DNA of 64,000 nt. It comes from Fimbriimonadia bacterium (GTDB taxonomy: Bacteria > Armatimonadota > Fimbriimonadia > Fimbriimonadales > JABRVX01). The stretch is taken from contig JBGPGO010000002.1 in the NCBI GenBank assembly GCA_041483895.1, positions 160,001 to 224,000 of the forward strand, written 5' to 3'. The position numbers and the translations under genes were made by a program. The notes beneath the pieces are model-generated. The model saw nothing but the letters and a program-made list of their open reading frames with translations. It was not told where the DNA came from and searched no databases. This document shows positions 1-64,000 of the stretch, one piece after another; position 1 is the first letter of the stretch, and each line of letters opens with the position of its first letter.

Positions 1-76
<76 letters not shown>

Positions 77-92
77 AATTCGTCAAATAAAA

Positions 93-168
93 TGGTGCCT
101 CAGGCCGGATTCGAACCGGCGACACCTTGATTTTCAGTCAAGTGCTCTACCAACTGAGCTACCGAGGC
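93..168 (-). tRNA. tRNA-Phe(GAA)
   Basis: GCCTCGGTAGCTCAGTTGGTAGAGCA...CTGAAAA anticodon loop...GGTTCGAATCC...CCA, 76 nt. Confidence 0.97.
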
Positions 169-184
169 ACGCGTTGTAAAATGA

Positions 185-262
185 TGGCGCGGATGACGGG
201 ACTTGAACCCGCGACCTCCGGCTTGACAGGCCGGCGCTCTAACCAGTCTGAGCTACACCCGC
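185..262 (-). tRNA. tRNA-Asp(GTC)
   Basis: GCGGGTGTAGCTCAG...CCGGC-CTGTCAA-GCCGG...GGTTCAAGTCC...CCA. Confidence 0.97.
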
Positions 263-271
263 ACGATATAA

Positions 272-347
272 TGGTGGGCGAAACAGGACTCGAACCCGTG
301 ACATCTTCCTTGTAAGGGAAGCGCTCTACCAACTGAGCTATTCGCCC
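272..347 (-). tRNA. tRNA-Val(TAC)
   Basis: GGGCGAATAGCTCAGTTGGTAGAGCG...CTTACAA anticodon loop...GGTTCGAGTCC...CCA. Confidence 0.97.
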
Positions 348-365
348 GCCCTCAGGGCAAGGGAA

Positions 366-395
366 ATTATGGCCGAGCGGATTGTTCCATGTCAA
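366..395 (-). promoter_or_regulatory. sigma70 promoter of the tRNA operon
   Basis: TTGACA-N18-CATAAT, 18 bp upstream of tRNA-Val. Confidence 0.75.
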
Positions 396-461
396 CGAAT
401 GGGGGACCAACGGTTTATGCCGGGGTGGTCGGCATGCGGACCCGCAGCTACAGGGAATTCG

Positions 462-499
462 CCCCCACCCCAACCCTCCCCCGCAAGCGGGGGAGGGGG
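462..499. repeat. REP-like GC-rich hairpin
   Basis: CCCCCACCCCAACCCTCCCCCGCAAGCGGGGGAGGGGG, stem CCCTCCCCCGC/GCGGGGGAGGG, directly after a stop codon. Confidence 0.6.
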
Positions 500-1399
500 T
501 TACAGTGATGGATCGGTTTGCGGGCGCATCCGGGAGGCCAGCCAGCCGCGTGAGGTCCCGAACCCGGTCTCCACGCTTGCCCCGAAGCCGCTCAATGCCA
601 TACCAACCTCAAATAGGACGACGGCGAAGCCCAAAATCGGGATGCATTTCAGAACAGTCAGCGTCCCCGCGCCGGCAGCGCGACTCGCGATAGCCCCGGC
701 ATAAGGGCGACCGAGGCGCCGCAGGACGCCGGAACCGAACTGCTCCAGGCCCGCGCCATACCCAAGCCAAAGCGCGCCAAGAGACGCCAACCCCGCCGCA
801 ACGAACAGCGCGATCCCGATGGGCAGCCAAATTCCGGTGCGGCAGAGAAGCAGATTGACGATGGTGAGCAACCCCACAACCCCGGCAGACCCGAGGCCAA
901 AGAGGGCCGTGCGCCAGGGCGCCTGTGCGACCGCCGACCGAGCCACCTCGGACCGCCTGCGCGCCAACACGTAGGTGATGGAAGAAAGAATAAAACTAAC
1001 AGCACCCCAGAGAGCCATGAGGCCAATCCAGCCGCGATAGTCGAACTGATCTTTGGGCGACTCCGCCATCAGCCGTGCATAGTCCTGTGGCGGGTTGGCC
1101 CCGACGGAAATCTTGCCGATGGGCGCGCCCACCAGATTGCTGACCTCGCCGCGCACAACAACCAAAGCCCCGGAAACCGATCCGCCCAAATCAAATCGCA
1201 CGGAACCATCGGTAATGAGAAGATCGCCGTTGACCGGCCCCTTCACCGTCACATTCTGCCCCGTCACTACGACCGGGCCGCTCACGGCATCCGGACCCAG
1301 CACCATGCCGCCCGGATTCCGCGCAACCTCGATGGACTGCCCATATCCAAGGCAGCAGGCCAAGACAGAAAGGAGAGCTATACCCTTGATCGGCCCCAC
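500..1399 (-). CDS. Membrane protein with bactofilin/polymer-forming-like N-terminal repeats, third gene of ECF operon
   Basis: GTG start overlapping the anti-sigma 3' end; signal-like N-terminus, VxGxVxGD beta repeats, several TM helices. Confidence 0.7.
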   Translation of the reverse strand: MGPIKGIALLSVLACCLGYGQSIEVARNPGGMVLGPDAVSGPVVVTGQNVTVKGPVNGDLLITDGSVRFDLGGSVSGALVVVRGEVSNLVGAPIGKISVGANPPQDYARLMAESPKDQFDYRGWIGLMALWGAVSFILSSITYVLARRRSEVARSAVAQAPWRTALFGLGSAGVVGLLTIVNLLLCRTGIWLPIGIALFVAAGLASLGALWLGYGAGLEQFGSGVLRRLGRPYAGAIASRAAGAGTLTVLKCIPILGFAVVLFEVGMALSGFGASVETGFGTSRGWLASRMRPQTDPSL

Positions 1400-1938
1400 G
1401 CTCCCGTCCTTCGATAGCGCTGAACCAGCCACGCGCCGCCGACCAGCAGCACCAAGACCATGCCGAACAGCGTCGCCTGCCAGTACTCGGCGAGCGTCGG
1501 CGGGAGAATGCCCTTGAACCTCCCAATCAATCCCTCTTGGCCGGAACCGGTGACGAACTCCAGCGCGGCGCGGTACCAACTGGTGGCCAGCATGGAAGAG
1601 TCCCGCCAAAATCCGGCAAACCCGCCCGGGAAGAAGAAGTAGACGAAGGCGGCGAAGAGCAATGGCAGACCCACGGATCCGGCCCATCCCAGGCGACGGG
1701 CGAGCGTCAGCCGGGCAGCCTCGCTGCGCACACCGACCTTGATCTCGTCCAACAACCCGACAGGCGGCTCCGGCTCGGGGAGTCCGTCCAGCCACGCCAC
1801 GAACGCCATCGCCTGGGAATACTCCGATGAACACTTCGGGCATTCGTGAAGGTGCTGTCTAAAATCCGTTGAGCTGTGGTCGTCTAGGGTTTTTTCTAAG
1901 GCCGGCTCCAGAAACTGGAGAGCCTCTTGACATGTCAT
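1378..1938 (-). CDS. Zinc-binding (zf-HC2/ZAS) transmembrane anti-sigma factor
   Basis: C...HLHECPKC (HxxxCxxC) motif, two TM segments, overlaps sigma stop. Confidence 0.9.
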   Translation of the reverse strand: MTCQEALQFLEPALEKTLDDHSSTDFRQHLHECPKCSSEYSQAMAFVAWLDGLPEPEPPVGLLDEIKVGVRSEAARLTLARRLGWAGSVGLPLLFAAFVYFFFPGGFAGFWRDSSMLATSWYRAALEFVTGSGQEGLIGRFKGILPPTLAEYWQATLFGMVLVLLVGGAWLVQRYRRTGAWGRSRV

Positions 1939-2537
1939 TTTGCTAATTCCTCCGCAGGAAATGGGTTGTTACTCAAACATGCAAGTTCCCGGCGCAAAAT
2001 CGAGCGCGCCCGGAAAAGCCAGCTCTTCACCGTGCCCTCGGGGGCATTCATTATTTGTGCAATCTCGTTTATATCCATATGATGGAAGTGCCGCAGCACC
2101 ACAATCTCTCTGTATTTGTCCGGAAGCTTTGCCACCGCCCGGTGGATCTGCCGGCTCTCATCGTTCATGATCGCCTGTTCTTCCGGTTGGGGACCGGTGT
2201 CCCCGAGCGAATACTCATGGTCATCGAGCGGGTCGGGGGCCTTGCTTCGGGCCCGGCCGAGGTCGATGGACACGTTCGCGCAAATCTTATAAAGCCAAGG
2301 CCTGAGCGGCTTTTCCGGATGAAACTCTTTCAGCGCCCGGTAGGCCTTGACAAACGCCTCTTGGACCGCATCCGAGGCGTCGTCCGAGTTGCCGAGCATC
2401 CGATAGGCCAGGGAATAAAGGGAGCGGTAATGGCGTTCGACGAGAACGTCAAAGGCTCCGGTGTCTCCCTGTGCGGCCTGCCGGATCAGGACAGTGTCGG
2501 ACGGACCGCCTTGTTCAGCTACCATTGGTGTCTCCAT
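1935..2537 (-). CDS. ECF RNA polymerase sigma factor (SigW-like)
   Basis: Region 2 (DASDAVQEAFVKAY, LRPWLYKI) and region 4 (EIAQIMNAPEGTVKSWLFRAR); alternative start 2525 has a GGAG SD. Confidence 0.93.
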   Translation of the reverse strand: METPMVAEQGGPSDTVLIRQAAQGDTGAFDVLVERHYRSLYSLAYRMLGNSDDASDAVQEAFVKAYRALKEFHPEKPLRPWLYKICANVSIDLGRARSKAPDPLDDHEYSLGDTGPQPEEQAIMNDESRQIHRAVAKLPDKYREIVVLRHFHHMDINEIAQIMNAPEGTVKSWLFRARSILRRELACLSNNPFPAEELAK

Positions 2538-2540
2538 AGT

Positions 2541-2567
2541 TACTTGGCGACCTTCGGATAGGTTGCA
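2541..2567 (-). promoter_or_regulatory. Putative autoregulatory ECF promoter
   Basis: TGCAAC-N17-AGTA, resembling SigW-type TGAAAC-N16-CGTA, directly upstream of the sigma gene. Confidence 0.4.
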
Positions 2568-2716
2568 CTTGCAGTCTAACAAGTTTTGCGGTTTTCGGCC
2601 AGTCTTTTGGTCCTTGCGGCCTATTGTTCCCGTTGTTACGATGCACACGGTCGGTTCCGACGTACTTGCCCGATGCCATACTGGGGCAGGTAGGCGCCGA
2701 ACGGAAGGAGCGAACG

Positions 2717-2980
2717 ATGGAACCGAATCAGAGTTCGATATCGGAACTGGCCGGCGAAATCCGAAGAGCCAACAATCTGTTCGAAAAGTTTGTTCATGAC
2801 CGCAGCGATTGGAAAATCCCATTGCGGAACGGCCTGCTTGCCGGATTGGGTGGGGCGATCGGCGCGACGATTCTGTTCTCACTCCTCGTGTGGCTGATCA
2901 AGCCTTTTGATCGGTGGGACATTCTCGGGCCGAGCGGCAAGCAGATAGCGCGTCCAACCGCGCAGGAAAAGGCAAAGTAG
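2717..2980 (+). CDS. Small membrane protein, DUF5665-like
   Basis: AAGGAG SD then ATG; GLLAGLGGAIGATI motif in a single TM region. Confidence 0.7.
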   Translation: MEPNQSSISELAGEIRRANNLFEKFVHDRSDWKIPLRNGLLAGLGGAIGATILFSLLVWLIKPFDRWDILGPSGKQIARPTAQEKAK

Positions 2981-3003
2981 GCCTGTCCAGCAGCGGGGGA
3001 TTC

Positions 3004-3030
3004 GTCATTCTGAACGGAGTTGAAGAATCC
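3004..3030. repeat. Partial GTCATTC-type palindromic repeat
   Basis: GTCATTCTGAACGGAGTTGAAGAATCC resembles the left arm of the element at 3575. Confidence 0.45.
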
Positions 3031-3069
3031 CTTTCTGAAGCCCGGTTGCGGAGCATCGATCGCCAACCA

Positions 3070-3549
3070 TTAATCTTGTTCGTACGCCTGCTTTAGTGTC
3101 GCTACGTCCAGCTTCTTCATTTCCATGACTGCCTTCATGACATTTTCGGATCTCACTGGATCGTACAGCATCTCGTCCAATACCGCCGGAACGATCTGCC
3201 ACGACAGGCCATATTTATCCGTGAGCCAACCGCACTGCACTTCCTCTCCGCCATCGGTGAGCTTCGCCCACAGTTCATCCAACTCTTGCTGATTTTCGAC
3301 TTTGACGAAGAGTGATATCGCCGGCGAAAATTTGAAGGGCGGGCCGCCGTTTAGGGCTATGAACGGTTGGCCTTCCAGCTCGAACTCAACGATCATGACC
3401 GATCCCTCGGGTCTTCCGGCGGCCTCCGACGCCGCGGGGCCATAACGGGCGATATGGCCGATTTTTGAATTTTTGAAGATGGAGGTGTAAAACCGCACGG
3501 CCTCCTCGGCCTGGCTGTCGAACGATAGGAATGTTGTGATTTTTTGCAT
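3070..3549 (-). CDS. VOC family protein (PhnB / 3-demethylubiquinone-9 3-methyltransferase-like)
   Basis: MQKITTFLSFDSQAEEAVRFY...ALNGGP...CGWLTDKYGLSWQIVP. Confidence 0.92.
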   Translation of the reverse strand: MQKITTFLSFDSQAEEAVRFYTSIFKNSKIGHIARYGPAASEAAGRPEGSVMIVEFELEGQPFIALNGGPPFKFSPAISLFVKVENQQELDELWAKLTDGGEEVQCGWLTDKYGLSWQIVPAVLDEMLYDPVRSENVMKAVMEMKKLDVATLKQAYEQD

Positions 3550-3574
3550 GGGGCTATTGTATTCGACATCGGCC

Positions 3575-3665
3575 GTCATTCCGAAGCGAAGCGAGGAATC
3601 CCTATCAGAACGTTGTCTGTGTTCGGAGGCTCTTGAAAGAGATTCCTCGACAGGCTCGGAATGAC
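3575..3665. repeat. Palindromic intergenic repeat (GTCATTCCG...CGGAATGAC)
   Basis: Nested inverted repeats GTCATTCCGA..CGAGGAATC / GATTCCTCG..TCGGAATGAC. Confidence 0.75.
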
Positions 3666-3701
3666 GATCTTGGTGGATCGATAGGTCGGCGCCACTCCGA
3701 G

Positions 3702-3769
3702 CGGGCAAAGTGGACCTGCCGGACCTCAACATCGTCCTGATCAACTTCGCCCGGACGGGGCAGTAGGCG
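3702..3769 (+). pseudogene. Orphan 3' end of a dockerin-like tail; direct repeat of 4800-4867
   Basis: 62/68 nt identical to 4800-4867; encodes GKVDLPDLNIVLINFARTGQ-stop with no gene body upstream. Confidence 0.85.
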
Positions 3770-3823
3770 TCAGACTAAAACGAGTGTTGTGGTATCATTC
3801 GTTGCGAGGAAAGGTGGATTGCA

Positions 3824-4864
3824 ATGCGATCATTCGTTCTATTATGTGGAGTTGGACTTGGTTCCAGTGTACTTGCCTCGTGGCAGTCAATTGACATCTC
3901 TGCGGCATATGACTTTCCTCTCTTATCCCTATATGCTAATCCGCCAATCGGAGACGTCATGCTTGGCGGAGTGCCGTTTCACATCGAAACCCAAATAGTG
4001 GCGAGCAATGCCGCAGGCCTGACATCTAGTCTTCCATCCGATTTTCTATTCAACGTCGGTCAAAGCGCAACCAAAATCCATTTGCTTCTCTCGGCGACAG
4101 ACACGCGTTCCGCCGGTGAATACATTGGCCAGATTTTGCTTAATTATGATTCGGGCAATCAATCGGCGGTCGCGCTTTATGTGGGTGGCAACATCCGCGA
4201 TTGGGTGGCCACCAGCAACGGAACGATCAACACTACGACCGCGCCCTACGTGGAAGAGGTGTATCGCGGCGATCCGGCACCCGGACATGGATGGTTCTTG
4301 GGAACCGCCGTTTACGACATGATGACACTCGACGTAGATCCTACGCGCGTCCTGTCGTCCGTCCGATTGAGCGATACCAATGGCTATCTCGGTTTCTTCA
4401 TCGTGGGCATCACGATTGAGCACAATCCTTTCGCGGTCGTCAACGGTACAGTCTTCCAGGAAAGTTGGCGGGGTGTTGTGGCGGGCCAAGTTGTACAGTT
4501 TGAAGCGGTGGACGACGGCGGGCAAGTGTTGGCTACGTCGAGCGCGACGCTCGCGGCGGATGAAAGTTTTTCTGCGACGTTTACGTACGAGGGGGCGTGC
4601 AGGGTTCGGGCTAAGGCGTCGCACTGGCTGAGCGACCTGTCCCCGGATGTGACTCTGAACTCTAGCGGTCCGACCACCATTTACTTCCAACTGCCGAATG
4701 GGGATGCCACTGGCGACAACTCTGTTGACCTGGACGATCTCAATCGGGTCTTCATCGAGTTCCTGTCTACCGACCCGTCGGATACCGACCTGAACGGCTC
4801 GGGCAAGGTGGACCTGCCGGACCTGAACATCGTCTTCCTCAACTTCGCCCGGACGGGGGAGTAG
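3824..4864 (+). CDS. Secreted protein: beta-sandwich domain + Ig-like/dockerin-like C-terminal module
   Basis: Signal peptide; C-terminus NGDATGDNSVDLDDL...DLNGSGKVDLPDLNIVFLNF. Confidence 0.85.
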   Translation: MRSFVLLCGVGLGSSVLASWQSIDISAAYDFPLLSLYANPPIGDVMLGGVPFHIETQIVASNAAGLTSSLPSDFLFNVGQSATKIHLLLSATDTRSAGEYIGQILLNYDSGNQSAVALYVGGNIRDWVATSNGTINTTTAPYVEEVYRGDPAPGHGWFLGTAVYDMMTLDVDPTRVLSSVRLSDTNGYLGFFIVGITIEHNPFAVVNGTVFQESWRGVVAGQVVQFEAVDDGGQVLATSSATLAADESFSATFTYEGACRVRAKASHWLSDLSPDVTLNSSGPTTIYFQLPNGDATGDNSVDLDDLNRVFIEFLSTDPSDTDLNGSGKVDLPDLNIVFLNFARTGE

Positions 4865-4930
4865 GCGGGGGATTGGCTGGGTGGGAGAGCTGTTGAGTCT
4901 ATGTGGGACGCCCCGACGCATCGGGGGTGG

Positions 4931-5446
4931 TTAATTGAAGTGTGGCAGATTGAGGAATTCTTGCCACGGGCCGACCCGCTCGCGATACAGGGACGAAAAC
5001 GATTTGAAAATCTGGCCGAGATGATACAGGTCGTGGGCGACCCACGTGGCAATGATCTGGTCCACGGTGATACGGCCGAATTTGGGACTGGTTCCGGTTT
5101 TCGCGAGGTCGGATTCGGACAATTGCAAGCTTTCCAGTTCGCGCAGACGTTCTTCTCGCAGACTCCAAAATTCCGCGAGTAGATCTTCGACTTTACTCGC
5201 GTCCAAGTTGTCGTCTTGGTGGTCCGCATCGCCCTCCCTGTTGTCGCTTTGCTCCAGGATGATGCGGATGCGCTGGATCCAAAGATCGCGATCGCAACGG
5301 ATGATGTGGACGAGCGCCTCGCGGGGGCTGTCCACGTCGGGTTCGTGCTTTGCGTCCAGCCACGAATCGGGCCGTCCCAGCACGATTTCGCGCAAAATCG
5401 CCGGCGTTCGAGCGAGCGACTGCATCTCATCGGCGAGGAAGGTCAT
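4931..5446 (-). CDS. DinB family protein
   Basis: LARTPAILR...SPREALVH...WVAHDLYHLGQI His motifs; start 5446 (7 nt after TACCAT) or 5455. Confidence 0.88.
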   Translation of the reverse strand: MTFLADEMQSLARTPAILREIVLGRPDSWLDAKHEPDVDSPREALVHIIRCDRDLWIQRIRIILEQSDNREGDADHQDDNLDASKVEDLLAEFWSLREERLRELESLQLSESDLAKTGTSPKFGRITVDQIIATWVAHDLYHLGQIFKSFSSLYRERVGPWQEFLNLPHFN

Positions 5447-5487
5447 GTCCGGCATGGTACCTCGGCGGCGTCCCTCGGCCCTTCGGG

Positions 5488-5545
5488 GTTGCCTGGTCAG
5501 GAGACCAAAAGAGACTTGCGACTCGGTCGGGAGACCGGTCGCATC
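5488..5545. repeat. REP-like GGTCxGGAGACC repeats
   Basis: GTTGCCTGGTCAGGAGACC recurs as GTTGCATGGTCAGGGGACC near 5893; palindrome TGCGACTCGGTCGGGAGACCGGTCGCA. Confidence 0.5.
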
Positions 5546-5554
5546 TGGGTTTAA

Positions 5555-5640
5555 CGCAAAATCCCCTCGCTTTGGACCACGGGGGGATTTTGAAATGGAC
5601 AACTCAAAATGAACGTCCGGCCGGTCGTTGCCGCCGGACG
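5555..5640 (-). ncRNA. Candidate small RNA
   Basis: Extended -10 TGaTATAAT (5654-5646), 5' hairpin GTCCGGC/GCCGGAC, terminator AAAATCCCC/GGGGATTTT; no credible ORF. Confidence 0.45.
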
Positions 5641-5772
5641 AGCTTATTATATCACGATCTCCGGCGATTGACGAGTCAAACTCACCCCTCAACGGCTCGG
5701 GGTAACCGTTCCCAGCCTCGTTTTCGGAATGATTGATTTTTTCTTTTTTGCGGACGAACCCCCACCTTGATT

Positions 5773-5839
5773 CTCCCCCTTTTTCGGCTTGGGTTTTTGG
5801 CGTTCGGAGGGTTGGCGCCACAGGCCGAAAAAGGGGGAG
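5773..5839. repeat. 16-bp perfect inverted repeat
   Basis: CTCCCCCTTTTTCGGC ... GCCGAAAAAGGGGGAG. Confidence 0.7.
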
Positions 5840-5970
5840 GGAAGAGGGCTCGCGGCGGAGGTGATTTCGCCGGCCGGGTCATCTGGCCCAAAGTTGCATG
5901 GTCAGGGGACCGGAAGACGCGGGGCGCCTGGGTGGGGACACCCCGGCGCATCGGAGTAGAATAACAATAT

Positions 5971-6534
5971 ATGAAACTGGCTAAGCTGCAAGAAACCAAG
6001 TCAACGATTCGCTTCAGTGCCAAGTTGTTTCGGCCTAAGGCAACCGAAGAGATTGGATCGTGGACCCTTGTAACTCTGCCCAAGAACGCGAGTGCGAAGC
6101 TTCCATCACGAGGGTTGACGATGGTTGAGGGAACTATCAATGCCTTCCCTTTTCGAGTCGCCCTCGAACCAAACGGCAAAGGAAGTCACTTGCTCAAGAT
6201 TAACAAAGCCACGCAGGATGGTGCAGGCGCGGACGCTGGGGACACGGTAACGGTGGAGATTACGCGGGCCGGAGAAGAACCGGAGACCAGGGTGCCAATG
6301 GAGCTACGCAAGGCCCTTGCCGCTGCCCCGCCGGCGCAGGCATTGTGGGCGGATATCACACCAATCGCGCGCCGGGACTGGGTTCTCTGGATAAGCACAG
6401 CCAAACAACCGGAAACGCGCATGCGTCGGATCGAGAAAGCGTGCGACATGCTCGCATCTGGAAAGCGACGAGTATGTTGTTTTGGCGGTATGAAGTGGCT
6501 TCTGAAAACTCACGCAACATCAGGCGGAAAGTAG
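5971..6534 (+). CDS. DUF1905 + YdeI/OmpD-associated (OmdA) domain protein
   Basis: WTLVTLP...VEGTING-like DUF1905 part; VPMELRKAL...AKQPETRMRRIEKA OmdA part. Confidence 0.88.
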   Translation: MKLAKLQETKSTIRFSAKLFRPKATEEIGSWTLVTLPKNASAKLPSRGLTMVEGTINAFPFRVALEPNGKGSHLLKINKATQDGAGADAGDTVTVEITRAGEEPETRVPMELRKALAAAPPAQALWADITPIARRDWVLWISTAKQPETRMRRIEKACDMLASGKRRVCCFGGMKWLLKTHATSGGK

Positions 6535-6546
6535 CTTCAAACGGCG

Positions 6547-7029
6547 TTAGTCTTTACACAACACCCGAATCTTTGAGACGTTCTTGATCGTGTAGTCGAA
6601 CTGGCCGAAGCGTTCCCATTCCAGGTTTCCGGTCATGAGGTCGTAGACCGCGGCATAGCCGAAATCGGGACCGAAGAGGGAATCGTGCACGAGCACAAGC
6701 CCGACAACTGGGCGCCGATTGAAATAGGCGCGACGGGACGCGAAAATCGCAGTTCCGTCCTGGCATTGGAACTGCTCCGGGCACTGAAACGTGAGCAAGT
6801 TGTGCGGTTCGTTGGCGCCGGCCGCTCCGAAGAACTCGTAAACCTCAAACTCACCGAATTTTGAATCGGGGGTCGAGGAAACCCAGCCGTCGAAAAACAT
6901 GATGGTGTGGCGATTGGAATTGAAATAGGCTCCGTATTTGGATGCAGTCGTGTACACGATTCCCGTGTCGCTCGCGATTGCGAGCGAGCAGATTGTGGCG
7001 GCCAACGCGGCGAACAGACTCTTCTTCAT
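6547..7029 (-). CDS. Secreted hypothetical protein
   Basis: AGGAGG SD; signal peptide MKKSLFAALAATICSLAIA. Confidence 0.8.
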   Translation of the reverse strand: MKKSLFAALAATICSLAIASDTGIVYTTASKYGAYFNSNRHTIMFFDGWVSSTPDSKFGEFEVYEFFGAAGANEPHNLLTFQCPEQFQCQDGTAIFASRRAYFNRRPVVGLVLVHDSLFGPDFGYAAVYDLMTGNLEWERFGQFDYTIKNVSKIRVLCKD

Positions 7030-7142
7030 TGAACATCCTCCCTTTGCCGGTAAAAACATGGCGCGTGTATTTGCGCGTAGGTGATAGTACCATGGGTTTG
7101 CCTTCGGCGGCATGGAAACCTGGTAGTTACAAGGGGCGCGCA

Positions 7143-7217
7143 TCAATCCCTCAACAGATCCTCTGTACAGTGACAGGACCTCCTTGACACTTATGACAGG
7201 ACCTGTTGAGGCATTGA
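7143..7217. repeat. Composite palindromic element A (collapsed copy)
   Basis: TCAATCCCTCAACAG ... CTGTTGAGGCATTGA with internal duplicated TGACAGGACCT. Confidence 0.8.
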
Positions 7218-7221
7218 AGGC

Positions 7222-7731
7222 TCACTTAACGCGGTGAAAATCGAACTTCGCCTTCTCACCCGGTTTGCCGCCTTTGAAACTCTGCCACTCGCTCACGACG
7301 TGGTTGGGGCCGTCGAACGTGAACGTCACGCGGTGCATGTGCATGTCGCCGGGCTTCATGTTCGAGCCTCTAACGAAATCGAAAAACACGACATTGGCGT
7401 CCTTCCCAGGCTTGAATTTCATGAACGGTTGGTTCCCTGCGCCGCAGTAGTGGGTCATTACCAAGCTGTCGTAATCCATGTGGTAGACGCTGACCATTTC
7501 GAAGGGCGATCCTGGTCCAAGAGTTTCGACCAGTGCGTTGCCGCTTCCTGTGAGTTTGTATTCGACCGTGGCAGGCATTGACTCGCCTCCTTCTCCCATC
7601 TTCCCTTCCCACTTGCCAACGAGGGTCTTCATTTTTTCGAAGGCTTGCTTGCCAGCGTCGTCGTGCCGTGCCATCGATCCAGCGGGTGCCATGAGCGCGA
7701 ATAAAAGGGCGGTGAGCATTACAGTTTTCAT
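7222..7731 (-). CDS. Secreted conserved hypothetical protein (THYCxxGNQP motif)
   Basis: GGAGG SD, signal peptide, LVGKWEG and MTHYCGAGNQPFM motifs. Confidence 0.85.
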   Translation of the reverse strand: MKTVMLTALLFALMAPAGSMARHDDAGKQAFEKMKTLVGKWEGKMGEGGESMPATVEYKLTGSGNALVETLGPGSPFEMVSVYHMDYDSLVMTHYCGAGNQPFMKFKPGKDANVVFFDFVRGSNMKPGDMHMHRVTFTFDGPNHVVSEWQSFKGGKPGEKAKFDFHRVK

Positions 7732-7805
7732 TGGGACCTCCTACGACTGCTAAGTATATCCGACGGGTGGCAAGGAAAAAAGCTTCAATCCCTTGTATGT
7801 TTCAA

Positions 7806-8038
7806 TCAATCCCTCAACAGGTCCTCCTGTTGAGTGTCTTCGGGAGGCTCAGATCCGCAAAACGGCTGCAAGTGATTTGAGGTTCTCACTTGGTCGGGTG
7901 CATCGCCGGTTCGATGTCCGCCGTCCGAGTTCTGGGGCCCGCATGCGTGGCCTGTCCGCCCTACCGGCGGGGATTTCTGTCGCCGGCCGAAGTGGTTGCC
8001 AGGCGCCCTCAACAGGAGGACCTGTTGAGGCATTGAAC
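7806..8038. repeat. Composite palindromic element B
   Basis: Inverted hairpins CTCAACAGG-loop-CCTGTTGAG at both ends plus a ~90-bp core shared with 9720-9810 and 10416-10490. Confidence 0.9.
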
Positions 8039-8228
8039 ACCCAGACGCATCCGGTGGTATGTACCACATTCGAATGACAGTGAAAATCAGGACGTGACAC
8101 GCCGTGTTCCTGCCGGCCAGAATGAACTATCTGAAGCTATCGATCTGTTCCTGTTGAGAACCGATGGAGATGTTCTAGCCCCAGACCGCAGGTAAGCGCT
8201 GCGACGGAAGGTCCGAAGGAGGATCAAG

Positions 8229-8408
8229 ATGTTATATTGGGCAGTAGTGTTTTTCGTTGTCGCGATCGTTGCTGCAATTCTTGGCTTCGCCGGAATCGCA
8301 GGAGCCTCTGCGGGAATCGCCAAGATTTTGTTCGCCGTCTTTGTTGTCCTTTTCATACTGTCGATGTTGATGCACGGTGGACGCGGGCGTCTTAGAAACT
8401 CTCCTTAG
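8229..8408 (+). CDS. DUF1328 (YtjA-like) small membrane protein, absent from ORF track
   Basis: [44 protein letters not shown]. Confidence 0.92.
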
Positions 8409-8470
8409 GAGACCTACAAGAAGGAAGTTAACGCATGTCACGTAGTGAAGAAGCCAGAATCTATTCAAAC

Positions 8471-8767
8471 ATGACGGTTACAGTCGTAATATTGGTCATT
8501 GTCGGAGTTTTGCTCGCCGCGATATTTCTATTGTGGCTGCCTTCGCGCAATTCGACTACATACATCGAACACATGCCGCAGGTCCAACCGCAACAGAGTC
8601 AACCGGCCACTCCAGGTCTGCAGGGAGCTCCGGGCGCCACAGGGCAGCCGGGACCACAAGGGGTCCAAGGGTCGCCAGGCGCCAACGGCGCGAACGGTGC
8701 GAACGGCAGTTCGTCCGGCGGGACGACGGGCGGCGGAAATACCGACGCTACGACCAACGGTGGCTAG
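8471..8767 (+). CDS. Small membrane-anchored protein with collagen-like Gly-X-Y stretch
   Basis: N-terminal TM then 11 consecutive G-X-Y triplets. Confidence 0.75.
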   Translation: MTVTVVILVIVGVLLAAIFLLWLPSRNSTTYIEHMPQVQPQQSQPATPGLQGAPGATGQPGPQGVQGSPGANGANGANGSSSGGTTGGGNTDATTNGG

Positions 8768-8841
8768 AGATGGGAGCGCCATCGGCGCAGTGGACCAACC
8801 GTGCAAGCGCACCCCTGAGGAGGAACGTGCAAGGAGGTATG

Positions 8842-9324
8842 ATGAAAATAAGCGATCTGATAAGCATGTCGATTGTTAGCATAACAGATGGAGAGAGGAT
8901 GGGCACGGTTAAAGATGTGCTCATCGATACCGGTAAGCTGCGGGCGACGGCGCTGATCCTTGGCGGCAAATCCGGCAAGGGTTTCTTATCGCTCGATCAC
9001 GTCAAGAGTTTCGGCCCTGACGCCATCACGATAGAAGGCGCGGACGCGATCCAATGGTCCACGGGACAACTCCATGACGATAGTGGAAGAGAGGCCGCCG
9101 ACTTGATGAAACTCAGTGTCGTGGACGACTCTGGCACGGAAATCGGAGAGTTGCACGAGATCACAGTCGACCTGCCCAGTGGCAACGTCCTGACATTGAG
9201 CGCGAGGAAGGGTGGCGTCTTCGGAATCGGCGCCGAATTTAGCGATATACCAGTTGAAGAAATAGTAAGTATCGGCGCCTCCCTCATTACCGTCAAACAG
9301 GCGGTCGTCTCCGCTACCGTATAA
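8842..9324 (+). CDS. Tandem PRC-barrel domain protein
   Basis: AAGGAGGT SD; two GxxxGxVxD-type barrels with FGPDAI / IGASLI ends. Confidence 0.88.
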   Translation: MKISDLISMSIVSITDGERMGTVKDVLIDTGKLRATALILGGKSGKGFLSLDHVKSFGPDAITIEGADAIQWSTGQLHDDSGREAADLMKLSVVDDSGTEIGELHEITVDLPSGNVLTLSARKGGVFGIGAEFSDIPVEEIVSIGASLITVKQAVVSATV

Positions 9325-9336
9325 GGAGGTCAACAA

Positions 9337-9492
9337 ATGTTAGAAGCTATTATCGTGATTCTCGTCATCCTTTGGCTGCTCGGGTTTTTTGCCATGCATA
9401 TCACGAGTGGAATGATCCATGTGCTGTTGGTGGTTGCGCTCGTTGTGTTCATCGCCCGCATGCTGGGCTCCCGAAGGTCGATAGAGGACTGA
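9337..9492 (+). CDS. lmo0937 family (DUF5670) small membrane protein, absent from ORF track
   Basis: TAAGGAGGT SD; MLEAIIVILVILWLLGF...GMIHVLLVVALVV. Confidence 0.9.
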   Translation: MLEAIIVILVILWLLGFFAMHITSGMIHVLLVVALVVFIARMLGSRRSIED

Positions 9493-9522
9493 GGGCTCCA
9501 ATCGCAACGCCAAAACGCAAGT

Positions 9523-9550
9523 TCCCCCCGCATTGAACCCGCGGGGATTT
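9523..9550 (+). terminator. Putative intrinsic terminator
   Basis: CCCCGC/GCGGGG hairpin followed by ATTT. Confidence 0.5.
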
Positions 9551-9840
9551 GTAATGTTTCAACAATCACATTGTTGAGGCGGGTTGTTGCAGTAACCTCC
9601 GTTTCGGCGGGAACTTGGGGCGCTCGATAATTGAGCCCGGCTTTGTTCACGCCTGCCGAACTTCGTGGCGGTTGCAACGTTCACTAGCCCTCAACAATGT
9701 GATTGTTGAGGCATTACAAGTCCGCCGTCCGGGTCCTGGGGCCCGCATGCGTAGCCTGTCCGCGCTACCGGCGGGGAGTTCTGTCGCTGGCCGAGGTGGC
9801 TGCCAGGCGCCCTCAACAGGAGGACCTGTTGAGGGATGGA
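9551..9840. repeat. Composite palindromic element C
   Basis: Three hairpins (TCAACAAT-CAC-ATTGTTGA, CTCAACAAT-GTG-ATTGTTGAG, CTCAACAGG-AGGA-CCTGTTGAG) plus the shared core. Confidence 0.9.
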
Positions 9841-9926
9841 TGGAAAAGCGGGGTATATTACACTCGTATTGGAGCCCAACGATCTTGGGCTTTATGCTAC
9901 GAATCTAGTCAAAAGGGAGAACATCT

Positions 9927-10361
9927 GTGAAAAAATTCATCGCACTGACGGCGCTTTTCGTCGTAGTGGTCTCCGGCGCGTTCGCCGGTGGATTGTCCTA
10001 TGGCAAAGGCACATTCGTCACGACAAACGGACTTAAGGGGACCTTCGATTTCTGGTTTACATCGAGTCCGGCCTTCATGAGTCGATTTAAGGTTGGCGTC
10101 GACTTTGGAACAAACCCGCCTGGGGTCTACTACTTCAACGGTTCGTGGATGCTGGGCGCCACATGCAAAGCCGTCCCATTGGAGTCAGGCATCGAAGCAA
10201 AGGGATTGTGGAACGGTCAGTTCACGGATGGATGCCTCCACGCCTTCAAAGTGCTTGGCGGAACGATTCTGGATTTCGATGTGTTCGATGCACTCGGGTA
10301 TCTGATAACGGAGCAGATCGGCTGGGTGACGAGCGGGAACGTTACCATCATTTGCAGATAA
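9927..10361 (+). CDS. Secreted hypothetical protein
   Basis: GGGAGA SD, GTG start, signal peptide MKKFIALTALFVVVVSGAFA. Confidence 0.8.
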   Translation: MKKFIALTALFVVVVSGAFAGGLSYGKGTFVTTNGLKGTFDFWFTSSPAFMSRFKVGVDFGTNPPGVYYFNGSWMLGATCKAVPLESGIEAKGLWNGQFTDGCLHAFKVLGGTILDFDVFDALGYLITEQIGWVTSGNVTIICR

Positions 10362-10381
10362 GCGCGCAGCGCAGTTTTGTT

Positions 10382-10651
10382 AATCCCCCAACAATGTGAT
10401 TGTTGGGGGATTTCAGGGCCCGCATGCGTGGCCTGTCCGCGCTACCGGCGGGGATTTCTGTCGCTGACCGAGGTGGCTGCCATGCGCCCTCAACAGGAGA
10501 CCACAAGACAGGTTGCGCGGGGTGGGAAGCCCCGGCGCGTCTGGGGCGGCGCGGGGGTCCGTGGGCGGGGGCCGATTCCTCCCAAGCTCGGAATGGCACT
10601 TCTGCCAAACGGCGGCCCTGTTGCTTCAGCAGGAGGACCTGCTGAAGCATT
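10382..10651. repeat. Composite palindromic element D
   Basis: Hairpins ATCCCCCAACAAT-GTG-ATTGTTGGGGGAT and TGCTTCAGCAGG-AGGA-CCTGCTGAAGCA around the shared core. Confidence 0.88.
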
Positions 10652-10724
10652 CGACTTGCAATTCAGCCAAATGGCTGATATCATTGAGACTGTCATCGGC
10701 CTTGCAGGTTTGGAGGATGAGCGA

Positions 10725-12299
10725 ATGGTCCGCAGTTTCTTGACTGTAGTCACCGTATCCGTCATTGTCTTCTCGTCAGTTGCAGCACAATACGAACTTA
10801 TCAGCGGAACCCCGGGCGGCGTGGCGGGTAACGGTCCCTCTAAAAGGGCCTGTCTGAGCGCCGACGGACGATACGTCGCGTTCGACAGCGACGCATCAGA
10901 TTTGGTCGCAAACGATACAAACAACCGCACGGACGTTTTTGTCCGCGATCGGTTATTGAATGTGACCGTTCGGGCTTCTACCGCGAGTAATGGTGCGCAA
11001 GCGAGTGGGGCGTCATATGCGCCAAGAATCTCGGACGATGGCCGGTTCATATTATTCATAACGTTTGCATCCAATCTCGTCGAAGGCGGGGCGGTACCAG
11101 CATTGTGCATGAAAGATCGAGTAACCGGCAATCTGAAGTACGTAACCTCAGGTATGGCGTACGACCTAAGTCAATTCTCTGGCGCGCCAAGCTACACGCT
11201 TTCACGTGACGGCAGGTACGTTGTCTATCAAATCTCAGCAACCGCAGAACTATATCGCTGGGACCGGACCAATTCGGAGACAATTCTGGTCTTGCCTACT
11301 CCAGGGAATGTCCGCGGCCAGCCCGGGATATCTTCTGACGGACGGTATGTCATTTGGAGTTTAGACGAAAGCGTAATATTTCGCTTTGACTGCATTGCAG
11401 GGAATTGGCTAAAAGTTACCGATCACGGGAGCTATGCATCAATGTCGGCCTCAGGGGGTACGATTTATTTCATCACATCCAGTCCAATCGATGGAACTGA
11501 CACAAATGGGAAGCCGGACGTCTACCGCTGGCAGGCTTCTTCAGGCCTCATTGACCGCATCTCGCTTGCTTCGGATGGCGCCCAGACTTCTGGAGACTTC
11601 AGAGCGTGCGCGGTGGATACGGAAGGCCGATGCGTTGTCTATGGTCATTGGTTCGATTTTGGGACGGTTAGTCATATCGACAGTGTCGTGCTTCGAGATA
11701 CGGCGACATACGACACGCTGCAATATCCAGATACTGGTTCGTATGTTGCTCATCCAGATATCTCCGCTGATGGCATGTCGATCGCCTTCGAAATCTCGAG
11801 CTCTCTGACCGCTCTGGATACAAACAGCGATTGGGATGTATATGTGACCACTTACGCACATCCTGCGATTCAGAGCGCGAGTGGCCTGATCGACTGGCAA
11901 TTCCTTCGTGGACCATCACCGAACCAGATCTCAATCGATCTCCGTAGGCCAAATGTTGCGTACCCAATGGCGACGCTCTCGGTCGACGCCGGGTCCGATG
12001 GCAGTTTCTCTATCCCCGTTCCACCGACAATGTTTGACATATCCATCCGCCACGAGAGTTGGGTACTGCGTACGATTAAGGGCCTGGATGCGACTTCGGC
12101 CCCCGTCGTCGACGTGCAGGTGAACCTGGTCAATGGCGACGCAAATCGCGACAACGTTGTCGATCTTTTCGATTTGAGCTTTATGTTCATCACGTTCGGC
12201 CAGACATCCCAACCATCGGACGTAAACCTTGACGGCGTCGTGGATCTTCGAGATATCACAGTCGTATTCCTTAACTTTGGAGCGGTCGGGGATACCTAA
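10725..12299 (+). CDS. Secreted TolB-like (PD40) beta-propeller protein with dockerin-like tail
   Basis: GGAGG SD; SADGRYVAF/DTN..DVF repeats; NGDANRDNVVDLFDL...DVNLDGVVDLRDI. Confidence 0.88.
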   Translation: MVRSFLTVVTVSVIVFSSVAAQYELISGTPGGVAGNGPSKRACLSADGRYVAFDSDASDLVANDTNNRTDVFVRDRLLNVTVRASTASNGAQASGASYAPRISDDGRFILFITFASNLVEGGAVPALCMKDRVTGNLKYVTSGMAYDLSQFSGAPSYTLSRDGRYVVYQISATAELYRWDRTNSETILVLPTPGNVRGQPGISSDGRYVIWSLDESVIFRFDCIAGNWLKVTDHGSYASMSASGGTIYFITSSPIDGTDTNGKPDVYRWQASSGLIDRISLASDGAQTSGDFRACAVDTEGRCVVYGHWFDFGTVSHIDSVVLRDTATYDTLQYPDTGSYVAHPDISADGMSIAFEISSSLTALDTNSDWDVYVTTYAHPAIQSASGLIDWQFLRGPSPNQISIDLRRPNVAYPMATLSVDAGSDGSFSIPVPPTMFDISIRHESWVLRTIKGLDATSAPVVDVQVNLVNGDANRDNVVDLFDLSFMFITFGQTSQPSDVNLDGVVDLRDITVVFLNFGAVGDT

Positions 12300-12403
12300 A
12301 TCGTATATCGGTCACACAGGAAGGTTGAATTGCAATGCCCCGCGAATCAAGTTCGTGAAGCCAAATACCGCCTCCGCAACGTGGTTGCGAAGTCATTCGG
12401 AGT

Positions 12404-13882
12404 CTAACCGGGTTGGTCTTTGAGATCCGGGTATGTCTCGAGAATATTTCGTCGTAATGCGTCGATGATTACCCGAACAGGGTCCGAAACAAAGATCCAT
12501 TCATCAATTGTCGCTAGTATTCTCTTGGCCTGTTCGCGAGTCGAGTTTGGGCATTCAGCAAGGATCGCAGCTATTTGAGACACGACATCTTCATCCGCGG
12601 CGCTCTCGATGGCAGCGACTAGCGATTCGCGCATACTATCTGATGTTCTCGGATTTCGTGCCAGCGCGCGCGCGATGGCGAATGCAAGTTGCTGCGGTTT
12701 TTCAAGCGTGCCGGGCAGAGCTTGACTCTTGCCAAGGAATCCATAGGGCGCAGCCCCGATCTTGACTGAAACGACCAGCTTATCTCGTCCGAGCGCTATG
12801 CCTGTCTCTTGATCCGTCCAGTTGCTGCCATGAAAGTCAGCAGTAATGAGAGCCACAAGCGCCTCTGCTGTCCTAAGCGCCGCCCAGATTTCGTCTTGCC
12901 ACTCCTTCGTCGGTTCTATGTCCACGTGGGCGACAAATCCGGATATGCCGACCTTGCTCAGCTCGCATCGTAACTCGGAAACCTGTTTCTTGTGTGAGGC
13001 TACGTGGCTGATAAAGAGACGAAAGCCGGGAAATCCCCAAACGCTCAGCTCATGTGCAATCATTTCGTTCGACGGTAGAGCCACGCCGCGCCGACGCCAT
13101 CCTGCTGGCGCAACGAGAGCCGGTTGGATCACGACCTGAGTTATTGCATGGCTTGGAAACTGCTGAAGGAACTCTTGCGTGGTTGTCAGTATTGTCTTGC
13201 CTAGCTCATCGACTTCATTCCGAATCGAAGCGTAAAGATCGGTGGGAATCTGTAATATGAGCAGGTACCACCAACTGCCTCCGTCCCAGCTATCTGATCC
13301 AGAGAGCTGAATTTGGCCAAGCGACGCACTTAAGACTTCGCTTAGGCGAAGATTCCCCGTTTGGAGAAAGAAATTCGCTAGGGTCGCAATCAGTGATTCC
13401 GGATTTCTGGTGAGGTCGTCAAAGTTCGATACGGTAAACCGTGGCTGTTCAATCGCCGAGTCGATCTGTGTATACGTGTAAATTGGCCGACCCGCGATCA
13501 ACTTGCCTGGAACCAATTTCCAGCCTTCGTATGCAAGGTATTCATTTCCAAGGTGGACAAGGCGGTCTCCCTCATCCTGATCCTTGCGTACAACTGGATG
13601 GACCACTTCGCATAAAAAATCCAGAAATACCTCGTCCGGCCCAGACATCAACTCAAATCGACCATCATCATAAACCCAGTCGTCGGGCCAATCGCTGTTG
13701 AGGTCTCTATGTTGGCGTATGTCGCCTTCGGCGTTCGAGAATCGGGGGTCGTTAGAAGGAAGTTGGGTCAGATCGTAGAGTCGCGAAAGAAAGCCCGCCT
13801 CTTCTAGCGTGCCCCACCATCTGATGTGTTGAACTCGAAGTTCGTCAAAGATGTCACGCCGGGTCTTCCGTGAAATGCTCAT
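12404..13882 (-). CDS. AbiJ-NTD3 / TIR domain fusion, putative anti-phage protein
   Basis: FLSRLYDLTQLPSNDPRF...DIRQHR...DWPDDWVYDDGRF...FLCEVVHPVVR (AbiJ_NTD3); LFISH...FVAH.DIEP...SNWTDQE (TIR_2). Confidence 0.85.
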   Translation of the reverse strand: MSISRKTRRDIFDELRVQHIRWWGTLEEAGFLSRLYDLTQLPSNDPRFSNAEGDIRQHRDLNSDWPDDWVYDDGRFELMSGPDEVFLDFLCEVVHPVVRKDQDEGDRLVHLGNEYLAYEGWKLVPGKLIAGRPIYTYTQIDSAIEQPRFTVSNFDDLTRNPESLIATLANFFLQTGNLRLSEVLSASLGQIQLSGSDSWDGGSWWYLLILQIPTDLYASIRNEVDELGKTILTTTQEFLQQFPSHAITQVVIQPALVAPAGWRRRGVALPSNEMIAHELSVWGFPGFRLFISHVASHKKQVSELRCELSKVGISGFVAHVDIEPTKEWQDEIWAALRTAEALVALITADFHGSNWTDQETGIALGRDKLVVSVKIGAAPYGFLGKSQALPGTLEKPQQLAFAIARALARNPRTSDSMRESLVAAIESAADEDVVSQIAAILAECPNSTREQAKRILATIDEWIFVSDPVRVIIDALRRNILETYPDLKDQPG

Positions 13883-13896
13883 TAAGATAATTTCGA

Positions 13897-13918
13897 GGGA
13901 CCCGCCGGGGCGGGTCCC
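13897..13918 (-). terminator. Hairpin downstream of groEL (weak U-tract)
   Basis: GGGACCCGCC/GGCGGGTCCC. Confidence 0.55.
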
Positions 13919-13933
13919 GTCAATCTGCTTTGA

Positions 13934-15607
<1,674 letters not shown>

Positions 15608-15895
15608 TTATGCGTGGATTGCGTAAATCTGGTCTTCGTCCAGGATGGTGTACTCTTTGCCTTCGACGTGCACTTCGGTGCCGCCGTATTTGCTGAATAT
15701 CACCTTATCTTTGACTTTGACGGACATGGTGGCTCTGTCGCCGTTTTCGAGCATCTTGCCGGGTCCGATGGCGACGACGACGCCCTCTTGGGGCTTTTTC
15801 TGCGCCGAGTCGGGCAGGAGGATGCCGCCGGAGGTTTTGTCCTCGCTTTCGAGCACTTCGATAACCACCTTGTCGCCGAGGGGTTTTAGGGTCAT
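15608..15895 (-). CDS. groS: Co-chaperonin GroES
   Basis: [17 protein letters not shown]...[18 protein letters not shown]...FSKYGGTEV. Confidence 0.98.
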
Positions 15896-15918
15896 GTGCG
15901 CTTCTCCTTTGAAGTTTC

Positions 15919-15945
15919 TTGGCACTCTTAGGTCGGGAGTGCCAA
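15919..15945. promoter_or_regulatory. CIRCE element (HrcA operator) 1
   Basis: TTGGCACTC-N9-GAGTGCCAA. Confidence 0.93.
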
Positions 15946-15987
15946 GGTTGGTTGTACCCTTTTGGGGGCGGGGGTTGTCAAGGGGTT

Positions 15988-16014
15988 TTGGCACTTTCGG
16001 GTCTTGAGTGCCAA
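15988..16014. promoter_or_regulatory. CIRCE element (HrcA operator) 2
   Basis: TTGGCACTT-N9-GAGTGCCAA; a TTGACA -35 box lies between the two CIRCEs (15981-15976). Confidence 0.88.
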
Positions 16015-16158
16015 GGTTTTGGGGTCTTTGCGCTGGGGTCTGGGTTGTTCGCATCCGGCAACAAGTTCTCCTCTCGATGGACGAATATCCTGATTTGGTA
16101 GCACCCATTTCAAAGCCGTTCCTGTATAATGTGTTCATTGCTTGGAGAAATCAATACG

Positions 16159-18714
16159 ATGCGAACTTTGGCATTCTGCATATTTCTTTCGATTATTGCG
16201 AATAGTGACGGCCAGCTGCAGCCCGGCAGCCCGTGGCCGATGGCGAATCACGATGCCCAGAACACGGGATTCGCCGATAAGGCTGTCGTCAATCAATCGC
16301 TTGGATATTTCTTTTATCCGAGCAGTGGCTCAGCAGTCATCGACATTGACGGAAGCATAATTGTAAATGGATACCGCCATTTGATGTCAATTTCTGGAGA
16401 TGGGTCCACAAGATGGTCTGTCGAGCTGCAGTTTTACGTTTCGCCGCCGGTCATTTCAGCCGGCGGCGCGATTTATGTTGCAGGCTACCCCGGCCGTCTC
16501 TTGGCATTCGATCGAGCAGGACAATCCATTTGGACCTTCCAGGCAGGCGATGAGATTCCATATTCGCCCGCGATTGGCGTTGATGGGAGAATCTACTTTG
16601 CCGCCAGTGATGGCAAGGCATACTGTGTAAATCCTGATGGCACTCTATCGTGGTCGGTTGATATAGGGGGCTTTCCTGGCGGAGCATGCAGTATCGATGA
16701 CCAGGGCGTCTTATACTTTCCCCTGCAGAACGGCGTACTTGTTGCAGTTACACCTGCAGGCGCAATCTCATGGTCTCTGCAGACACCCAGCGATATTTCC
16801 ATTAGTACTGCAATTCGACACGATGGCGCCTTAATTGTTGCGGGAAGACAAGATTACGGAAAGAGTGGTTTTTTGGCGGCCATTCGCCCCGATGGCAATG
16901 TGATTTGGCAGAACACGGTGACCCATAGCTCGGCGACCTTGATGATTGGGCCTGACGACACGATTTACAGTTCTGGTGGCTCGTTTCTTTATGCATACGA
17001 CACCGCCGGACATCTGAAATGGTCAGTGAGTGTTGGCCTCGGCCCAATTGCGCTTCGGCTAGGGCCGCGCGGAAGAATCTACTGTGGTCCTTGGCTTTTG
17101 GATTCTGATGGACGATTGATCGGGCACGGTGCGATGTCTAAGGGCGCTGACTTCGTTACTGCGGACGGATCTCTGTCTGACGGCCGGGGCCTTTGGCATC
17201 AAAGAGGAGATGTTACTTGGTCCTCCTCGTCTGTTGTGCCGACAATATCCGGCGCCTTGGGAAGGAACGGAAGACTCTACTGCACTACTGCCGACAACAA
17301 CCTTACGGCGCTCGATGCAGACAACCGGATCTTATGGCAGACGAAATTGGTCGCGCCCCGATCTGTGTGGGTAGGCGCCGATGACACAGCCTATGTATTC
17401 GGTATGAATCGAGTAGGTGTGACGGCGGTCGACGACACGGGAAAAGTACGATGGAAGTTTAACAATGGGGTTTCGTTGACATACCTTGCTGGATTGTCCA
17501 ATGGCACCTCCATCTTCTCTGATCATAACCACATCTACGCGGAATCCCTTTCTGGCACAGCTTTGTATACTTTCAGTTTTAGTCCGAATGACGCCGGCGC
17601 CGTTCTCGGGGAGGACGGCCTTTTGTACGTTTGTCCAACGGACGGCCGGTGGATTGCCATTCGTCCCGAAGATGGAAGTATCTTGAGCACGTTGACGTTT
17701 CCCGCGCCAATTAGCGCGGGAAACGTTCTTCGTGACGGCTCAAGTTATCTGACCTCCCGCTCGGGAACCCTGTACCATCTGGAATCGGATCAGAGTGTTG
17801 GTTGGCAAATCGATCTTGCGCCCGGGCTCGAGCCGCAGGTTGCTCCTGACGGCACCATTTACTTGGTAGCTCCTCATAGTTCGAATCCAGCCGATTTATA
17901 CTGTATAAACGCGGACGGTAGCCTCCGCTGGGAAACGACGATCCCCCAAGAGGTGGAGGTACCTCCTCTCATCGCGCCAGATGGTACCGTTTACGTATGG
18001 ACGCGCTATACCGGCGGGTCTTATAGCTCGCTTTTGTATTCATTCAAGCCTGATGGGACCCCTATTTTGGTCGATTGGCGCATTTCGCCCTCCGCTACGT
18101 TCGGGTTTGATGAAGGGCTTCTCGTGCTATTTGATCAGTCAGGAAATCTGATCGGACTAAGACCTGATGGAGCAGCTGAGTGGGCGATAGGCACCGCAGG
18201 AACGTCGGCTAGCTGGATCGGAAGACGACACGGCAATTTCACGGCATGCGCCAGTTTCTCCGGAATCTACGAATTTCGGCCGTGGACAAGGCATGTGACG
18301 GGTCAGGTAGGTCGGGAGAATCTGACTGGATTGCCTGGCTGGGAGACATTGCAAATGACCCTTCACGAACACTCTAGACTAGGCCCGCCGTTGGAATTCA
18401 CGCACGCCCTGTCGCCAGAAGGGTCATTCGATGCTTGGGTACCACCTTCCGTTTTCGACCTTACAGCGAAGACCACGAATTGGCTCGCGAAAAGGATAGA
18501 CAATCTTGACACGAAGACCGATGACAGGAGCGGGGTTCAGTACCCTTTGGCCAATGGGGACGCCAACTTCGACAATGCAGTTAATATCAAGGACTTAAAC
18601 TCCATCTTCGTCGCGTTCGGGACATCAGACGCGGACATTGATCGGGATGGAGCGACTGACTTGGCCGATTTAACGATCATTGTTGCGAACTTTGGACTCA
18701 TTGGTGACGATTGA
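16159..18714 (+). CDS. Secreted PQQ-like beta-propeller repeat protein with dockerin-like tail
   Basis: Signal peptide, SPWPM..HDAQNTG, repeated SPAIGxDGxIY/DGxLxW blades; NGDANFDNAVNIKDL...DIDRDGATDLADL. Confidence 0.88.
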   Translation: MRTLAFCIFLSIIANSDGQLQPGSPWPMANHDAQNTGFADKAVVNQSLGYFFYPSSGSAVIDIDGSIIVNGYRHLMSISGDGSTRWSVELQFYVSPPVISAGGAIYVAGYPGRLLAFDRAGQSIWTFQAGDEIPYSPAIGVDGRIYFAASDGKAYCVNPDGTLSWSVDIGGFPGGACSIDDQGVLYFPLQNGVLVAVTPAGAISWSLQTPSDISISTAIRHDGALIVAGRQDYGKSGFLAAIRPDGNVIWQNTVTHSSATLMIGPDDTIYSSGGSFLYAYDTAGHLKWSVSVGLGPIALRLGPRGRIYCGPWLLDSDGRLIGHGAMSKGADFVTADGSLSDGRGLWHQRGDVTWSSSSVVPTISGALGRNGRLYCTTADNNLTALDADNRILWQTKLVAPRSVWVGADDTAYVFGMNRVGVTAVDDTGKVRWKFNNGVSLTYLAGLSNGTSIFSDHNHIYAESLSGTALYTFSFSPNDAGAVLGEDGLLYVCPTDGRWIAIRPEDGSILSTLTFPAPISAGNVLRDGSSYLTSRSGTLYHLESDQSVGWQIDLAPGLEPQVAPDGTIYLVAPHSSNPADLYCINADGSLRWETTIPQEVEVPPLIAPDGTVYVWTRYTGGSYSSLLYSFKPDGTPILVDWRISPSATFGFDEGLLVLFDQSGNLIGLRPDGAAEWAIGTAGTSASWIGRRHGNFTACASFSGIYEFRPWTRHVTGQVGRENLTGLPGWETLQMTLHEHSRLGPPLEFTHALSPEGSFDAWVPPSVFDLTAKTTNWLAKRIDNLDTKTDDRSGVQYPLANGDANFDNAVNIKDLNSIFVAFGTSDADIDRDGATDLADLTIIVANFGLIGDD

Positions 18715-19060
18715 GCGTCTTTGCACGGTGACATTCATCCCACCGGGGCATGTCAACCGAGCTAACTTTCGCCGACACCCGACGGCGAAAGGATTCCCCT
18801 TTGCTTCATCCCTCCAGAAAAGTGTGGGTTAGCACTGGGTGTATTAGGATTTCACCCCTCAACTAGTTCTCCATACGCCGACAAGACTTGGTTTACACTT
18901 CTGACAGGACATCGTTGACACTTTCGACAAAGGAAAAGGATGCCATTTCGGGAAGTGCTGAGTACCAGGTGGCGCGTTGCAACGCCTAAACAATCAAATT
19001 GTGGAGGTGCCCGGAGGGTACAATCCTGATCCGGTCCGATGAGGCCGTCAGGAGCAAGCA

Positions 19061-20407
19061 ATGGGAAATCGGTTGGCAATCTTTTCCCTCGACGAATTCG
19101 TCTTCGGCGATGCTCCACACCCCGTAACCACCCGAACCGGACTGAAAATCGGCGGTGGGACGGTCATCCCGGAGATCAACTTCACCCTCCCCACCATCGA
19201 AATCAATGACGAAAACTGGCCGGAGATTCGGCGGCAGTACTCACAGATGATCGAGGGCGTGTGCCGGCGCGCTGTGGAGTTGGAAGTTTCGGGGCTGCTC
19301 GTCGAATTCGAGACCCTCCCCGCGATGACCGAGCGCCCGCAGTGGGGGCTCGAGATCACACGGCTTTTGGCGGAGGCATTACAGACATACCGAGACAGGC
19401 ACGGCCTCGTCACCGCCCTGCGCCTCACGCCGAACGACAACCGGGACATGCAGCGGCCGCCCGCCATGCGCTCGAGCCGCTATTGGGACGGGATGCGCGA
19501 GATGTTCCGGGGGGCCGCGGATGCCGGGGCCGACCTGATCGCCATCGAATCGACGGGCGGCAAAGAGGTGAGCGACGAGGCGCTGATGGCCTGCGACGTG
19601 CGGGCGATGGTGTTCGCGCTCGGCGTGCTGGCCCCGCGCGACATGGCGTTTTTGTGGGGGGAGATTGTGGACGCGTGCCGTTCGACCGGAATCTTGCCTT
19701 CGGGCGACACGGCCTGCGGGTTCGCCAACACGGCGATGGTGCTGGCGGAGCAAAAACTGATTCCGCGCATATTCGCTGCGCTGGTGCGGGTCGCCTCCGT
19801 GCCGCGCGGACTTGTGGCGTACGAGGCCGGGGCGGTCGGGCCGAGCAAAGACTGCGCGTATGAAGGACCGTATTTCAAGGCGATCTGCGGCGTACCGATC
19901 TCGATGGAAGGGCGGTCGGCGGCATGCGCGCATCTGAGTCCTATCGGAAACATCTCGCAGGCGGTGTGCGATTGCTGGTCCAACGAATCGGTGCAGAACG
20001 TGCGGCTGCTCAGCACGTTTGCGCCGACGGTTTCGCTGGAGCAGCTTGCGTATGATTGCCGGCTGATGAACGCCGCGACAGACCGGCGGCTGCTGCGCGA
20101 TTGGCTTGTGGAATCGGACGCCGGGCTGGACCCTCAGGCATGGGTGCTACGGCCGGATGTTGTGCTGCGGCTGTCGGAGCGGATTGTCGCGGAGGAGTCG
20201 CCGTATCGCCGGACGCGGGCGGCTGTGTTGGCGACGCTGGAGGAGCTGCGGTCGGGATGTGTGCGAATTCCGGAGAACGAGGTGCGTTGGCTGGATATGC
20301 TTTCGGCCCAAGCGGAGACCTTGCCGGAGGATGAAAACGAATTTATCAGTCAGGTGCTGCCGGAAATTGGCTCGGCGCCTCACTTGGTGCGGGAATATGG
20401 GATGTAG
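19061..20407 (+). CDS. mtaB: Methanol:corrinoid methyltransferase MtaB family
   Basis: IESTGGKE, GDTACGFANTAMVLA, GPSKDCAYEG, PISMEGRSAACAH, DCWSNESVQN motifs. Confidence 0.9.
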   Translation: MGNRLAIFSLDEFVFGDAPHPVTTRTGLKIGGGTVIPEINFTLPTIEINDENWPEIRRQYSQMIEGVCRRAVELEVSGLLVEFETLPAMTERPQWGLEITRLLAEALQTYRDRHGLVTALRLTPNDNRDMQRPPAMRSSRYWDGMREMFRGAADAGADLIAIESTGGKEVSDEALMACDVRAMVFALGVLAPRDMAFLWGEIVDACRSTGILPSGDTACGFANTAMVLAEQKLIPRIFAALVRVASVPRGLVAYEAGAVGPSKDCAYEGPYFKAICGVPISMEGRSAACAHLSPIGNISQAVCDCWSNESVQNVRLLSTFAPTVSLEQLAYDCRLMNAATDRRLLRDWLVESDAGLDPQAWVLRPDVVLRLSERIVAEESPYRRTRAAVLATLEELRSGCVRIPENEVRWLDMLSAQAETLPEDENEFISQVLPEIGSAPHLVREYGM

Positions 20408-20461
20408 CGGTATTTCCATAGGAAGGTGGATGCGATGTATTGTGAGAAGATCGGTTTGCCG

Positions 20462-22555
20462 ATGGCGGCGATCCTATTCATGCTCCTTGCGAGCGTATGC
20501 GATTCGGCGGTTGTAAAGGTGCGGGTTCCCCAAGCCGATCGCGCGAATCCCCGCGTGTCCTACGCGGAACGCATCCTCACGTCGGCGCGCTTCACACGCG
20601 ACGTCGTCCTCACGATTGACCCCAAGATTGGAAATCCCGAGGGGTTCACTATCAAGTCGGATATAAGGGGCGCAACCGTCTCCGGAGGGGGACCGGCCGG
20701 CCTTCTCTACGGCGCGCAAGAACTAGTCAACCAGAAGAGGGAAGGCAAACTGGCGGACACCTCGCAGAAGCCTGATTTCGGACTGCGTGGCAACGCCTTG
20801 TTCCTCATGAAGGAGGCCAGCTACGACTTTCAACTCACGCCAAAGGAGTTCCCCTGGTTCTACGACAAAGCGTTGCTCACGAAGTACCTGGACTATCTAT
20901 TTGCGAACCGTTTCAATACGATCTTTCTGTGGAGCGGCTGTCTGTTTCCGAGCATCGTTGAGATGCCCGAGTACCCGGACGCCACCGATCTATCGCGGGA
21001 GCAGCTTCTACAGAATCAGGCGCAATTCCGTTGGTTCACCGACGAATGCGCGAAGCGCAACATCAGCGTATTGATGCACTTCTACAGCATCCAGATCCCC
21101 GGTCCGATGGCGAAAGCCCGCAACATTCCGCTCAACTATAATCAACCGACCGAATTCACCGCCAAACTGATCAAGTATTGCCTGTCGCGATTTCTGACAG
21201 AGTTCAAGTCGGTAGGACTTTATGTCTGTCCTGGGGAAGCGCTCGATCCCAAGTACACGGCGCAATGGATCAATGACATCGTCCTTTCGGCGGCGAAGGA
21301 GTGCGGGCACAACCCGGCGGTCGTCGTGCGGGACTGGGGATTGGATGCCGAGGGGTTCAAGAGGGACTGCATCAATCAGTATGAGAATCTCTTTGTCGAG
21401 CTGAAGCATAACATCGAAATGATCGTGAGTCCCGTCCCAGATGATCGGCATCAAATATGGCGGAACGTGGGCCGGAAACATATCGTCAACCTGCACGAAG
21501 TCGCCGATGTGAAACCGTTCCGGTGGGGCAGTCCGACGTTCATCCAAGAGATGACCGAGGAGTGGAAGAAGGCCGGAATCAACGGCGCCGAAATCTACAG
21601 CATGGTCAGTTGGCGATGGCCCTATTCATGCGACAAGCTTGAGCCGCAGCAGCAGGGATTCTGGCCGGAAGGAAAAAAGCTGATCACCTTCGAGCGTGAT
21701 TGGATCTGGTTGGAGGCGATGGGGCGATATTTGTGGAAGATCGAACGGGATCCGAAGGCGGAGGCGGCGTATTGGGATGACAGGTTGTCGCAGCGGTTCG
21801 GCGCCAAGGCGGGAAAGCTCATGCGTCAGTGGTATGAGCGAACAGGACCGATTCTCCCAGGACTGCAGAATCTGACAAGCGTGCAGAATATGAACTGGCA
21901 TCCCACGGCGATAGGCAAGGAGCAGACGGTAGATGCAATTTTGGCGGCGCGAGTAATTCCCGGATCGAAAGCATCTCCCCAATCCAACTATGTCTCCAAG
22001 CCCGTGGACAGCTATTTCTTCGAGCGATACAAGCGCGAGTATCATCAGCCCTCTCTCAAGAATAGGATGAGCATGCCGGTATCCGAATATGCCACCAAGC
22101 TCGCGGACGCCGGCTCGGCAATGACGCCGAACAGGATTACGGCGCTTATGGTAAAGCTGGCGCAAGAATCCTTGGAACTTGCCAAAAAGTCAGCGGCGGC
22201 AGCCACTCAGAATCGCGAGGAGGCGGATCGGTTCGTGACAGACAGCGAGGCTCTCCTTCTTATCGCGCAGGCATGGGATCACAAGATCAACGCCGCTATC
22301 ATGAAGGGCGCGTGGCAGAAGACTCACAAGCAAGAATATGCGGACACGTGCCTCCATCGGCTACAAGAAGCGATTGAGGTTTACCAGAAGCTGGTTGAGC
22401 TCACGGACCATACGTACATTAATGCCACCGACATGATTCTAAGCCTCAATTGGCACAAAGGACTCGAAGCGTTCAAAAGCGATTTGGCCGCGCAGGAGAA
22501 AGTGCTGGGACAGGTTGGAACAACATCCCACCCAAGCGCGTTGCCTGAATCTTGA
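20462..22555 (+). CDS. Glycoside hydrolase, GH138 (alpha-galacturonidase)-like
   Basis: GH20/GH67-type N-domain (GLLYGA); FPWFYDK..YLD, VGLYVCPGEA, PFRWGSP, WPYSCDKL, RDWIW motifs as recalled for GH138; start could be 20435. Confidence 0.65.
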   Translation: MAAILFMLLASVCDSAVVKVRVPQADRANPRVSYAERILTSARFTRDVVLTIDPKIGNPEGFTIKSDIRGATVSGGGPAGLLYGAQELVNQKREGKLADTSQKPDFGLRGNALFLMKEASYDFQLTPKEFPWFYDKALLTKYLDYLFANRFNTIFLWSGCLFPSIVEMPEYPDATDLSREQLLQNQAQFRWFTDECAKRNISVLMHFYSIQIPGPMAKARNIPLNYNQPTEFTAKLIKYCLSRFLTEFKSVGLYVCPGEALDPKYTAQWINDIVLSAAKECGHNPAVVVRDWGLDAEGFKRDCINQYENLFVELKHNIEMIVSPVPDDRHQIWRNVGRKHIVNLHEVADVKPFRWGSPTFIQEMTEEWKKAGINGAEIYSMVSWRWPYSCDKLEPQQQGFWPEGKKLITFERDWIWLEAMGRYLWKIERDPKAEAAYWDDRLSQRFGAKAGKLMRQWYERTGPILPGLQNLTSVQNMNWHPTAIGKEQTVDAILAARVIPGSKASPQSNYVSKPVDSYFFERYKREYHQPSLKNRMSMPVSEYATKLADAGSAMTPNRITALMVKLAQESLELAKKSAAAATQNREEADRFVTDSEALLLIAQAWDHKINAAIMKGAWQKTHKQEYADTCLHRLQEAIEVYQKLVELTDHTYINATDMILSLNWHKGLEAFKSDLAAQEKVLGQVGTTSHPSALPES

Positions 22556-22602
22556 TTCAGAGGACAAGAGGGAGGGGCCGCTGTGCGCAGTATTTGGCCG
22601 GT

Positions 22603-25600
22603 ATGAACGATGTTCGACGGGTCGGCCCCGCCCTCTTGCTGGTATTGATCTTGCAGGGCGCTGCACAGGTGCCTAAGGACGGCTTCTTGGGGCTCGGGGG
22701 ATTTCGCTGCATCGATCTGCGGCCGTTTGCCAACGACCATTATCTGGACCTTTATCAAACCGGGTTTTGGTCCAATGCGTCGTTCCGAATGGATATTTGG
22801 AAGCGAATGGGGGTGCCGTATTGGTACCCAGCGGGTGCAGGGAACATTCGGGTGGCGGGAACGCAGTGGCGGCGGCCCGGGAATGATGTCGTCTCGGCGG
22901 CGGCCGTTGGGGCGGTGGCGGAGGCCCAACAGCCGGGAAACGGCGCGATTGCCAACGCAAACGATGGCAACCCGTTTAGCTACTGGTATGCGGGCGACAA
23001 CCATCCGAGCGGCAAACTATTGATCAAACTTAAGAACCCGCAGCCGATCCGGGAGGTGCGATTCTTGGCATGGTCGGAGCCGCGTCATGCGCCGAAAGAC
23101 TACACCATTGGTCTCATCCTGTCGGACGGCCGGCGCAAAGAGATCGCCTCGGTGCGGGGGGAGAAACGGCGGGGCGAATGGATATCGTTTCCTGCGGGCG
23201 AGATTGAGGCGAGCGGCGTGTATTTGGATGTGGCGACGACGATGGAGGGCGAACACGGGCCGGTTGTCTACGAGCTCCAGGCGCGCGGCCAGGAGCAACC
23301 CTCCGCACCGGGCTGTCCGAGCGAGGTCCTGATTCCCCTTCACGGATTGACTGCCAAGGAGGTGTTCTTTCTCGGGCAAGTCGGCGGCGGGTTTGATACG
23401 ACACCGGACGTCGAAACACCGGTCGGAGAGTATGTCTTCACGTATCAGGACGGTCGACTAGAGCGGGTACCGTTGATTGCCGGCAAGAACGTCGCTTCGA
23501 CCCAATACGGCAACTTTGTGCCGGAGGCGCAGTTTGCTTGGGGGCTGTGCGATCCGGAGGCGATCATGGAGGCGACCGCCAGAAAACTCAACTATCACTT
23601 GGACGATCGGGTCGAAGTCGAGCCGAAGCGTCAGTTGATGGTCGCCGGTTACAAGCTGGGCCGCCCGGACCAGCCTTTGCGCGAACTTACCTTTCGCTGC
23701 ACGAATCCAAAGTCATTTTTGATTCTTCAATGTCTCACGCTGCTGTCACGCGGGGAGAAGATGAACGCCCTGTTCTACAATGGCCGAAGGCTCGACCCGA
23801 CACCCAAGAACGCGCCGGGGGCAGGTGTCGCCTGGTCCGAAGTTACGCGGGATCAGTCGCGAGAGATCCGCCTGGACGGCGACTGGCGGTTTTGCATCGA
23901 TCCCGGCAATATGGGCATTCGCCACAACTGGTTCGCGGCAGGGTTTGAAGCGAAGGGCTGGGGCAAGATGCCGGTCCCGTCGCAGTGGTACGCGCAACGG
24001 CTGGACTACCATGGCGTCGTTTGGTTCCGGCGAAAGTTCAAGGTGCCGAAGAGCTTTCCGGGCAAAGTGTTGGAGCTGGATTTTCAACGTGTAGATTACG
24101 ATGCCCACGTGTGGGTCAACGGCAAATATGTTGGCCGGCACAAGGGCGCCTATTCATCGTTCAAGCTGGATGCGACCAAGGCAATCCGAAAGGGAGCTGT
24201 GAACGAGATCGTGGTCCGAGTGGACAGCCCGATCGATCCCGGTTATGAGGGCTACAAAACCCTGGCCAAAGGCAACGCGGTCAATGACATCGCAATGCCG
24301 TACGCGCAGGAAGGATCGATGGGAGGCATCTATCGGTCGGTGTTTTTGATCGGGCGCGGCGAGGCGACAGTGCGAGATGTCTGGACATGGAGTGAGATCG
24401 ATCCGACCCTCCGGAAGGCGACGGTGAAGGTCAGCTTTGATGTGGAGACGGACAGTCCGGCAAAAATCGTCTGCCGGCTAACGGAGCCGGCCACCTCCAA
24501 GAAGCCCCGCAGGTTCGAAGCCGAGAAGGTTCTGTCGAAGGGTCCGGCTGTCTTCTCCTTCGATATTGACCGACCGCTGCTCTGGTGGCCGTGGGAGCAG
24601 GGGGAGCCCAATCTCCACATGCTGGACATACAGATATGGAAGGGAGACGTCATCTCGGACCGCCAGGTCATGCGTATCGGAATCAAGCAGGTCACTCGCG
24701 ACCCGCAAGCCAACTGCCTCGTCGTCAACCACCATCGCATCTTTATCAACGGAACGCTGAACGATGACATTCACTGGCAATCGCTGATGGACCGTCGAGC
24801 CTATAAGTATCGTATTCAACTGCAAAAGGACGCAAATCTCAATCTGATACGATTGACCACGCATGAATCTTCTCCTGAGTTCTACGAGCTGTGCGATGAA
24901 ATGGGGATGATGGTTTGGCAGGAGATGCCGCTGCAGTGGAGCTATTCCTCCTCGTCGGGCGTGCGTGCCGATATTCTTAAGATTGTCACGGAGACCGTAA
25001 AGCAGACCCGCCCGCATGCGTGCGTCATCGGCTACTCCGCGTGGAATGAAGGCGGCCAGTATGGATTCACGGATCAGATCACGAGGCTAATCGCCGGCGA
25101 AGATCCGTCTCGGCCGATGTCGCGGGCATCGGGCGGAGGTGATTGGGACGTACACGTCTATCCGACCCAATGGCACAGCCTTAGCCGCCGGACGCCGCTC
25201 TGGTCTGGTCTTACCTTCGGATTTATCAGCGAAACGGGCGCCTATGGGATATCTGACCTTGCCCATCTGCGACAAATGTTTGGCGACGATCTGTTCCGAT
25301 ACGGCGGGGCGGAGTATTTTTGGGAGACCTTCGCATCCTATCGCCACGTCGATGGGCCGGCCTACATGGAATACCCACCGCCGCTGGAGTGGCCGATTGA
25401 CAAGATCGAGTCCTATGTTTATGACAGAGTCAATGAGAGTGAGCGGTTCTTTTGGCAGGCGATGAAGTCCATGTTCGAAACGGCGCGGGCGCAACGTTTC
25501 GATCCTACGACATCGCTCGTCTACTGCCGATTCGACGATGCGTTTCCGACAGCGTTTCTGGGTATGGTCAACTTCGTCGGCCAACCACTGAAATCGTATT

Positions 25601-26400
25601 ATGGTGTGAAGGAGGCGTGCCAGCAGGTTCTTCCCATTGTCATTTTCGACAGCCAAGGTGCGTCCGACGTGCGGGTTGTCAATGAATACTGGACGAAAGG
25701 ATGGAAAGGCTGCCGGCTGGATTATGTGCTGCGGTCGCGGGATGGAAAGGTCGTCAAGGAGGTTTCAAAGACGTTTGATTTGCCGGAAGATGCCGTCGCG
25801 AAAGTGCTGACGCGAGAGGAGATTGGGGACCTGTGGCACGTTCCTGGCGGGTTCTCGGCCGAACTGAAAATCACTGGCGCCAATGGCAAGGAATTGTCGG
25901 AGAACCACTACGACATGACCGCAGACGAAGTACACACATTTGTCACTTGCCTCTATCCTCTGCCTCCAATGGCTCCGTGTGACTCGACGATGCTATTGGC
26001 GAAGGATGCGATCGCCGACTCAGGCGTCACCGAAATCCAATCGACCGATTGCTACGGCCCATCGGTGCTCGCCTTGGAGGGCAGGCAGCCAACCGCGCGA
26101 TTTACCGCATCGGTAGATGGGGGTGGAGAATACTCGATTCGTGCGGCCTGTTCCTCCGGCGCCCTGCTCCATCAATATTCCCTGTATGTGGATGGCGCGC
26201 GCGCTACACTGGAGAGCTACCTTTGGCTGGACATGAACGAGCCGATTAGCCGGGGCTCTTATTCCTCGCTCGGTCTTGCCTGGTATCCGGGTTGGACGGT
26301 CCCATTGTCCAAAGGTCCGCATGCCATCGAGTTGAGGTGGGAAGGAGATCAACCGGCGCCAAGATTGGTGCTCGATGCAATCGCCATACAGCCACGATAG
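22603..26400 (+). CDS. Glycoside hydrolase family 2 with F5/8-type (CBM32-like) domain
   Basis: YHGVVWFRRKF, VDYDAHVWVNG...HKGAY, CDEMGMMVWQE, WNE acid/base, ISETG nucleophile. Confidence 0.88.
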   Translation: MNDVRRVGPALLLVLILQGAAQVPKDGFLGLGGFRCIDLRPFANDHYLDLYQTGFWSNASFRMDIWKRMGVPYWYPAGAGNIRVAGTQWRRPGNDVVSAAAVGAVAEAQQPGNGAIANANDGNPFSYWYAGDNHPSGKLLIKLKNPQPIREVRFLAWSEPRHAPKDYTIGLILSDGRRKEIASVRGEKRRGEWISFPAGEIEASGVYLDVATTMEGEHGPVVYELQARGQEQPSAPGCPSEVLIPLHGLTAKEVFFLGQVGGGFDTTPDVETPVGEYVFTYQDGRLERVPLIAGKNVASTQYGNFVPEAQFAWGLCDPEAIMEATARKLNYHLDDRVEVEPKRQLMVAGYKLGRPDQPLRELTFRCTNPKSFLILQCLTLLSRGEKMNALFYNGRRLDPTPKNAPGAGVAWSEVTRDQSREIRLDGDWRFCIDPGNMGIRHNWFAAGFEAKGWGKMPVPSQWYAQRLDYHGVVWFRRKFKVPKSFPGKVLELDFQRVDYDAHVWVNGKYVGRHKGAYSSFKLDATKAIRKGAVNEIVVRVDSPIDPGYEGYKTLAKGNAVNDIAMPYAQEGSMGGIYRSVFLIGRGEATVRDVWTWSEIDPTLRKATVKVSFDVETDSPAKIVCRLTEPATSKKPRRFEAEKVLSKGPAVFSFDIDRPLLWWPWEQGEPNLHMLDIQIWKGDVISDRQVMRIGIKQVTRDPQANCLVVNHHRIFINGTLNDDIHWQSLMDRRAYKYRIQLQKDANLNLIRLTTHESSPEFYELCDEMGMMVWQEMPLQWSYSSSSGVRADILKIVTETVKQTRPHACVIGYSAWNEGGQYGFTDQITRLIAGEDPSRPMSRASGGGDWDVHVYPTQWHSLSRRTPLWSGLTFGFISETGAYGISDLAHLRQMFGDDLFRYGGAEYFWETFASYRHVDGPAYMEYPPPLEWPIDKIESYVYDRVNESERFFWQAMKSMFETARAQRFDPTTSLVYCRFDDAFPTAFLGMVNFVGQPLKSYYGVKEACQQVLPIVIFDSQGASDVRVVNEYWTKGWKGCRLDYVLRSRDGKVVKEVSKTFDLPEDAVAKVLTREEIGDLWHVPGGFSAELKITGANGKELSENHYDMTADEVHTFVTCLYPLPPMAPCDSTMLLAKDAIADSGVTEIQSTDCYGPSVLALEGRQPTARFTASVDGGGEYSIRAACSSGALLHQYSLYVDGARATLESYLWLDMNEPISRGSYSSLGLAWYPGWTVPLSKGPHAIELRWEGDQPAPRLVLDAIAIQPR

Positions 26401-26419
26401 GTGGCGCGCGAGTACGACC

Positions 26420-27502
26420 TTAGATCGGATTCTTTACTTCACTGATCAACGCCGCCAAGTTTTCCCAGGGTACATCCGGCTCGATGGCATGGGTCGGCGA
26501 GACTACGATTCGCGCGCCGTCCCGGGCCATATCGCGCAACTCCGAAACCGCACGGATCACGTCATCGGGGGCGCCGAACGGCATCGTGGATTGCGTCCCT
26601 ACCATGCCCCAAAAACCCATTCGGTCGCGATATCGCGGTATCACTTCGCGTATCGGCATGCACTCCGGCTGAACCGGGTTTAGGATGTCCATGCCGACTT
26701 CGATTAGGTCCTCGATGATTGGGCGCACGTCGCCGTCCGAGTGGTAGGCAATCCAGACATGCCCTCGCTGGTTGTTTCGAACCGCGTCCGTCACTCGGCG
26801 CAATCGTGGTTTGAGGTGCGCCCGCCAGAAATCGACGGCCATCATCATGCCGCGCTGCGTGCCCACGTCGTCTCCCAGCCAAACCAAATCGACTCCGGCC
26901 CGAACGTAATGCTCTACGGCAACGATTGCGCGGTGGGTGAACCAGTCGAGCAGCCAGTCGGCGATTCCCGTGCCATCGACAAGGTCCAGATACAGCCGAT
27001 CCATGCCGCGCAAGTACCAGGCCATTTCGAACATCGTGCAGTCCATGTTGCCAACTGAGGCTCTGCCTCGGGCGTGAATCGCGGCAACTTCTTCGGGCAA
27101 GTGAGCATGCGTCCGCTGGTCATGAAGGTCCGGCCACGGCAGGTTCTCCAATTGGGCTACGGTTTCGATGTTCTCGAGCGGATGGCGCATTTCGAGAAGA
27201 TGGTAGGCGGTCCCGACCGTGTGTTTCAGGGGCGGGTCGTCAACGGTTCCCAGCCGCCCGACAACGGAGTGTTCGCCGATAGGCACACCCATCGACTGAT
27301 ACGCCTCTCGCCACTCGTCCGGCTCCGTCTGGTAGCGTGGCGTTACGCGTTCGATCGAGAGGCCGAGCGCCGCGACCTCGTCGCGGGTTCCCAAGTGCGC
27401 CTCCATCATGTCGCGCGACGGATCCGTCAGCCATACGTCGAGCGGGAGGTGGTGCGGCCGGTCCCCTTCGAGCATGCGGCGCAGGTTTTCACGCTCTGTC
27501 AT
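26420..27502 (-). CDS. Uroporphyrinogen decarboxylase (UroD/MtaA) superfamily protein
   Basis: LRGMD, GDDVGTQRGMM, YHSDG, LNPVQPECM, GTQSTMPFG, SPTHAIEPDVP; ATGA overlap with upstream gene. Confidence 0.9.
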   Translation of the reverse strand: MTERENLRRMLEGDRPHHLPLDVWLTDPSRDMMEAHLGTRDEVAALGLSIERVTPRYQTEPDEWREAYQSMGVPIGEHSVVGRLGTVDDPPLKHTVGTAYHLLEMRHPLENIETVAQLENLPWPDLHDQRTHAHLPEEVAAIHARGRASVGNMDCTMFEMAWYLRGMDRLYLDLVDGTGIADWLLDWFTHRAIVAVEHYVRAGVDLVWLGDDVGTQRGMMMAVDFWRAHLKPRLRRVTDAVRNNQRGHVWIAYHSDGDVRPIIEDLIEVGMDILNPVQPECMPIREVIPRYRDRMGFWGMVGTQSTMPFGAPDDVIRAVSELRDMARDGARIVVSPTHAIEPDVPWENLAALISEVKNPI

Positions 27503-28662
27503 GCGCGACTCTCGTAGACGCCGTAGGTTTTGACGGCTTGGTACATTGCGCGGACATTCTCCGGTGTTATTTCGGGAGCGAGATTGTTCCCTTCTCGCAA
27601 CACGAATCGGCCACCGGCCATGATGCCGCTTTCGAGAATGCGGCGCGTCTCCGCTGTGGTTTCCGCCGCCGTCGCTTTCGTGAGGAACGGGACAGATGGT
27701 CCACCCCAAATCTCGACATCGTTCCCGAGCTCGTTGCGCAGCGCGCCGAAGTCCACGGGGAAGCCGGTGTCGAACATTTTGATGTTCAACTCTTGCATGA
27801 GCGCGGGAAAGTGGCGGGTCGCGTCTCCGCATAGGTGAATGCTGTGCGGCCCCTCGGCTGCAAGGGATTCGATGAGCCGTCTGTGGTGCGGAATCACGCG
27901 CTCGATCAGCATGTCGGTGGAAATGAGAGCGATCGAGTCGTCGGCGTAGAAATAGCCCTTGTCTTTGGCCGGGCGGCCCAACCGCTCGCGGAAGGCCTTG
28001 ATGCGACAGATGGCGGCCTCCGTCACGAACGCCAGCAATTCGTCGGCGTATTCCCGGTCTTCCAGCAGATCGACGCAGAACTCCATGGCGCCTCGCAAAT
28101 TGCAAGCGACCGTCATCGGCCCGTCGGTGCCCATGCCGGTCGGTCCCAAGACCTCGATTGGCCGGCCCTTCCATTCGTATCCCTCCGCCTGCCGCTTCGC
28201 GAAGTGGTCGTAAAAGCACCATACCTTATCCCAGAACGGATTATCGAACGGGTCCGGGACACCCCGGTCGAATATCGAGCGCTTGTTGTCATCGGTCGAG
28301 ATCGGCCGCGTGTCTGGGACCTGGTCGTTGATGTATTGGATCGGGCAACCGAATGCGGCGGCCTCATGCACGTTGTGGAAGTCCACCCAGAACTGCCATT
28401 TTTCCGGCAAACCCATCGGCGCGTCCTGAAAGATATGAAAAGCGCACCACTCCAGGTGCTCCAGTTGCCTTTGCAGCATGATCTCCGGGTCCGACCAATA
28501 TTGTTCAAAGTTGATACCGCGCGGGTTGGCGGGATGATCGCGCATCGTGTAACGCGAATTCACCCCGACGATCATCGGAACTCGGATCGGCTTGCCGGCG
28601 TGATACGCCTGCCAAACTCGCTCTTGCTCCTCGTTGTGGTCGCTAAACATCTTCGGGCGCAT
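27499..28662 (-). CDS. Uroporphyrinogen decarboxylase (UroD/MtaA) superfamily protein
   Basis: GPMTVACNLRG, ADDSIALIS, HLCG, GGRFVL..GNNLAP; start may be 28650. Confidence 0.88.
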   Translation of the reverse strand: MRPKMFSDHNEEQERVWQAYHAGKPIRVPMIVGVNSRYTMRDHPANPRGINFEQYWSDPEIMLQRQLEHLEWCAFHIFQDAPMGLPEKWQFWVDFHNVHEAAAFGCPIQYINDQVPDTRPISTDDNKRSIFDRGVPDPFDNPFWDKVWCFYDHFAKRQAEGYEWKGRPIEVLGPTGMGTDGPMTVACNLRGAMEFCVDLLEDREYADELLAFVTEAAICRIKAFRERLGRPAKDKGYFYADDSIALISTDMLIERVIPHHRRLIESLAAEGPHSIHLCGDATRHFPALMQELNIKMFDTGFPVDFGALRNELGNDVEIWGGPSVPFLTKATAAETTAETRRILESGIMAGGRFVLREGNNLAPEITPENVRAMYQAVKTYGVYESRA

Positions 28663-30133
28663 TCGGAATCCGCTTGCCGAGTCGGATTTCCTCCCAACGG
28701 CCTTCCTCCGTTTTCGTGCGGTTGATGGAGGGGCGCTGGTACCAGTAGGCGACGCTGCGGTAGAGACCGCTGCAGTTGTTGCCGGTGCCGTGTTCCAGTG
28801 TGAACCGCCCCTTACGCGTGAATGGAACGGAGTCGCTCAGATGCAGACGGTAGCCGAAGATTTGCGGACCCACATCGCCAACCGTGGGGATGACGCCGCT
28901 GCCGGAAACGGGCCCCGAATAGCCCCGAATCCCCCAGGCGTCGTTCACGTAGTCCTCCGTCCCGGTGCCATATAGCGTTAGGCTTGGGTCGTCGTCGATG
29001 AAGAACATCTCGTCGCCTTCGCCCGCAGCGCGGTCGGTCGGAGCGTCGCGCAGGTCGTAGTGAAAGCCGCAACCGACGAAGTGTCCCGCGCCGCGGACGT
29101 TGAGGATTTCATAGTTGTCGCGGCCGTCGAGGTTCAGGATGCGGCAGGCGAGGCCCTCATAGTCGCGATGATCGGGTCCAAAGGGCGTCTCGCTATGCCA
29201 CGTAGCGCGGAAACGCAAGAGGCCATCGGGTACGGTGTCTTCTGTTATCATTTGCACGGTGGTTTGCACAGGTAATACGGAACGATTTACGAGTCGCACC
29301 CGCGCGCGATGAAAGTATGGCATGGGAAAGTTGCAATAGTACGTATCACCGTCAGTTCCGACCAGCAGCGATTTCGGTCTGTCCGTCAGGCCGTAGTCGA
29401 GGAACATCGGGCCGACCGGCGCGCGGACGCTGGGGTCTCGCGGCTCGTCATCATCGAAATGCGCCACCAGCCACAGGTTGTCTTTGATATGTGCGTCCTT
29501 TGAAGTCGTCATGCGAATGCCACGTATGACTCCGTCGCCTTCTCGCGCGAACAGCTCAACCTCTTTGCCGGGTGGAATTTCATATACTTGATCCGATCCG
29601 GTGGATGGTAGGATCGGAACTGGCAGGTCCCGTGGCTGTGTTTTCGGATCGAATCTCCCAACTTCTGTCCCAGGTGGATACAGGTCATAGTTGATATGAT
29701 AGTACAGGTAGTCGTCCTCGGGATCGATGACGATCTTGCAGTGGCGGGCGAATGGTATCGGGCAGTAGGACGTGTGGCCCATCGGCACCCGCTCGCGCGC
29801 GGATCGCTCATAATTCTCCTTCGACTCACCGCCGATGCCAAACGAGAGTGGCAATCTCCGGAACAGTTCCGCAAACGCGCATTCGATGGCGGGCTCCCCA
29901 TCGATAGTGATTCGGACAGTCCCCTTTTGCGGGTCCGCGGTCCAGATTCGGGTGATGCAGCCGGGTCCCTCGGTATCCAGCATCACGGCGGCCTTCCCCT
30001 CCCGCCGGACGAAGTTGCTCCAATCGTGGTTGCCGCCCCGCCGATCGTAGCTGGAGGCCATGCAACTCCGAGCGCTCCTTGGAGCGGCGAGGCGGAGAAG
30101 GTCGGAATAGATTTCGATTCCCAATGGTTCCAT
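28643..30133 (-). CDS. DUF2961 protein (GH172-like)
   Basis: SSYDRRGGNHD, GPGCITRIW, GAGHFVG, GEGDEMFFIDD, GTGTEDY. Confidence 0.9.
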   Translation of the reverse strand: MEPLGIEIYSDLLRLAAPRSARSCMASSYDRRGGNHDWSNFVRREGKAAVMLDTEGPGCITRIWTADPQKGTVRITIDGEPAIECAFAELFRRLPLSFGIGGESKENYERSARERVPMGHTSYCPIPFARHCKIVIDPEDDYLYYHINYDLYPPGTEVGRFDPKTQPRDLPVPILPSTGSDQVYEIPPGKEVELFAREGDGVIRGIRMTTSKDAHIKDNLWLVAHFDDDEPRDPSVRAPVGPMFLDYGLTDRPKSLLVGTDGDTYYCNFPMPYFHRARVRLVNRSVLPVQTTVQMITEDTVPDGLLRFRATWHSETPFGPDHRDYEGLACRILNLDGRDNYEILNVRGAGHFVGCGFHYDLRDAPTDRAAGEGDEMFFIDDDPSLTLYGTGTEDYVNDAWGIRGYSGPVSGSGVIPTVGDVGPQIFGYRLHLSDSVPFTRKGRFTLEHGTGNNCSGLYRSVAYWYQRPSINRTKTEEGRWEEIRLGKRIPNAPEDV

Positions 30134-30215
30134 GGTGTTGGAATTCTGTTCGCGGGAGCGGGACGAATTCCTGTCGGCGAAAGGAATTTCCGTCGGGACC
30201 GAGAATTGAAGCGGT

Positions 30216-32963
30216 ATGCTGCCAATGTTGCTCATCACCTCTGTCCTCGGACCCGCCAACGTATGGACGCTCAAAACGTCCGACACATTTGCGACCATCA
30301 CGGTGGAACACGACGCTCCGGCGCTCATCAGCCTGAAGGATTCTGCCGGCCACGAATGGGTTGCCGAACCGCTCGTCGAATCGCTGCCGGCGGGTGGGGT
30401 GTGGAAATTCGCTGGGGCGTCCCAGGACAAAACCACGCTGGTGCTCAAGTTTCAGTCCGACGAAATGGTGCTCTCATCGTGTTGGCGGGCGCGGCCAGGC
30501 CGTGGCCCCCTGGAGCATTGGATGGAGATTCATAATCGATCGGATAAGCCGATTGCGATTCCTCACGTCGACAGCCTTTCGTTGGATTTGCCGGCAACCA
30601 AACGGGCCAATCTGTGGTGGATTCGGCGCGGCGGCAGTAACGCGAGCACCGAGGGAGGCACTACCATACAGCCCGTGGTGAGTGAGCTTGATTTGAACTT
30701 GGTGAGCAATCCGGACGACGGCGCGAGTCCCGTGCCGTGGATGGCGGTGCAGGAGCCGGATCATGGACTATATGTTGGCTGGGAGTTTTCGGGTGTTGGT
30801 CGGGTTGCTGCCACGATGCCGAAAAATCTGAGCGTGCGGGTCGGCAACATGCCGGATTTTCGCACGGATATCGCACCGGGCAAGACACTTACGATTCCGG
30901 CGGCGTTCGTGGGGTGCTATGTGGGTGATATCGACGACGGCGCATACAGCCTTCATCGTTTTATCATCGAAAGGCTCCGGCCAAAGATGCCGAAAGGCAT
31001 GCCCGATCCGATCCTGCCATACAACCCATATTTGGATGCGGGCGCGGAACATACTACGGAGGCCGAGCTGTTGCGAACGGAAAAGTTCGGTCACGATCTC
31101 GGTTGCGAAGCGTTTCTGCCGGACGCGCAATGGTTCCCTGCATGCGGAGATTGGCGGTGGGATCCGGCGCGATTTCCCCGTGGCGTCACACCGTTCGTGG
31201 AATACGCGCACAAGAACGGGATGTGGTTTGCGTTGTGGTGCGCTTGGACCAACGGAGGCATATCAAGCCACGCTGGCGCCCTCAATGTCCACAAGCAAGA
31301 GGATTGGTTCAACACCAGTTTCCCTCCCGACTATCAGCCTGGCCCGTTTTATGGCGGAAGGCTCTGTCTCGGATGCGCGGACGCCGTCGCATGGGCGAAG
31401 AAGCTGACGGAATCGCTCGTAACCGACAACAAGCTGGATTATCTGAAGCATGACTGTGGCCCGATCGTCTCAACCTGCGCGAAATCAACCCATGAGCACC
31501 ACTATGGCACGGATGCCAGCTATTGGGCGGCGTCGGGCTACTATGATGTCATTGATACATTGCGGAAAAACCATCCGTCATTGGTGTTAGAAAACTGCTC
31601 CGGTGGAGGACATATCCGTGATTTTGGAATCACCCAACGCAGCCATTACACGGTGGCGACCGATACCCTATCCAACCTCCCGGATCGGCAGAGCATTTGG
31701 GACTGCACGTATGCCTTTCCCCCTCTGATTTTGCAATGCTACTGCTATGACAATTTTTACGGCGTACCCGGCGACGAACCGCGTCCGTATTTGTGGCGCA
31801 GCGGCATGATGGGCGCTTGGCAGATCGATCCAACCGATTCCGCCAAGTGGACAGCAGAGGATATCGCATCGACGAAACGATGCGTGATAGTTTATAAGGA
31901 ATGGATTCGCCCCATGCTTCAGGACGTTCGCGTACATCATATCTTGCCGAGGCCGGACGGCATTCATTGGGACGGCATGTTCTATTGGAGCGAACCACTT
32001 AAGCGCGGCGTTTTATCGATCTTCCGACCCGCGTCGCCCGACGAAACGCAACGGGTGAAATTGAAAGGACTGGACGCAAAAAAGAGCTACTGGATCTGGT
32101 CCGAAGAGGGTTCTGTCGCGCCCGGACAGCAGACTGGCGCGCAATTGATGAATGGCCTGGACATCTCCCTGGCGTCGCAATTCAGCTCCGACATGATCTT
32201 TGTTGCGACCGCGAAACCGGCCGAGTTCGTTCAACCGGGAGCGTTTGCAACCCACGCCCCCACGACGGACAGCGATCCGTTCCACTCGCGTGCGGTCATC
32301 TCTTGGGAGCCCGCGCCGCATGCCAACGCATATCGAATCACCGCTACCGCCGGCGGAAAAAAGATCGATCAAGAGGTCGTCTATGCTCCATCGATTCGTT
32401 TGGACAACTTGGCACCCGGAGCGAAGATCGAATGTCGGATCGAGGCGCTTGGATGGGGCGGCGAGCACGCGGCGGCGCCTGTTGTGTTTACTTCCACCGC
32501 GCTGAAAGGGAGCGAGGGCGCGCTCTGGCTATCGGATTTGGATTGGCAGAAGTCGACAGTCGGCTCTGGGGGCATCGTGCGAAGAGACGTTAATGTCTAT
32601 GGCAACGCGCCCACGATCGGAGGAAAGGCGTTCGAGAAGTCGATCTGGACTCATGCGTTCAACGATGCCACGCCGGCGGATGTCGTCATCACCGTTCCTG
32701 CCGGATTCACTGCATTCCGGGCGGAGTGCGGCGTGGATGACGCGGCCAAGGGCGGAAGTGTGCAGTTCGAAGTTCTGCTCGATGGCGAAAAGGCGGCGCT
32801 CAGCCCGGTCCTGCATCCGGGAGCAACGCATCGCTTCGACGTTCAACTCGGCAAAGCAAAATCGATTACGCTGCGCGTTTTCAACGGCGGCGACGGATAT
32901 AACTGCGATCATGCCGTATGGGGCTACGCGCGATTCGTCAAAGACAACGATCCCATACATTAG
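30216..32963 (+). CDS. GH36 alpha-galactosidase-like with C-terminal NPCBM domain
   Basis: DAQWF...GDWRWDPARFP, DYLKHD, ENCSGGG; GVDD..GSVQFEV..DHAVWG NPCBM. Confidence 0.88.
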   Translation: MLPMLLITSVLGPANVWTLKTSDTFATITVEHDAPALISLKDSAGHEWVAEPLVESLPAGGVWKFAGASQDKTTLVLKFQSDEMVLSSCWRARPGRGPLEHWMEIHNRSDKPIAIPHVDSLSLDLPATKRANLWWIRRGGSNASTEGGTTIQPVVSELDLNLVSNPDDGASPVPWMAVQEPDHGLYVGWEFSGVGRVAATMPKNLSVRVGNMPDFRTDIAPGKTLTIPAAFVGCYVGDIDDGAYSLHRFIIERLRPKMPKGMPDPILPYNPYLDAGAEHTTEAELLRTEKFGHDLGCEAFLPDAQWFPACGDWRWDPARFPRGVTPFVEYAHKNGMWFALWCAWTNGGISSHAGALNVHKQEDWFNTSFPPDYQPGPFYGGRLCLGCADAVAWAKKLTESLVTDNKLDYLKHDCGPIVSTCAKSTHEHHYGTDASYWAASGYYDVIDTLRKNHPSLVLENCSGGGHIRDFGITQRSHYTVATDTLSNLPDRQSIWDCTYAFPPLILQCYCYDNFYGVPGDEPRPYLWRSGMMGAWQIDPTDSAKWTAEDIASTKRCVIVYKEWIRPMLQDVRVHHILPRPDGIHWDGMFYWSEPLKRGVLSIFRPASPDETQRVKLKGLDAKKSYWIWSEEGSVAPGQQTGAQLMNGLDISLASQFSSDMIFVATAKPAEFVQPGAFATHAPTTDSDPFHSRAVISWEPAPHANAYRITATAGGKKIDQEVVYAPSIRLDNLAPGAKIECRIEALGWGGEHAAAPVVFTSTALKGSEGALWLSDLDWQKSTVGSGGIVRRDVNVYGNAPTIGGKAFEKSIWTHAFNDATPADVVITVPAGFTAFRAECGVDDAAKGGSVQFEVLLDGEKAALSPVLHPGATHRFDVQLGKAKSITLRVFNGGDGYNCDHAVWGYARFVKDNDPIH

Positions 32964-33175
32964 GGCAATTTACCCAATGCAAACTCGATGTCGTGTTCTA
33001 CAATGGCACCAAGGTCATCAAGTCGTCGGCCTACGGCAAGCTCAAAGGTCGTCACGCATAATTCGTTGATCGAATCGTTTGTACCTTGGAAGAACGGAAA
33101 GAATCGGTGGACCCCAAGCGAAGCCATGCTTCTCTGTCCTTGACGAACCACAATTGTGCGTGGCTAGTCGAACTC

Positions 33176-33793
33176 TCACCAAGTTTGCTCCAAGAGCGTT
33201 ACCTTCAATCCCTCTGTACTTCTTCGTCTCAGCGAACGCTCGCACCAGTCGAAATGCTCTCGGGGAAGGTAAGCGCCGCCAACCATGGCGACTGGCGCTC
33301 CGTCCAGCCATACTTTACCACTGCCTCTAAACATTACCGGCCAAGAGTTCGGCACGTTGTTGATTACAAAGCCCGCCATATAAGGGTCCTGGAAAGACTC
33401 CACGGCCGGAATCTGGAATACTAGATGACAGAGCACAACAACATTCAGAAGCTGCTGCCAGTCGCCTCTGTGATGGTTCAGATAAGAGCGGACGCCTCTT
33501 CGCAACGCAGATGCATCTTGTTCAGAGATCCACAGCATCTTCTCCATGATACTCTTACGGTTCTGGGCTGCGGCTCGTCCAGATCCCACACTATTAAACC
33601 ATGAGGGGAGTGATTCCAGGGTACCGGCGATCGCATCGCCGGACACATTTGGCGGCTGCCGAACTGAGGCCGGGCTGTGCGGAACTTCTGTTCGCCGGCA
33701 AACCACAAATCCGATAATTGATGTAGCAATTATCAACGTTGCTGCCCAAATAAAGAATTTCCTTCTGGATTTTGCCACTATATTAGTATGCAT
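33176..33793 (-). CDS. Hypothetical membrane-anchored protein
   Basis: 205-aa ORF with N-terminal TM, visibly AT-richer than neighbours. Confidence 0.6.
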   Translation of the reverse strand: MHTNIVAKSRRKFFIWAATLIIATSIIGFVVCRRTEVPHSPASVRQPPNVSGDAIAGTLESLPSWFNSVGSGRAAAQNRKSIMEKMLWISEQDASALRRGVRSYLNHHRGDWQQLLNVVVLCHLVFQIPAVESFQDPYMAGFVINNVPNSWPVMFRGSGKVWLDGAPVAMVGGAYLPREHFDWCERSLRRRSTEGLKVTLLEQTW

Positions 33794-33827
33794 TTTACCT
33801 TATCTCCTCGGTAAAGCCTATCGGTGG

Positions 33828-34832
33828 TTACCTTTGGATAGGTGGTATCGACCGTGAAGGTGGGGGTAGGTTTGTGCTATGCCCTGGGAAGGCGTGCGCC
33901 GATGGATCGATACGGGTCTTCGCATAGCAGACCGCTGTGCACGCCTCGCCGACGCCGGTAGCCAAAAGACGGAGCTTGCCTTCAAATTGCGCGATGTCCC
34001 CGGCGGCGAACACTCCTGTGCGGTTGGTTTCTCGGCGCTCATTCACTTTGATCTGGTTGCCTTCGATCTCGAGCCCCCAATGTCGCAGCGGACCAAGATC
34101 GGCTTGAAAGCCGATGTTCACCGAAATCGCGTCCACCGGGATCCGCTCCGTTTCCTTCGTTTTCATGTGCCGAATCGTCACCGCTTCCACTCGTCCGTTA
34201 CCGTGCAGCTCGGCCACTTCATAAAATGTGCGCAGGTTGACCGGGCTGGCAAGAACCTGCCGCACAGTGTCCTCATGCGCGACAAAAACATCCCGGCGAT
34301 GGATTTGGGTCGTGGTCCCGGCGTGAGGATGCAGCGCCAGCGACCAATCGAACGCCGAGTCTCCGCCGCCCACAATGAGCAGGTTTTTCACCGCAAAGTT
34401 AGACTTATCCCGGACGCCATACCAAAGGCCCTTCCCCAAGAACAGCTCCTCGTTCTCCAAACCCAGTGTTCGAGGAGAAAACGCCCCGACCCCGGCAGTG
34501 ATGATCACCGTCCGGCCTTGCAGCTTTCTGCCGGACAGAGTTGTGATCTCAAATCCGCCCGTGATTTCTGCCAATGATTCGCAGCGCTCGTCCAAAAACA
34601 CCTCGGCGCCGTATTGCAGCCCCTGCTCCGCCATCTCGCGTACCAGATCCTTCGCCAGCACCTTCGGAAACCCCGGCATATCGTAAATGTACTTTTCGGG
34701 ATAGAGCGCCGTGAGCTGCCCCCCGAGTTCCGGCAGGCTGTCGACGATCGTGACACTCATCTGCCGCAGGCCCGCGTAGTAGGCCGCGAAAAGCCCAACC
34801 GGCCCGCCACCGAGTATCAGCACGTCCTTCAT
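33828..34832 (-). CDS. Ferredoxin-NADP+ reductase (thioredoxin-reductase type, YumC-like)
   Basis: GGGPVG, GGQLTALYPEKYIYDMPGFP, GGGDSAFDW, HRR, PGHST; no CxxC. Confidence 0.92.
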   Translation of the reverse strand: MKDVLILGGGPVGLFAAYYAGLRQMSVTIVDSLPELGGQLTALYPEKYIYDMPGFPKVLAKDLVREMAEQGLQYGAEVFLDERCESLAEITGGFEITTLSGRKLQGRTVIITAGVGAFSPRTLGLENEELFLGKGLWYGVRDKSNFAVKNLLIVGGGDSAFDWSLALHPHAGTTTQIHRRDVFVAHEDTVRQVLASPVNLRTFYEVAELHGNGRVEAVTIRHMKTKETERIPVDAISVNIGFQADLGPLRHWGLEIEGNQIKVNERRETNRTGVFAAGDIAQFEGKLRLLATGVGEACTAVCYAKTRIDPSAHAFPGHSTNLPPPSRSIPPIQR

Positions 34833-35527
34833 TCCGCCGCCACCTGCCGGTCGCCTTCCACCCAAAACGCGCCGCTCCGGGTGAACTCTTTCTTCCAGAT
34901 TGGCACGTCCTGTTTCAATGTGTCGATAAGAAAGCGGCATGCCTCGAACGCCTCCGACCGGTGCGGGGTGGCTGCCGCGACAAGTACGGCGGTGTCACCA
35001 GGCGACAACCGCCCGAGCCGATGAACCATGACCACCTCCGCGCCAAATTTCCGGCGCGCCTCGTTTTCAATCTCTCGCATCTGGCGCAGCGCCATCTCCG
35101 TGTGGGCGGAATATTCCAGGTATTCGGTCTCCACATCCCCTGTGCGGCCACGGACGATGCCTTGAAAAATGACCAATCCGCCGTTTGAGCATTCGAAGGT
35201 GTTGGGGTCTTTGGTGGTTGGCGGTTGGGAGGGATCGGCGGGCGAGGACCCCAACACAACACTCCCCTTCACAGTGCGACCGGGAACGGATGGGGATTCG
35301 AGCGTGTTGGGGTCTATGGTGGTTGCCGGTTGGGAGGGATCGGCGGGCGAGGACCCCAACACAACACTCCCCTTCACAGTGCGACCGGGAACGGATGGGG
35401 ATTCGAGCGTGTTGGGGTCTTTGGTGGTTGGCGGTTGGGAGGGATCGGCGGGCGAGGACCCCAACACAACAAGCGGTGGCTTCAGCCAGGAATCCAAGCG
35501 GATCGGTTCATAGATGAGGACGACCAT
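34829..35527 (-). CDS. moaE: Molybdopterin synthase catalytic subunit with in-frame repeat insertion
   Basis: GGLVIFQGIVR, LEYSA, HRLG, HRSEAFEAC, LKQDVPIWKKE. Confidence 0.93.
   Translation of the reverse strand: MVVLIYEPIRLDSWLKPPLVVLGSSPADPSQPPTTKDPNTLESPSVPGRTVKGSVVLGSSPADPSQPATTIDPNTLESPSVPGRTVKGSVVLGSSPADPSQPPTTKDPNTFECSNGGLVIFQGIVRGRTGDVETEYLEYSAHTEMALRQMREIENEARRKFGAEVVMVHRLGRLSPGDTAVLVAAATPHRSEAFEACRFLIDTLKQDVPIWKKEFTRSGAFWVEGDRQVAAE
35191..35471. repeat. 2.7 x 105-bp palindromic tandem repeat inside moaE
   Basis: GTGTTGGGGTC...GACCCCAACAC starts at 35199, 35304 and 35409. Confidence 0.97.
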
Positions 35528-35754
35528 CAGCCCCCGCTGACCGGCGGCAGGATGGCGACCTCGTCTCCGTCGGAAATCGGGTCGTCCCAGGAGGCGAAGC
35601 GGGAGTTTATCGCCACGCGGCAGAAGGACGTGATGTTGTCCAAACCCAATTCCGACGCCACAGTTCGGCCCGTCGCATCGTCCGGAAGCGTCAGGTCATG
35701 GTTGGGACCGCACCGGTCCGCAAGATGGGCAAATAGGAGCACTCGGCACCGCAT
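35527..35754 (-). CDS. moaD: Molybdopterin synthase sulfur carrier subunit
   Basis: VLLFA...DGDEVAILPPVSGG C-terminal Gly-Gly. Confidence 0.93.
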   Translation of the reverse strand: MRCRVLLFAHLADRCGPNHDLTLPDDATGRTVASELGLDNITSFCRVAINSRFASWDDPISDGDEVAILPPVSGG

Positions 35755-35798
35755 ACGGCGGGATTCTACCTAGGTGAAGTACAATCGGCTGACCTCGA

Positions 35799-37016
35799 AT
35801 GGACGAAAAACTACAATTTCAGTCGCCCGAAGAGCAGCGAAGATACGACGAGGTGGACGCGCAGAAGGTCCTCAACTTGGCGATTCGGCTGCAGCACACC
35901 GACGATTCGCGGATCGACGAGGGGCAACTTTCTGAGATCGCCGAGGAAGCGGGGGTCAAACCCGAGTACCTGAAAATGGCAATGGGGATTGTAGAAAAGC
36001 AGGCTCAGGAAACTCAGGCGCAGACGTTGGTTCCGAAACGGCGGAGACTGAAATTGCCCCGAGCGCCGAAGGAGGGTCTGCTTGGCCATATCTGGAAGGC
36101 GGCCGTTGCTGGGATCCTGGGCGGCGTGGGTCTTGCAATCCTTGGGTTTGCGCTCCATTTAGACGCTCTCGCGGCGGTAGCAGTTGGGCTGGCTATACTC
36201 TTGGGTGTGATTAATTGCGTCCAAACGAGGAAGCCGGGCTGGGGGGCGCTGGCTGGGTTGACTTGGGGCGCCGCCTTCGCCGTAGCGAAGTCCCTGTATC
36301 GTGGCAGCGGCGATGCGGAGGACGTCTTCATGGGGGCGTTCGTCGGTTCCTGGGTTGGGCTAATCTTCGGCGCCATTGGCAGCACCAGTTCGGCGAATGC
36401 GACATTTGTTCCCGCGCAGGCTCCCGTCGCATTCAACCCGACGACGGAGGATCGGCAAGACCTTCTCAAGCAGCTATACACACTACAGGACCGATTGCGC
36501 ATGGGGACGCGCGAGGCCACGTTTTTGTCTGTGGATGTTGTCGGGTCCACAAACATGAAGGCGATCGCCGATCCGTTGGCGGTTGAATACACTTTTGGCG
36601 CCTACCATCGGTTTGTGGCCCAGACGGCGCAAGCGTTCGGCGGCAGCGTTCACAGCACCGCCGGTGACGGAGTCACATGCGCCTTCGACCATCCGGAAAA
36701 GGCCTACCAGGCGGCGCGGACGATTCAGCGGAACATCCATCAGTTCAATCAGAACCAGAACCGGTTGGGCGCTCCGTTTGTTCTGCGTTGCGGACTGCAT
36801 ACCGGCACGGTGGTGGCGCCGACCGGCGATCTGCGCGGGGTGGAGTTTGCGCATGTAATCGACCAGGCCGCTCACCTGCAAAAGGCGGCAGCGCCCGGCG
36901 CAATCGTTTTGAGTGACACGACCGCCGAAAAAATTGTCGATCCGGTCTTGCGGCTAGGACTGTCCGCAATCGAAGTGGACGGCCAACCGGCGAAGTTATT
37001 CCGCGCCGTCACCTAA
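35799..37016 (+). CDS. Membrane-bound class III nucleotide cyclase with atypical active site
   Basis: Four TM helices; FLSVDVVGST, AGDG, LRCGLHTG. Confidence 0.85.
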   Translation: MDEKLQFQSPEEQRRYDEVDAQKVLNLAIRLQHTDDSRIDEGQLSEIAEEAGVKPEYLKMAMGIVEKQAQETQAQTLVPKRRRLKLPRAPKEGLLGHIWKAAVAGILGGVGLAILGFALHLDALAAVAVGLAILLGVINCVQTRKPGWGALAGLTWGAAFAVAKSLYRGSGDAEDVFMGAFVGSWVGLIFGAIGSTSSANATFVPAQAPVAFNPTTEDRQDLLKQLYTLQDRLRMGTREATFLSVDVVGSTNMKAIADPLAVEYTFGAYHRFVAQTAQAFGGSVHSTAGDGVTCAFDHPEKAYQAARTIQRNIHQFNQNQNRLGAPFVLRCGLHTGTVVAPTGDLRGVEFAHVIDQAAHLQKAAAPGAIVLSDTTAEKIVDPVLRLGLSAIEVDGQPAKLFRAVT

Positions 37017-37018
37017 GA

Positions 37019-37056
37019 AATCGCCCCCACTCGCGGGGGTCGGAGTGAGGGCGATT
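37019..37056. terminator. Hairpin between convergent genes
   Basis: AATCGCCCCCACTC / GAGTGAGGGCGATT. Confidence 0.55.
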
Positions 37057-37080
37057 GCACGCGCGGGGAAGAACTAATAG

Positions 37081-37515
37081 CTATCCGGTCAGGACCTTCA
37101 CTTTATGGGGCTGCACGGATTCCACTTTGTGCAGTTTCACCGTTAGCAGCCCATCCTTGAAATGAGCCTCGATCCGATTTGGGTTGACGGGGACGTCCAC
37201 CGTGAAGGATCGCTGGAATTCACCATAGGCTCGCTCCAAGCGAATGTAGTTGTCTTGCTTGTCTTTCTCGCTTAGCACTCTCTTTCCGGATATTGTAAGA
37301 ACCTTGTCCGCCATTTCAACGTCGATGTCCTCGAGACAAAGGCCAGGCAGCTCGACAAGGAATGTGATCTCTGTGTCGGTGTCTTTGATGTCGACAACCG
37401 GCGCCCACGCCCTGCCGAATCCGAGCCATCGCTCGCCGTCGAACAGGTCCTCCATCATATGGCCAAGCCGTTCATAGGGTTTCAATCTGTTGATATCTCT
37501 CAATGGGGTAATCAT
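37081..37515 (-). CDS. Hsp20/alpha-crystallin small heat shock protein
   Basis: WAPVVDI, ELPG, LTISG, ERAYGEFQRSF, FKDGLL. Confidence 0.95.
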   Translation of the reverse strand: MITPLRDINRLKPYERLGHMMEDLFDGERWLGFGRAWAPVVDIKDTDTEITFLVELPGLCLEDIDVEMADKVLTISGKRVLSEKDKQDNYIRLERAYGEFQRSFTVDVPVNPNRIEAHFKDGLLTVKLHKVESVQPHKVKVLTG

Positions 37516-37991
37516 CTTTGATCCCTCCTCCGTGATCTGGTGCTAATTTCGGTCGCAAATCGGCTCGGTTCCGAGACATGCTCCATCACCTCGCCAACCA
37601 GGCCCTTGACGGGGCAGGTCACAGCCAAGTCTGCCAAGGTGAAGATGCCTTCGAGCCGGCCGTCATCGTCGACGACCAGCAAGCGACGAACCTGGCGCTT
37701 CGACATCTTGTCGGCGGCCTCATACAGGTCGTCTACCGCTGTAATTGTCACGGCGTGTGGGGTCATGACCTCTGCGACAGGCGTTGATTCAGCATCAAGC
37801 CGCTGCGCAACGACGCGCAAGACAATGTCTCGATCCGTCAGGACGCCAATCGGCTGATCGTCTTCGCAGATGGGAATGCATCCTACGTTACGATCCCGCA
37901 TAAGCCTAGCGGCCGACGCCACAGACGCCTTCGGATCGAGGCTTGCCACATCCTTCGTCATCAGGTTTTCTAGGTCTCGGAGGTTCGTCAT
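37512..37991 (-). CDS. CBS domain protein
   Basis: GVLTDRDIVLR, QVRRLLVVD. Confidence 0.92.
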   Translation of the reverse strand: MTNLRDLENLMTKDVASLDPKASVASAARLMRDRNVGCIPICEDDQPIGVLTDRDIVLRVVAQRLDAESTPVAEVMTPHAVTITAVDDLYEAADKMSKRQVRRLLVVDDDGRLEGIFTLADLAVTCPVKGLVGEVMEHVSEPSRFATEISTRSRRRDQR

Positions 37992-38089
37992 TGCGACCTA
38001 ATTCCTTTCTTTGACATGGTACTACGGCGCTTACCCCGAAAAATGTCGGTATTCCCAATGACCGACGGACATGCGGTAATCTACGTGGG

Positions 38090-38734
38090 ATGATAGGCGA
38101 CCTGTCGAAAAGGGAATCAGAAATCGTCAAGCTGGCTGCCACTGGCTTGACGGACAAGGCCATTGGACGCAAGCTGGGAATCAGCCAGGGAACGATGAAC
38201 ACGTATTGGACGCGGGTCCGGAACAAACTCAATGCGACCAGTCGGGCCGAGCTTGTCGCCAAGATGATCGAGCATGAAGCGGACCTCGCCAAGGGTGAGG
38301 TTGACCGCCTGCTGCTCATCATAGCCGAAGCGAATCGGATTGAGATGGCCTTGCGGTCCAGTGAGGCTCGGCTTGGAGCCGTATTGGAGCATGCTCCAGA
38401 CGCTATGATGCTTGTGGACGGGGAGACAGGCAAGATCACAACCGTTAATGCGGCCGCGGAACAGCTATCCGGTTACTCACGCGAGGACCTTATTGGCCGT
38501 AGGATAGAATCGATCGTGCCTGAGCGGCTGCGGGAAGGGCACGTCCGCTACAGGAACGAATACTCCGCCCATCCGAGGCGACGGGGCATGAGAGACCACA
38601 CTCCATTGTCCCTCCGCCGCAAAGACGGTGCGGAGATACAGGTGTCCATCTCCCTCAGCTATCTCCGGGACGACGACGAGCTCATCATTATCGCCAGCCT
38701 TCGGGATGAGCGGCACAAAGACCCAAAGGAGTAA
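38090..38734 (+). CDS. LuxR-type HTH + PAS domain regulator
   Basis: LSKRESEI...GLTDKAIG.KLGIS N-terminal HTH; NAAAEQLSGY...RKDG PAS. Confidence 0.88.
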   Translation: MIGDLSKRESEIVKLAATGLTDKAIGRKLGISQGTMNTYWTRVRNKLNATSRAELVAKMIEHEADLAKGEVDRLLLIIAEANRIEMALRSSEARLGAVLEHAPDAMMLVDGETGKITTVNAAAEQLSGYSREDLIGRRIESIVPERLREGHVRYRNEYSAHPRRRGMRDHTPLSLRRKDGAEIQVSISLSYLRDDDELIIIASLRDERHKDPKE

Positions 38735-38860
38735 TTGCGGGGTCCGCTTTCTCGCAACTGTCAGTTCTTCCTGATTCCTAAGTCCAACCACCGGCTGGCA
38801 CGTCCTTCGCCGCTGTGAAATTGGCCCTCGGGCCTAAATCCGCAGCACGGAGGACGATTC

Positions 38861-39760
38861 ATGAAGCGCAGACTGTCATTGCTCGGAGCCATCGCTCTGG
38901 GCGGGATAGCGCATGCCCAATTCGCCGGCGATCTCACCGGGTACGGTGTCAATTTGGGCGGCAATAGTTTCTTGGGTCCTGTCAGCGGCTCCACCTTCGC
39001 CGATTTTCAGCCCGGCACGGGTGGAACCGGCGCCACATCTACCGCGGCTGGCACCGGCTTTACCGACGGTGTGAGTTGGACCATTTGGGACGGTTACGGT
39101 CCGCACGGCAATTCCACGACGGGAACCTACCACAACATCAAGGACTTTGGCGGCCAGCAGTTCGATGCCAAAGCTATGTATCTGTCGAACGACGCAATCT
39201 ATCTGTACGTTAGTATCGTAACCGGGTTCAATCCGAATTCGGTGCACGATCCCTACGGCCGAAGTCGGGACTATCGCGTCGGCGACATCGCCATCAATTC
39301 CGATTGGGCGCACAAGACCGCGGCATACGGTCTGATCTTGCCGACGGCTCCCGACGGCAGCTCCGGCACCGGCGCCATCAAGAAGGGCGGCGTATGGTAC
39401 ACGCCGGACGCCGACGTCGGCTTCGGCCCCCCGGTCTATTCGAACTACAAGAAGAACGGGACCAACGGCGGCTCGTATGACTATAAGTACTCGACGCTCT
39501 TGTATAGCGGTAACCCCGTGAAGTACAAGGACCCAGTCACGAACTCGTTCATCGACATGCACCTCCTCGAAGCTCGAGTGAAGCTGAGCGACATCGGTCT
39601 CGGCGTTGGCGACGTGGCGCATACATCATGGGCCATGTCTTGCAACAATGACTTCATCGAGGGGAATCACATCATCCAAGCCGTACCCGAGCCCGGCGCC
39701 TATGCGGCGATCGGATCTGGGATTGTGACCTTGCTTGGTCTCGGGCGTCGTCGGAAGTAG
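38861..39760 (+). CDS. PEP-CTERM sorting domain protein
   Basis: Signal peptide, WAMSCNND, VPEP + TM + RRRK. Confidence 0.92.
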   Translation: MKRRLSLLGAIALGGIAHAQFAGDLTGYGVNLGGNSFLGPVSGSTFADFQPGTGGTGATSTAAGTGFTDGVSWTIWDGYGPHGNSTTGTYHNIKDFGGQQFDAKAMYLSNDAIYLYVSIVTGFNPNSVHDPYGRSRDYRVGDIAINSDWAHKTAAYGLILPTAPDGSSGTGAIKKGGVWYTPDADVGFGPPVYSNYKKNGTNGGSYDYKYSTLLYSGNPVKYKDPVTNSFIDMHLLEARVKLSDIGLGVGDVAHTSWAMSCNNDFIEGNHIIQAVPEPGAYAAIGSGIVTLLGLGRRRK

Positions 39761-39787
39761 ATTGCCGCCCTGGGAGGGGCAGTGCTC

Positions 39788-39819
39788 ATCCGCCCGGCCG
39801 ATCCCCCGGGCGGATTTTT
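39788..39819. terminator. Intrinsic terminator between convergent genes
   Basis: ATCCGCCCGG/CCGGGCGGAT followed by TTTT. Confidence 0.65.
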
Positions 39820-40420
39820 ATTCTGCCAGACCCCTGACAAGGAGATCCGCGATGGCTGCCGCGCGCTGTTCGACATCTTTTCGCCTTCCCAACTCGGCTG
39901 GGCTCAATGAGTAGGGGATTAATGAATTCGTCGCCAGGATCAGAGTTTTCGCCGTCGGCAGGCTATCTTTGATCGCGAAGCTGCCGTCCCGCTTTCCCTG
40001 CTCCAAGACCTCCGCGAAGATGTGCGCTTCCGCCTCGAAATAGACGGCCCGTCGCGCCATGTAGGCTCCACGGATGGCGGAAAACACCTCCTCCAGTCCT
40101 GTATGGTAGTCACGGACCTTGTCGAATCGGAGCATGACGCGGGCGACCAGCATCTCCGAAAGCCTCACTTCGGGCTGCGTGCTGGATTGCGCGATCGACG
40201 AAAGATCGCTGAGCACGCGCTGCACCACCCGATCGATGCTGGCGAGGGTGATCTCCTCTTTATTCGAAAAGTGTGTGTAAACGGTGCGGCGCCCGATGCC
40301 GGCTTCCCGCGCAATATCCTCGATCGTCATCTTCTGGTAGCCGGATCGCGCGAGGAGCGTCTCGGTCGCGTCCATAATCGCGTCTCGGTAATCGATCTTA
40401 CGTGAAGTTTGTATGCTCAT
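39818..40420 (-). CDS. TetR/AcrR family transcriptional regulator
   Basis: GYQKMTIEDIAREAGIGRRTVYTHFSNKE. Confidence 0.95.
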   Translation of the reverse strand: MSIQTSRKIDYRDAIMDATETLLARSGYQKMTIEDIAREAGIGRRTVYTHFSNKEEITLASIDRVVQRVLSDLSSIAQSSTQPEVRLSEMLVARVMLRFDKVRDYHTGLEEVFSAIRGAYMARRAVYFEAEAHIFAEVLEQGKRDGSFAIKDSLPTAKTLILATNSLIPYSLSPAELGRRKDVEQRAAAIADLLVRGLAE

Positions 40421-40428
40421 GGCTCACT

Positions 40429-40453
40429 TGCACAGATTCCGTGTGATTGTGCA
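40429..40453. promoter_or_regulatory. Candidate TetR operator
   Basis: TGCACA-N13-TGTGCA palindrome in the divergent intergenic region. Confidence 0.4.
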
Positions 40454-40511
40454 TGACTGTACTACGGGACCAATGCGTCGTCCGTTGTCGCCGAACAAGT
40501 AGAATGCAAAA

Positions 40512-41480
40512 ATGAATCACCAGACCCGCGTGTATGAGAGCATATTTGAAATGCTGCCGAACGTCGATAATCCTTCCCCGCTCGTGCGCATCAATCGCCT
40601 GAATCCGAACGCCGATTTTCTCCTCTATGCAAAATTGGAATGGAAGAATCCGTTTGGTTCGCTGAAGGATCGGGCGGCTTGGTACATGATGAAGGCCTTG
40701 GAAGAGAGCGGGGAGCTGAGCGAGAAGCGAGGCTTTGTGGAGCCGACATCAGGCAATACCGGGATCAGCTTGGCGGGATTGGCGGGAGCGCGTGGCTACC
40801 CGATGCGCTCGGTGGTTCCCAATAAGGTTCCCATGGAAAAGAAGCTGCTTCTCAAGATCATGGGCTCGCAACTGGACGTTGTGAATGACGAACTATGTCC
40901 GGCGCCAGGTCTTGGCGAGGGGTCCATCAATCTGGCAAAGACCCATGCAAGGGCGTCCAGCGATCGCTATGTGATGCCGAACCAGTATGAGAACGAACAC
41001 AACGTGCAGGCCCACGAAGAGACGACGGGGCCGGAGATCATGCGGCAGACAGAGGGCAAAGTAACGCATGTATTCGTGACGTTAGGCACCTGCGGAACCG
41101 TGACGGGACTTGGACGATATTTCAGGGAGCACAAGCCGGACGTCAAGATTTACGCCATTCAACCGACCGAGGGCCACGATGTGCCGGGCCTTCGGAACAT
41201 CAGCCAATTGGGTGTTTCCAAGCTGTTCGATCCGTCGCTGATTCACGAGATCATGGAAGTCGATTACGAGCTTGCCTATACGAGGGCGCTGGATCTCTGC
41301 CGCCACGAAGGTTTGCTTGCGGGCCCCAGCGCGGGGTTGGTATTCGAAGGAGCCTTGCGGGTGGTAGGCCAAGAGGCCGTGGGGCATGGGGTCATGATTT
41401 TTGCCGATGACGTGTTCAAGTATACTTCCAACATGGCGAAACACATTCCGTCGTTGATGGAAGACACTTCGCCAAAATAG
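40512..41480 (+). CDS. PLP-dependent cysteine synthase family protein
   Basis: KLEWKNPFGSLKDR, EPTSGNTG, GTCGT. Confidence 0.9.
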   Translation: MNHQTRVYESIFEMLPNVDNPSPLVRINRLNPNADFLLYAKLEWKNPFGSLKDRAAWYMMKALEESGELSEKRGFVEPTSGNTGISLAGLAGARGYPMRSVVPNKVPMEKKLLLKIMGSQLDVVNDELCPAPGLGEGSINLAKTHARASSDRYVMPNQYENEHNVQAHEETTGPEIMRQTEGKVTHVFVTLGTCGTVTGLGRYFREHKPDVKIYAIQPTEGHDVPGLRNISQLGVSKLFDPSLIHEIMEVDYELAYTRALDLCRHEGLLAGPSAGLVFEGALRVVGQEAVGHGVMIFADDVFKYTSNMAKHIPSLMEDTSPK

Positions 41481-41500
41481 CCTAGATTCAGGGAGGCGAT

Positions 41501-42349
41501 ATGGCGGAATATGCACACGCGGAGGTCCTGGTTACAACCGATTGGGTCAAGGAGAACATCGGGAAGCCGGGAATCAAATTTGTCGAGATTGATGTCGATA
41601 CGACTCAATATGATGCGGGGCACATCCCAGGATCGATTGCTTTCAACTGGCAGACGCAGTTGCAGGATCAGATTCGAAGGGACATAATTTCCAAGGCAGA
41701 GTTCGAGAAGATGCTTGGGGGAGCGGGGATCTCGAACAACGACATTGTGATTTTGTACGGCGACAACAACAACTGGTTTGCGGCCTACGGCTTCTGGCTG
41801 TTCAAAATGTACGGGCACAAGGACGTACGATTGATGAACGGTGGACGCCAGAAGTGGCTCAACGAGCCTGACAAGCCGCTCACCACCGACCCGACGCACA
41901 CGTCGCCGACGACCTACACGGCCGCGAGCCCTGATTTGAGCTTGCGGGCATTCGTCCGCGATGCGATGGAGGCTTCCGGTTCGGGCAGCGTCAATCTGGT
42001 GGATGTCCGATCTCCAGCCGAATTTACCGGTGAGATCATCGCTCCGGCCGGCATGACGGAGACCGCGCAGCGCGGCGGCCATATTCCCGGCGCGAAGAGC
42101 GTCCCATGGTCGATCGCGGTTCAGGAGAACGGCGCGTTCAAGTCGGCGGACGAGCTTCGAAAGATCTATTTCGAAGACAAGGGCGTCGATCCGAACAAGC
42201 CGACGATCGCATATTGCCGAATTGGAGAGCGGTCCAGTCACACATGGTTCGTGCTCAAGTATCTGCTTGGCCAGAACAATGTGAAGAACTACGACGGCAG
42301 TTGGACGGAGTATGGCAACCTGATCTCCGCCCCGATCGAGAAGCCATAG
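41501..42349 (+). CDS. Thiosulfate sulfurtransferase (two-domain rhodanese)
   Basis: GHIPG twice, YCRIGERS, NYDGSWTEYG. Confidence 0.95.
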   Translation: MAEYAHAEVLVTTDWVKENIGKPGIKFVEIDVDTTQYDAGHIPGSIAFNWQTQLQDQIRRDIISKAEFEKMLGGAGISNNDIVILYGDNNNWFAAYGFWLFKMYGHKDVRLMNGGRQKWLNEPDKPLTTDPTHTSPTTYTAASPDLSLRAFVRDAMEASGSGSVNLVDVRSPAEFTGEIIAPAGMTETAQRGGHIPGAKSVPWSIAVQENGAFKSADELRKIYFEDKGVDPNKPTIAYCRIGERSSHTWFVLKYLLGQNNVKNYDGSWTEYGNLISAPIEKP

Positions 42350-43596
42350 AGTCAGGCCGACCGCGCGTAGTCATTGTTGGGGCCGGTTTCGGTGGTCTGC
42401 AGGCCGCGAAGCGTCTTGCCAAAGCGCCGGTCCAGGTGACTGTCGTAGATTGCGCCAATCATCATTTGTTCCAGCCGTTGCTCTATCAGGTGGCAACGGC
42501 TGGTCTGTCCCCGGCTAACATCGCCAGTCCAATCCGCAGCATCCTGCATCGCCAGAAGAACCTCGAGGTCCAGATGGCGGAGGCGACCGGGGTGGACGTT
42601 TCCGGTGGCCGGCTGCTCACTCGCGAAGGTCACGTCCCCTATGACACGTTGATTCTTGCGACGGGCGCCCGGCATTCGTATTTCGGCCATCCCGAATGGG
42701 AACAGCATGCGCCGGGGCTGAAATCGATCGAGGACGCGATTCGAATCCGGCGCAACATCCTGATCGCCTTCGAGCGCGCCGAGTTGGAACCAAACGAGCA
42801 GAAAAGGAGAGAATGGCTGACGTTCGTGGTGGTGGGCGGCGGGCCGACCGGTGTGGAATTGGCGGGGGCGATTGCGGAATTGGCCCAGCGGGCGCTTGCC
42901 TCCGATTTCGATCATATCGAGCCGAAGTCCGCGAGCATTCTTCTCATCGAGGCGGGTCCGCGAGTCTTGCCTGCCCTAGCCGAACGCCTTTCGCAAAAGG
43001 CGCTTGAGTCGCTGCGGGGTCTGCACGTTGAGGTGATGCTGGACAAGCGCGTGGAGAATGTTGCGGATTGGGGTGTGCTGGCCGGCGATACGGAGATCCG
43101 CTCGCGCACGGTTTTGTGGGCGGCGGGCGTCGCGCCGTCCCCGGTCGCGGGGTGGCTCGGCAAAGAATCGGATCAGCAGGGTCGAATCCTGGTGAGTCCG
43201 GACCTTTCCGTTCCGGGCTGTCCCAACGTTTTCGTTATTGGCGATGCCGCCCGTTTGGACCAGGACGGCCGACCGCTTCCGGGTCTTGCGCCGGTCGCGG
43301 TCCAGCAAGGCGATTATGTGGCCCGGCTGATCGCCCGCCGCGCATGCGGAAAGCCGGACCTGCCGCCGTTTCACTATTTGGACAAGGGCCAACTGGCAAC
43401 GATAGGCCGATCGTCCGCGGTCGCCGATATATTTGGGCTCAAACTCAGCGGGCTCCTCGCCTGGTTGATCTGGAGCTTTGTTCATATCATGCTGCTGGTC
43501 GGCTTCCGCAACAGGCTGCTGGTCTTCATCGAATGGGTTTGGGCCTACGTCACCTTCCAGCGTGGCGCGCGCCTGATCACGAATGCCGATCCTTAA
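42346..43596 (+). CDS. ndh: Type II NADH:quinone oxidoreductase (probable ATA start)
   Basis: VVIVGAGFGG, HHLFQPLLYQVATA, GGGPTGVELAG, LPGLAPVAVQQG. Confidence 0.9.
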   Translation: MESGRPRVVIVGAGFGGLQAAKRLAKAPVQVTVVDCANHHLFQPLLYQVATAGLSPANIASPIRSILHRQKNLEVQMAEATGVDVSGGRLLTREGHVPYDTLILATGARHSYFGHPEWEQHAPGLKSIEDAIRIRRNILIAFERAELEPNEQKRREWLTFVVVGGGPTGVELAGAIAELAQRALASDFDHIEPKSASILLIEAGPRVLPALAERLSQKALESLRGLHVEVMLDKRVENVADWGVLAGDTEIRSRTVLWAAGVAPSPVAGWLGKESDQQGRILVSPDLSVPGCPNVFVIGDAARLDQDGRPLPGLAPVAVQQGDYVARLIARRACGKPDLPPFHYLDKGQLATIGRSSAVADIFGLKLSGLLAWLIWSFVHIMLLVGFRNRLLVFIEWVWAYVTFQRGARLITNADP

Positions 43597-43636
43597 CAGG
43601 TTGTTTCTTGGCCGCCGTACGGGCGATACTTGGCGC

Positions 43637-44599
43637 ATGACCAAGCGCGCCTGGCTTCTCTTCGGTGTTCTGCTCGCCGCCGCCGGATTTGGAATCACCG
43701 AGTTTTCCATCCACCGGCAGGACGTCAAAGACCCCGCCGCCGGGCGCCAGCTTCCACCGATTCCACCGAGTCAAGCCGATCATTCCAGGCCATACGAGCG
43801 GTTCTTCGTCTTCGGAGATTTTGGCACCGGCGGAAAAGGACAAAGAACGGTCGCCCACGCCATTGTCGATACAGCAAAGCGGGACGGCTTGGATTTCGTC
43901 ATCCTGACCGGCGACAATTTTTATCCCAAGGGCGTGGCATCCGTGGACGATCCTTTGTGGAAAACCCGATTTGAAGACCTGTACGGCCGCCTACATGTAC
44001 CGTTTTATGTGGCGCTGGGCAATCACGACTATATCGGCAGCCCGGAAGCGGAGATCGAGTACGGCAGCAAAGACCCGGACTGGAAGATGCCCGCCCGCTA
44101 CTATGCCGAAACTCGAACATTGAAGGACGGAACGGCAATCAAGATCATCATCATCGACACCAACGCGATCATCGAGGGGCATGGCGATGAGCAGCTTGCC
44201 TGGCTGGACCGCGAGCTTGATGATGCCCGTGCCCGGTGGAAGTTCGTCGTCGGCCATCACCCGGTTTTTTCGCACGGCAAACACGGCGATACCAAGATTC
44301 TCAAGGAGAAGCTCGAGCCGATTCTGGAGCGGCGCCACGCGGACGTATATTTCTGCGGCCACGACCATACGTTGGAGATGTTGAAGCCCGTCGATGGAGT
44401 CAACTACGTTGTGTCGGGCGCGGGCGGCGGCACGGATAACGCGTACAACGTTCAGTGGACGGATGCCTCGGAATATGCGGCGACGCGGGGCGGTTTCGTG
44501 GAGGCCACCGTGCGCAAGGACGACCTCGTCATCGGTTTCGTTCGGCCGGATGGCAAGACTCAGTTTGCCCAAACGATCTCGAAATCAGCGGTCCGTTAG
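43637..44599 (+). CDS. Metallophosphoesterase (purple acid phosphatase-like)
   Basis: GDFG, GDNFY, GNHD, GHHP, GHDH motifs; N-terminal signal. Confidence 0.92.
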   Translation: MTKRAWLLFGVLLAAAGFGITEFSIHRQDVKDPAAGRQLPPIPPSQADHSRPYERFFVFGDFGTGGKGQRTVAHAIVDTAKRDGLDFVILTGDNFYPKGVASVDDPLWKTRFEDLYGRLHVPFYVALGNHDYIGSPEAEIEYGSKDPDWKMPARYYAETRTLKDGTAIKIIIIDTNAIIEGHGDEQLAWLDRELDDARARWKFVVGHHPVFSHGKHGDTKILKEKLEPILERRHADVYFCGHDHTLEMLKPVDGVNYVVSGAGGGTDNAYNVQWTDASEYAATRGGFVEATVRKDDLVIGFVRPDGKTQFAQTISKSAVR

Positions 44600-44980
44600 C
44601 TCGATGGTGTGCTCGTCCGGATCCTCGATGAAATAGGACCTGCGGCCGGTGCCGAAATCCACCGGTCCGCGCAGCTCATGGCCATCCTCTTGCAGTTTCT
44701 CGCACACTTGGTCCAACTCGCTTCGATCGATGAGGAACGCCACATGATAGAGGCTGCCTCGTGGACCGCCTTTGCGCTCGATGTAGTCCACGGCGAGTTT
44801 TGTTCCCGGGTCTTCCGGCAGGAACAGAACCAAGAGGAAGTTGCCGCTTCGCAGGAAGGCGTTCTGGCCCGAATTGATCTCCTCGACCTCGAATCCCAGG
44901 CTGTCCCGATAGAATTGGATCGACCGGTCCAGGTCCCGGACCCAAAGCGCCAACTCGGAAATGCCGCGTACGGGACCTAT
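44585..44980 (-). CDS. VOC/glyoxalase family protein (probable ATA start)
   Basis: ELALWVRDLDRSIQFY, HVAF, YFIEDPDEHTIE. Confidence 0.88.
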   Translation of the reverse strand: MGPVRGISELALWVRDLDRSIQFYRDSLGFEVEEINSGQNAFLRSGNFLLVLFLPEDPGTKLAVDYIERKGGPRGSLYHVAFLIDRSELDQVCEKLQEDGHELRGPVDFGTGRRSYFIEDPDEHTIELTDR

Positions 44981-46308
44981 TTCGACGCCTCCAACCCCAG
45001 CGCAGCGATCTCCTGGCTCATATCGCCGTCCAGCAATACTCCGCCCGCTCCGGGACCGGGCAGAATCTTGCGCAGCTCATGAGCTAAAACAGGTAGGTCG
45101 GACGGATTCTTGCACAGCACCTGCACCCACAGAATCGCCATCTCGTCCGTCGTCTTATTGCCGAAATGGACCAATTTGGGCGGGCTATTTGGGTTGCGCG
45201 GATTGTCGGCGGAATTGTCGTAGGTGAACTCCATCTTCAGCTTCGTGCCTTTTGGCAGCGGGATGTGATTCTTGTAGATATATTGGTCTTGCCAGTTGAA
45301 ATTCCAATTGCTGATCCAGATGAGCGGCTTCTTGGTTCCGTCGGGCAGGATCGCAGTCCCCTTCATATCGCGGCACAGAAGATGGGCGTGCGGAAATACG
45401 CCGGTCGCTTCCGTGTCTACTGGCAGCGTATATTCGGCGGCGACCTTGTAGTCCTTCTTGCCGGGTGCGATGAGAATGTTCGCGGATGCGAGCGGGACGA
45501 GAACCGGGACGTTTCTGGGTTTCTTATCGGTGAAATAGAAGCCGATGCTGGACTGATCGGTCTCCTTTTTGCCCGTTGGATAGTAGTGTATCTGCACGAC
45601 GATATCGGAGCCTCTTTTTAGCAGTTTGGCGACGCCTTCGGGATAGGGCCGGAAGAACGTGCCGGGCGCCCAACCGCCGAAGCCACCGGAGGGGAAGAAT
45701 CCGGGACCCGCGAAGCTCGTGTAGCCGGGGCCGTCGTCGCCCGCATCCATCTTCCGCGCTTGGCCCTTCGTGTCCATATAGATCAGAGCGTGGTGGACGC
45801 AGCGGCGATTGCCGGGCCGAAATTCCACAGCCTTTACCCATTTGTCTTCCGGGATATTCACAGGCAGCACGAAGCAGCGATAGATGTCCGGACCTTCCGC
45901 GGATTTGGTGTAGGCCTCCGGCATCTTGACGATCAGGTCCGGCTTGCCTCCTTGCCATCCTTCCGTAAAGGCAGGGGCTTTCGGCATTGCTTTGGCATTG
46001 CCTTCCGGCGCGCCGCCCGCGACCCACGCCTTCAACATCGCGATATCCTTTTCCGGAAGCCTGCGCTCGCCGACAAACTCCCCATGGCTCTCCGCGCCCC
46101 ATGGCGGCATGAGGCGACGGCCCGTCACGGCGACCATCTGCTCCGCATGCTGCTTCGCGTCCTGATAGGAAAGGAGCGGGAAGGGAGCGACCTCGCCTGG
46201 CCGGTGGCACTCGGCGCAGTTCTTGAACAGAATCGGCGCGATGTCTTTCGTAAAGGTCGGCGTTTGGTCGGCGCCTAGGGCGAGAAGCAGGAGCGGCAGG
46301 AACATCAT
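44977..46308 (-). CDS. Cytochrome c + copper type II (PHM/DBM-like) monooxygenase domain protein
   Basis: CAECH heme motif; VHH, QIHY, PHAH and DEM copper-site motifs; signal peptide. Confidence 0.82.
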   Translation of the reverse strand: MMFLPLLLLALGADQTPTFTKDIAPILFKNCAECHRPGEVAPFPLLSYQDAKQHAEQMVAVTGRRLMPPWGAESHGEFVGERRLPEKDIAMLKAWVAGGAPEGNAKAMPKAPAFTEGWQGGKPDLIVKMPEAYTKSAEGPDIYRCFVLPVNIPEDKWVKAVEFRPGNRRCVHHALIYMDTKGQARKMDAGDDGPGYTSFAGPGFFPSGGFGGWAPGTFFRPYPEGVAKLLKRGSDIVVQIHYYPTGKKETDQSSIGFYFTDKKPRNVPVLVPLASANILIAPGKKDYKVAAEYTLPVDTEATGVFPHAHLLCRDMKGTAILPDGTKKPLIWISNWNFNWQDQYIYKNHIPLPKGTKLKMEFTYDNSADNPRNPNSPPKLVHFGNKTTDEMAILWVQVLCKNPSDLPVLAHELRKILPGPGAGGVLLDGDMSQEIAALGLEASK

Positions 46309-46409
46309 AGGGTCATTATGGTCTAAAAGAGAACCTCTGTAGCCCCGGGTCCGCATGGCAACCAGCTTCCTACCAGAAACCGGTCAAGGCCCGGGGAGAG
46401 CTGATACCG

Positions 46410-46952
46410 CTAACGCTCGCGGATAGCCGGAATGATGCAACCGACCGGGGCCGTACGTGAGACCGGGACCCGTTTCCCGGCCAGGATCGCATCGAGAGCG
46501 TTGCGCAATTCATGCTTGGTCGGCTTCAGGCGCCTCACACCCAACTCAGGGAACAGGTCGTCAATCCGGCCCAAATACTGAAGCTTCCCATCTTTCGAAT
46601 AGACCGCGGCGGTGGGCGTTATCGTTGCGCCCGCCTTCTTCACCAACTTATGGTCCGGGTCCAACAAAACGGGGCAGGTAATGCCGAATTCGTTGGCATG
46701 TTTCGCCGCCTCCTCCCGCGTCAACGTCGTATCGACATGCACGAGAAAGAAGCCGACCTTCTTCTTCGAATAGTCCTTCACGAGCTGATTGATGGTTGGC
46801 ACATAGGCGTTGGAGACGGGGCAGTCTTGGGTGACAAAGATGAGCACGACGCAGATGTTCTTACCTGTGTCCAGCGGATTGGCCTGGTGACCGGTGACGT
46901 CGGCAATCGCGGTGCCGGCCTGAAACATCGCGAGGACTAATAGCAGCGTCAT
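46410..46952 (-). CDS. Redoxin/AhpC-like thioredoxin-fold protein
   Basis: DCPVSNAY, TP, YLGRIDD, GCII; precedes the monooxygenase gene. Confidence 0.88.
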   Translation of the reverse strand: MTLLLVLAMFQAGTAIADVTGHQANPLDTGKNICVVLIFVTQDCPVSNAYVPTINQLVKDYSKKKVGFFLVHVDTTLTREEAAKHANEFGITCPVLLDPDHKLVKKAGATITPTAAVYSKDGKLQYLGRIDDLFPELGVRRLKPTKHELRNALDAILAGKRVPVSRTAPVGCIIPAIRER

Positions 46953-47177
46953 TGGATTGCATTATAGCGAATCAGCACGTCCCGGTCGGTTTCCGGCCGG
47001 GACGTTGCAGCGGAAGGATTAGGAGGACAAAAGACGAAACAGTACGCCGCATGCGATATCGTCCAAGGGCTCACGAGCCGAATATGCCGTGGGCGCCCGT
47101 TGTCAACCGGATCCAGGGCAAATTCCGTACCAAAACGGTGGAAGCTCGCACAAATTCGAGGGGATCTGCCGCTGGCC

Positions 47178-48548
47178 TTACAGCTTCGCCAATTCGTCCA
47201 TCAGAATCTCGATGTCTCCTGGCGACGTGTGGTAGCTGGTGATGCAGGCGCGCAAAGACGGCCGGCCGTTCGACAGCACGGGGTCTGATATCCACACGCG
47301 GCCCCGACCGACGATCTCCTCACATGCCTGGTGGGTCCGCTCCCGGTCGCCATTCCAGGATGGGTGGGTGAAGTTGACGACGGGCAGCGGCGTGTCGTTG
47401 AGTATTGTCCAGCCAGCGTCTGTGAGCCTTTGTCGCAATAGTTCGCCCATCGCCGTCTGATGCTCAATCATTGTTGCATAGCCCTCCAGCCCGATCGTGG
47501 CAAGGGAGAGAAACACCTTGAGTCCTGTAAAACGGCGCGACCATTGGAGAGTGGTGCTATACGGATCGAAGGCGTCGTCGGTTGAGAGGGGCATGTAGTC
47601 AGTGTTTATTTTGAAGGTTTTTAGCACCGGCTGCCGGTGGCGGCAGAAGAACATTCCGGCGCCCATTGGCACGGACAGCCATTTATGCGCGTCCCAGGTG
47701 ATGGAGTCGGCCAGCTCGATTCCGGCGAGGGAGGGACGCAACGAATTACTCAGGATCGCGCCGCCGCCCCATGCCGCGTCAACGTGGAACCACAGCCCTT
47801 CTTCCCGGCAAACGGCCGCGATGCCGGGCAGCGGATCGATGACACCGGCGGTCGTCGTCCCGGCGGTGGCCGCGACAGAGAACGGGATTTTCCCCGCCGC
47901 CCTGTCATCTCGAATGCTGGAAACAAGCGCATCCACATCCATTTTCAACCCGGCATCTGTTGGAACGATTTGGATCGACCGGCGGCCGATTCCGGCGCAG
48001 TGGGCTGCCTTGCCGAAGGAACCGTGCGCGTCGGCTGAGACATACATCGTAGGTTGACCGGTCACGCCATCGGACCCGAATTGCGGAAAATTGTGGGTGA
48101 GGGCGACGAGGACGGCGGTGAGGTTGGCCTCCGCGCCGCCGGAAGTGAAATTGGCAAAGCCGGTTTCGGGGTCCAGCCCAAAGCGCTTCATGAAGAAATC
48201 GAGGACGTGGCGTTCGATTTCAATGGCCGCCGGGGCGTGGGACCAGACTGCCATTTGGGGATTGTAGAGGGCAACGAGGGCGTCCGCGACGACAGAGATG
48301 GGCGTCACGCTGGGGTTGAAGTTGCCGAGATAGCGGGGATGGGTTACGTGCAGGTTCCAGCGTCGCATCATGTCGGCCACGTCAGTGAGCGTGTCACTTG
48401 CCGGCACGGGAGTGCGGAAATCGTACCGGGCGGCAAGATGGGTGCGAATCTCTTCGGGGAATACCTTCGGGGTTACCGGCAGGTCGCCGATTTCGCTCTG
48501 GAACCGAGCGATCTCTTCCGTCAGCCAATGTAAGGTGTCGTCGTGCAT
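47178..48548 (-). CDS. PLP-dependent group II amino acid decarboxylase
   Basis: HPRY, SGGAEANL, HVDAAWGG, DAHKW, QWSRR. Confidence 0.92.
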   Translation of the reverse strand: MHDDTLHWLTEEIARFQSEIGDLPVTPKVFPEEIRTHLAARYDFRTPVPASDTLTDVADMMRRWNLHVTHPRYLGNFNPSVTPISVVADALVALYNPQMAVWSHAPAAIEIERHVLDFFMKRFGLDPETGFANFTSGGAEANLTAVLVALTHNFPQFGSDGVTGQPTMYVSADAHGSFGKAAHCAGIGRRSIQIVPTDAGLKMDVDALVSSIRDDRAAGKIPFSVAATAGTTTAGVIDPLPGIAAVCREEGLWFHVDAAWGGGAILSNSLRPSLAGIELADSITWDAHKWLSVPMGAGMFFCRHRQPVLKTFKINTDYMPLSTDDAFDPYSTTLQWSRRFTGLKVFLSLATIGLEGYATMIEHQTAMGELLRQRLTDAGWTILNDTPLPVVNFTHPSWNGDRERTHQACEEIVGRGRVWISDPVLSNGRPSLRACITSYHTSPGDIEILMDELAKL

Positions 48549-48600
48549 GCCCGTCAGGATACTTCTCCGCCTGTGTCCTTCGCCACCGATTTTCGGACGG

Positions 48601-50049
48601 CTAATCTTGAGGTGAGTGGTCGGGCAGGGTTCCTTTGTGCGAAAAGACCGCACGCCAGCGCTTCAGCCAGCTCAAAAAGTCCTGACGGCCGTCATCGACT
48701 CCATGTTCCTCTTGGAATTTGATTCGAGCGTCAAAATACTTCAAACACTCATCATCATGGCCGAATCCAGCCAGCATCCTCGCCGCCGAACATGCAAACT
48801 GGTCTTTCCCCAATCGAAAATCTACATCGCCTTTTTCTGGATCAAGTTCCAAGAGTCGCTTGAGAACGACGTCTCGAATGCGATCATTTGCAACTGTCGC
48901 TAATGCGCTGACCAAGTAACTCTGAACCTCGGGAATGACACCTTCTCCAGGGGGTGGATGTCGAAAATCGATGTTCGGGTAGGCATCCGCAAATACTTCT
49001 TTGGCCCGGTTGGACTGCATGATTCCGTTTCTATCCTCCGCTGTCAGTTCCTTTTGGTGAGTTCCTGCACGAAAGATTTCGTCGGTTTCAGCAGATTCGA
49101 TCCTCCGCGCGAATTCCGCCGGTAAGCACGAAGCCAGCATCCTATCGTCATGTTGAAACTTCATTATTGCGGCCTTGCGATCGGATTCGTTAACCATTTG
49201 TAAAATGCGCTCTACTGTCTCAGAGAGTCGCATTTCGTAAGCGTAGGGATACAGCTTTCTTTGCAGTAAATGGACAAGGAATCCAGTTGAACGTTCGGGA
49301 TAGTAATACAGGAGGCGCTCCGCCGCCATTGGGTGCCTTCCTATGTCACCGGTGGTCAAGTCGTCCATCAGGCTGTGAAAATGCTCGTCCTTCGTCAACC
49401 CGCCCCAATCCTTACGTACCGCCTCAGCAAGCTTATGATTTTGCGTCGGTGAGTTGATGGCGGGTGGCAGAATCGCGCCACCGAGCGGACCAATGTGAGC
49501 GTGCGGGATTGACTCCAATCCCCGATTGACAATCTGGCCGATGGCAACGTAACATAGGTCGCCCACTGTGACGGTATACGGATGTTCATTCGGACTGCGA
49601 TGGGAATTCATGTCAACTTGATTAAGTCCCTGCGGCTGCCGTGCAGGGTCCGAGTAGCGAGGATCATACCGGTCGGAGAAGTATCCCCCCGTGTGTAGCT
49701 GCGTGAGGCGGTGGTCAACCAAGTGGTCCATCAGCTCCGGCAGTGAATCCACGCCACGGGCGATCAATGCCTTGAGCGCGTCCGGTACAGGCTGCAGGTC
49801 TTTGCCATTATCGTCAAGGAAGTCGCTTTGTTCATTGGCTGGCAAGAACCCTCGCCCCTCCGTCATGTAGTATGCGTCCGTGAACTCGCCCTGGATTTCC
49901 CGTAAGGAATCGATGAGTTGTTTAACCGATTTTGACTTTAGCGGAGGGGGAGGCAGGGATGAAGATGTGGTCGCTTGCTCTTTGCGTGATTGGAGAGCGA
50001 CTCCTGCGACAAGAATGACTACTGCAGCCAAAAGCAGCCAGTATTTCAT
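48601..50049 (-). CDS. Hypothetical exported protein
   Basis: 482-aa ORF with N-terminal signal/anchor, AT-richer than neighbours. Confidence 0.75.
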   Translation of the reverse strand: MKYWLLLAAVVILVAGVALQSRKEQATTSSSLPPPPLKSKSVKQLIDSLREIQGEFTDAYYMTEGRGFLPANEQSDFLDDNGKDLQPVPDALKALIARGVDSLPELMDHLVDHRLTQLHTGGYFSDRYDPRYSDPARQPQGLNQVDMNSHRSPNEHPYTVTVGDLCYVAIGQIVNRGLESIPHAHIGPLGGAILPPAINSPTQNHKLAEAVRKDWGGLTKDEHFHSLMDDLTTGDIGRHPMAAERLLYYYPERSTGFLVHLLQRKLYPYAYEMRLSETVERILQMVNESDRKAAIMKFQHDDRMLASCLPAEFARRIESAETDEIFRAGTHQKELTAEDRNGIMQSNRAKEVFADAYPNIDFRHPPPGEGVIPEVQSYLVSALATVANDRIRDVVLKRLLELDPEKGDVDFRLGKDQFACSAARMLAGFGHDDECLKYFDARIKFQEEHGVDDGRQDFLSWLKRWRAVFSHKGTLPDHSPQD

Positions 50050-50138
50050 GGCACCGCCCTTTCCCTCTACCTGATAAGTACGGTTGAGAAGCGCGGAGGG
50101 TTCGATTCTCTTCCGGGCGGACGTTTCGGAAGCCAGCG

Positions 50139-51200
50139 CTACGTGTCGTCGGCGGCGAGAAGGCGGGCTTGTTCGTCGGCGATGAGCGCGTCCGCGAAAA
50201 CCTGAATATCACCGTCCAAGATGCCGGAAAGGTTGTTGATATCCAGCTTGATCCGATGGTCCGTGACGCGATTCTGCGGCCAGTTATAAGTTCGTATCTT
50301 CTCGCTGCGGTCCCCGCTTCGGACCGCCGTCTTTCGAGCGGCCGCGGTTTCCGCCAATTGCGCGTGCAGTTCTCGCTCATAAAGCTTGGCCCGCAGCACT
50401 TTCATAGCCTTGTACTTGTTTTGCGCCTGGGACCGTTCGTCTTGGCACTGGACGACGATGCCGGTCGGCCGGTGGACCACACGGATGGCGGTCTCGTTCT
50501 TCTGCATGTGCTGGCCGCCGGCGCTGCTGGCCCGAAAGCTTTCCCAGTCCAGATCGTCCGGATTGATGTTAATATCCACCTCTTCTGCTTCCGGCAGGAC
50601 GACGACGCTGGCCGCGCTGGTGTGCAGGCGACCGCTGCTCTCCGTGGCGGGAACACGCTGCACTCGGTGGACGCCCATTTCGTGCTTGAGCTGGCTGTAT
50701 GCGCCCTTCCCCTCGATGCCGAGCGTGATCTGGCTGGCGCCCCCCATTGCCGACTCCTCGAATTCAATCAGCTCCCATTTCCAGCCGTTTCGCTCCGCGT
50801 ACCGCGAATACATCTTGAACAGGTTGGCGGCAAAGAGGGCCGCCTCCTCCCCGCCCACGCCGGCCCGTATCTCGATAACCACGTTCTTGTCGTCGTTCGG
50901 GTCTTTCGGCAAAAGCATGGCCCGCAGCTTGCCCTCCAGCTCCTCCATCTTCTCCCGCTGGGAGCCGATCTCTTCCTCGGCCATCGGGCGCATTTCCGGG
51001 TCATCGAGGAGGGATTTGGCCTCATTGAGCTGTTCTGTGGCGGATCGATAGTCGCGGAAAACCGTCACGACCGGTTCCAATTCCGCGCGCAGCTTTCCCA
51101 GACGCTGCATCTCCTTTGGGTTGGAACCGATCGATGGGTCGGAAAGGAGCCGCTCAGTCTCCTCAAACCGTTCCTCTACCTGTTTCAGCTTGTCAAGCAC
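50139..51200 (-). CDS. prfA: Peptide chain release factor 1
   Basis: GGEEAALFA, VHRVQRVPAT (PxT), GGQ, RSEKIRTYN. Confidence 0.98.
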   Translation of the reverse strand: MLDKLKQVEERFEETERLLSDPSIGSNPKEMQRLGKLRAELEPVVTVFRDYRSATEQLNEAKSLLDDPEMRPMAEEEIGSQREKMEELEGKLRAMLLPKDPNDDKNVVIEIRAGVGGEEAALFAANLFKMYSRYAERNGWKWELIEFEESAMGGASQITLGIEGKGAYSQLKHEMGVHRVQRVPATESSGRLHTSAASVVVLPEAEEVDININPDDLDWESFRASSAGGQHMQKNETAIRVVHRPTGIVVQCQDERSQAQNKYKAMKVLRAKLYERELHAQLAETAAARKTAVRSGDRSEKIRTYNWPQNRVTDHRIKLDINNLSGILDGDIQVFADALIADEQARLLAADDT

Positions 51201-51300
51201 AGCCGCTCAGGATACCCGGCGAAGCGATTGAGAGAAAAGAGGAACCTTGGCCGAGAATTGTGAGTATGATCATGAGAATTCTGACCGGAGGAGTAAGCCC

Positions 51301-52095
51301 ATGTCCGCTGTAATCCTATCCGCACTCATTCTATTTGGAGCTTCCGATGATGCCCACAAACTAGTGCACAAGTTCAAAGAGGGCGATGTGATGAAGTATT
51401 CCATCGTCCGCGAGTCGGCTGATTCCGGCGCGATGATGCCAGGCGCGGGTGGGACTTGGAACGTAGAAGTGAAGGTGGAATCGGTCAAAGACGGCGACGT
51501 CGTACTGAGTGCCAAGAAGACGGTTGAGAAGCTCGATATGGAAGATCAGCCCATGATCAACGAACAGATGCTGAAGCGGATGAAGGCCGCTTCGCAGGCG
51601 ACCATTACGCTCAAGAAGGACGGCGCCGTGGATGTTAAGTCTCCGTCCGGGCTGACCGTAATGGGTGATTTCGGTCAGTGGTACCGCGATTTTCTCTTGG
51701 CCAAATTTCCGGAAGGCAACATAAATATTGGCGACACCTGGGAAGAAAAGTTCAAGCGGCCCGCAGTCGCCAACATCAAGAACCCGAAAGACGAGGTCGT
51801 CACGTACAAGTTGGAGGGGATGGAGACGATCGACGGCGTCATTTGTTACCGAATCTCGGCGGCCTCCACTTCCGATCAGGACGTGACGGGCAAGGCGGCA
51901 CTACAGGAGGGCGAAAAGGGGACGGAGGTCAACTTTTCGATCCATCGATCGTTTAAATATGTGATGTTCTTGGCGTCCGATACTGGCACGCTGATCAAGA
52001 AGTCCGGCACGGAAGAGATGCAGGTGCGGGGCGAGAACATGCCGGAAATCCCGCCGATGACAACGAACCTGACGGTGAAATTGGCAAAGAGATAG
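51301..52095 (+). CDS. Secreted hypothetical protein (DUF6263-like beta-rich)
   Basis: GGAGG SD, signal-like start, KFKEGD..KY and FPE..I.IGDTW motifs. Confidence 0.75.
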   Translation: MSAVILSALILFGASDDAHKLVHKFKEGDVMKYSIVRESADSGAMMPGAGGTWNVEVKVESVKDGDVVLSAKKTVEKLDMEDQPMINEQMLKRMKAASQATITLKKDGAVDVKSPSGLTVMGDFGQWYRDFLLAKFPEGNINIGDTWEEKFKRPAVANIKNPKDEVVTYKLEGMETIDGVICYRISAASTSDQDVTGKAALQEGEKGTEVNFSIHRSFKYVMFLASDTGTLIKKSGTEEMQVRGENMPEIPPMTTNLTVKLAKR

Positions 52096-52100
52096 GTTAT

Positions 52101-52160
52101 CGTCAGAGTCTTTGTTGTCGGTGGTTTGAGGAGGGTTCGCTGGCCATGAACCCTGGCACA
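52101..52160. repeat. Diverged intergenic copy of the moaE palindromic element
   Basis: About two-thirds identity to 35199-35258 by manual alignment; terminal stem kept by compensatory/wobble pairs. Confidence 0.6.
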
Positions 52161-52210
52161 TTTCCCCCGTAGGTGCAACACCGCGAAAATCAGTGTTATC
52201 ATAGACAGTA

Positions 52211-53878
52211 ATGATCGCGAAACCGTCGATAGCTCTCTTAGTGGCGGCGCTCTCCGGGTCGGCGTGGTGCTCGGGGTTATCTCTCGCCTCCGTCTCCACG
52301 GAAAACATCCAAGGCGCCGGGCTTTCCGGTACGCCCGCGATCAGCGCTGACGGCCGTTTTGTCGCGTTCGTAAGTTCGGCGGCAAATCTTGTTCCCAACG
52401 ATACGAACGGAAAAGCGGACGTCTTTGTGCGAGACCTTTTGTTGGGGACGACGGAGATTGTCAGCATCAGCACGGATGGCACTCAGGGGAACGACGACGC
52501 ATCCTATCCGGCGATCAGCGCGGATGGGCGGATTGTCGCGTTCACCAGTCGAGCGAACAACCTGGTACCCAACGATACCAACGGTTGGTGGGACATCTTC
52601 GTACGCGATCGGCAGACCGGGATCACGGAGCGGGTCAGCGTAAGCTCGACCGGGGAGCAGGCGAATCACTTCAGCTTCCAGCCGTCCCTGTCCGCCGACG
52701 GGAATCTGGTCTGTTTCGTTAGCCCGGCTTCCAACCTTGTTACAGGCGACACCAATGGAGTAAAGGATATATTCGTACGAGATCGGCAATTGGGGACCAC
52801 CGAGCGAGTTTCCGTTTCGTCTTCCGGCGAGGAGGCCGATCGGCAGACCACCATCGGAGTGATCAGCGCGGATGGCTCGTGCGTCGCGATGGTCAGCTAT
52901 GCCACGAATCTGGCTCCGGGCGATACGGGGCTCTATTCCGATCTGTTCTTGCACGACCGCGGTACGGGGGAGACGATCGAGTTGACGGCAGGCGGCGACG
53001 GGCCCACATTCGATTGTTCGATCAGCGCGTCGGGCCGATTCGTCGCCTTCGTGAGCGATGCCTCGAATCTTGTGCCAAACGATACCAATGGCGTGAAGGA
53101 CGTGTTTGTTTACGACGCAGCGACGGGTATGACCGACCGAATTTCCGTATCGACCGACGGAGCGGAGTTGAACGGGGATTCGACATCGGGGACCCTGTCG
53201 GCTGATGGCCGGTTCGTTGGATTTTGGAGCGGGTCCACGAATGCCGTCCCAGGCGATATCAATGGCCACCTGGACTGCTTTGTGCGCGACCGGATGCTGG
53301 GTACCACAACATGCGTCAGTGCGGGTGGGAATGCGGACAGCTACGAACCGGTCTTTTCCGCCGACGGTTCCCGTTTGGCGTTCCAGAGTCTTGCCTCCAA
53401 CCTCGTGGCGGGCGATACGAACGGTGATTGGGACGTGTTCGTCATGCAACTGCCGACCGCCACGGTCAGTGGTTCGGTTGATTTTGGCGTTGCCAATCCG
53501 CCGACCTCGGTGAACATGCGCCTCTCTTGGTCCGGCTGGGATGAGCCGTTTATGGTAGCGCCCACCGCGTTGAATGGTCAAGGGGAATTCACGATTGCAA
53601 CTCCGAGCGGCCCTCTAGACCTCTCGATCAAGCCCAATCATTGGCTGCGAAGGACACTGGCAGCCGACACGACTTCCGGTAATGCGAGCGGGCTTTTCTT
53701 CGAATTGGCCAATGGCGACGCGGAGGAGGACAACGCGATCGACCTGCTGGACCTGAACCGTATACTGACGGAGTTTGGCAGTGTTGACAATGAGGCGGAC
53801 CTGGACGGATCGGGCCAGATCGATCTTCCCGATCTCAACATCGTATTTCTCAACTTTGGGATGGCTGGGGATTCGTAG
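52211..53878 (+). CDS. Secreted TolB-like (PD40) beta-propeller protein with dockerin-like tail
   Basis: Six or more ISADGRFVAF...NLVPNDTNG..DVFVRD repeats; NGDAEEDNAIDLLDL...DLDGSGQIDLPDL. Confidence 0.9.
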   Translation: MIAKPSIALLVAALSGSAWCSGLSLASVSTENIQGAGLSGTPAISADGRFVAFVSSAANLVPNDTNGKADVFVRDLLLGTTEIVSISTDGTQGNDDASYPAISADGRIVAFTSRANNLVPNDTNGWWDIFVRDRQTGITERVSVSSTGEQANHFSFQPSLSADGNLVCFVSPASNLVTGDTNGVKDIFVRDRQLGTTERVSVSSSGEEADRQTTIGVISADGSCVAMVSYATNLAPGDTGLYSDLFLHDRGTGETIELTAGGDGPTFDCSISASGRFVAFVSDASNLVPNDTNGVKDVFVYDAATGMTDRISVSTDGAELNGDSTSGTLSADGRFVGFWSGSTNAVPGDINGHLDCFVRDRMLGTTTCVSAGGNADSYEPVFSADGSRLAFQSLASNLVAGDTNGDWDVFVMQLPTATVSGSVDFGVANPPTSVNMRLSWSGWDEPFMVAPTALNGQGEFTIATPSGPLDLSIKPNHWLRRTLAADTTSGNASGLFFELANGDAEEDNAIDLLDLNRILTEFGSVDNEADLDGSGQIDLPDLNIVFLNFGMAGDS

Positions 53879-53880
53879 TT

Positions 53881-54966
53881 CTACCAGCGCAATCGGAACC
53901 GCACATACACCGGACCGACCTCGTTTCGCATCACCATATCCGCCAACGCCTTGCCGGTCAGCGGGCCGAATTTGAATCCGTGGCCGGAGCAGGCGGAGGC
54001 GAACACCGCGCCAGGGAGTCCGGGCACGCGATCGATCAGGAAGTCATCGTCCGGCGTGTTTGTGTAGAGACAGCGTTTTGATTCGATCAGGGTCGTGTCT
54101 AACTCCGGCAGGCGATTGCGAAGATATTCCAGGATGCGGTCCCAGGCGTTAGAAGTTAGGTCGTTAGGAATTGACGACGGATCGACCTCCGGACCATGAA
54201 AGTGTTGCCCGACTTTCACACCAGGCGCGCCGTCGTGGGACGGAAAACCATACATGAAAGTCTCGGCGTCGATCCAGACGGGCAGGGAATCCGTATCAGG
54301 ACCCGATGGGACGAAGAACGCCTCCTGCAATGTGACCGTAAGCGGTGCTTCTGGCACGAAGCGCTTGGTCCATGGACCGGCAGTGATCACGGCGGCATCG
54401 AAGGGCTGTGTGCCATCCGTTGTCGTTACAAGGACCTGCGCGTCGCCGCGCGCCACCAGAGCGACCGGGCAGTTCTCTCGCAGCTCCGCCCCATGCAGCG
54501 CCGCCGAATCGGCAAACGCGCGGACGCACCGGGAGGCGAGGAGAATACCGGTGTCCTCTTGATAGATGACAATCTCATGTGATTGGAACCGGAAGGACGG
54601 AAATCGCTCCATAGCGGCGCCGGCGTCCAGCTTTTCATATGGCAGGTTTTCCGAATCGAGCGCGGCGAGGATGGCAAGGATGTCCGGATGGTCGGCGGGA
54701 CCGAAATAGATGCCGCCGGTCGAAATCCGCAACGTCTCGCCGCACTCCTCCTCCAACTCGTCCCACAGCCGGTAGGCCTCGTTCATCAAATGTGTGTAGT
54801 CGGCGTCCGGATAGGTGCGCCGGATGATGCGGGAGGGGCCGAAGGAGCTACCTCGATCGTGATCGATGGTGAACTGCTCGAAGACCGTGACGCTTTGGCC
54901 CGTTCGCGCCAAACACCGCGCCGCCGCGCACCCCGCCAATCCCCCGCCGATGACCGCAACTCTCAC
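53881..54966 (-). CDS. solA: N-methyl-L-tryptophan oxidase / monomeric sarcosine oxidase
   Basis: GGGLAG, GSSFGPSRIIR, CLYTNTPD, SGHGFKFGP. Confidence 0.85.
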   Translation of the reverse strand: MRVAVIGGGLAGCAAARCLARTGQSVTVFEQFTIDHDRGSSFGPSRIIRRTYPDADYTHLMNEAYRLWDELEEECGETLRISTGGIYFGPADHPDILAILAALDSENLPYEKLDAGAAMERFPSFRFQSHEIVIYQEDTGILLASRCVRAFADSAALHGAELRENCPVALVARGDAQVLVTTTDGTQPFDAAVITAGPWTKRFVPEAPLTVTLQEAFFVPSGPDTDSLPVWIDAETFMYGFPSHDGAPGVKVGQHFHGPEVDPSSIPNDLTSNAWDRILEYLRNRLPELDTTLIESKRCLYTNTPDDDFLIDRVPGLPGAVFASACSGHGFKFGPLTGKALADMVMRNEVGPVYVRFRLRW

Positions 54967-54969
54967 ACT

Positions 54970-56442
54970 CTATTGTAGCTTCACGATCTTTGCCTCAGCG
55001 CAGGGGACACCGCTATTGTCCAGAACCCACAGCATGTAATATCCCGGTGGAGCGTACTTTGCATTCGCCGGTGGCGTAACGTGGACAGTTCCTGTTGGCG
55101 GGATCGGCAAAGTGTACAAGAGCTGGAGATATCGTTGATCTTGATCGAACCCATGTGTGACGCTTCCAAGACGGATGAGAGAAACTTTGTTAACGCTTTT
55201 GCCGGAGGGAACCGACACGGTTATGTCAAACGAGGTCGAATAGGAAATTGTTGACGGGGCGGACGTAATCGCTATGCGCGAAGGGCTTCCGTCCAAATAG
55301 GGCGGCGAGAAGATCTGCATGGACGCGTAAAAGTTTCCTCCAGCGACTAGTACCCGCGCGTCCGGAAGGAGCAGGGCGGTCGAGTGATACCTGCGCGGTG
55401 CGGTCATCGGCGCGTGCTCGACCCAAGCAGGCGACTGTGCACTGGGATCAAGAATCTCAGGGGTCAACACGGGGGCCACGTAGTTGTCGCCAGGCACGTT
55501 GCGTCCGTCGTCCCCCCACTTATTCCCGCCGACGCAAAGAATCTTTCCGTCCGGGAGCATAACTAAATTGTGATTCCTGCGCGCGTTGTTCAAGCTAGGT
55601 CCCCCCGTCCAAGTGTGGCTCCCCGACGCGGTCAAGTCGATCATTCGCACTGTGGCGATCCCAGGGTGCTCGCCGCCGCATCGCAATATCTTTCCCGGCT
55701 TGTACATAACGGCGGATCCACTGCCTTCGTTTGCCCCTCCTGTCGTAATCGGCGCGGACCAGACCTGATCGACCCAGTCCAAGATCATCGGATAAATCCC
55801 GGGCGATCCGCCGCGATCGGGTCCGGCGAAGAACACGCTGCCGGCGGGGAATGTCACAAGGCTAACCGTGATTTGGTCCGGAAGGACAAACATGTAGGCG
55901 TACTGTGTCAGCTTCTGGTCAGCGTCCGTCAGCTGTTCCCACATCGCGTCCTGGCTTCCGCCGTCCGGATCGAATACTTCGGGTATTTGATTGTAGATAC
56001 CCTCATCTTTGGTACCGCCCGCGACGAGAAGGCGGCCGTCCGGCAAAGTAGTGCAGGTCGGGTACCACCGCACATCGTGCATGTCATAGGCGGTTGCCGT
56101 CCACGTCCCGCCGTCATCAACCGGATCGAAAAGATCTCCAAAGACTGTGCCAACGAATGTGTCATGTTGGCCACCCGCGACAAGCAGCCGGCCGTCAGGC
56201 AGCGCGCAATGCCCAGCACAGAGCATGATGTTGTGACTATTTGGTTTGTTGGTAAAGTCGCCCGTCGCCGGATCCCAGAGCCAACAGTCTGGGGTCGACA
56301 GGTCGCTTGTGCCCACTAACTTGCCATATCCCCAAGCCAACACCTTTCCCGTGTGGAGAAGCGCCATGTGGACCGCCACCAAGATGTCAGATTCGGTGCT
56401 TCCAGATGCCGTTTGAAAAGGGTCTTCCCAAGATCCCGCCAT
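54970..56442 (-). CDS. Galactose oxidase-like copper radical oxidase (Kelch + DUF1929)
   Basis: MLCAGH, RWYPT, RRYHS, SVTHG, APPGYYML. Confidence 0.92.
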   Translation of the reverse strand: MAGSWEDPFQTASGSTESDILVAVHMALLHTGKVLAWGYGKLVGTSDLSTPDCWLWDPATGDFTNKPNSHNIMLCAGHCALPDGRLLVAGGQHDTFVGTVFGDLFDPVDDGGTWTATAYDMHDVRWYPTCTTLPDGRLLVAGGTKDEGIYNQIPEVFDPDGGSQDAMWEQLTDADQKLTQYAYMFVLPDQITVSLVTFPAGSVFFAGPDRGGSPGIYPMILDWVDQVWSAPITTGGANEGSGSAVMYKPGKILRCGGEHPGIATVRMIDLTASGSHTWTGGPSLNNARRNHNLVMLPDGKILCVGGNKWGDDGRNVPGDNYVAPVLTPEILDPSAQSPAWVEHAPMTAPRRYHSTALLLPDARVLVAGGNFYASMQIFSPPYLDGSPSRIAITSAPSTISYSTSFDITVSVPSGKSVNKVSLIRLGSVTHGFDQDQRYLQLLYTLPIPPTGTVHVTPPANAKYAPPGYYMLWVLDNSGVPCAEAKIVKLQ

Positions 56443-56445
56443 CGT

Positions 56446-57129
56446 TCACCTCCTTAGACGCCGTCGAACCGTTATCCGTGCCACGCCTGCAGCCAGTACA
56501 ACCAGTACCGCGGGTTCCGGAACGACCTCAACCGAATCCACGTACAGCGCTCCAAATCCAACGTGGTCGTTCGGACCTCCGAAATACATCCCAGCAGCAC
56601 CTACCGTATACGTCTTCATCGTTTCCCCGCTTGCTACCAACTGACCGTCGACATAGGCGCGCCCGGAAGAACCGCCGCGAGTGACCGTGAATTCGTGCAT
56701 GCCGGAATTGGGTTCCGGAAGATTGACGGTGCCAATGCCGTCGACGTACACATAGAACTGAATGTCCGTTAGGTTTTTCCGCAAATGGACGGAGGCGAGA
56801 TCGGCGTTGCCAAAATCGTCGTTATAGGTTCCCACACCAATTGTCACACTTTGTCGATCCCCCTGATCCCATCCGAATAGCGCCGTGAACCGAAAGTCGC
56901 CGTATGGTTCCACGGCGGTCCTAACAACAACCACGCTCCAGCCGGTCGGATCGCCGTCGAGCCCGTTTACTTTTAGCAGACTGTTGGCCACGACATAGTG
57001 CAACTGGCCCTGATGCCCGGCGTTGGAGATTTTCCAGTTGGACCCGAGCTTATCCCCGTCGAAGCCGTCGAAGAACGCTTGCGACATCAACGGAACGACC
57101 ACGATTGATAGAGCGACTAACCTTCTCAT
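56446..57129 (-). CDS. PEP-CTERM protein with lectin-like beta-sandwich
   Basis: GGAGG SD, signal peptide, VPEP + TM + RRRLRR. Confidence 0.88.
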   Translation of the reverse strand: MRRLVALSIVVVPLMSQAFFDGFDGDKLGSNWKISNAGHQGQLHYVVANSLLKVNGLDGDPTGWSVVVVRTAVEPYGDFRFTALFGWDQGDRQSVTIGVGTYNDDFGNADLASVHLRKNLTDIQFYVYVDGIGTVNLPEPNSGMHEFTVTRGGSSGRAYVDGQLVASGETMKTYTVGAAGMYFGGPNDHVGFGALYVDSVEVVPEPAVLVVLAAGVARITVRRRLRR

Positions 57130-57192
57130 TTTCTTCCTCCCGGTTCCAATTCAACCGCTTCGCGCAATGCAAACCCAATGAGGCACAATTAC

Positions 57193-57221
57193 ACTGTAAG
57201 CGATCCCCCCCGATTTGTCAA
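57193..57221 (-). promoter_or_regulatory. sigma70 promoter, copy 1
   Basis: TTGACA-N17-TACAGT within 41 bp identical to 58306-58346. Confidence 0.7.
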
Positions 57222-57239
57222 GGGGCAGACCGAAGATTC

Positions 57240-57569
57240 TTCGGTTGAGGCAATGTCTGTCCCGACCTGGCTGTCCTTTTGGCCGCCAACGACCAGGAGC
57301 CGACCGTCGGCTAATGCCGAGTGCCCGCCGCAGAACATGTTGTTTCGCAGGTTCGAAACCTTGACGAATGCGTCCTCCGACGGATCCCAAAGCCAGCATC
57401 CGAGCGTAGTTAGCACCTCAGGTAGCACGTCGGTGGCGGCGTGCCATTCGCCTTCGCCCCACGCCAGCACCTTCCCCGTGCGCAGCAGGGTCATGTGTAT
57501 GGCGACGAGTCGATCCGGCTTTGTGTTCCCTGCAGACCATTGAACCGGCTGTGTCCATGATCCTCCCAT
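57240..57569 (-). pseudogene. 5' fragment of a second galactose oxidase-like gene
   Basis: MGGSW...VAIHMTLLRTGKVLAWG...MFCGGH..LADGRLLVVGGQ matches the N-terminus of 54970-56442, then runs into the duplicated promoter. Confidence 0.88.
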
Positions 57570-57575
57570 TTCTCT

Positions 57576-58253
57576 TCACCTCCTTCGTCTTGAGTAGGCG
57601 ATTACAACGCCGGCGCCTGCGCATACCAAGGGCAGACTGCTTGGCTCCGGCGCCACTTGGATGAAATCGACATACAGCGGCGATTATCCAATGCCATCGC
57701 TGGGTCCGCCGAATTTCATTCCGGTGCCTCCCACCTTCCATCCAGTCATGTTCTCCGTGCTCGCAACAAGTTGGCCGTCCAAATACGCCCGCCCCATAGA
57801 ACCGTTTCGAGTAGCGCGAAATTCGTGGAATCCAACGGCGGGCTCGGGCAAGTAGATCTGATCCGCCCCAGCCAGACTGACGGATGTCTCTCCTCCCGGG
57901 TATCCGTTAAAACCAAAACTGGCTAGACGGGCAAACCCAAATTGATCATTGTAGGTGCCTACTCCAATAACAATGCTTCGATTCGTGCCCATGTCCCATC
58001 CGAAAACGGCCCTAAAGTCAAAATCTTGATACGGTTCTACCGCCGCGTGAAGGAAGACGCTGCTATATCCGGTCGGACTGTTGTAGACTCGGGTCACCGT
58101 CAGAAGGCTGTTGGCGACCGTATAGTTCGCTATGTCGTCGTTCTCCGACCACTCCTTCCAATGCGAGCCGAGCTTATTGCCGTCGAAGCTGTCGTAGAAG
58201 GCCAGAGACGTTAGCGGCAGGACACCGATCGATAGCGCGATTAACTTTCTCAT
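57576..58253 (-). pseudogene. PEP-CTERM paralog with in-frame TAA before the sorting signal
   Basis: TAA at 57686-57684; the frame continues SPLYVDFIQVAPEPSSLPLVCAGAGVVIAYSRRRR-stop. Confidence 0.88.
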
Positions 58254-58316
58254 TTTCTTCCTCCAAGTTCCAATACATTCGCTTTACGCAATGCAAATCC
58301 AATCCGGCACAATTAC

Positions 58317-58345
58317 ACTGTAAGCGATCCCCCCCGATTTGTCAA
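58317..58345 (-). promoter_or_regulatory. sigma70 promoter, copy 2
   Basis: TTGACA-N17-TACAGT, identical to copy 1. Confidence 0.7.
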
Positions 58346-58530
58346 GAGGTGTCCCGAAAAACGTTCCGGTTTGACGGGCTTTATACCGACAAGCGCCGGC
58401 TCGGTAGAAACAGTGCGAGGCTCTCAAGGTTGTCAGATGAAACGAAGTGTTTACGATTTCCTAATCGTTTCTTGCCAGACGAATTCAGCGCGCGCATCCC
58501 CTTGACTATTTGGACAGGTAGAATCCCCTC

Positions 58531-59793
58531 ATGCCAGCCTGGATTGCCTGCACCCTCGTTGCCGCGTCGCTCACCACGCAAACACCCGTCCCGAAGGCGA
58601 TAACGAAAAAGCTTGACTCGGGGGTCACGCTGATCGTCCAAGAGGACCACGCCGCGCCGATAGTAGGCATCGAGGTGTTCGTGAAGGCGGGGACCGCGCG
58701 CGAGACCGCCGACACGCTGGGGTGCGCGCACATGATGGAGCACATCGCCTTTCGCGGCACCAAGGCACATCCGGGAAACGCCATCGACGCGGCGGCGGAA
58801 AAGCTCGGCTATCGCCTTCTCGCCGCAACGCAGAAAGAGATCGTCCATTACACCGCAACCTGCCTCAGCAAAGACTGGAAGTCCCTATTGGGATTGATCG
58901 CCGACGCGATCATCAATCCCGCTCCCGATGAGCGGGCGTTTCAAGCGGAGCGCCGAGTGGTGATGCAGGAGTATTTCGCGCGCCGGGACAACCCGATGGA
59001 GTTTCTGTACGACACGATGTATGGGATTGCCTACGGCAAGACGGGATACGGAGCGCCGACGGGAGGCGATCCGGAATCCATTCAGGCGCTGACATTGGCC
59101 AAAACGCTGGACTTTTGGAAACAGTGGTACGAATCGGGAAATACCTACATTGCGGTCGTGGGGGACGTGCAGGCCGCTGACGTGCAAAAGGAGGTGGAGC
59201 TCTGGTTTAACTTGATGCCAAGGGGAGCCGGCTCGCCGATTCCCGCGCTAAGAGCATCGGAAGGCAAGGTGGTGGACGAAAAGGGCCCGTTCACGAAGGC
59301 GGCGCTCTCCTTCGCCTATCCCTCCATCCCGGCCAAAAGAATCGAAGATTCCGCGGTCTTGGACATTCTCACCGGCTTGATGATGAACCGGCGCAAAGAG
59401 TTGGACGGAGCGATCGCCTTCGATGTCCGATATTCAACCGAATCGAACGCAGAGATTGTGGTGCTCATGCTGTTCTGTGAAGAGTCGGCGCTGGCAGACC
59501 TAACCGAAAAGACTAAGGGACTCGTCGCGAAAATCGCTGCGGGAGAGTTTTCGGAAGCCGAGTTTCAGGCGGCACGTAACAAGGCATTGGCGCAGGAACT
59601 CTACCAGGTCGAAACCCCAACCGGCCGGGCCTTCGCGCTTGCTTATTGGGCGGCAACGGGCGATGAGGCGACAACCAGCCGGTACCAAAAGACGCTCGCT
59701 TCGGCGACGATTGCGGACGCCAAGCGGGTTGCGCGAGAGGTTTTCAATCCGGCCAAGGCGATGCAACTTACTTGGCATGTGAGTGGGCAATGA
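58531..59793 (+). CDS. M16 family zinc peptidase, catalytic subunit
   Basis: HMMEH (HxxEH), ERRVVMQE; signal-like N-terminus. Confidence 0.92.
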   Translation: MPAWIACTLVAASLTTQTPVPKAITKKLDSGVTLIVQEDHAAPIVGIEVFVKAGTARETADTLGCAHMMEHIAFRGTKAHPGNAIDAAAEKLGYRLLAATQKEIVHYTATCLSKDWKSLLGLIADAIINPAPDERAFQAERRVVMQEYFARRDNPMEFLYDTMYGIAYGKTGYGAPTGGDPESIQALTLAKTLDFWKQWYESGNTYIAVVGDVQAADVQKEVELWFNLMPRGAGSPIPALRASEGKVVDEKGPFTKAALSFAYPSIPAKRIEDSAVLDILTGLMMNRRKELDGAIAFDVRYSTESNAEIVVLMLFCEESALADLTEKTKGLVAKIAAGEFSEAEFQAARNKALAQELYQVETPTGRAFALAYWAATGDEATTSRYQKTLASATIADAKRVAREVFNPAKAMQLTWHVSGQ

Positions 59794-61130
59794 AACGGGG
59801 TCTCTTCTTTCTTGCCTTCGCCGCAACGGCTTGCCAGGCGGCTCCGACCCGAACTGTGTTCGAAAACGGCCTCCGCCTGATCACTGAACCCGAGCAGGGC
59901 TCACAGTGGGTTGTGGTCACGGCCTTTGTCACGGCTGGCGCCGATACGGATGGCGACAGGCCGGGGGCCCGATACGTGACCGCGCAAGCGGCGTACCAGC
60001 GCCATGCAAACCTCTCTCAGAACAGCCTGGATCAGGTTGCCGCGAATATTGGCGGCGGCCTGCGGCTGTTCTTCGATCGGGACGTTATTCGATACGAAAC
60101 GCTGACAACGGCGCCTTGGGTGGACAACGCCCTATTCCTAACGGTCGGCGCGTTGAAGAACGGCGAGTTTGCCGCGGAAGAGGTTGCGGATGCCAAGAAA
60201 GCGGTCGAGCCACTGCTCCGCCTCCCGGCATCCCCGTCCGCATTCGGCGTGTACCATCTTGTGAAGAACTGCTTCGACGACAGCCCCCTCATTCGCCTCC
60301 CTTCGCAGGATGAGATCGACCAGGTTACCGTCTCGGATTGTCAGAACTACTATGAACGGTATTTTTCGCCGCAGCGCATTACGATTGTCGTCGCCGGGGC
60401 GATCGATCAGATGGCCGTCATCAACAGTTTGCGAAAATCCATCGGTTCCTGGAAGCCTGACAAGGCTGTGCGGCAGGTACCAATGTCGCCCGTAACGATG
60501 GCAGAATCGTTTGATAAGGTCCGGTCTACAAACACCGTCTCCGCGTATTCGTTCAGCGGGTATGTCGGACCGCCGCCGTCTTCACCCGATTTTCCCGCCT
60601 TTGCCGTCTTCGCCTCGGCGTTGGGCAAGGGTCAGGCCTCGCGTGTTGTGCGGGCCTTTCGGGACACAGGAAGGGCGTATCAGGTGGGAACCGGCCTGTA
60701 TCCGACCGCGGCCGGGACCGTCGCGTATACCTGGGCGCAGTTCAACCCCATCGAGTTTAATCCCGCGCGAGGCAAGATGGACATCTATCTTGCCGATTCG
60801 ATCACATTGCTGAAGAAGACCGCTCGGGCGATGATTGACGACGGTTTGAAGGGTGAGGAGCTGGATCGAGCGAAGCGTGTGCTTGAGGTCGGCTACTATT
60901 TAGACGACGCGCAGTCGAGCGGCGGCATCGTGCCGTTCCAGACGGGACACCAGCGAATTCGGGATCGAGCGTACTGGCTGGGGTGGTGGGAGGCCGTTGG
61001 CGGCGGGTTCGAGATGGATGGCAGGTTTCCGGAGCTGGTGGAGGCGGTAACGGCCGACTCGGTCGCGGCGGTGGCAATGAAGTATTGTACGAAGGTTGGG
61101 ACTGTGTTGGTGATACCCGTCGAGCCGTGA
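59790..61130 (+). CDS. M16 family peptidase, non-catalytic subunit
   Basis: ENGLRL, YFSPQRITIVVAG, SR..R...G.AY; no HxxEH; ATGA overlap. Confidence 0.88.
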   Translation: MKRGLFFLAFAATACQAAPTRTVFENGLRLITEPEQGSQWVVVTAFVTAGADTDGDRPGARYVTAQAAYQRHANLSQNSLDQVAANIGGGLRLFFDRDVIRYETLTTAPWVDNALFLTVGALKNGEFAAEEVADAKKAVEPLLRLPASPSAFGVYHLVKNCFDDSPLIRLPSQDEIDQVTVSDCQNYYERYFSPQRITIVVAGAIDQMAVINSLRKSIGSWKPDKAVRQVPMSPVTMAESFDKVRSTNTVSAYSFSGYVGPPPSSPDFPAFAVFASALGKGQASRVVRAFRDTGRAYQVGTGLYPTAAGTVAYTWAQFNPIEFNPARGKMDIYLADSITLLKKTARAMIDDGLKGEELDRAKRVLEVGYYLDDAQSSGGIVPFQTGHQRIRDRAYWLGWWEAVGGGFEMDGRFPELVEAVTADSVAAVAMKYCTKVGTVLVIPVEP

Positions 61131-61196
61131 AGGGAATTTGCTTGAGTTGCCGAAACGGAGTAGCTCAATCAACGTCCCATAGTATGGAGGGATCAT

Positions 61197-62159
61197 TTGA
61201 CGAGGATTTTGCTTTTCGCGCTGCTGCTCGGTCTGTTGGTTGTGGCAGGATGCGGTGGTGGCGGGGGTGGCGGCGGCTCGACAATCACGGTAACGAGCTT
61301 GACGCTGAGCATTCCCGATAACTCCACTGTCGCGACCGGCGGGGTGCTCCACATCAAAGCGTTTGCCACCTATTCCAATGGCACTTCCGGCTATGTGAAC
61401 CCGTCGTGGGGCTTGGTGGGCGCCATCGGAAGTATTGGACCGGACGGCACGTTTACGGCGGCTGCAAGCGCCGCCGCTGGGACAATCGTCGCGACGCTCA
61501 GCGGGTTCATTACGAACGTCTCCATCTCCGTTGTCGTGCCGGGCGCCCTATCCAACTATGCCGTTGTCGCTTCGAATCTGACCAATCCCAACGATATCGG
61601 CCTCGGGGACAAGCATTTCTTCTATCTGATGGCCATGTCCGGCGCCCAGACGATCTATGTCAATCCCGATGCCGGGAGCTGGTCGGTCTCCGGCGGCGTT
61701 GCGACGATTGACGCGAACACCGGGGAGCTGACCGCGACGAGTTCCGGCGATGGCTCCGTCTCGGCTCTTCATAACAGCGCCGCGTCGTCGCTTCCGATCC
61801 GCGTGACCGCTCCCAAAGTCAGCGTTACCGGGTCTACAGTCGAGTTTTCCTCGTTTGTAGCTATTGCCGGCGCGCAGGTCGTCTTTCTGGACTCGGCGGG
61901 GAATGAGGTTGGCCGCCTGACATCCGATTCCGGCGGACAGTTTTCTGGCCTCGTTTCCCAATCCGCGACGGATATGTATGTAGATTCCGTTCCGGCGGGA
62001 TACCACGCGGAATTTCGATACCAATCCATCTACTATTACACGGGCGATCCGGCCAATTGCAAAGCGCCGATCGCGGCGCCCACGAGCGGCAAGAACTACG
62101 GCAATGTCTATCTGTTCTCGACGAACAATCCGCCGCCACCGCCGCCGAATTGCGGGTAG
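61197..62159 (+). CDS. Lipoprotein with Ig-like and carboxypeptidase-regulatory-like domains
   Basis: GGAGG SD, TTG start, lipobox VAGC, poly-Gly linker. Confidence 0.85.
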   Translation: MTRILLFALLLGLLVVAGCGGGGGGGGSTITVTSLTLSIPDNSTVATGGVLHIKAFATYSNGTSGYVNPSWGLVGAIGSIGPDGTFTAAASAAAGTIVATLSGFITNVSISVVVPGALSNYAVVASNLTNPNDIGLGDKHFFYLMAMSGAQTIYVNPDAGSWSVSGGVATIDANTGELTATSSGDGSVSALHNSAASSLPIRVTAPKVSVTGSTVEFSSFVAIAGAQVVFLDSAGNEVGRLTSDSGGQFSGLVSQSATDMYVDSVPAGYHAEFRYQSIYYYTGDPANCKAPIAAPTSGKNYGNVYLFSTNNPPPPPPNCG

Positions 62160-62160
62160 G

Positions 62161-63120
62161 ATGAAAATCATGAAGAACCTTGGTTGCCTGGTTGTCGGTA
62201 TGGCCATCTGCCTGTCGGGCTGTGGCGGTGGAGGTGGAGGAGGCGCCGCGACGCTGTCCTCGCTGTTGATCAGCATCCCCACCAACTCCAACATCGCGAC
62301 CGGCGTTCAGCTTCCGATATCGGTCCTTGCCGTCTATAGCAACGGCACGAAGACGAAGGTAATTGCCGACAGTTGGGGAACGACGGGCGGGGTCGGAACG
62401 ATCACCACCGACGGTATCTTCACCGCAGCCGGCAGCGCCGCGACCGGGACCATCATGGCGAACTATCAGGGTGTGCCCGGGGCAGTTACGGTCACCATCA
62501 CCACGACAGGGGGATTGGGATCGTTTCGAGTCGTTCCTCCGCAAGGACTGGATACCGCCAAGCTGACGTTTGCGTCCAAGGCCAACTTCTATATGGTAGC
62601 GAAGGATGCCGGGAACAATGACGTGTACGTGTCGGCGGATTCCTGGTCGGCCTCGCCCAGTGGGATCGGATCGCTTTCCGCGATTGGGGAATTCACCCCC
62701 GCGTCCGACGGCTCGGGCCAAATCAACGCGACGAAGAACAGCCTGCCTGCTGTGCCCGCCGATGTGACGATCGTGGCCGACAAGGTCTCCGTCAATGGCA
62801 AGGTTGTGAATCAGTTGGACGGAACCGGGATTTCTGGGGCGACAATCGTGTTTCTGAACGCGGTCGGCCAAACTGTGGGGCAGGCAACGACAAAGAGCGA
62901 TGGATCGTGGACCGCGTCCGTCTCAACGACCGCAGCGAGCCTATATGTCAGCTCGGTTCCCGTCGGTTGGCATGCCGAGTTTGCTTTTCTAGGGAAGGTC
63001 TATCACACAAACGATCCGGATCTGTGCCACGCGCCGATCGCCGCGCCCCAACAGAATCTAGCCTATCCAAATATTCTGCTGTACGACACGAATTCGCCGC
63101 CACCCCCTCCGGATTGCTAG
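62161..63120 (+). CDS. Lipoprotein, tandem paralog of 61197-62159
   Basis: Lipobox LSGC, poly-Gly, shared YSNGT, DGxFTA, HAEF, CxAPIAAP, PPPPP-x-C. Confidence 0.87.
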   Translation: MKIMKNLGCLVVGMAICLSGCGGGGGGGAATLSSLLISIPTNSNIATGVQLPISVLAVYSNGTKTKVIADSWGTTGGVGTITTDGIFTAAGSAATGTIMANYQGVPGAVTVTITTTGGLGSFRVVPPQGLDTAKLTFASKANFYMVAKDAGNNDVYVSADSWSASPSGIGSLSAIGEFTPASDGSGQINATKNSLPAVPADVTIVADKVSVNGKVVNQLDGTGISGATIVFLNAVGQTVGQATTKSDGSWTASVSTTAASLYVSSVPVGWHAEFAFLGKVYHTNDPDLCHAPIAAPQQNLAYPNILLYDTNSPPPPPDC

Positions 63121-63170
63121 TCCTGGGTCCCGGAAACCTGCTTTGGCCGCCGCCAGTATTAACGGGTGGA

Positions 63171-63365
63171 ATGGAAAACGTCAACGCAGATGTCCAATCG
63201 AATAAGAGCCTTCAGCTTACGGAACGAGAGGCCTTCGCCCTGTTGCAGGTGGCGATTTTGGCCTCCAACGAAGACGACGAGGCGATGGCCGGCGCTGTGA
63301 GGAAAATCGCAAATTACTGTCGAGGCTTTCTGACAAGCGAATTCCTCCAGCGGGTCCCGGCGTAG
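63171..63365 (+). CDS. Small hypothetical protein
   Basis: 64-aa helical ORF filling the gap in a co-directional run. Confidence 0.55.
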   Translation: MENVNADVQSNKSLQLTEREAFALLQVAILASNEDDEAMAGAVRKIANYCRGFLTSEFLQRVPA

Positions 63366-63375
63366 GAGACTGTAT

Positions 63376-64000
63376 TTGGATAGGCACGATGGGCCGTGTG
63401 AAAAGTGTGGTTTCGGCGGATCGCCCGCCTGGATTTTTCGTCCAGACGGGCTGCCAACTTGGATTTGCCTCCAGTGCGGGCATACGTTGACGGAATCGGA
63501 CCGCGCGGTATCGGACCGGCGCCGATTTCAGTGGCTTGTCCGGCGGATCAACACCAAGAAGGACACCCGAAACAGTGAGATAGCGGCTTTGACCAAGATG
63601 GGCAAGGCGGCGATACCGACTCTCCAGCGCGTCCTCGAACTGAGGGGAAAATCCTATTCGGAAGCGAAGGCCTCGGCGATCACGGTGTTGGGCAATATCG
63701 GCGGGGACGAGGCGGTCTATTTCATTCTGCAGGCGATGCGGCAGCAAGAGAAGGATGCACTCAAGTACCGGAAGCGCATCATCCCGTTGGTTGTCGGCGC
63801 CGTGCTCACACTTGTCGCGCTATTCGTGATTCTACAGATTACGACAGGCAAGGGCGGCGCCAATTTCGCCAGCATGGGAGGAATGTTTAGCGCAATCGCC
63901 GCCATGGGGGTTGGACTTTCGGCAAGGAAGAAGGCGGCGGAGACGCTGGCCGCGCTGAAGGAGCCCCGGGTTGTCGGGCCGCTCGCGATGGCCTATTTCG
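63376..64000 (+). CDS. Zinc-ribbon + HEAT-repeat membrane protein, runs off window, absent from ORF track
   Basis: AGGAG SD, TTG start; CEKC...CLQC, AITVLGNIGGDEAV, TM helix, AAETLAALKEPRVVGPL. Confidence 0.8.
   Translation, partial: MDRHDGPCEKCGFGGSPAWIFRPDGLPTWICLQCGHTLTESDRAVSDRRRFQWLVRRINTKKDTRNSEIAALTKMGKAAIPTLQRVLELRGKSYSEAKASAITVLGNIGGDEAVYFILQAMRQQEKDALKYRKRIIPLVVGAVLTLVALFVILQITTGKGGANFASMGGMFSAIAAMGVGLSARKKAAETLAALKEPRVVGPLAMAYF

Follow-up and report, generated by a model that had tools for sequence, protein, structure and literature searches.

How does a palindromic repeat come to lie in frame within moaE, the gene for the catalytic subunit of molybdopterin synthase, and what does the protein make of it? 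The repeat sits in a 64,000-nt stretch of the genome of a Fimbriimonadia bacterium, the whole of which we call the window. A preliminary description had placed there a 105-bp unit, repeated with very few differences, inside a MoaE frame that stays open over 232 codons and keeps its coupling to moaD and to an FNR-like gene; all of this was borne out (Table 1). Tandem Repeats Finder reports an array at 35191-35471 with a period of 105, 2.7 copies, 96% matches, and 0 indels, and the 11-bp stem arms begin at 35199, 35304, and 35409. PF02391 spans residues 114-206 of the ORF (profile search), and the start of moaE overlaps the stop of moaD. Units 1 and 2 differ at two positions.

Table 1. Features of the moaE locus and a distant repeat copy (positions within the window)
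Feature	Positions	Strand	Remarks
moaE, molybdopterin synthase catalytic subunit, 232 aa	34829..35527	-	ORF and PF02391 match
moaD, ThiS family, Gly-Gly C-terminal end	35527..35754	-	Upstream of moaE
FAD-dependent pyridine nucleotide-disulphide oxidoreductase, FNR-like	33828..34829	-	Downstream of moaE, ORFs overlapping
Whole in-frame insert, 273-279 nt = 91-93 codons, residues ~19-111	35195..35473	-	Minimal boundary 35198-35470
Family-A REP, first in gene order: GTTG tag, 11-bp stem, ~37-nt interior	35407..35470	-	
Linker and decayed family-B REP, three left-arm substitutions	35368..35406	-	Linker resembles host sequence just after insert
Family-A REP, middle copy, two substitutions	35302..35366	-	
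Linker and decayed family-B REP, same as first B copy	35263..35301	-	
Family-A REP, last copy, same sequence as first copy; preceded by Shine-Dalgarno-like purine run and in-frame GTG/TTG codons	35197..35261	-	
Degenerate family-A copy, hairpin largely lost	52102..52162	-	12.1 bits, E 0.009 within window

The 105-bp unit is composite. Family A contributes a hairpin of ~62 nt and family B one of ~27 nt, the latter decayed. On the gene strand the insert reads A-B-A-B-A, with all A copies as direct repeats and the A parts of units 1 and 3 identical. The TCCCC/GGGGA pairing that had been taken for a second stem of the same element is present in the sequence but is the remnant of the separate family B; its three left-arm substitutions are common to both moaE copies, and the hairpin is weakened. 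The boundary of the insert is ambiguous over 91-93 codons, a 92-codon boundary giving C|T, the kind of site expected for RAYT cleavage, at both ends. The insert makes up 40% of the 232-aa protein, and 44 of its 91 residues are Pro, Ser, or Thr.

Is the array a property of the cells or of the assembly? We compared the locus with contigs from 8 of 21 sequencing runs, one of which may be the assembly's own sample. A contig from run X3 equals 34780-35339 with 0 differences, leading from the moaE core through the adjacent unit to the private sites of the middle unit, and a contig from run X7 bridges the other junction (35418-35568, 0 differences). The insert is real, with its exact count left to the assembly, because both junctions are seen in run contigs while none of the eight runs gave a contig spanning the whole array or an empty-site joint. 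In five of the eight, the repeat is covered by a 135-nt record (105+30), presumably the collapsed tandem loop expected with 31-mers. We consider it improbable that the figure of 2.7 copies is an assembly artefact (the true number being 1.7, or more than 2.7) or that the population is polymorphic. A 105-bp loop cannot be counted from short-read contigs, and the collapsed records and missing spanning contig fit such a reading, but the middle unit carries two private substitutions, and the X3 and X7 contigs show 0 differences from the assembly. Run X2 also contains another allele, of ~98% identity, in which an A copy, followed by 11 loose letters, occupies this junction; both listed core differences are synonymous and three insert differences change residues, tiny numbers drawn in part from a contig of depth 3 that may hold errors. 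Two further joints probably come from other loci and were disregarded: one in X7 has a side of 26 nt, and one in X3 contains 39 foreign letters.

What did the gene look like without the insert? The two closest homologs among the 120 matches listed are 139 and 140 aa long (61-66% identity over the core) and align to MoaE with one 93-residue gap at residues 19-111, against 91 codons from the element boundary. Their first 18 residues best match residues 1-18 of MoaE, with scores of 35 and 42 vs. at most 8 for repeat windows. A scan of JGI metagenomes found no MoaE closer than about 50-56% identity and hence no strain-level empty site. The PF02391 domain, the conserved core residues, and the fold are all present: the 15 columns that are invariant across 50 aligned MoaE sequences all lie in the core and are all conserved here, and in the AlphaFold model the core (pLDDT 94-98) matches solved MoaE, while the insert is mostly of low confidence.

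How widespread are the two hairpins? Genome-wide profile searches found 196 loci of family A, a 61-62-nt hairpin with a 10-11-bp stem, and 120 loci of family B, with 0 matches for either profile in the reversed genome. The family-A stem covaries: of 175 copies scored, 131 have 9-10 of the 10 positions paired (a figure inflated by choosing the right arm by best pairing), and stem position 4 is T-A in 99 copies and C-G in 58. Both families are dispersed, and their copies are chiefly extragenic: of 134 A-containing clusters, 11 lie in frame within ORFs, moaE counted. The stem foot of family A bears GATG in 100, GTTG in 22, and GCTG in 13 of 147 seeds, and neither GTAG nor GTGG occurs there among the 145 seeds shown; we therefore keep family A apart from the GTAG/CGTC REPs. 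A GT(A/G)G-type tag was not seen in family B. Family D of the same genome carries GTAG; families A and D look alike by eye, yet their profiles give no same-strand match, and their homology is unproven.

The preliminary description had also pointed to a diverged copy at 52101-52160 with its stem kept by compensatory changes. This stretch is a weak family-A match, below the genome-wide cut-off (the moaE copies score 57-58 bits), and its stem is kept only in part: of 11 pairs assigned by eye from the profile alignment, 2 are compensatory and 4 broken, and it folds no better than shuffled sequence (z +2.04 and +0.69). Other repeats in the window are hairpins of family C, whose putative cognate RAYTs lie on contigs C6, C21, and C27; these hairpins occur at 7143-10650 and 18856-18930, some of them as long composite elements. 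Families E, F, and J have one repeat each, starting from 463, 5517, and 3575 respectively. Coding repeats at 159-174-bp spacing (52338-53109 and 10852-10942) are presumably propeller-like. A cluster of tRNA-Phe, -Asp, and -Val genes occupies 93-347 on the minus strand.

Does the 105-bp unit itself move? The idea of a palindromic family, scattered through the genome and contributing peptides in frame to its housekeeping proteins, survives in the copy numbers above and in the candidate clusters described below, but the 105-bp unit is not the dispersed element. That it is a single RPE- or MITE-like element moving as a whole is already largely refuted, and we give this reading almost no weight. 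It would account for the recurrence of A-B neighbours (18 of 196 A loci have a B copy within 60 nt), and published RPEs span about 105-146 bp in the table of PMC3184786. Against it, A and B mostly occur apart, the other A-B pairs vary in linker and orientation, each family flanks a RAYT gene of its own, and the whole unit is without terminal inverted repeats; the sole resemblance to the host flank, where a MITE would show a target-site duplication, is 4-7 nt of linker.

Which enzymes could have mobilized the hairpins? The RAYT family NF047646 has eight full-length matches in the genome, seven above the cut-off. One of them, a 179-aa protein encoded at G000:C6:123200-123739 (94.5 bits, cut-off 80), has three A copies upstream and five downstream, the nearest pair inverted, and seven of the eight bear the GTTG tag, as do the moaE copies. 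The Pfam model Y1_Tnp found six genes and missed this one, which tblastn and NF047646 recovered. Four family-B loci flank the RAYT gene on contig C5, and the remaining six RAYT genes adjoin other repeat families (C, D, and F). From this gene neighbourhood we infer cognate pairs, family A with the C6 gene and family B with the C5 gene. The REPtron at G000:C6:122927-124125 holds eight G(T/C)TG-tagged hairpins around its RAYT, which is 47% identical to the RAYT on contig C12; the latter adjoins a long array of GATG-starting family-F repeats.

In the relative G003, a RAYT gene is flanked by hairpins that resemble family B but have changed pairs. In same-order relatives, the repeats on either side of RAYT genes are short, B/C-like hairpins, which have AT(G/C)CC at the foot and lack the GTAG tag. 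A scan of genome contigs found no relative of the family-A RAYT, and no family-A hairpin stands beside 11 RAYT loci from relatives.

Because the two families each flank a RAYT gene of their own, the insert is a BIME-like REP mosaic, most likely delivered by RAYT and then amplified locally. The moaE A copies are 97-100% identical to one another and at most 87% identical to any other copy in the genome (median 73%), which argues that they arose in place. We regard the following course as probable, from delivery of RAYT type through amplification in place to translation as a tolerated, disordered loop of ~92 residues near the MoaE N-terminus. A family-A hairpin would have entered moaE in frame, likely through single-strand cutting and joining of the RAYT type. 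The hairpin and a few host bases would then have been duplicated with a family-B hairpin between them, creating the 105-nt (35-codon) unit, which would have been duplicated again, with later exchange or homogenization among the copies. As 105 is a multiple of three, the frame is kept at any copy number.

What becomes of the insert in the protein? The peptide is likely translated as a disordered loop. Such a loop would be placed between the first strand and turn and strand 2, outside the catalytic core, where selection may tolerate the insert and need not favor it.

The same origin could have led to a different product, in which the B-A junction supplies a ribosome-binding site and an in-frame GTG or TTG start for a ~140-aa MoaE with a REP-derived N-terminus, or in which the repeat peptide replaces native strand 1 within the full-length protein. 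Scored against strand 1 from 16 relatives of the same order, the repeat peptide reaches 15.4 and the native N-terminus 18.4, and no window away from the N-terminus and the repeat junctions exceeds 5.3. Pairing with the anti-SD motif is predicted at -7.2 and -10.2 kcal/mol before V91 and L92 vs. -8.0 at the native ATG. The AlphaFold model likewise leaves the native N-terminus undocked (residues 1-24, pLDDT under 50) and puts residues 89-93 of repeat 3 into the strand-1 slot, with pLDDT 81 over residues 91-100. This placement is biased and does not show native folding, because the input alignment had put the relatives' N-termini there. Moreover, the internal start codons are buried within the 11-bp stem, the native ATG overlaps the moaD stop, the two closest listed homologs match the native N-terminus far better than the repeat windows (scores given above), and including the native N-terminus raises a profile score by 4 bits, including repeat 3 by less than 1. 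A different product is therefore unlikely in our view. Still less likely is a more far-reaching idea, in which a RAYT clade that reads long hairpins tagged GATG or GTTG would have created two things where B meets A: a start codon with its ribosome-binding site, and a peptide mimicking strand 1 of MoaE. If true, a functional substitute for the N-terminus would have come from selfish DNA, and the cell would switch between MoaE isoforms as the number of units changes.

Could the insert instead have impaired MoaE, leaving a recently damaged gene whose decay is still to come? The sheer size of the insert relative to the protein, the near-identical units (which point to recent expansion), and the occurrence of the 105-bp unit in 0 of 60 relatives (DNA search) would all suit this explanation, which we nonetheless think unlikely. 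The gene is the sole moaE found in an assembly that is 95% complete, where no second moaD was found either. Its pathway and client genes retain open frames, namely moaA, moaC, two genes of the DMSO-reductase family, and one of the xanthine-dehydrogenase family; since the pathway and three molybdoenzyme-family genes are kept open, the cell probably still requires MoaE. In the X2 allele, too, this junction is occupied by an A copy, and the few differences listed are silent in the core and alter residues in the insert. The tolerated loop thus remains our preferred reading. The moaA gene (G000:C10:105913-107000) has a ~35-40-residue gap in its profile match, where the sequence belongs to none of the repeat families.

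Are other genes interrupted in the same way? Together, 19 repeat profiles account for 1.2% of the genome; some of these profiles are related to one another, and not all are demonstrated REPs. Under a crude coding model, 65 of the 639 repeat clusters qualify as inserts that lie internally and in frame, spread over 59 ORFs; these are candidates, and moaE, which falls below the 30-codon flank threshold, is not among them. A family match is present in 54 of the 59 candidate host ORFs, and best-scoring matches lie to either side of the insert in 34 of the 65 cases, to one side in 26, and to neither in 5; repeat families are mixed in 25 of the 65. The candidate hosts include QueG, Era, MnmG, WaaA, AlaRS, TrmD, PurA, CarB, Ffh, and DNA polymerase III alpha. 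Single-copy era (G000:C5:14557-15669), for example, is split by a ~68-aa F-F-F-A insert, whereas the match is uninterrupted in 19 of 20 relatives and broken over two contigs in the other. With 65 of 639 clusters scored in this way, most insertions into genes have probably been eliminated, and it cannot be taken for granted that any given one is tolerated. The asnS gene was dropped as an interrupted gene, its family match beginning after the repeat.

Several further ORFs carry coding repeats. The single open frame of a DNA polymerase III alpha/DnaE2-like ORF (G000:C8:64613-69256) runs through three mixed-family clusters, which are 154, 114, and 63 codons long; the true start may come after the first of them. 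A HemN-like radical SAM ORF (G000:C5:46731-48170) contains a 104-codon mixed cluster. The relative G002, of the same family, encodes MoaE fused to MoeB; a low-complexity insertion in this protein looks, by eye, like the E/S-type repeat peptides, which suggests that relatives may carry coding repeats of their own. For annotation, REP inserts explain oversize proteins in this genome.

How does the moaE array relate to known systems? Palindromes in frame in housekeeping genes have a precedent in Rickettsia palindromic elements (RPEs), as the preliminary description had noted; in R. felis, 85 of 728 RPEs lie within ORFs (PMC1166351), and repeat-ORF fusions are among the subjects reviewed in PMC3184786. 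The intragenic REPs and BIMEs of PMC3733652 and PMC3333891 are closer than RPEs of 105-146 bp. RPE-1 is a single long palindrome of an intracellular bacterium, whereas the moaE repeats come from sediment metagenomes; RPE-4 and RPE-6 are filed under CGTC repeats and said to be without a dedicated transposase in PMC3733652, while putative cognate RAYTs are present here. Like the moaE repeats, the intragenic REPs of Di Nocera et al. 2013 (PMC3733652) are palindromic and mostly intergenic, with a minority in frame in ordinary enzymes, dnaE2 and xdhC included as here. These REPs belong to GTAG and CGTC families; Opitutus terrae occurs 70 times in supplement 3, and clusters encode 43-82 aa. Those listed there are 20-40 bp long and tagged GTAG or CGTC, compared with ~62 nt and G(A/T/C)TG for family A, and the moaE insert differs from them in joining two families and in reaching 91-93 aa and two-fifths of the protein. 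The four supplements of PMC3733652 that were searched have no entry under moaE or "molybd."

In architecture the array resembles the BIME-2 and atypical BIMEs of Escherichia coli, which are tandem mosaics of two REP types and linkers whose copies are well conserved within a locus and for which RAYT-based amplification models exist, according to Ton-Hoang et al. (PMC3333891). The moaE array shows the same combination of two REP types, linkers, and tandem copies conserved within the locus, and by this analogy it would work as an intragenic BIME. It departs from the E. coli case, as described there, in that BIMEs are intergenic, carry GTAG tags, and have one cognate transposase, whereas the moaE array is coding and its hairpins would belong to two different RAYTs. 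The family-A and family-B RAYT loci likewise resemble REPtrons, in which a Y1 HUH transposase gene (TnpA-REP) is flanked by its own REPs, as described in PMC3333891, Corneloup et al. (PMC8266576), and Quentin et al. (PMC6006769); tags are defined in the latter two, and in-frame REPs within genes are mentioned in PMC6006769. A literature search covering sources outside subscription journals found no account of REPs in Armatimonadota and, at keyword level, none of GATG/GTTG-type tags with RAYT.

This probably free-living lineage joins the few in which enzymes are known to be decorated with REPs by the dozen, and one genome here unites the donor families, the transposase genes, and a fresh tandem expansion. 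Its eight full-length RAYT-family genes, beside differently tagged repeats, form a natural panel for asking how RAYTs choose and amplify their substrates, and the 232-aa MoaE lends itself to a simple complementation test of how far a small enzyme tolerates an inserted peptide. Intragenic REPs at this scale are already known from Opitutus terrae and Rickettsia; what is unusual at moaE is the GATG/GTTG/GCTG tagging of family A together with the share of the protein that the insert takes up.
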